From Octopus sinensis (taxonomy: Eukaryota): a stretch of 8,019 nucleotides of DNA. Within the stretch, counting starts at the first letter, position 1, and every line of letters begins with the position of its first letter. The notes beneath the pieces are model-generated. The model ran no database searches, had not been told where the DNA came from, and saw only the letters and a program-made list of their open reading frames with translations. The stretch lies in assembly GCF_006345805.1 (NCBI RefSeq), contig NW_021828695.1, positions 1-8,019 on the forward strand. The letters are read 5' to 3'. Below, in pieces: positions 1 to 8,019 of this stretch. A program made the position numbers and the translations under genes.

Positions 1-154
1 GTTCAAATTCCGCCGAGGTCGACTTTGCCATTCATCCTTTCGGGGCGATAAATTAAGTACCAGTTACGCACTGGGGTCGATGTAATCGACTTAATCCGTT
101 TGTCTGTCCTTGTTTGTCTCCTCTGTGTGTAGCCCCTTGTGGGTAATAAAGAAA
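1..154 (+). mobile_element. tRNA-derived SINE, cut by the window edge (B-box, central domain, 3' end)
   Basis: Starts with Pol III B-box-like GTTCAAATTCC (1-11), then GGTCGACTTTGCCATTCATCCTTTCGGGGCGATAAATTAAGTACCAG, and ends in A-rich TAATAAAGAAA. Resembles, from memory, a high-copy octopus SINE; family name not verified. Confidence 0.75.
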
Positions 155-235
155 CGGAATTTCGACAATTTGAAATGGACTGAACGAATATGAATACTGC
201 CCTTTGATATTTGTTTCTCTCTTTCCTAACTTTAT

Positions 236-260
236 ACACACACACACACACACACACACA
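236..260. repeat. (CA)n microsatellite
   Basis: Pure AC run read directly. Confidence 0.95.
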
Positions 261-403
261 ATGAATGGCGAGAGAGTTTGTATACATATATTGCGTTTGG
301 TGGGAGATATTAAATTTGTTCGTGCAAAGGCACACATGGAGGATGCACTCACGCGGATATATTTATGATCGATTTTCTTATTTATACGTGTTTATGTACG
401 CGC

Positions 404-746
404 GTGTGGTGTGTGTGTGTGTGTGCGTGTGTCTATACTACATACACACAAACATACATACAGACAGACAGACAGATAAATATATATGGACCATATACAT
501 AATACAAATATGCATAAATATATAAACATATATACATACATATATATATATATTTATGTATGTGTGTATAAACCGTATGTATACATATATTATGTATATT
601 ATATATACAATATATATCATATTTTATATATCATATTTAATATTATTATATATTTTTATATTATCATTATATATTATACATATTGTATTATAATATATAT
701 TATATAAGCTACATATATATATTATATATGCTATATATATATATTA
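404..746. repeat. Compound microsatellite / low complexity: (GT)n, (CAGA)n, degenerate (TA)n/(TAT)n
   Basis: Read directly; overlapping ORFs are Y/I/C/V-rich artefacts. Confidence 0.9.
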
Positions 747-811
747 TACTTTACTTTTTTTACTTTTTACTTGTTTCAGTCATGTGACTGTGGCCATGCT
801 GGAGCACCGCC
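747..811 (-). mobile_element. Isolated retroelement 3' tail (same family as the LINE tail) with (AAAGT)n-like end
   Basis: Reverse complement GGCGGTGCTCCAGCATGGCCACAGTCACATGACTGAAAC followed by A-rich AAGT repeats; aligns with 2577-2613 (-) and 7012-7050 (+). Confidence 0.8.
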
Positions 812-856
812 TTTAATTATATTATATTATATTATATTATATAATGTATATATAAA

Positions 857-965
857 GGGTTGGCTGTGTGGTAAGAAGGTTCCTTGCCAACCAATGTCTT
901 CTATTATAACCTCGGGATAGGATTTGAGGTTTCGGTAGACAAAAACTGAAAGAAGCCCACCATGT
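857..965 (+). mobile_element. tRNA-type SINE 5' part lacking a B-box, copy 1 of a tandem pair
   Basis: A-box-like TGGCTGTGTGG at 861-871; head matches 7926-7962; no GTTC B-box; ends in (TA)n. Confidence 0.7.
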
Positions 966-1042
966 ATATATAGATATATATATATATACATGGTGGGTTT
1001 TAATTTATTATATTATATTATATTATATAATGTATATAAAAA

Positions 1043-1151
1043 GGGTGGCTGTGTGGTAAGAAGGTTCCTTGCCAACCACATGTCTTCTATTATAACCTCG
1101 GGATAGGATTTGAGGTTTCGGTAGACAGAAACTGAGCGAAGCCCACCATGT
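1043..1151 (+). mobile_element. tRNA-type SINE 5' part lacking a B-box, copy 2 of a tandem pair
   Basis: Near-identical to 857-965 (period ~185 bp), including the upstream (TATAT)n flank; A-box-like motif at 1046-1056. Confidence 0.7.
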
Positions 1152-1379
1152 ATATATATATATATATATATATATACTATATATATATATATAGTATATA
1201 TATATAATTATTATATATAGAGGGCATTATTACACATAAATGCCACACGCTATATATATATAATATATATATGAAGTGATGAGAGAGAGATAGAATCTTA
1301 CGGACATAATGTTTGTATACCTCTGGCGTTGTGTGTCTATGTATGTGTGTGAGTGTGTGTGTATATACATACATACATA

Positions 1380-1420
<41 letters not shown>
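1151..1420. repeat. (TA)n and (GT)n microsatellite cluster
   Basis: Read directly; the HT-repeat ORFs here are artefacts. Confidence 0.9.
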
Positions 1421-1774
1421 TTAAATGCATTCAACAGTAAAATTATAACTATATAATATGTTCACCTTCTTGCTTGTGGATATGGGACTGGTGGCTTTGT
1501 TCTCATGTGCAACAGTAAGTTAAAGCATTCAACTGTACCTGAATCACGTCCTGGCTGCTAGTCACATAGTATCTGCCGGGAAAGTTTCTAAATCTTAAAC
1601 TTATAACACAAACAAATAACGATGATTGCTTTTCATTGAGCGAATATGTCACTTGTTAACAGCGTGCGGTGTAATATTATAGATATAGTGAATATTTTAT
1701 GCGTGTGTGCAGATTGTAACCGTACATTGACGTTGTGTTTGTGTGGGTGTGCGGTTGTGTGTGTGCGTGTGTAG

Positions 1775-1836
1775 TTTTTTTTTTTTTTCTTTTACATATT
1801 TTAGTCCAGAGGTTGCAGCCGTGCTAGATCCCCGCC
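1775..1836 (-). mobile_element. Old, diverged copy of the same retroelement 3' tail with A-rich end
   Basis: 1798-1836 aligns ungapped to 773-811 at 26/39 positions (hand count) and is preceded by a T-run (A-tail on the minus strand). Confidence 0.5.
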
Positions 1837-1920
1837 ATAGTATACAACTTATCAATACTCATTCTTATGCGATTGGCTTATATATTTTTAATATATATAA
1901 AGGGTTACGAGTTTGCTGGT

Positions 1921-2034
1921 ATATATATATATATATCTATATTATATATATATATATTATATATATTATATATATATATATAAATATATATATAGTGTGT
2001 GTGTTGTGTGTATAAAGGATTATGAGTTTCCTGG

Positions 2035-2119
<85 letters not shown>

Positions 2120-2175
2120 GATATGTTATATATATATATATATGTATGAATATATATATGTATATGTATATATTG

Positions 2176-2214
<39 letters not shown>

Positions 2215-2252
2215 TATATAATATGTATATATTATATATATATATATATTAT

Positions 2253-2284
<32 letters not shown>
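1921..2284. repeat. Long interrupted (TA)n/(TG)n microsatellite
   Basis: Read directly. Confidence 0.95.
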
Positions 2285-2359
2285 CCAGGAAACTCGTAAC
2301 CCTTGGGTCACCGGGAAGCTCTGAGTTTCCCAGCGACACAGTTTTGTTTCGTGGGTTGA

Positions 2360-2437
2360 AAAGATTTGGCAGCTATTTTTTGCACGACCTGCTACCACGT
2401 GGTAGCAGGGTGTGCTAGAAATAGCAGCCAAATCTTT
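2360..2437. repeat. 78-bp imperfect palindrome with perfect 22-bp core
   Basis: Core CCTGCTACCACGTGGTAGCAGG (2388-2409); 39-bp arms with 5 mismatches (AAAGATTTGGCAGCTATTT...AAATAGCAGCCAAATCTTT). Confidence 0.9.
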
Positions 2438-2632
2438 GGAGGGGAGATACGTTGAATGCACTCGAAAAAACTATTTCAGACTGACTTTATCTACCGTATT
2501 TTTAAATCATTTTCACTAGAATATTTTTTAAATATGACACAAAAAAAAATTGTGTTGGAATTCACATTTTTGTTTTAGTTTCAGCTCAGAGCTGTGGCCA
2601 TACTGAGGCACCGTTATTTTACTACACTGTTA

Positions 2633-4055
2633 TTATTGAGAGCCTCCTCTAATATGTGGCACTTGGTGAAGAAAAGAGTTTAATGTCGCTTCCCTCGTTT
2701 GCACCTCTTGCCGCGAAGTAGGTTCATCTGTGACTCCCGACCAGAAGAAGTCCAGTTTTGATTTGAAAACACCTACATCTACTTTGTGTAGGTCCTTCAG
2801 ACTCTTTGGGAGAATATTAAAAAGTTGTGGGCCCCTAAAATCCAGGCTGTTGTAGTAACTGGTCCTGGAGCGCGCACTGTGCAGTGACGATCCGTCCTGG
2901 TATTTGTGTAGCTTTCAATGCCAAAATTTGGCACAATTCCTTCTAGGATCTGCCAGATGTATATTACTGCATACTTCTCCCGCCTTTGCTCCAGGGAGTA
3001 GAGTCTTAACTCTTTCAGCCTTTTCCAGTTGCTGAGACGTTGCAATGAGACGATCTTCTTTGTCAAGCTTCGCTGGATTGCTTCAAGGTCCACTGTTAAT
3101 TTTATACTGTTGGGTGACCATAGCTGGGAGCAGTAAACGAATGTCCTCCAGAGGACCATCATGGGTTCCTTCTCTCTGGTACTGAACGTTCTCAGTATCA
3201 AGCCAGCCAGTCGTCTGCACTTTGTTGCCATCCTGGTAGTGTGCACTTGGAAAGAGGTATCATCACTCATGTCAATACCCAGGTCCTGTACTGATTTAGG
3301 GTCTGGGATTGTAATCCCCTGTGAGCCAGTGTACCCTGTAAGTTTTACGTTCAGTTTTGGACGCTGGTAGCGCAGAGCTTGGAATTTTTCAGCATTAAAC
3401 TGCATATTATTGTCCTCAGCCCATCTGTAAAGTGAGCCCAACTCCTGCTGCAGATGTACAACATCGCTGGGGTTCTGTATTTTCTGCGAGGCTTTATTAT
3501 CGTCTGCGTAACCAGTAAGGGTGGCTATCCGGGCAGCTGAGAGCATATCTGAGAGGGTCACCTGTGCTTGTTTGCAGTGAGCTATTCCTGAGAGCATGGG
3601 GCCTTCTGGCCATTTGATATTGAGGAAGTTGAAATCACCCATAAGAAATACGCTCACGTTGTGTTCCAGTTACATGAGGATTTCTTTAATTCTTGTGAGG
3701 CAATCTTCAAACTTGCCTATGTGGTTTGGAGCATCTGGTGAGCGATATGTATTGCATATTACTATATTGTATTGTCTTATGTATACAATTAGAATGTCAA
3801 ATACTGAATTTGAGTATGACAATAAGACCTAGGGTGTGAGGTCTTCACGGATGTATACAGCAATCACGGCTCCTTTCCCTTCCGTCTGTTCGCAGTATGG
3901 TATATTTTGGTATGTGTACTTCTGCATCCTCTATATCAGGGCTTAGATGAGTTTCTACGAGTGTTATGCATAGGGCTTGATTGTATGCAGCAAGATCTCT
4001 CAGGAAAAAAACTTGCTTTCGTTGTTGTGATGAAACAGGGCCCCCAATATTTAGT
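2633..4055 (-). pseudogene. LINE ORF2 remnant (endonuclease-reverse transcriptase) with stops, frameshifts and internal deletion
   Basis: Hand translation: FLRDLAAYNQALCITLVETHLSPDIEDAEVHIPKYTILRTD / VYIREDLTP*...YRSPD...M*LEHNVSVFLMGDFN. Continues as the 286-aa ORF 3657-2797, then after a frameshift NSLDFRGPQLFNILPKSLKDL...FKSKLD...VTDEP...GGSQ* (stop 2635-2633). Confidence 0.88.
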
Positions 4056-4099
4056 AAAAAATATTGGCGTGACTACTGCAGGCGTTAGGGGAGGCCATC

Positions 4100-4970
4100 C
4101 CGTGTCTGTTGATTGTAGTGATCTTGCGCAGTGGTGAGTAAGGTTCCTTGACTGTGCTTCATGTAGCCAGGTCAGCTGCTGCATAATCTTTTGCGCCATG
4201 CACAAAAAAGACTCTTGCACATAACATCTGAAGAGCGCACTGCATTTGTATATTTTTTTCTTTGGAGACGATTGGTGCCTTTCCTCGGGGAAGTATTTCT
4301 TCTTAAGGCCCCTGTAATTTTGGCGGGGTCTCATGTAAAATTTGCAGGTCCTTGACTTCACTCCAGCTTTCTTCTCTCCTCTAGGGTTTCGGATTCCATT
4401 GGAGCTTTCTGTTTTCTTTTTTTTTTTCGTGGTTTGGGGTTTCGATTTTAGTTATTTCATCTTTTCCTTTTCCTTTTTCTCCTCTTCCTTCCTTACATTT
4501 GTACTCGTGTTCTTTCCTTCCTTTTCTGATGGCAGCATTTTCATTCCTCTGGTTTTCCAATGGGGTGAGGACTATATTCCTTTGTAGGACCATTGGCACA
4601 GAGGGACTTCTGGTTGTTGCATCCTCAGCTTCCCTATCCCTATCAGCCTGGCTGTTCACAGGGGTGGGGGGATCCATTCTTTTGAGAGACCACTGAATCA
4701 AAGAGACTTCTGATTTTTGCTTCGTTTTCCCAATCCTTATCAGCCTCACCACAGTAGTTTTTCATGATGACATCAAGAGTGTCAATGTGTGATCTAATAA
4801 GGGCATAGGATCGTATGAATTCATTTTTCTTCCGCTCTCTCTGCTCAATGATTCTACAGAAGCCATTGTACAGAAGCAGTGATGATGTTGTTTGATGGAT
4901 CGCCGCTAATAATCGTCCATGCTCGCAACAGAAGATTCAATTCCTTGCTCTCCCACTTTGGTACCATCTA
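4100..4970 (-). pseudogene. Probable LINE ORF1 remnant (fragmented, Lys/Glu-rich)
   Basis: Protein-like broken frames directly upstream of the APE domain on the same strand (ORFs 4752-4381 and 4361-3936; GFCRIIEQRERKKNEFIRSYALIRSHIDTLDVIMKNYC). Assigned by position; no diagnostic domain recognised. Confidence 0.5.
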
Positions 4971-4984
4971 TGTTTTCTAAACCC

Positions 4985-5515
4985 AGAGGGGGGAAGAATA
5001 GAGAGGAAGTGAGAGACAGAGGGAGGTAGAAAGGAAGAAAGACAGAGGTAGGGAGAGGGAAAGAGAGAGAGAGTATGGAGCGATAGCGAGACAGAGGGAG
5101 GGAGAAGAGTGGAAGAGAAAGAGAGACAGAGTAAGGGAAAGAGAGGAGAGAATGAAGGATGTGAGGGAAAGGGAGAGACCGAGTGAGAAGAGGAGGGAAA
5201 AGGAGAAATATATGAGGGAGATGGTGAGATGAGAGGGGGAGAGATAGATGTAGAGAGAGACAAAGGAAGGGAGAGTGAAGTGGGAAAAGGAGGAAGATAT
5301 GAAAGGGAGGGAGAGACAGAGTAAGAGAGAGGAAAGAAAAGAGGAAGGTATGAAAGAGAGAAGGAGAGAGCTAGATGTAGAGAGAGACAAAGAGAAGAGA
5401 GAGAGAGAGAAGCGGGAAAAGGGGGAAGATATGAAAGGGAAGGCGAGAAGAAGAGGAAGATATGAAAGAGAGAGGGGAGGAGCAGGTAACGAAGATATGA
5501 AGGAAAAATAAAAAC
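4985..5515. repeat. ~530-bp polypurine (GA-rich) low-complexity tract with internal repeats
   Basis: Mostly A/G on the + strand; TAGATGTAGAGAGAGACAAAG at 5245-5265 and 5372-5392; GAAGATATGAA at 5293, 5425, 5456 and 5491. Confidence 0.9.
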
Positions 5516-5624
5516 GAATGGTATAGAGCGAGGGGGCTCCTGTAAAACAAAGATAAAATGAAAAAACCATAATAAAAAGAAAGAGGTTTTGTAACGAATT
5601 CGCTACCGTGAATTTTTTAAATAG

Positions 5625-5689
5625 AATAATAATAATAATGAAATTATTGTATACAGTGCTCTGGTGCACCACAACCTGTCAGAAAGTGC
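5625..5689 (-). mobile_element. Possible short retroelement 3' end with (ATT)n tail
   Basis: Minus strand ...GTGGTGCACCAGAGCACTGTATACAATAATTTC(ATT)5; small GTGC/GCAC stem before a trinucleotide tail. Confidence 0.35.
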
Positions 5690-5711
5690 CTCCATTTTCT
5701 TATTTGTATTA

Positions 5712-5786
5712 TGTGTCGGTGGCACATAAAAAGCACCCACTACACTCACGGAGTGGTTGGCGCTAGGAAGGGCATCCAGATGTAGA
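5712..5786 (+). mobile_element. Internal fragment of a SINE/LINE-derived repeat
   Basis: GGTGGCACATAAAAAGCACCCACTACACTCACGGAGTGGTTGGCGCTAGGAAGGGCATCCAG resembles, from memory, a common octopus repeat segment; a GC-richer island in AT-rich DNA. No second copy in the window. Confidence 0.55.
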
Positions 5787-6877
5787 TACAAACAATACAT
5801 CTTAACTTAAATTTTCATCCGATATTATCAATGATAAAACAAAATAAACAAAATAAATAGGATACTTATTCTCAAGCGGTAAAATTCCAATCCTTGTTCT
5901 TGTACGAAGAAGTTTTATTTCAAAGAAAAAATCGATTACTCTTGGCACACGGCTGCTAATGAAAGTACGATTTATCACCACGTACTTTCTTCGAAGATAA
6001 CTCTGGCTTGCGTCATTTTTTTTTTTTACCAAAATATTATAGTAAATCATTATGAAATAACAAGTACTGGGTTGTTTTTTTTTTATTGAGTTTCAGTAGA
6101 TTTTTTGTCGATTTAGGGAATCCCTTTTGGTTTTTTCCGAAGCACGAAAAGCACGTCTTTCCATAACGAAACCGGAAGTATATACTTGAAAATAATTTTA
6201 AAAAACATTAAAATATTGTCTGTTTAAAGAAAGCTAAACTATAAATACTTACTGTACAAACAGCTTACAGTTTTGAAATCACATTCACTTAAAAATATTT
6301 CTAAATGATTAAAATATTGTATTTAATAAAAGCGAAAATAGAAACTGTAAAAAAAAATCGCTTTTTTTTTCCTTCTTTTCGTTGTCAAATCACTGTCTAA
6401 TAAAAAGTTATGAGTTTCTTTCCTTTCAGGATGAAGATTATTTTCGGAACATTTTCCCATTATGCACCGTTTTGGATATTTATATCCTGAAAATCTCTAA
6501 TATCTTGAAAATAACTTTACCGATTTACGCGAAACTTGTTTCATTCGAGAAGTTTTAACATTTCAGGGTAAACTTAATTCATGGTATTTTCCCATTATGT
6601 GCCAGTTTCGCTGAGTAACATTACAAGCAAGCAAGAAAGATTGAAACTGACTTTTAATGTATTATGAATATGTATATATAATTTATATTTTTATGGAACA
6701 TAACTGTTATGTTCGGTCTATTATTTTTTAACTTCTTGTCCGTTTGAATAGAAAAGTTACACCAAATCTTACATTTCTCCGACTACAGTACGCTTTCGAC
6801 TCGATGATTGTATCACGTGTTTCCAGCTTCAAATCCCCATTTCTGACACAGTTTCCAGTGTAAAACTTTTACAACCA

Positions 6878-6996
6878 TATTACGGCCATATCACGTTGAA
6901 AGCACCCGTTCTCGTCTGATCACCGAAGTTAAGCAACGTCGAGCCTAGTCGGTACTTAGATGGGTGACCGCTTGGGAAACCTAGGTGCAGTAAGCA
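6878..6996 (+). rRNA. 5S rRNA: 5S rRNA-derived sequence (retroposed copy, probably not a functional rRNA gene)
   Basis: TTACGGCCATATCACGTTGAAAGCACCCGTTCTCGTCTGATCACCGAAGTTAAGCAACGTCGAGCC...GATGGGTGACCGCTTGGGAAACCTAGGTGCAGTAAGCA is typical metazoan 5S. The first two bases (GC, expected from helix I pairing with the 3' GTAAGC) are replaced, helix I has a mismatch, and there is no oligo-T terminator. Confidence 0.93.
6927..6975 (+). promoter_or_regulatory. Pol III type 1 internal control region (box A to box C)
   Basis: Box A AGTTAAGCAACGTCG at 6927-6941 (5S +50 to +64); box C AGATGGGTGACCGCTTGG at 6958-6975, with A where G is usual at +81. Confidence 0.75.
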
Positions 6997-7825
6997 TAGC
7001 ACATTGTTAATGGCGGTGCCCCAGCATGGCCACAGCTCATGAGCTGAAACTAGAATCAATCAATCGATCAATCAAAACCTGGTCGTGCTTTCATTTCTTA
7101 TACCTTTCCCGTGCCAACTTGAAGCATTATGTCACAATGTGTGCCACTGTCTTGTTCCAAGTTCCACAGGCTCTACATTTTTCTGACACCTTCTTTCCAT
7201 ATATATTTTCCCTCAAGCTGTTTGTTTGTTTTGTTTTTTGTTGCTTGATCTTGGGCTGCTACAATTAGGCACACTGTTTCTTTTTTTAACTCTATAACAA
7301 CAGTTTTTTTTTAATCAACACAATTAGGTTGCGTTGATGTTAATTATCTCGCTTGAGATAAGCAATTAACGCACGACAATGGTTGGGTGTATATTTACAA
7401 CAACCGTTTTAACCAGTTTACGGCGATGATTCATTCGGTTGCCTGGCGCCATGGGCTCTTAGGAGCATAGTTCGATTTGTTTTTGCTCCGCCTCTGTTCT
7501 GTTTTTGTTTTTTCCAAGGATTTCCTTTTTTTTCCTGAAGAGAAAGACACAATATGGTCTCATTATTCAATCGGATTTTGGTAATTTGTGCCTTTCGAAA
7601 CACGTGTAGAATGAAATAAAACGATTTCTGTTCAATCTGCGTTCAGCTCCATTTCTTCAATTCACCAATAATGTTTTAATTTCAATTATCCGCACCAACG
7701 CACGGTTGCAACGCCAGATGGTTGTACCTCCAACCGTGCTGTTACTGCTGTGATTTTTGCTACTAAGGTATCGGTTAAACTTTTGATTAATCTACTACAA
7801 GATTATTCATCTTTCTATTTCACAT

Positions 7826-7842
7826 AATATATATATATATAG

Positions 7843-7895
<53 letters not shown>

Positions 7896-7962
7896 GTATA
7901 TATATATGTATGTATAGGCGTTGGAGTGGCTGTGTGGTAAGTGGCTTGCATACCAGCCACAT

Positions 7963-7996
<34 letters not shown>
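7826..7996. repeat. (TA)n microsatellite interrupted by a SINE head
   Basis: Read directly. Confidence 0.95.
7917..7965 (+). mobile_element. tRNA-type SINE head (A-box only), truncated by (TA)n
   Basis: GGCGTTGGAGTGGCTGTGTGGTAAGTGGCTTGCATACCAGCCACATGGT; homologous to 857-895 and 1043-1082. Confidence 0.7.
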
Positions 7997-8001
<5 letters not shown>

Positions 8002-8019
8002 GAGTTTAGTAACAAGTTG

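Follow-up and report, generated by a model that had tools for sequence, protein, structure and literature searches.

A 3' tail shared by a dead LINE and a 5S rRNA-headed element in an Octopus sinensis contig as a probable recognition signal for reverse transcription

In an 8,019-nt stretch of Octopus sinensis DNA (the window), a LINE and an element headed by 5S rRNA sequence end in the same module of about 40 nt. We consider it quite probable that a stringent lineage of CR1-group non-LTR retrotransposons uses this module as its 3' recognition tail, which also serves a 5S-headed passenger, with binding and mobilisation proposed by analogy, and the tail would most likely be the handle gripped by the jumping gene's copying enzyme. 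The original prediction, that of a reverse transcriptase (RT) signal shared by a LINE and several dependent elements, holds for the LINE's own 3' end and the 5S element, but only one dependent was shown. Three clear copies of the tail (A, B and C) and a decayed one (D) were located in the window:

747..816, minus strand: tail copy A, an orphan 3' stub, with upstream hairpin H1 at 792-811, terminal hairpin H2 at 777-790 and an AAAAGT-type repeat
1776..1838, minus strand: tail copy D, a decayed orphan stub nearest to A, with both hairpins broken and an A-run at its end
2570..2615, minus strand: tail copy B, which closes the LINE at its 3' end, with H2 at 2582-2594 and a degenerate A-rich end
7012..7050, plus strand: tail copy C, with H1 at 7012-7031, a single A at 7032, H2 at 7033-7046 and AAAC

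A 22-nt core is exact at 788-809 (minus), 2592-2613 (minus) and 7014-7035 (plus), and no match at all was found in shuffled sequence (0/200). By blastn, copy C is identical to B at 38 of 42 positions and to A at 42 of 48, and each of the three pairs among A, B and C was more similar than its shuffles (1000/1000). Four motif sites had been claimed; three stand as exact-core copies, whereas the degenerate one at 1798-1836 (minus) belongs to copy D, which on these comparisons is a weak but real tail homologue. Its ungapped alignment with A (33/47) was equalled by 0 of 1000 shuffles, those with C and B by 1 and 38 of 1000, respectively; nhmmer scored it at E 0.0046 and the covariance model at 8 bits (E 0.71). 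The terminal repeats differ from copy to copy, as originally described: (AATC)n at 7054-7075 behind C, degenerate AAAAC in the LINE, an AAAAGT type at 747-772 in A, and an A-run in D.

On its 5' side, copy A passes into an (ATTAT)n microsatellite; microsatellites are abundant in the window. No identifiable head was found within the window for A or D, nor was the ORF2 C-terminus found upstream of D. Beyond H1, homology on the 5' side was absent, 576 of 2000 shuffles being as good for B-C, 1494 of 2000 for B-D and 672 of 2000 for C-D. A search of the window for tRNA genes found none. A SINE end at 95-156 was considered as a further tail copy and rejected, since 276-571 of 1000 shuffles scored as well.

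Copy B is carried by a LINE with the following parts:

2633..4203, minus strand: dead LINE ORF2, identified by tblastn with P0001-P0003 and by Pfam (63% to P0001, E 1e-100)
4204..4940 (upstream limit approximate), minus strand: broken ORF1-like region with basic and Cys-containing stretches

The ORF2 stop lies at 2633-2635 and the tail begins at 2615, 17 nt apart, which places the tail at the 3' terminus of the LINE itself; the stem-loop stands directly ahead of the short terminal repeats. In ORF2 the APE domain (~4203-3560) is followed immediately by the final RT motif plus the C-terminus (~3580-2636). A deletion of about 500 codons has removed the EN-RT linker and most of the RT, corresponding to about residues 216-713 of the closest full-length relative, and several stops and frameshifts are present. 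The copy in the window is dead and unable to supply RT. The relatives P0001 and P0002 gave only PF00078, PF14529 and PF03372 in Pfam, that is, APE and RT with no RNase H, and the RTs matched in the PDB were all distant, L1 and R2 among them. The C-terminal motifs of ORF2 resemble those of CR1; on its domain content and these motifs, the LINE is an APE-and-RT non-LTR retrotransposon, probably of the CR1 group. The ORF1-like region was matched over two window frames by one relative (P0064, E 1.4e-4) and gave no relevant Pfam family. Only short or poly-A/T candidates were found for a target-site duplication of the LINE.

The element that ends in copy C (element C) spans about 198 nt and has these other parts:

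6878..6996, plus strand: 5S rRNA-derived head (Rfam RF00001, 94.6 bits, model positions 1-120 of 120)
6997..7011, plus strand: spacer of 15 nt between the 5S end and the tail
7054..7075, plus strand: (AATC)n terminal repeat

Its 5S head contains four non-standard pairs: helix I has one besides the two at the 5' end, and the fourth is internal. By eye, an A-box-like stretch from ~6927 and a C-box-like stretch at ~6952-6969 are what we take to be a putative pol III promoter. No pol III terminator is present from the 5S to the tail, the first TTTT past the 5S start lying at 7178. There is no SINE body, and the spacer showed no significant similarity to that of the LINE (576/2000 shuffles as good against B). 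The best flush candidate for a target-site duplication had 4 bp (6873/7076), others being short or poly-A/T. In element C we found several features that characterise SINE3 elements, namely a 5S head of at least 60 nt, no terminator, a 3' end common with a LINE, a terminal simple repeat as the last part and a length below 1 kb. By this anatomy, known from one copy, element C reads as a body-less SINE3. As a 5S-headed element that shares a LINE tail, it displays the usual hallmark by which stringent LINE/SINE pairs are known in the sources consulted (PMC4176376, PMC4824008).

The terminal hairpin H2 was modelled with 5 bp and the loops CAUG in C (7033-7046), CUG in B (2582-2594) and ACAU in A (777-790). 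Stems of 6 bp with 1- or 2-nt loops, as originally drawn, are impossible; the folded hairpin has a loop of 3-4 nt, and that of copy A occupies 777-790 instead of 775-790. An upstream hairpin, H1, with the fold (((.((((....)))).))), had been missed; one A separates it from H2. The loop of H1 is YYCA in 3 of 3 clear copies, and that of H2 is different in each of the three. Both hairpins fold best in copy A, H1 of B is weakened by the loss of two outer pairs, and D forms neither. Compared with shuffles, A (z -3.0) and C (z -2.4) fold better, whereas B (z -0.45) and D (z +0.79) do not. When A, B and C were folded in whole-element context, H2 pairs 2-5 had probabilities of 0.75-1.0; H1 was missing from the prediction when the whole element C or the final 150 nt of B was folded. 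H1, conserved in sequence, may form a second hairpin ahead of H2.

All 15 H2 cells in A, B and C pair, and both double changes preserve pairing. The proposal that the stem changes while pairing is kept is borne out to the extent that all three copies pair, but the covariation is not significant: the compensatory change consists of two adjacent pairs at which A differs from B and C, which are alike, and 52 of 500 shuffles reach the same with n = 3. Moreover, a gapped alignment accounts equally well for the difference between A and B/C. The terminal loop (CAUG/CUG/ACAU) is not conserved as a specificity-determining loop would be. In ZfL2 the loop is read specifically and the stem is required merely to pair (PMC4176376, as far as consulted); by this analogy H2, with its variable loop, is less likely to be the sequence-specific determinant, and the near-invariant upstream segment would be the better candidate.

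Searches for further copies covered several collections. The exact tail pattern gave 0 matches in a genome-contig collection, as did the 5S plus tail against plasmids by blastn, both collections being ill-suited to this host. With the antisense ORF of the 5S and tail as a protein query for a second junction, 0 of 10 matches included the tail and all 10 covered the 5S part only. A tail HMM run on 80 of 244 confirmed loci gave a best E of 2.7, and a covariance model of A, B and C run on 81 sources gave, beyond the training copies, a best score of 13.2 bits (E 0.36). Among the 80, a full match to the profile of the ORF2 C-terminus was found at a single locus, L001. In this distant LINE relative the 3' end consists of a pair of neighbouring hairpins, one A and a short repeat, differing in sequence from the window tails; similarity in sequence was marginal (43-65/1000 shuffles as good), and the covariance model recovered its tail neither among 15 matches nor among 21 with filters off in 3 sources. 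The resemblance of its end layout to the two hairpins of the window tail is suggestive only. The tail or similar ones may, reportedly, already be described by Ohshima and Okada in 1994, for octopus OR1, OR2 and OK, and by Kapitonov and Jurka in 2003. In literature text, one search with window motifs matched no retroelement paper, judged by title, among the 31 of 32 matching papers listed, and another matched no paper; the motifs were also absent from the supplement files searched for PMC11481361 (8 files), PMC4758252 (part) and PMC10294476 (part).

In the mechanism that we favour, modelled on work with ZfL2 and UnaL2, ORF2p would bind the structured tail via the region between endonuclease and RT, nick the target DNA and prime reverse transcription in the terminal repeat, and RNAs ending in the tail would be copied in trans. 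Pol III would transcribe from the internal 5S promoter through the tail, yielding element C as a body-less passenger of the SINE3 type. Copying would be done by intact LINE relatives elsewhere in the genome, the LINE of the window being a deleted relic, and A and D would derive from insertions of other elements that carried a sister version of this tail and were eroded or truncated at the 5' end. Since the terminal hairpin and repeat of A are unlike those of B/C, the two types may be recognised by separate RTs from sister LINE subfamilies instead of a single one. A more ambitious proposal, which we hold only tentatively, is a signal made of two hairpins instead of the single one in the L2 model, with H1 read by sequence, the A as a hinge and H2 read by shape only; this layout would be kept between elements whose ORF2s share just ~40% identity, and in octopus the LINE lineage would be the missing partner behind a body-less SINE with a full-length 5S as well as abundant SINEs headed by tRNA.

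Element C could instead be a one-off 5S-LINE chimera, made by template switch or RNA ligation in one LINE insertion, and thus a dead-end pseudogene whose tail would still be the LINE's. The lack of a body, the spacer of just 15 nt and the single known copy agree with such an origin, no second junction having emerged from the genome-contig and plasmid searches (unsuited collections) or from the protein search; 5S/LINE chimeras are known in mammals (bioRxiv 10.1101/2025.02.02.635956, in the parts consulted), and SINEBase demands at least 100 copies and keeps SINEs apart from RNA pseudogenes. We nevertheless find this origin rather unlikely, if conceivable, as its 5S part is complete and in sense orientation, the LINE contributes precisely the minimal tail, which carries an (AATC)n end of its own unlike that of B, and Octopus vulgaris has four 5S-class SINE families totalling 9.8 Mb (PMC13282606, counts only).

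The tail may also be shared simply by descent, with hairpin differences due to neutral drift or local palindrome-templated repair, A versus B/C reflecting LINE subfamilies and pairing being unselected. Two adjacent pairs changed in one copy may be a single event, which is in line with the 52/500 shuffles and the alternative gapped alignment; furthermore, H2 of copy C is a perfect 14-nt palindrome, and copy D retains sequence similarity while losing pairing. Against this, the 5-bp stem is kept in all three young copies though their loops differ, the layout of L001 is similar, and comparable stems are functionally required in ZfL2 (PMC4176376, as far as consulted), so that unselected pairing seems improbable to us. 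Chance similarity or a low-complexity artefact has a negligible probability: the window is microsatellite-rich and copy D marginal, but the core is GC-rich and positioned at element ends, and the shuffle tests (0/200 and 0/1000) refuted a chance origin for A, B and C.

If the recognition-tail reading is true, a partner LINE and a minimal cis signal of ~40 nt would be named for a 5S-derived SINE in octopus. In the O. vulgaris assembly SINEs make up 11.7%, and 1279 of 1317 SINE families are listed as unclassified (PMC13282606, in part). The tails would also form a compact natural panel for separating the sequence-read from the shape-read parts of a CR1-group tail, a distinction dissected so far, according to the source consulted, for the L2-clade ZfL2 (PMC4176376). 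Elements of eel, zebrafish and bivalves are already described, in the sources seen, as sharing tails with compensated stems; the principle is established and a specialist would therefore not be surprised.

We compared the window tails with these systems as far as the cited sources describe them. Eel UnaL2/UnaSINE and zebrafish ZfL2-1/ZfL2-2 belong to stringent L2-clade LINEs and likewise have a short 3' stem-loop tail common to LINE and passenger, whose stem may change if pairing is kept (PMC4176376). Their loop sets specificity, whereas the H2 loops of the window, known from sequence only, vary, with a possible YYCA-loop hairpin upstream. In bivalves, BivaV-SINE2 and BivaCORE-SINE1 with CR1-14_CGi (later CR1-Zenon) provide a molluscan CR1-group tail that several SINEs have in common and for which stem-loops and compensatory changes are described (PMC4824008, PMC11481361); unlike element C, these SINEs have tRNA-derived heads and conserved bodies, and their tail sequence is unrelated by eye. 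Zenon is defined with a poly-A tail and without ORF1 (bioRxiv 10.64898/2026.01.13.699120), whereas copies A, B and C end in short repeats and only D in an A-run; the window LINE may have a broken ORF1, its ORF1-like region being matched by one relative. The SINE3 class, comprising zebrafish SINE3/AmnSINE1 with CR1-4_DR-type tails, OS-SINE1, Ped-1, HaSE3 and CoeSINE5 (PMC3747384, PMC5786205, PMC10886601), shares with element C a 5S rRNA-derived head and a LINE-derived 3' end. The examples from fish and amniotes are DeuSINEs, which contain a central domain, and RTE/BovB partners occur in several of the others, whereas element C consists of a full 5S, 15 nt and the tail. The O. vulgaris repeat annotation contains a '5S' SINE class of 4 families (9.83 Mb) and 169 CR1 families (PMC13282606); its text lists counts without anatomy, tail or partner, and the comparison with element C is by class only. 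Finally, U6/L1 and 5S/L1 chimeric retrocopies (bioRxiv 10.1101/2025.02.02.635956) likewise join a small pol III RNA to a LINE 3' end, but in mammals most 5S/L1 chimeras are truncated, antisense and joined to an L1 partner, whereas element C is full-length and sense and carries a non-L1 tail.

The exact core motif occurs three times in the window, at 788-809(-) in tail copy A (747-816, -), 2592-2613(-) in copy B (2570-2615, -) and 7014-7035(+) in copy C (7012-7050, +), and was matched in 0 of 200 shuffles. C is identical to B at 38 of 42 positions and to A at 42 of 48, and each of the pairs A-B, A-C and B-C scores above 1000 of 1000 shuffles, bearing out the shared motif of the original prediction. 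The degenerate fourth copy placed at 1798-1836(-), within copy D (1776-1838, -), holds as a sequence relative of A (33 of 47 positions identical without gaps, reached by 0 of 1000 shuffles) but fails as a structure, as folding gives neither the upstream hairpin of the tail (H1) nor the terminal one (H2). Its similarity to B is weak (38 of 1000 shuffles as good), and it scores E 0.0046 with nhmmer and 8 bits, E 0.71, with the covariance model. D is a decayed tail relative, uninformative on pairing.

In A, B and C, folding gives H2 as a 5-bp terminal hairpin with a loop of 3-4 nt; the stem as originally drawn would need loops of 1 or 2 nt and was discarded. H1 also folds in A and C, one A from H2, and has lost its two outer pairs in B. 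The fold is better than shuffles in A (z -3.0) and C (z -2.4) and no better in B (z -0.45). In longer context the H2 pairs have probabilities of 0.75-1.0 in all three copies (pairs 2-5 scored, the first left out), whereas H1 survives in the isolated stub A alone; in the whole element C its segment is predicted to be taken up by pairing with the 5S part. As H2 persists in context and H1 only in stub A, H2 is robust in these models and H1 is hypothetical. Pairing had been claimed to be kept while the stem sequence changes. In the three-row alignment of A, B and C, 34 of the 36 cells are indeed paired, with a change on both sides of two H2 pairs; however, 52 of 500 shuffles matched this double change. 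These two pairs lie side by side and are changed in a single copy, and the copies can be aligned with a gap just as well. The data are compatible with covariation in the tail stem but do not demonstrate it. The H2 loop has three different versions, and the ~20 nt upstream of H2, with a YYCA loop, are nearly constant across A, B and C.

Copy B belongs to a LINE relic whose broken ORF2 occupies about 4203-2633 of the minus strand. The tail starts 17 nt downstream of the ORF2 stop (2633-2635) and is therefore the 3' end of the LINE itself. Among full-length relatives the closest, P0001 (1033 aa, 63% identical), aligns through residues 1-215 to 4203-3559 and through residues 706-1030 to 3603-2648. 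About 500 ORF2 codons are missing, covering most of the RT and the endonuclease-RT linker, described as the tail-binding region in the zebrafish LINE ZfL2 (PMC4176376), and because of this deletion the copy is unable to act as enzyme source. At ~3560-3600(-) the APE end is joined in frame to the last RT motif, and both LINE ends remain. Instead of being a one-off, the deletion could be characteristic of a non-autonomous subfamily. Only APE and RT families were found by Pfam in P0001 and in P0002, a second relative. On this domain content, plus C-terminal motifs that we take to be CR1-type, the LINE is putatively placed in the CR1 group. An ORF1-like region lies upstream of ORF2. Just upstream of it lies a degenerate, GA-rich tandem array (4986-5520; periods of 51 and 132 bp) that may belong to the 5' end of the LINE. 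Downstream of the LINE end, at a distance of ~130 bp, is a near-perfect ~76-nt palindrome (2361-2436; about -50 kcal/mol as RNA).

Copy C sits in an element headed by a full-length 5S rRNA copy (6878-6996, +; 94.6 bits, four non-standard pairs); behind the head come a 15-nt spacer, the tail and (AATC)n. The first T4 appears only at 7178, so that, from the sequence, pol III could read through into the tail. With B as LINE terminus and C behind a 5S head, the predicted sharing of the tail between a LINE and a dependent element was confirmed; of the several dependents envisaged, C stands, and A and D are orphan stubs, D with neither head nor ORF2 end detectable.

C fits SINE3 on head, tail, size and repeat, which are structural features of one copy; under the definition of SINEBase, which also asks for a copy number (PMC3531059), it is a candidate SINE3. 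We consider it rather probable that C represents a SINE family, and less likely that it is a one-off 5S-LINE chimera. No convincing TSD was found around C. A second 5S-tail junction, sought through an antisense reading frame spanning head and tail, was not found either, as all 10 matches cover the 5S part only. Mammalian 5S/L1 chimeras are described as mostly truncated and antisense (bioRxiv 2025.02.02.635956), unlike C. The matching proteins (P0066-P0075) are themselves spurious, being antisense translations of 5S rRNA genes.

On its 5' side, stub A merges into an (ATTAT)n microsatellite. It probably comes from a sister subfamily, given that neither its H2 nor its terminal repeat is the same as in B and C. 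Octopus genomes presumably contain this tail variant, as well as the SINE sequences at 1-153 and 854-1150. The SINE-like fragment 1-153(+), presumably an abundant octopus SINE, has a B-box-like start and a 3' end of its own, distinct from the shared tail. Back-to-back with stub A, a 186-bp tandem duplication (812-1174, 95% match) carries a SINE-head-like piece. Such pieces are found at:

854-960, + strand, SINE-head-like piece
1039-1150, + strand, SINE-head-like piece
7920-7965, + strand, shorter SINE-head-like piece near the window end

At 1900-2304, inverted arms flanking a long (TA)n tract, with a third partial arm at ~2013-2040, form a MITE-like or rearranged repeat. Further repeat-like fragments occupy 5640-5790, which we take to be another octopus retroelement piece, and 6000-6830, AT-rich and DNA-transposon-like by eye.

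The tail pattern was not found in genome_contigs. A protein scan of the same collection confirmed 244 LINE-like stretches, of which 80 were kept; the 244 encode APE-RT relatives, come from species-representative genomes of prokaryotes, some of them isolate assemblies (L027, L062, L068), and are probably eukaryotic contamination. Among the 80, locus L001 (40% identical to P0001) alone gave a full match to the ORF2 C-terminal profile (E 3.6e-29); the matches of six others were partial. At the end of its 3' UTR, L001 has two neighbouring hairpins with a single A between them, and a short A-rich repeat (z -1.8). The similarity of this end to B and to C coincides with the terminal hairpin and is marginal (43 and 65 of 1000 shuffles, respectively), and the covariance model did not recover the L001 end. 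A layout descriptor matched A, C, L001, two further sites (L024, L061) and many (TA)n runs, at a background of ~1.4e-5 per position that is optimistic, the descriptor having been widened after L001 was seen and not matching B. The two-hairpin resemblance is suggestive only.

The tail is LINE-terminal, common to a 5S-headed element, and equipped with a stable H2 and short end repeats. By analogy with stringent LINEs (PMC4176376), ORF2p would bind the tail and then copy any RNA bearing it. The proposed RT recognition signal is largely correct: the feature is real, and the system is of a known kind. The body-less full-length 5S head on the tail, and possibly a two-hairpin signal, are the additions worth keeping. 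Passages in octopus and mollusc TE papers (PMC9115989, PMC8967140, PMC10294476, PMC12988792) and in SINE3 papers (PMC5786205, PMC10886601) do not describe this tail, and no description turned up in the literature searched; one may be given in Repbase/Dfam, the Zenodo library, the first paper on octopus SINEs, figures or supplements. For O. vulgaris, the text of PMC13282606 lists four SINE families of the 5S class and 169 families of CR1, without anatomy. Its Table 1 includes the one recently active '5S' SINE family, of 42,242 bp over 7 insertions; at ~6 kb on average these are too long for a SINE, and perhaps reflect the merging of a 5S-tailed element with a LINE or with an rDNA unit.

A tabulation of shared SINE/LINE tails across animals also lists 5S-headed SINEs whose partners are named CR1 (PMC3747384). 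Bivalve SINEs have a CR1 tail in common, with stem-loops and compensatory changes (PMC4824008, PMC11481361, PMC4758252), but its sequence is unrelated by eye to the window tail. Zenon, as defined in the text of bioRxiv 10.64898/2026.01.13.699120, does not fit, because the window LINE does not end in poly-A; the LINE may also have an ORF1, as represented by the broken ORF1-like region. In ZfL2 the stem is reported to be swappable and the loop not (PMC4176376). In the window, no two of the three clear copies have the same H2 loop. Two explanations offer themselves: sequence specificity resides upstream of H2, or separate LINE subfamilies read separate loops.

What the first reader, a model, noticed from the sequence alone, without database searches (positions are those of the whole stretch)
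6877..7075. Minimal 5S rRNA-derived SINE candidate carrying the 3' tail of the CR1-like LINE found in the same window
Seen: a near full-length 5S sequence runs without an oligo-T terminator through a ~15-nt linker into CGGTGCCCCAGCATGGCCACAGCTCATGAGCTGAAACTA (7014-7052). This matches the LINE 3' UTR at 2613-2576 (CGGTGCCTCAGTATGGCCACAGCTC-TGAGCTGAAACTA) at 36/39 columns and ends in (ATCA)n. Known: zebrafish SINE3 has a 5S head (Pol III type 1 promoter) and a CR1-like tail, and SINEs borrow LINE 3' ends to be mobilised. Inference: this is a ~200-bp 5S SINE with no central domain, mobilised by that LINE family. I do not know of such a family described in cephalopods but cannot check. The alternative is a one-off template-switch chimera.
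Basis: partly seen in the sequence, partly recalled or inferred. Interest (0 to 1): 0.9.

Follow-up and report, generated by a model that had tools for sequence, protein, structure and literature searches.

The report
Recurrent 5S RNA–LINE tail chimeras
This is most likely not a self-copying 5S SINE family, but one of many separately made DNA copies in which a retrotransposon joined an unprocessed small cellular RNA (5S rRNA here; U6, 7SL or tRNA elsewhere in the genome) to a short, fixed piece of its own 3' end, the step by which new SINEs are thought to arise.

Summary
In detail: a full 5S (6878-6996) is joined to a LINE 3' tail, and 6877-7075 sits between 4-bp AACC repeats, as one insertion. 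The SINE-family reading is not supported. The 'linker' is the 3' trailer of a 5S gene found on contig C5 (11 of 12 bases match). Among 39 5S-tail copies there are 34 different linkers. The 42 exact copies of this 5S variant join nine different partners (15 this tail). U6, 7SL and pre-tRNA heads join the same tail at the same place. Tails far outnumber headed copies (3,517 exact tails; about 1% estimated to carry 5S). The donor is a younger LINE family (48/48 match), not the window's LINE (41/47). Best reading: repeated, independent capture of U-tailed Pol III precursor RNAs by reverse-transcriptase template jumping, of the U6/L1 chimera kind. What looks new: full-length sense 5S precursors with gene-specific trailers, and a near-fixed junction 2-3 nt before the tail's first hairpin (46 of 50 headed copies versus 22 of 70 unselected tails). 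RNA ligation remains a rival. No RNA evidence was obtained; Repbase and Dfam could not be searched.

The parts
6873..6876 (+). Left copy of a 4-bp target-site duplication (AACC)
   Evidence: Contigs of the host repeat join 6872 to 7076, skipping 203 bases; sequence shown
6877..6879 (+). Three bases at the 5' junction that differ from the source gene's first bases; inferred untemplated or junction-derived
   Evidence: Window versus C5 gene printed side by side
6880..6996 (+). DNA copy of a 5S rRNA variant; 4 differences from the C5:50.22 Mb gene (L102), two of them shared by most retrocopies
   Evidence: Rfam; alignment to gene
6997..7008 (+).
   Evidence: 11 of 12 bases match the trailer of gene L102; the same trailer precedes eight other partner classes
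7009..7053 (+). 3' terminal piece of a young LINE family ('LINE-B'), with two hairpins (7011-7032 and 7033-7046); junction at the genome-wide hot spot
   Evidence: 48/48 match to LINE copy L087; fold; structure kept with compensatory changes across sister tails; breakpoint counts
7054..7075 (+). (AATC)n 3' microsatellite of the LINE-B subfamily
   Evidence: TRF; same ending on LINE-B copies
7076..7079 (+). Right copy of the target-site duplication (AACC)
2576..3669 (-). 3' part of a decayed related LINE (RT region and tail); a cousin family, not the tail donor
   Evidence: About 69% DNA identity to LINE-B, 61% protein identity, tail 41/47

Best explanation
The element is an independently formed chimeric retrocopy. 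A LINE reverse transcriptase bound a short RNA made of its own two-hairpin 3' end plus microsatellite and primed at a nick in the target (inferred from standard target-primed reverse transcription). It copied about 65 nt, reached that RNA's 5' end or a strong stop 2-3 nt before hairpin 1, and jumped onto the free 3' end of an unprocessed 5S transcript that still carried its gene-specific trailer. It copied the 5S to its 5' end, and the joined cDNA was inserted with a 4-bp duplication. The same event happened many times, with 5S precursors from several genes, U6, 7SL and pre-tRNA as the captured RNA, and with several LINE tails or the 5' ends of full-length tRNA-like SINEs as the first template. 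Shown: single insertion, trailer origin of the linker, free mixing of heads and partners, fixed junction, excess of headless tails. Inferred: template jumping rather than RNA ligation, and the nature of the short first template. About 0.9 for independent chimeras; about 0.75 for the jump route given that.
For: (1) Genuine 5S genes found: 36 5S ends in clusters on C4 and C5, 33 with a shared upstream word, 36 with four Ts within 22 nt; 0 of 91 dispersed copies carry that word. (2) The C5 gene L102 has the window copy's diagnostic bases and trailer; a neighbouring gene's distinct end and trailer reappear exactly in chimera L029. (3) First 100 of 195 exact 5S ends: 9 genes, 79 followed directly by one of 10 partner classes (this tail 22), 12 unassigned. 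(4) All 42 exact copies of this variant: 1 gene, 15 this tail, 21 in eight other classes, 5 unassigned. (5) U6: 30 of 37 dispersed copies carry the same kinds of partner, 5 this tail; partner spectrum not detectably different from 5S (permutation p 0.35 and 0.26). 7SL: of 25 scored, 10 gene-like and 15 dispersed, all 15 with a partner by eye, 6 this tail. Two pre-tRNA heads. (6) 3,517 exact tails; of the first 70, 47 stop within 22 nt of the core, 21 run more than 60 nt into the LINE, 3 have a Pol III head, none 5S. An excess of headless LINE ends is the criterion Kojima 2015 gives for independent switches. (7) The four copies with the window's linker have four different tail subfamilies. (8) Junction at 15-16 nt before the core in 36/39 5S, 5/5 U6, 5/6 7SL versus 22/70 unselected tails (Fisher p 1e-11); 0 of 63 5S ends with a LINE-B-like match reach into the LINE body versus 21/70 (p 3e-7). 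(9) Joins to SINE 5' ends disfavour RtcB, which a 5' triphosphate blocks (Moldovan 2019); that these SINE RNAs start with a triphosphate is inferred.
Against: No gene with the exact trailer was found (L102 differs at 1 of 12), and no gene for the TCACAC/TCTCAC trailer classes (22 of 91 copies). Only 35 of 91 linkers match a found gene over 8 nt or more. Four copies share the window's linker and one of them (L013) also shares a rare base, so slight secondary copying is not excluded; that base also occurs with two other partners (4 of 137 copies). Duplications were not shown across the set: the flank signal in 33 chimeras vanished without microsatellite flanks (19 copies, p 0.54). The joining contigs differ from the window by many letters and are probably paralogues of the host repeat, not the empty allele. 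The permutation tests have low power: this variant carries the tail in 15 of 41 against 5 of 37 for U6. Samples are the first-listed places, not random draws. Partner classes rest on short motifs; one tail call (L159) is doubtful and L098/L099 are a local duplicate. A few heads join internal SINE or other LINE positions (L236, L304, L033, L111), so run-off from an RNA end is not the only route.
Confidence: 0.7

Rival explanations
1. Independent chimeras, but joined as RNA: a discrete ~65-nt tail RNA cut from LINE or SINE transcripts is ligated to the 3' end of Pol III transcripts, and the tagged RNA is then retrotransposed, as shown for human U6/L1 with RtcB.
For: The near-fixed junction (46 of 50) is what a discrete cleavage product would give; many bare tails start at the same place (29 of 70 at 14-16). 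Precedent in Moldovan 2019.
Against: RtcB needs a 2',3'-cyclic phosphate and a 5'-OH. Heads end at many trailer lengths (34 linkers in 39), include 5S, 7SL and pre-tRNA, and often join full-length SINE starts. Some junctions hold extra purine-rich bases (L310, L222).
Confidence: 0.17
2. One reading: a minimal 5S-derived SINE (SINE3-like) spreading from one or a few master copies, alone or as a subset of the chimeras.
For: Dispersed copies at 89-96% identity; intact 5S internal sequence; the four-T terminator is missing from the linker in 31 of 39 copies, so read-through is possible; four copies share one linker.
Against: Linker variety, gene-specific trailers, nine partners for the same head, other heads on the same tail, four tail subfamilies among the four shared-linker copies, an estimated 43 exact copies only.
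Confidence: 0.07
3. Two separate insertions: a 5S processed pseudogene first, then a LINE tail or SINE landing in its T-rich end.
For: The genome is dense with these repeats, and T-rich ends could be preferred targets.
Against: 79 of 91 dispersed 5S ends have a same-strand partner directly behind them while the clustered genes do not; one duplication flanks the whole insert.
Confidence: 0.04

Closest known systems
U6/LINE-1 chimeric retropseudogenes of mammals, and U6/L2, U6/Mon-1, U6/RTE, U6/AnolisSINE2 chimeras of platypus and lizard (Doucet 2015, PMC4476161, passages; Moldovan 2019, PMC6789731, passages)
   Same: Small-RNA copy in sense orientation fused 5' of a LINE 3' end or a SINE, inserted as one unit; short duplications with stringent LINEs; U-tailed Pol III RNAs favoured.
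   Different: Here 5S precursors, 7SL and pre-tRNA are captured as well as U6; the partner is a CR1-like family (Doucet found one unresolved U6/CR1 case and the words '5S rRNA' and 'invertebrate' do not occur in that text); the LINE-side junction is almost fixed.
Human 5S/LINE-1 chimeras (bioRxiv 10.1101/2025.02.02.635956, passages)
   Same: 5S sequence co-inserted with a LINE 3' end; 7SL and tRNA chimeras also reported there.
   Different: Human 5S pieces are often antisense and truncated at positions 46 and 90; here they are sense, mostly 5'-complete (96 of 133 fetched copies that reach the 3' end, genes included, start within 6 nt) and keep the precursor trailer.
WEIRD/MGL/Mg-SINE chimeras of Magnaporthe grisea (Gogvadze 2007, PMC2104539, abstract only)
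   Same: Recurrent chimeras with switching at specific sites in the first template; so a fixed junction has a precedent.
   Different: One captured RNA of unknown function in a fungus, against at least four classes of Pol III transcript here.
SINE3 (5S-headed SINEs; definition from SINEBase PMC3531059 and Kojima 2015 PMC4494074, passages; zebrafish details recalled)
   Same: Same module order: 5S head, LINE-derived tail, simple-repeat end.
   Different: SINE copies derive from SINE RNA of a genomic master; these derive from 5S gene transcripts each time. No shared body or junction.
Automated 'SINE/5S', 'SINE/U' and 'SINE/U-L1' labels in an Octopus vulgaris repeat library (Bonar 2026, PMC13282606; first third of the text, passages and whole supplement)
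   Same: Four 5S-labelled families (9.8 Mb), one U and one U-L1 family are tabulated, so 5S-headed repeats are already labelled in an octopus.
   Different: No sequence or description is given in what I read; whether they are these chimeras is untested. That the present genome is an octopus is my recall, not a tool result.

Membership tests
SINE3 / SINE family (SINEBase definition) | Short (<1 kb), interspersed, at least 60% identity to 5S over 60 nt | tested here: met
   199 bp; Rfam full-length; dispersed on many contigs
SINE3 / SINE family (SINEBase definition) | Common origin and same modules across copies | tested here: not met
   34 linkers in 39 copies; heads from several genes; nine partners for one head variant
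SINE3 / SINE family (SINEBase definition) | Copies made from SINE RNA of genomic copies, not from the functional cellular RNA | tested here: not met
   Linkers are trailers of functional-looking genes; no private mutation set confined to tail-bearing copies
SINE3 / SINE family (SINEBase definition) | At least 100 copies | tested here: inconclusive
   42 found among fetched loci; about 43 exact estimated; diverged copies not counted
SINE3 / SINE family (SINEBase definition) | Pol III transcription of the whole element | not testable with these tools
   Needs raw small-RNA reads or Pol III occupancy; only assembled contigs could be laid
Chimeric retropseudogenes (U6/L1 type) | Cellular RNA copy 5' of, and in the same direction as, a retrotransposon 3' part | tested here: met
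   79 of 91 dispersed 5S, 30 of 37 U6, 15 of 15 dispersed 7SL
Chimeric retropseudogenes (U6/L1 type) | One insertion event: a duplication flanks both parts | tested here: inconclusive
   Met for the window copy (4 bp, from probably paralogous contigs); not shown across the set (p 0.54 without microsatellite flanks)
Chimeric retropseudogenes (U6/L1 type) | Many headless copies of the same retrotransposon end | tested here: met
   3,517 exact tails; 67 of the first 70 without a recognised Pol III head (Rfam run on 20 of them)
Chimeric retropseudogenes (U6/L1 type) | Junctions differ between copies (independent origin) | tested here: met
   Head side varies; LINE side is nearly fixed, a departure from type
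CR1 clade LINE (tail donor) | ORF2 with an RT domain upstream of a short 3' UTR with stem-loops and a simple-repeat end | tested here: met
   RVT_1 E 2e-31; tail follows the ORF end; hairpins
CR1 clade LINE (tail donor) | RT phylogeny places it in CR1 rather than L2 or a related clade | not tested

The most novel reading that the evidence does not exclude
This genome's CR1-like LINEs and their SINEs give rise to a discrete, protein-protected ~65-nt 3'-end RNA with a defined 5' end, which is itself the main retrotransposing unit (two thirds of sampled tails) and acts as a general adaptor that captures nascent, U-tailed Pol III transcripts of every class. Hundreds of ready-made proto-SINEs result, most without a terminator, and they record the successive sequence states of single 5S genes; yet none has visibly amplified, pointing to a further barrier to SINE birth such as the lost upstream element.
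Probability: 0.3. Interest if true: 0.75.

Novelty: new variant of a known kind. Interest (0 to 1): 0.5.

Why it matters
Template switching has long been proposed as the way SINEs acquire LINE tails (stated in Doucet 2015), but the intermediates are rarely seen in numbers. Here 5S, U6, 7SL and pre-tRNA heads sit on the same LINE tail at the same junction, and many heads can be traced to particular genes by their trailers. That makes it possible to ask which RNA ends are captured, why capture happens at one point, and why promoter-bearing chimeras do not go on to amplify. In practice, such copies can be mislabelled as 5S SINE families or counted as 5S, U6 or 7SL genes. The claimed new SINE3 family itself does not stand.

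Tried and rejected
Expression: no RNA holder listed among 24 runs. One run guessed to be RNA has two contigs across a 5S-tail junction with 8-9 differences; it may be DNA and contigs cannot show transcription, so it is not used. General duplication test: signal only from microsatellite flanks. A first classifier lumped sister tails with this one (26 of 100); it was replaced by a stricter one (22 of 100). The upstream-word count used a wrong offset and was redone; one search stopped with an error before the breakpoint counts, redone. One of seven rows (L013) was mis-addressed and carries no information on hairpin 1. A DNA search with the flanks returned only head-tail hits, no empty site in the own genome. 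The source gene of the TCACAC trailer was not found: of 9 exact matches six were already known chimeras, two newly fetched were chimeras, one (L319) gave no 5S alignment. ARAGORN at a relaxed threshold gave five doubtful calls on 30 tail flanks, not used. Window LINE as donor: rejected. Tandem 5S rDNA with the tail downstream: rejected, clustered genes end in T runs without partners. Earlier findings of this scan: none returned.

Full report
Observation. The window holds a full-length 5S match at 6878-6996 (94.6 bits), 12 further bases, a 45-nt tail and (AATC)n to 7075. Contigs from three of four runs laid join 6872 to 7076 (two contigs each in X21 and X22, one in X1), which leaves AACC on both sides of 6877-7075. 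Those contigs differ from the window at many letters, so they are probably other copies of the older repeat in which the element landed; they still show the uninterrupted sequence. The element therefore most likely arrived as one unit.

Copies. The own genome has 2.72 Gb. All 40 scored hits covered head and tail, which at first looked like a SINE family. But the linker differed from copy to copy, so I sampled each module without regard to the other.

Heads. A 22-mer at the 5S 3' end has 195 exact matches; I fetched the first 100 listed. Nine are genes, 79 are followed directly by one of ten partner classes (this tail 22, one tRNA-like SINE start 25, others fewer), 12 are unassigned. The partner labels come from short motifs; calling several of them tRNA-derived SINEs is my recall. 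One sister tail follows the ORF end of a second LINE family and another ends an abundant repeat with a shared upstream body. All 42 exact copies of the window's 5S variant with its trailer start were fetched: one gene, 15 with this tail, 21 in eight other classes, five unassigned.

The linker is a gene trailer. Clusters on C4 (131.8-132.0 and 135.8 Mb) and C5 (50.2 Mb) gave 36 5S ends; 33 have a shared upstream word and all 36 have four Ts within 22 nt; none of 91 dispersed copies has the word. The C5 gene L102 carries the window copy's diagnostic bases and a trailer equal at 11 of 12 positions, followed by T runs. Its neighbour has a distinct end and trailer that reappear exactly in chimera L029. 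In all, 35 of 91 dispersed copies match a found trailer over 8 nt or more, against 0 of 364 controls. Against this: no gene was found for the TCACAC and TCTCAC classes (22 of 91), nor one with the window's exact trailer. That trailers mark unprocessed precursors follows from the Rfam end point and general knowledge of 5S processing; it was not measured.

Tails. A 30-mer of the tail has 3,517 exact matches. Of the first 70, 21 run more than 60 nt into a LINE, 47 stop within 22 nt of the core, and 29 stop at 14-16 nt. That LINE has an RT domain, is 61% identical in protein to the window's LINE, and matches the window tail at 48 of 48 against 41 of 47 for the window's LINE. Three of the 70 have heads: one U6 and two tRNA-like sequences with leader, trailer and T run (Rfam was run on 20 of the 70). 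None has 5S. About 43 exact 5S-tail copies are expected, some 1% of exact tails.

Other heads. U6 has 205 exact 3' ends. Leaving out the tandem array on C1 (28 listed places), I fetched the first 37 dispersed ones: 30 carry partners, five this tail. Partner spectra of 5S and U6 did not differ detectably (p 0.35 and 0.26, low power). Of 25 scored 7SL matches, ten are gene-like on C5 and 15 dispersed; by eye all 15 have a partner, six this tail.

Independence. Thirty-nine 5S-tail copies have 34 different linkers (taken from the 42 and overlapping loci, leaving out a local duplicate, a doubtful call and copies with junction indels). Four share the window's linker but end in four different tail subfamilies. 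One of them shares a rare base with the window copy, but so do two copies with other partners (4 of 137). Kojima 2015 (passages) argues that independent switches predict many headless retrotransposon ends; that holds here. SINEBase (passages) separates SINEs from copies of functional RNAs on the same ground.

The fixed junction. Headed copies join 15-16 nt before the tail core in 36 of 39 (5S), 5 of 5 (U6) and 5 of 6 (7SL), against 22 of 70 unselected tails (p 1e-11). Of 167 fetched 5S ends, 63 had a same-strand match to the last 1.7 kb of a LINE-B copy, all at the tail. The point lies 2-3 nt before hairpin 1. The two hairpins are kept across six informative sister tails, with compensatory changes at three of 13 pairs.

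Mechanism. Shown: one insertion, gene-trailer linker, mixing of heads and partners, fixed junction. Inferred: the RT primes on a short tail RNA, runs off its end or halts at hairpin 1, and jumps to a free U-rich 3' end. Jumping that needs untemplated addition is shown for R2 RT (Pimentel 2022, abstract); end-to-end jumping (Bibillo and Eickbush 2004) I saw only as a reference title. Untemplated A pairing with terminal U would explain the bias to precursors; this is a hypothesis. RNA ligation is the main rival, weakened by RtcB's end requirements (Moldovan 2019, passages). A few heads join internal positions of other repeats, so the rule is not absolute.

Known kinds. U6 chimeras with L1, L2, RTE and SINEs are described in vertebrates (Doucet 2015, passages); human 5S/L1 chimeras are often antisense and truncated; site-specific switching is described in a fungus (abstract). 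Ten searches of the open library listed no paper describing such chimeras in cephalopods, judged from titles and abstract starts; passages of PMC4758252, PMC10886601 and PMC8967140 gave none either. An automated Octopus vulgaris library does tabulate 5S-, U- and U-L1-labelled SINE families without description. Subscription papers, Repbase, Dfam and bioRxiv supplements were not visible and may bear on novelty. The octopus assignment of this genome and the CR1 label are recalled, not tested.

Verdict. Real, recurrent and well explained as chimeric retrocopies; not a SINE3 family. A new variant of a known kind, with interest 0.5, resting on the precursor capture, the breadth of heads and the fixed junction.

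Noticed in passing
window 2576-2613 and G000 genome-wide: Bare ~50-nt LINE tails with no LINE body are the majority class: 47 of the first 70 exact tails, 29 starting within a 3-nt window just before hairpin 1. Cause unexplained.
   Followed up: partly
L102/L212, G000:C5:50223076-50224060: Two convergent 5S genes about 0.9 kb apart, each with its own variant bases and trailer, each matched by dispersed chimeras. L007 shares one rare base and the trailer base of the present L102 gene and L010 the rare base only, so retrocopies may record successive states of one gene.
   Followed up: partly
L321-L325, L151, G000:C4:131.78-131.97 Mb and 135.79 Mb: Loose cluster of more than 30 5S genes with a conserved upstream AT-rich word about 30 nt before the start and varied trailers; one stretch is a ~495-bp tandem array.
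   Followed up: partly
L126-L150, G000:C1:141.83-141.96 Mb: Tandem U6 array with units of about 1.1 and 1.4 kb.
   Followed up: no
L291-L302, G000:C5:115-125 Mb: Cluster of about ten 7SL genes, most with a shared upstream sequence.
   Followed up: no
L285:257-327 and L290:428-498: Two copies of one tRNA-like sequence with 5' leader, 3' trailer and T run joined to the same tail, with different junction T counts and flanks.
   Followed up: partly
L310, L222, L163: Purine-rich stretches of 10-30 nt between head and partner that match neither side by eye.
   Followed up: no
L317: A 5S chimera with what looks by eye like a decayed U6 3' end directly upstream, a possible three-part chimera.
   Followed up: no
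window 758-817 (-): A sister tail of the same two-hairpin type, folding at z -3.6; the same tail ends an abundant repeat elsewhere.
   Followed up: partly
window about 6400-6872 and 7076-7300: The chimera interrupts an older multicopy repeat of unknown class (many contigs at 85-90% likeness).
   Followed up: no
window 812-1174: Local duplication with a 186-bp period that includes a degraded SINE-like piece.
   Followed up: no

What the first reader, a model, noticed from the sequence alone, without database searches (positions are those of the whole stretch)
6861..7087. Insertion proof: AACC duplication and exact restoration of the host reading frame
Seen: AACC flanks the unit at 6873-6876 and 7076-7079. 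Removing 6877-7075 plus one AACC gives minus-strand CAC GAC CAG GTT GTA AAA GTT TTA CAC TGG = H-D-Q-V-V-K-V-L-H-W, the contiguous RHD..HW motif of RLE LINEs. So the 5S head and the tail arrived as one unit, after the RLE element. The ATA in place of the 5S 5' GC looks like non-templated addition during target-primed reverse transcription (inference).
Basis: partly seen in the sequence, partly recalled or inferred. Interest (0 to 1): 0.75.

Follow-up and report, generated by a model that had tools for sequence, protein, structure and literature searches.

The report
5S rRNA hitchhiking on a retrotransposon
This is a DNA copy of an unprocessed 5S ribosomal RNA, fused to the last 68 bases of a LINE retrotransposon and pasted as one piece into an older retrotransposon; nearly all the scattered 5S copies examined in this likely octopus genome are such fusions, likely made one at a time when the copying enzyme jumped from its own RNA onto a 5S RNA.

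Summary
AACC flanks a 199-bp insert, and 23 of 24 other copies of the host RLE LINE run straight across the site with one AACC. The insert is 3 extra bases, 5S nt 3-120, a 10-nt gene trailer, and the 3' stem-loop plus (ATCA)n of a young CR1-type LINE. Head and trailer trace to a minor variant 5S locus. It is not a self-copying SINE3: of 94 dispersed 5S ends sampled, 91 are fused in sense to several unrelated LINE or SINE partners, 2 tentatively, and 1 is the source gene. Among 17 copies with this head and tail there are 16 different junctions. U6 does the same (18 of 22). All 29 fusions to this tail join within 5 nt of the stem base. This is the known small-RNA/LINE chimera class (U6-L2 in platypus), here in an invertebrate, with a CR1-type LINE and 5S precursors. 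Template jumping is inferred; RNA ligation is not excluded. The 4-bp repeat alone is weak evidence; host contiguity is the proof.

The parts
6700..6876 (-). Host RLE-type LINE fossil, part downstream of the HW motif (endonuclease side)
   Evidence: 86-89% to 39 other copies; contiguous with the right flank in paralogues
6873..6876 (+). Left copy of the 4-bp target-site duplication
6877..6879 (+). Three extra bases, neither host nor source gene; likely filler from 5' joining (inferred)
6880..6997 (+). 5S rRNA nt 3-120, variant type of the minor 5S locus; two private changes (nt 30, 74)
   Evidence: Rfam RF00001 94.6 bits; 8 differences from an array gene, 4 and 5 from two variant genes
6998..7007 (+). 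3' trailer of the 5S precursor, up to the start of the terminator T-run
   Evidence: 9 of 10 match to each of three variant genes, 3 of 10 to the array gene
7008..7054 (+). Last part of the 3' UTR of a CR1-type LINE: two predicted hairpins
   Evidence: 7008-7074 differs at 2 of 67 positions from LINE ends L227 and L228; fold z -2.8
7055..7075 (+). (ATCA)n tail of that LINE subfamily
7076..7079 (+). Right copy of the target-site duplication
7080..7289 (-). Host RLE-type LINE fossil, zinc-knuckle side
   Evidence: 68-85% to paralogues over up to 210 nt

Best explanation
The unit is a one-off chimeric retrocopy: a precursor transcript of a variant 5S gene was joined, likely by a template jump of the reverse transcriptase, to the last 68 nt of a CR1-type LINE RNA and inserted as one piece into a dead RLE LINE with a 4-bp duplication. 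Shown: one-unit insertion, the source gene type, the LINE donor, many partners for the same head, a fixed junction zone, and the same pattern for U6. Inferred steps: the LINE protein binds its own 3' stem-loop and primes at the nick. The template ends at the stem base (protected footprint or stall). The enzyme adds untemplated bases, jumps to the U-rich 3' end of a pol III transcript and copies it almost to its 5' end. The 5' junction is then closed with a few filler bases. A 5S RNA lacks the stem-loop, so it likely enters the genome mainly as such a passenger.
For: Host contiguity in 23 of 24 paralogues; five more chimeras sit as single units in cleanly contiguous hosts, including a 5S plus whole SINE (L108, L146, L150, L172, L195). 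Variant genes carry the diagnostic bases, trailer and T-run, and most carry the upstream element seen in 34 of 36 array genes. Of 94 dispersed 5S ends: 48 CR1-type tails, 2 CR1-type interiors, 31 SINE 5' ends, 10 RTE pieces, 2 tentative, 1 unfused source gene; no antisense link. 16 junctions in 17 head-plus-tail copies. Among 50 window-type heads only one pair shares two private changes, and its partners differ. The tail occurs mostly without 5S: 0 of 29 best tail hits have a 5S head; 200 kb of arbitrarily chosen DNA gave 25 tail-family hits and no credible 5S head. U6: 18 of 22 dispersed loci are fused to the same partners. Favouring a jump over ligation: 31 partners are joined at their own 5' start, expected to be a triphosphate (recalled); 5S normally lacks a cyclic phosphate (PMC6789731); one U6 is followed by three successive SINE starts (L319); R2 RT jumps templates using untemplated bases (PMC8857657).
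Against: Genomic DNA cannot separate jumping from ligation. The sharp junction zone (29 of 29 within 5 nt of the stem) and the variably shortened trailers also fit RNA cleavage followed by ligation. The duplication test over 24 non-repetitive chimeras (44 examined, 20 dropped for microsatellite flanks) is weak: mean 5.1 vs 4.4 bp, p=0.02, and host-verified duplications range from 0 to about 8 bp. The sample is 96 of 577 pattern sites and is biased to window-type heads. The head-less tails were selected by a query starting at the junction, so they overstate how fixed the truncation point is. The present variant genes each differ from the window head at 2-8 further positions, so the exact donor allele is not in hand.
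Confidence: 0.7

Rival explanations
1. Same chimera, but the two RNAs were ligated first (RtcB-type, as shown for human U6/L1) and then copied in one pass.
For: U6 is fused at the same points; the junction zone is sharp, as expected of a cleavage site; trailers are cut to variable lengths; the mechanism is shown in human cells (PMC6789731).
Against: It needs a 5'-OH on the partner, but 31 of 94 partners start at a SINE's own 5' end; 5S does not normally end in a cyclic phosphate.
Confidence: 0.18
2. A true 5S-headed SINE (SINE3) that amplifies from a fused master copy.
For: At least 39 other loci match head plus tail at 89-96%; the head matches real genes through the internal control region, and no T4 run occurs until 7178, so read-through transcription is possible.
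Against: Junctions, partners and microsatellite tails vary freely; no shared private mutations with a shared partner; head-less tails greatly outnumber fused ones, the published sign of independent chimeras (PMC4494074); the unfused source gene exists.
Confidence: 0.06
3. Two insertions in series: a 5S pseudogene first, then a LINE tail landing in its T-rich end.
For: LINE and SINE tails are very abundant and often sit in A/T-rich DNA.
Against: The duplication encloses both parts and the host is contiguous; all clustered partners are in sense and directly at the trailer; the only unfused copy among 94 is a gene, so there is no pool of solo pseudogenes to be hit.
Confidence: 0.03

Closest known systems
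U6-L2, U6-Mon-1 (platypus) and U6-L2/RTE/SINE (Anolis) chimeric pseudogenes (Doucet et al. 2015, PMC4476161; passages read)
   Same: Small pol III RNA 5' of a short LINE or SINE 3' end, stringent LINEs, short duplications (1-9 bp), small-RNA copies nearly all chimeric.
   Different: Here an invertebrate, a CR1-type LINE (their single CR1 case was inconclusive), 5S as well as U6, heads mostly near full length (57 of 94 start within nt 1-4; platypus U6 mostly 5'-truncated), precursor trailers that name the source gene, and a junction hot spot at the stem base.
Human 5S/L1 and U6/L1 chimeras (PMC11838501 passages; PMC6789731 abstract and one section)
   Same: Each is a unique event that does not self-propagate; U6 is full length and in sense.
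   Different: Human 5S/L1 chimeras are often antisense and truncated; here 5S is sense, 3'-complete and keeps its trailer. L1 junctions are variable; here the CR1-type junction is confined to about 5 nt.
SINE3 (5S-headed SINEs of vertebrates and insects; PMC7245038, PMC10886601 passages)
   Same: 5S head plus a LINE-derived 3' tail; vertebrate SINE3 use CR1-clade partners.
   Different: No uniform structure or master; this looks like the raw material from which a SINE3 could arise.

Membership tests
Small-RNA/LINE chimeric retrocopy | Small RNA copy joined 5' of a retroelement 3' part, same strand | tested here: met
Small-RNA/LINE chimeric retrocopy | Both parts inserted in one event (duplication outside both, contiguous empty site) | tested here: met
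Small-RNA/LINE chimeric retrocopy | Each copy formed independently (varied junctions and partners; partner mostly found alone) | tested here: met
Small-RNA/LINE chimeric retrocopy | Joining step (template switch versus ligation) | not testable with these tools
   needs RNA or biochemistry
SINE3 | 5S-derived head with internal control region | tested here: met
   box positions recalled from Xenopus numbering
SINE3 | 3' tail shared with a partner LINE | tested here: met
SINE3 | Uniform structure among copies, descent from a fused master | tested here: not met
   16 junctions in 17 copies; many partners; no shared private changes
SINE3 | Transcription of the fused unit by pol III | not testable with these tools
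RLE-type LINE (host; R4/Dong) | CCHC knuckle followed by RHD..HW and a PD..D endonuclease motif | tested here: met
   seen in paralogue translations; motif definitions recalled
RLE-type LINE (host; R4/Dong) | RT phylogeny placing it in R4/Dong | not tested
   PDB search empty; one unnamed homologue; Dong-R4 is abundant in an Octopus annotation
CR1-type LINE (tail donor) | AP endonuclease plus RT ORF, 3' stem-loop and microsatellite end | tested here: met
   RVT_1; full-length homologues carry PF14529 plus PF00078
CR1-type LINE (tail donor) | RT phylogeny placing it in CR1 rather than L2 or Jockey | not tested
   label rests on recalled motifs; no named reference set

The most novel reading that the evidence does not exclude
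Octopod CR1-type LINE particles keep only a roughly 60-nt protected 3' stem-loop as template and routinely hand over to any U-ended pol III transcript. Dispersed 5S pseudogenes are then a barcoded record of which 5S genes were transcribed in the germline. That record exposes a minor variant 5S gene class (helix I mismatch, own trailer) that was strongly over-captured for its few copies: a germline-type or poorly matured 5S, and a SINE3 caught before birth.
Probability: 0.3. Interest if true: 0.72.

Novelty: new variant of a known kind. Interest (0 to 1): 0.5.

Why it matters
How SINEs gain a small-RNA head is usually inferred from finished families. Here dozens of independent, young head-tail fusions, their source genes and a LINE with open reading frames are in one genome, so the joining step can be tested directly. 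It extends the chimera mechanism to an invertebrate and to a CR1-type LINE. It also warns that a repeat pipeline could file these copies as a 5S SINE family. The single insertion itself is ordinary.

Tried and rejected
No RNA holder was listed for the stretch, so expression was not assessed. Laying contigs of six coded runs (X1, X2, X3, X5; X2, X3, X6, X9) showed no orthologous empty allele; the joints that skip the insert carry paralogue letters. An unbiased tail-only search returned nothing because common words are skipped. L226 was fetched on the wrong side of the LINE and was uninformative. Rfam did not match the SINE heads to tRNA in 6 loci, so their tRNA origin rests on box-like motifs seen by eye and on recall. 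PDB and longer-protein searches did not name the host clade. ARAGORN found no tRNA in the window. Three look-ups of earlier scan findings were empty. Six of the 11 loci with empty-like paralogues are not among the five clean extra cases: the window itself, one artefact (L153), two unclear (L111, L169) and two inside (TA)n (L020, L173). A deletion from an upstream-started transcript was considered for ATA and judged less likely than filler; not tested.

Full report
Observation. AACC lies at 6873-6876 and 7076-7079 and does not extend. Rfam places a 5S rRNA at 6878-6996 (94.6 bits). The left flank is a repeat with at least 39 other copies. In the 24 fetched, 23 run directly into the right-flank sequence with one AACC-like word and none has an insert. 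Their translations read CxxC...H....C, then RHDQVVKVLHW and a PD..D motif, the RLE layout (recalled). The duplication and the one-step arrival are therefore real. The host frame is dead elsewhere. The 4-bp repeat by itself proves little: 73% of mismatched flank pairs give 4 bp or more in a lenient search.

Organism. The closest named relatives of the tail-donor LINE are from Argonauta hians (59-62%), so the genome is likely an octopod's. This is inferred.

The tail. Positions 7008-7074 differ at 2 of 67 bases from the 3' end of LINE copies L227 and L228. That LINE is young: 39 other hits are 98-99% alike, and 5 of 25 fetched loci have a frame open over all 608 codons held. It has an RT domain, and its homologues carry an AP endonuclease. 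I call it CR1-type from recalled motifs; no tree was built. The tail folds into two hairpins (z -2.8). It mostly occurs without 5S: of the 29 best other tail hits fetched, 27 are head-less, 2 end a LINE body and none has 5S (the query favours truncated copies). Twenty arbitrarily chosen 10-kb stretches held 25 hits of the wider tail family and no credible 5S head.

The head. The main 5S array lies on C4 near 131.8-132.0 Mb. The window head differs from an array gene at 8 positions, and at 7 of 10 in the trailer. One of the 52 exact pattern hits, L098, has no partner but has the upstream element found in 34 of 36 array genes, followed by a T-run. Its upstream DNA led to a minor 5S locus on C5 and contigs C9721 and C9513. 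Two genes there carry the window's diagnostic bases and differ from it at 4 and 5 positions; three match the trailer at 9 of 10. So the head is a copy of the unprocessed transcript of this variant gene type. Array-type heads likewise keep trailers of the kinds seen after array genes.

Family or repeated accident. A 24-base pattern at the 5S end has 52 exact sites and 577 within two mismatches, array genes included. I examined 96 of the 100 listed, leaving out 4 in the array, then dropped one tandem duplicate and one gene-like locus. Of the remaining 94: 48 continue into short CR1-type tails of several subfamilies, 2 into the interior of that LINE, 31 into the 5' start of four SINE families, 10 into RTE pieces, 2 tentatively into a very short SINE end, and 1 is the source gene. 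No antisense link was seen. The 17 copies with the window's head and tail have 16 junctions, and the shared one has different microsatellites. Among 50 window-type heads only one pair shares two private changes, with different partners. By the criteria in PMC4494074 these are independent chimeras, not a SINE family. Five further chimeras sit as single units in cleanly contiguous hosts, with duplications of 0 to about 8 bp. Across 24 non-repetitive cases the duplication signal is weak (17 of 24 at 5 bp or more against 39% of controls; p=0.02).

Generality. Of 22 dispersed U6 loci among the best Rfam hits, 18 are fused to the same partners and 4 look like genes. All 29 fusions to the window's tail type (25 5S, 4 U6) match the LINE for only 0-5 bases upstream of the stem.

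Mechanism. Shown: donor gene type, donor LINE, one-step insertion, free mixing of heads and partners, junction hot spot. Inferred: the LINE protein primes on its own 3' end, runs out of template at the stem base, adds untemplated bases and jumps to a U-ended pol III transcript. The SINE partners joined at their own 5' start, the lack of a cyclic phosphate on 5S and a U6 followed by three SINE starts favour jumping (about 0.7). Ligation remains open (about 0.18). The ATA is neither host nor gene. An extra G precedes 11 of 28 full-length heads (p=0.008), so filler is likely but unproven for this copy.

Distribution. A contig of run X2 (organism B) spans 7037-7162 with one difference and bridges the 3' junction, as does one of X1 (organism A, possibly the window's own source). 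The insertion is thus held in two samples with different labels.

Known and new. PMC4476161 (passages) reports U6 chimeras with L2, RTE and their SINEs in platypus and lizard, with 1-9 bp duplications in platypus, and one inconclusive CR1 case. PMC11838501 (passages) finds human 5S/L1 chimeras often antisense and truncated. PMC13282606 (first third read plus term search) lists one automated 5S SINE family and U families in Octopus vulgaris and has no mention of chimeras in the main text. Also seen: passages of PMC10886601, PMC4824008, PMC4758252, PMC7245038, PMC4494074 and PMC13343379; abstract of PMC8857657; abstract and one section of PMC6789731. Nine literature searches listed no report of 5S chimeras in cephalopods; I read only the papers named. 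Supplements, Repbase and subscription papers (the 1994 octopus SINE paper among them) were not seen and could hold one.

Verdict. Real and correctly read. The single insertion is ordinary. The genome-wide pattern behind it is a new variant of a known kind. Interest 0.5.

Noticed in passing
window 2573-4800, minus strand: A decayed LINE of the same CR1-type family, with its own related 3' tail at 2573-2613 (90% to the unit's tail).
   Followed up: partly
window 770-816, minus strand: A head-less short tail of the type that ends the common SINEs, next to a 186-bp tandem duplication at 812-1174.
   Followed up: no
L063 and other array loci on G000:C4: Array 5S genes have a C17-A61 mismatch in helix II by inspection; the variant genes pair there but two have G7-A112 in helix I, and the C5 gene's two own changes keep pairing as G-U.
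   Followed up: partly
L326, L328, L330, L331: Four of 7 degenerate dispersed U1 copies fetched sit in or next to (ATT)n tracts and lack the CR1-type or SINE partners; they may have moved by another machine.
   Followed up: no
L319:500-720: A U6 copy followed by three successive starts of the same SINE, as if by serial template jumps.
   Followed up: no
L229, L238, L244, L251, L252: LINE copies with a frame open over all 608 codons held; the family may still be active.
   Followed up: partly
L088, L093, L098: Two chimeras share a change at 5S nt 57 with the present C5 source gene, and one also shares its trailer change: possibly a time series of the gene's mutations.
   Followed up: partly
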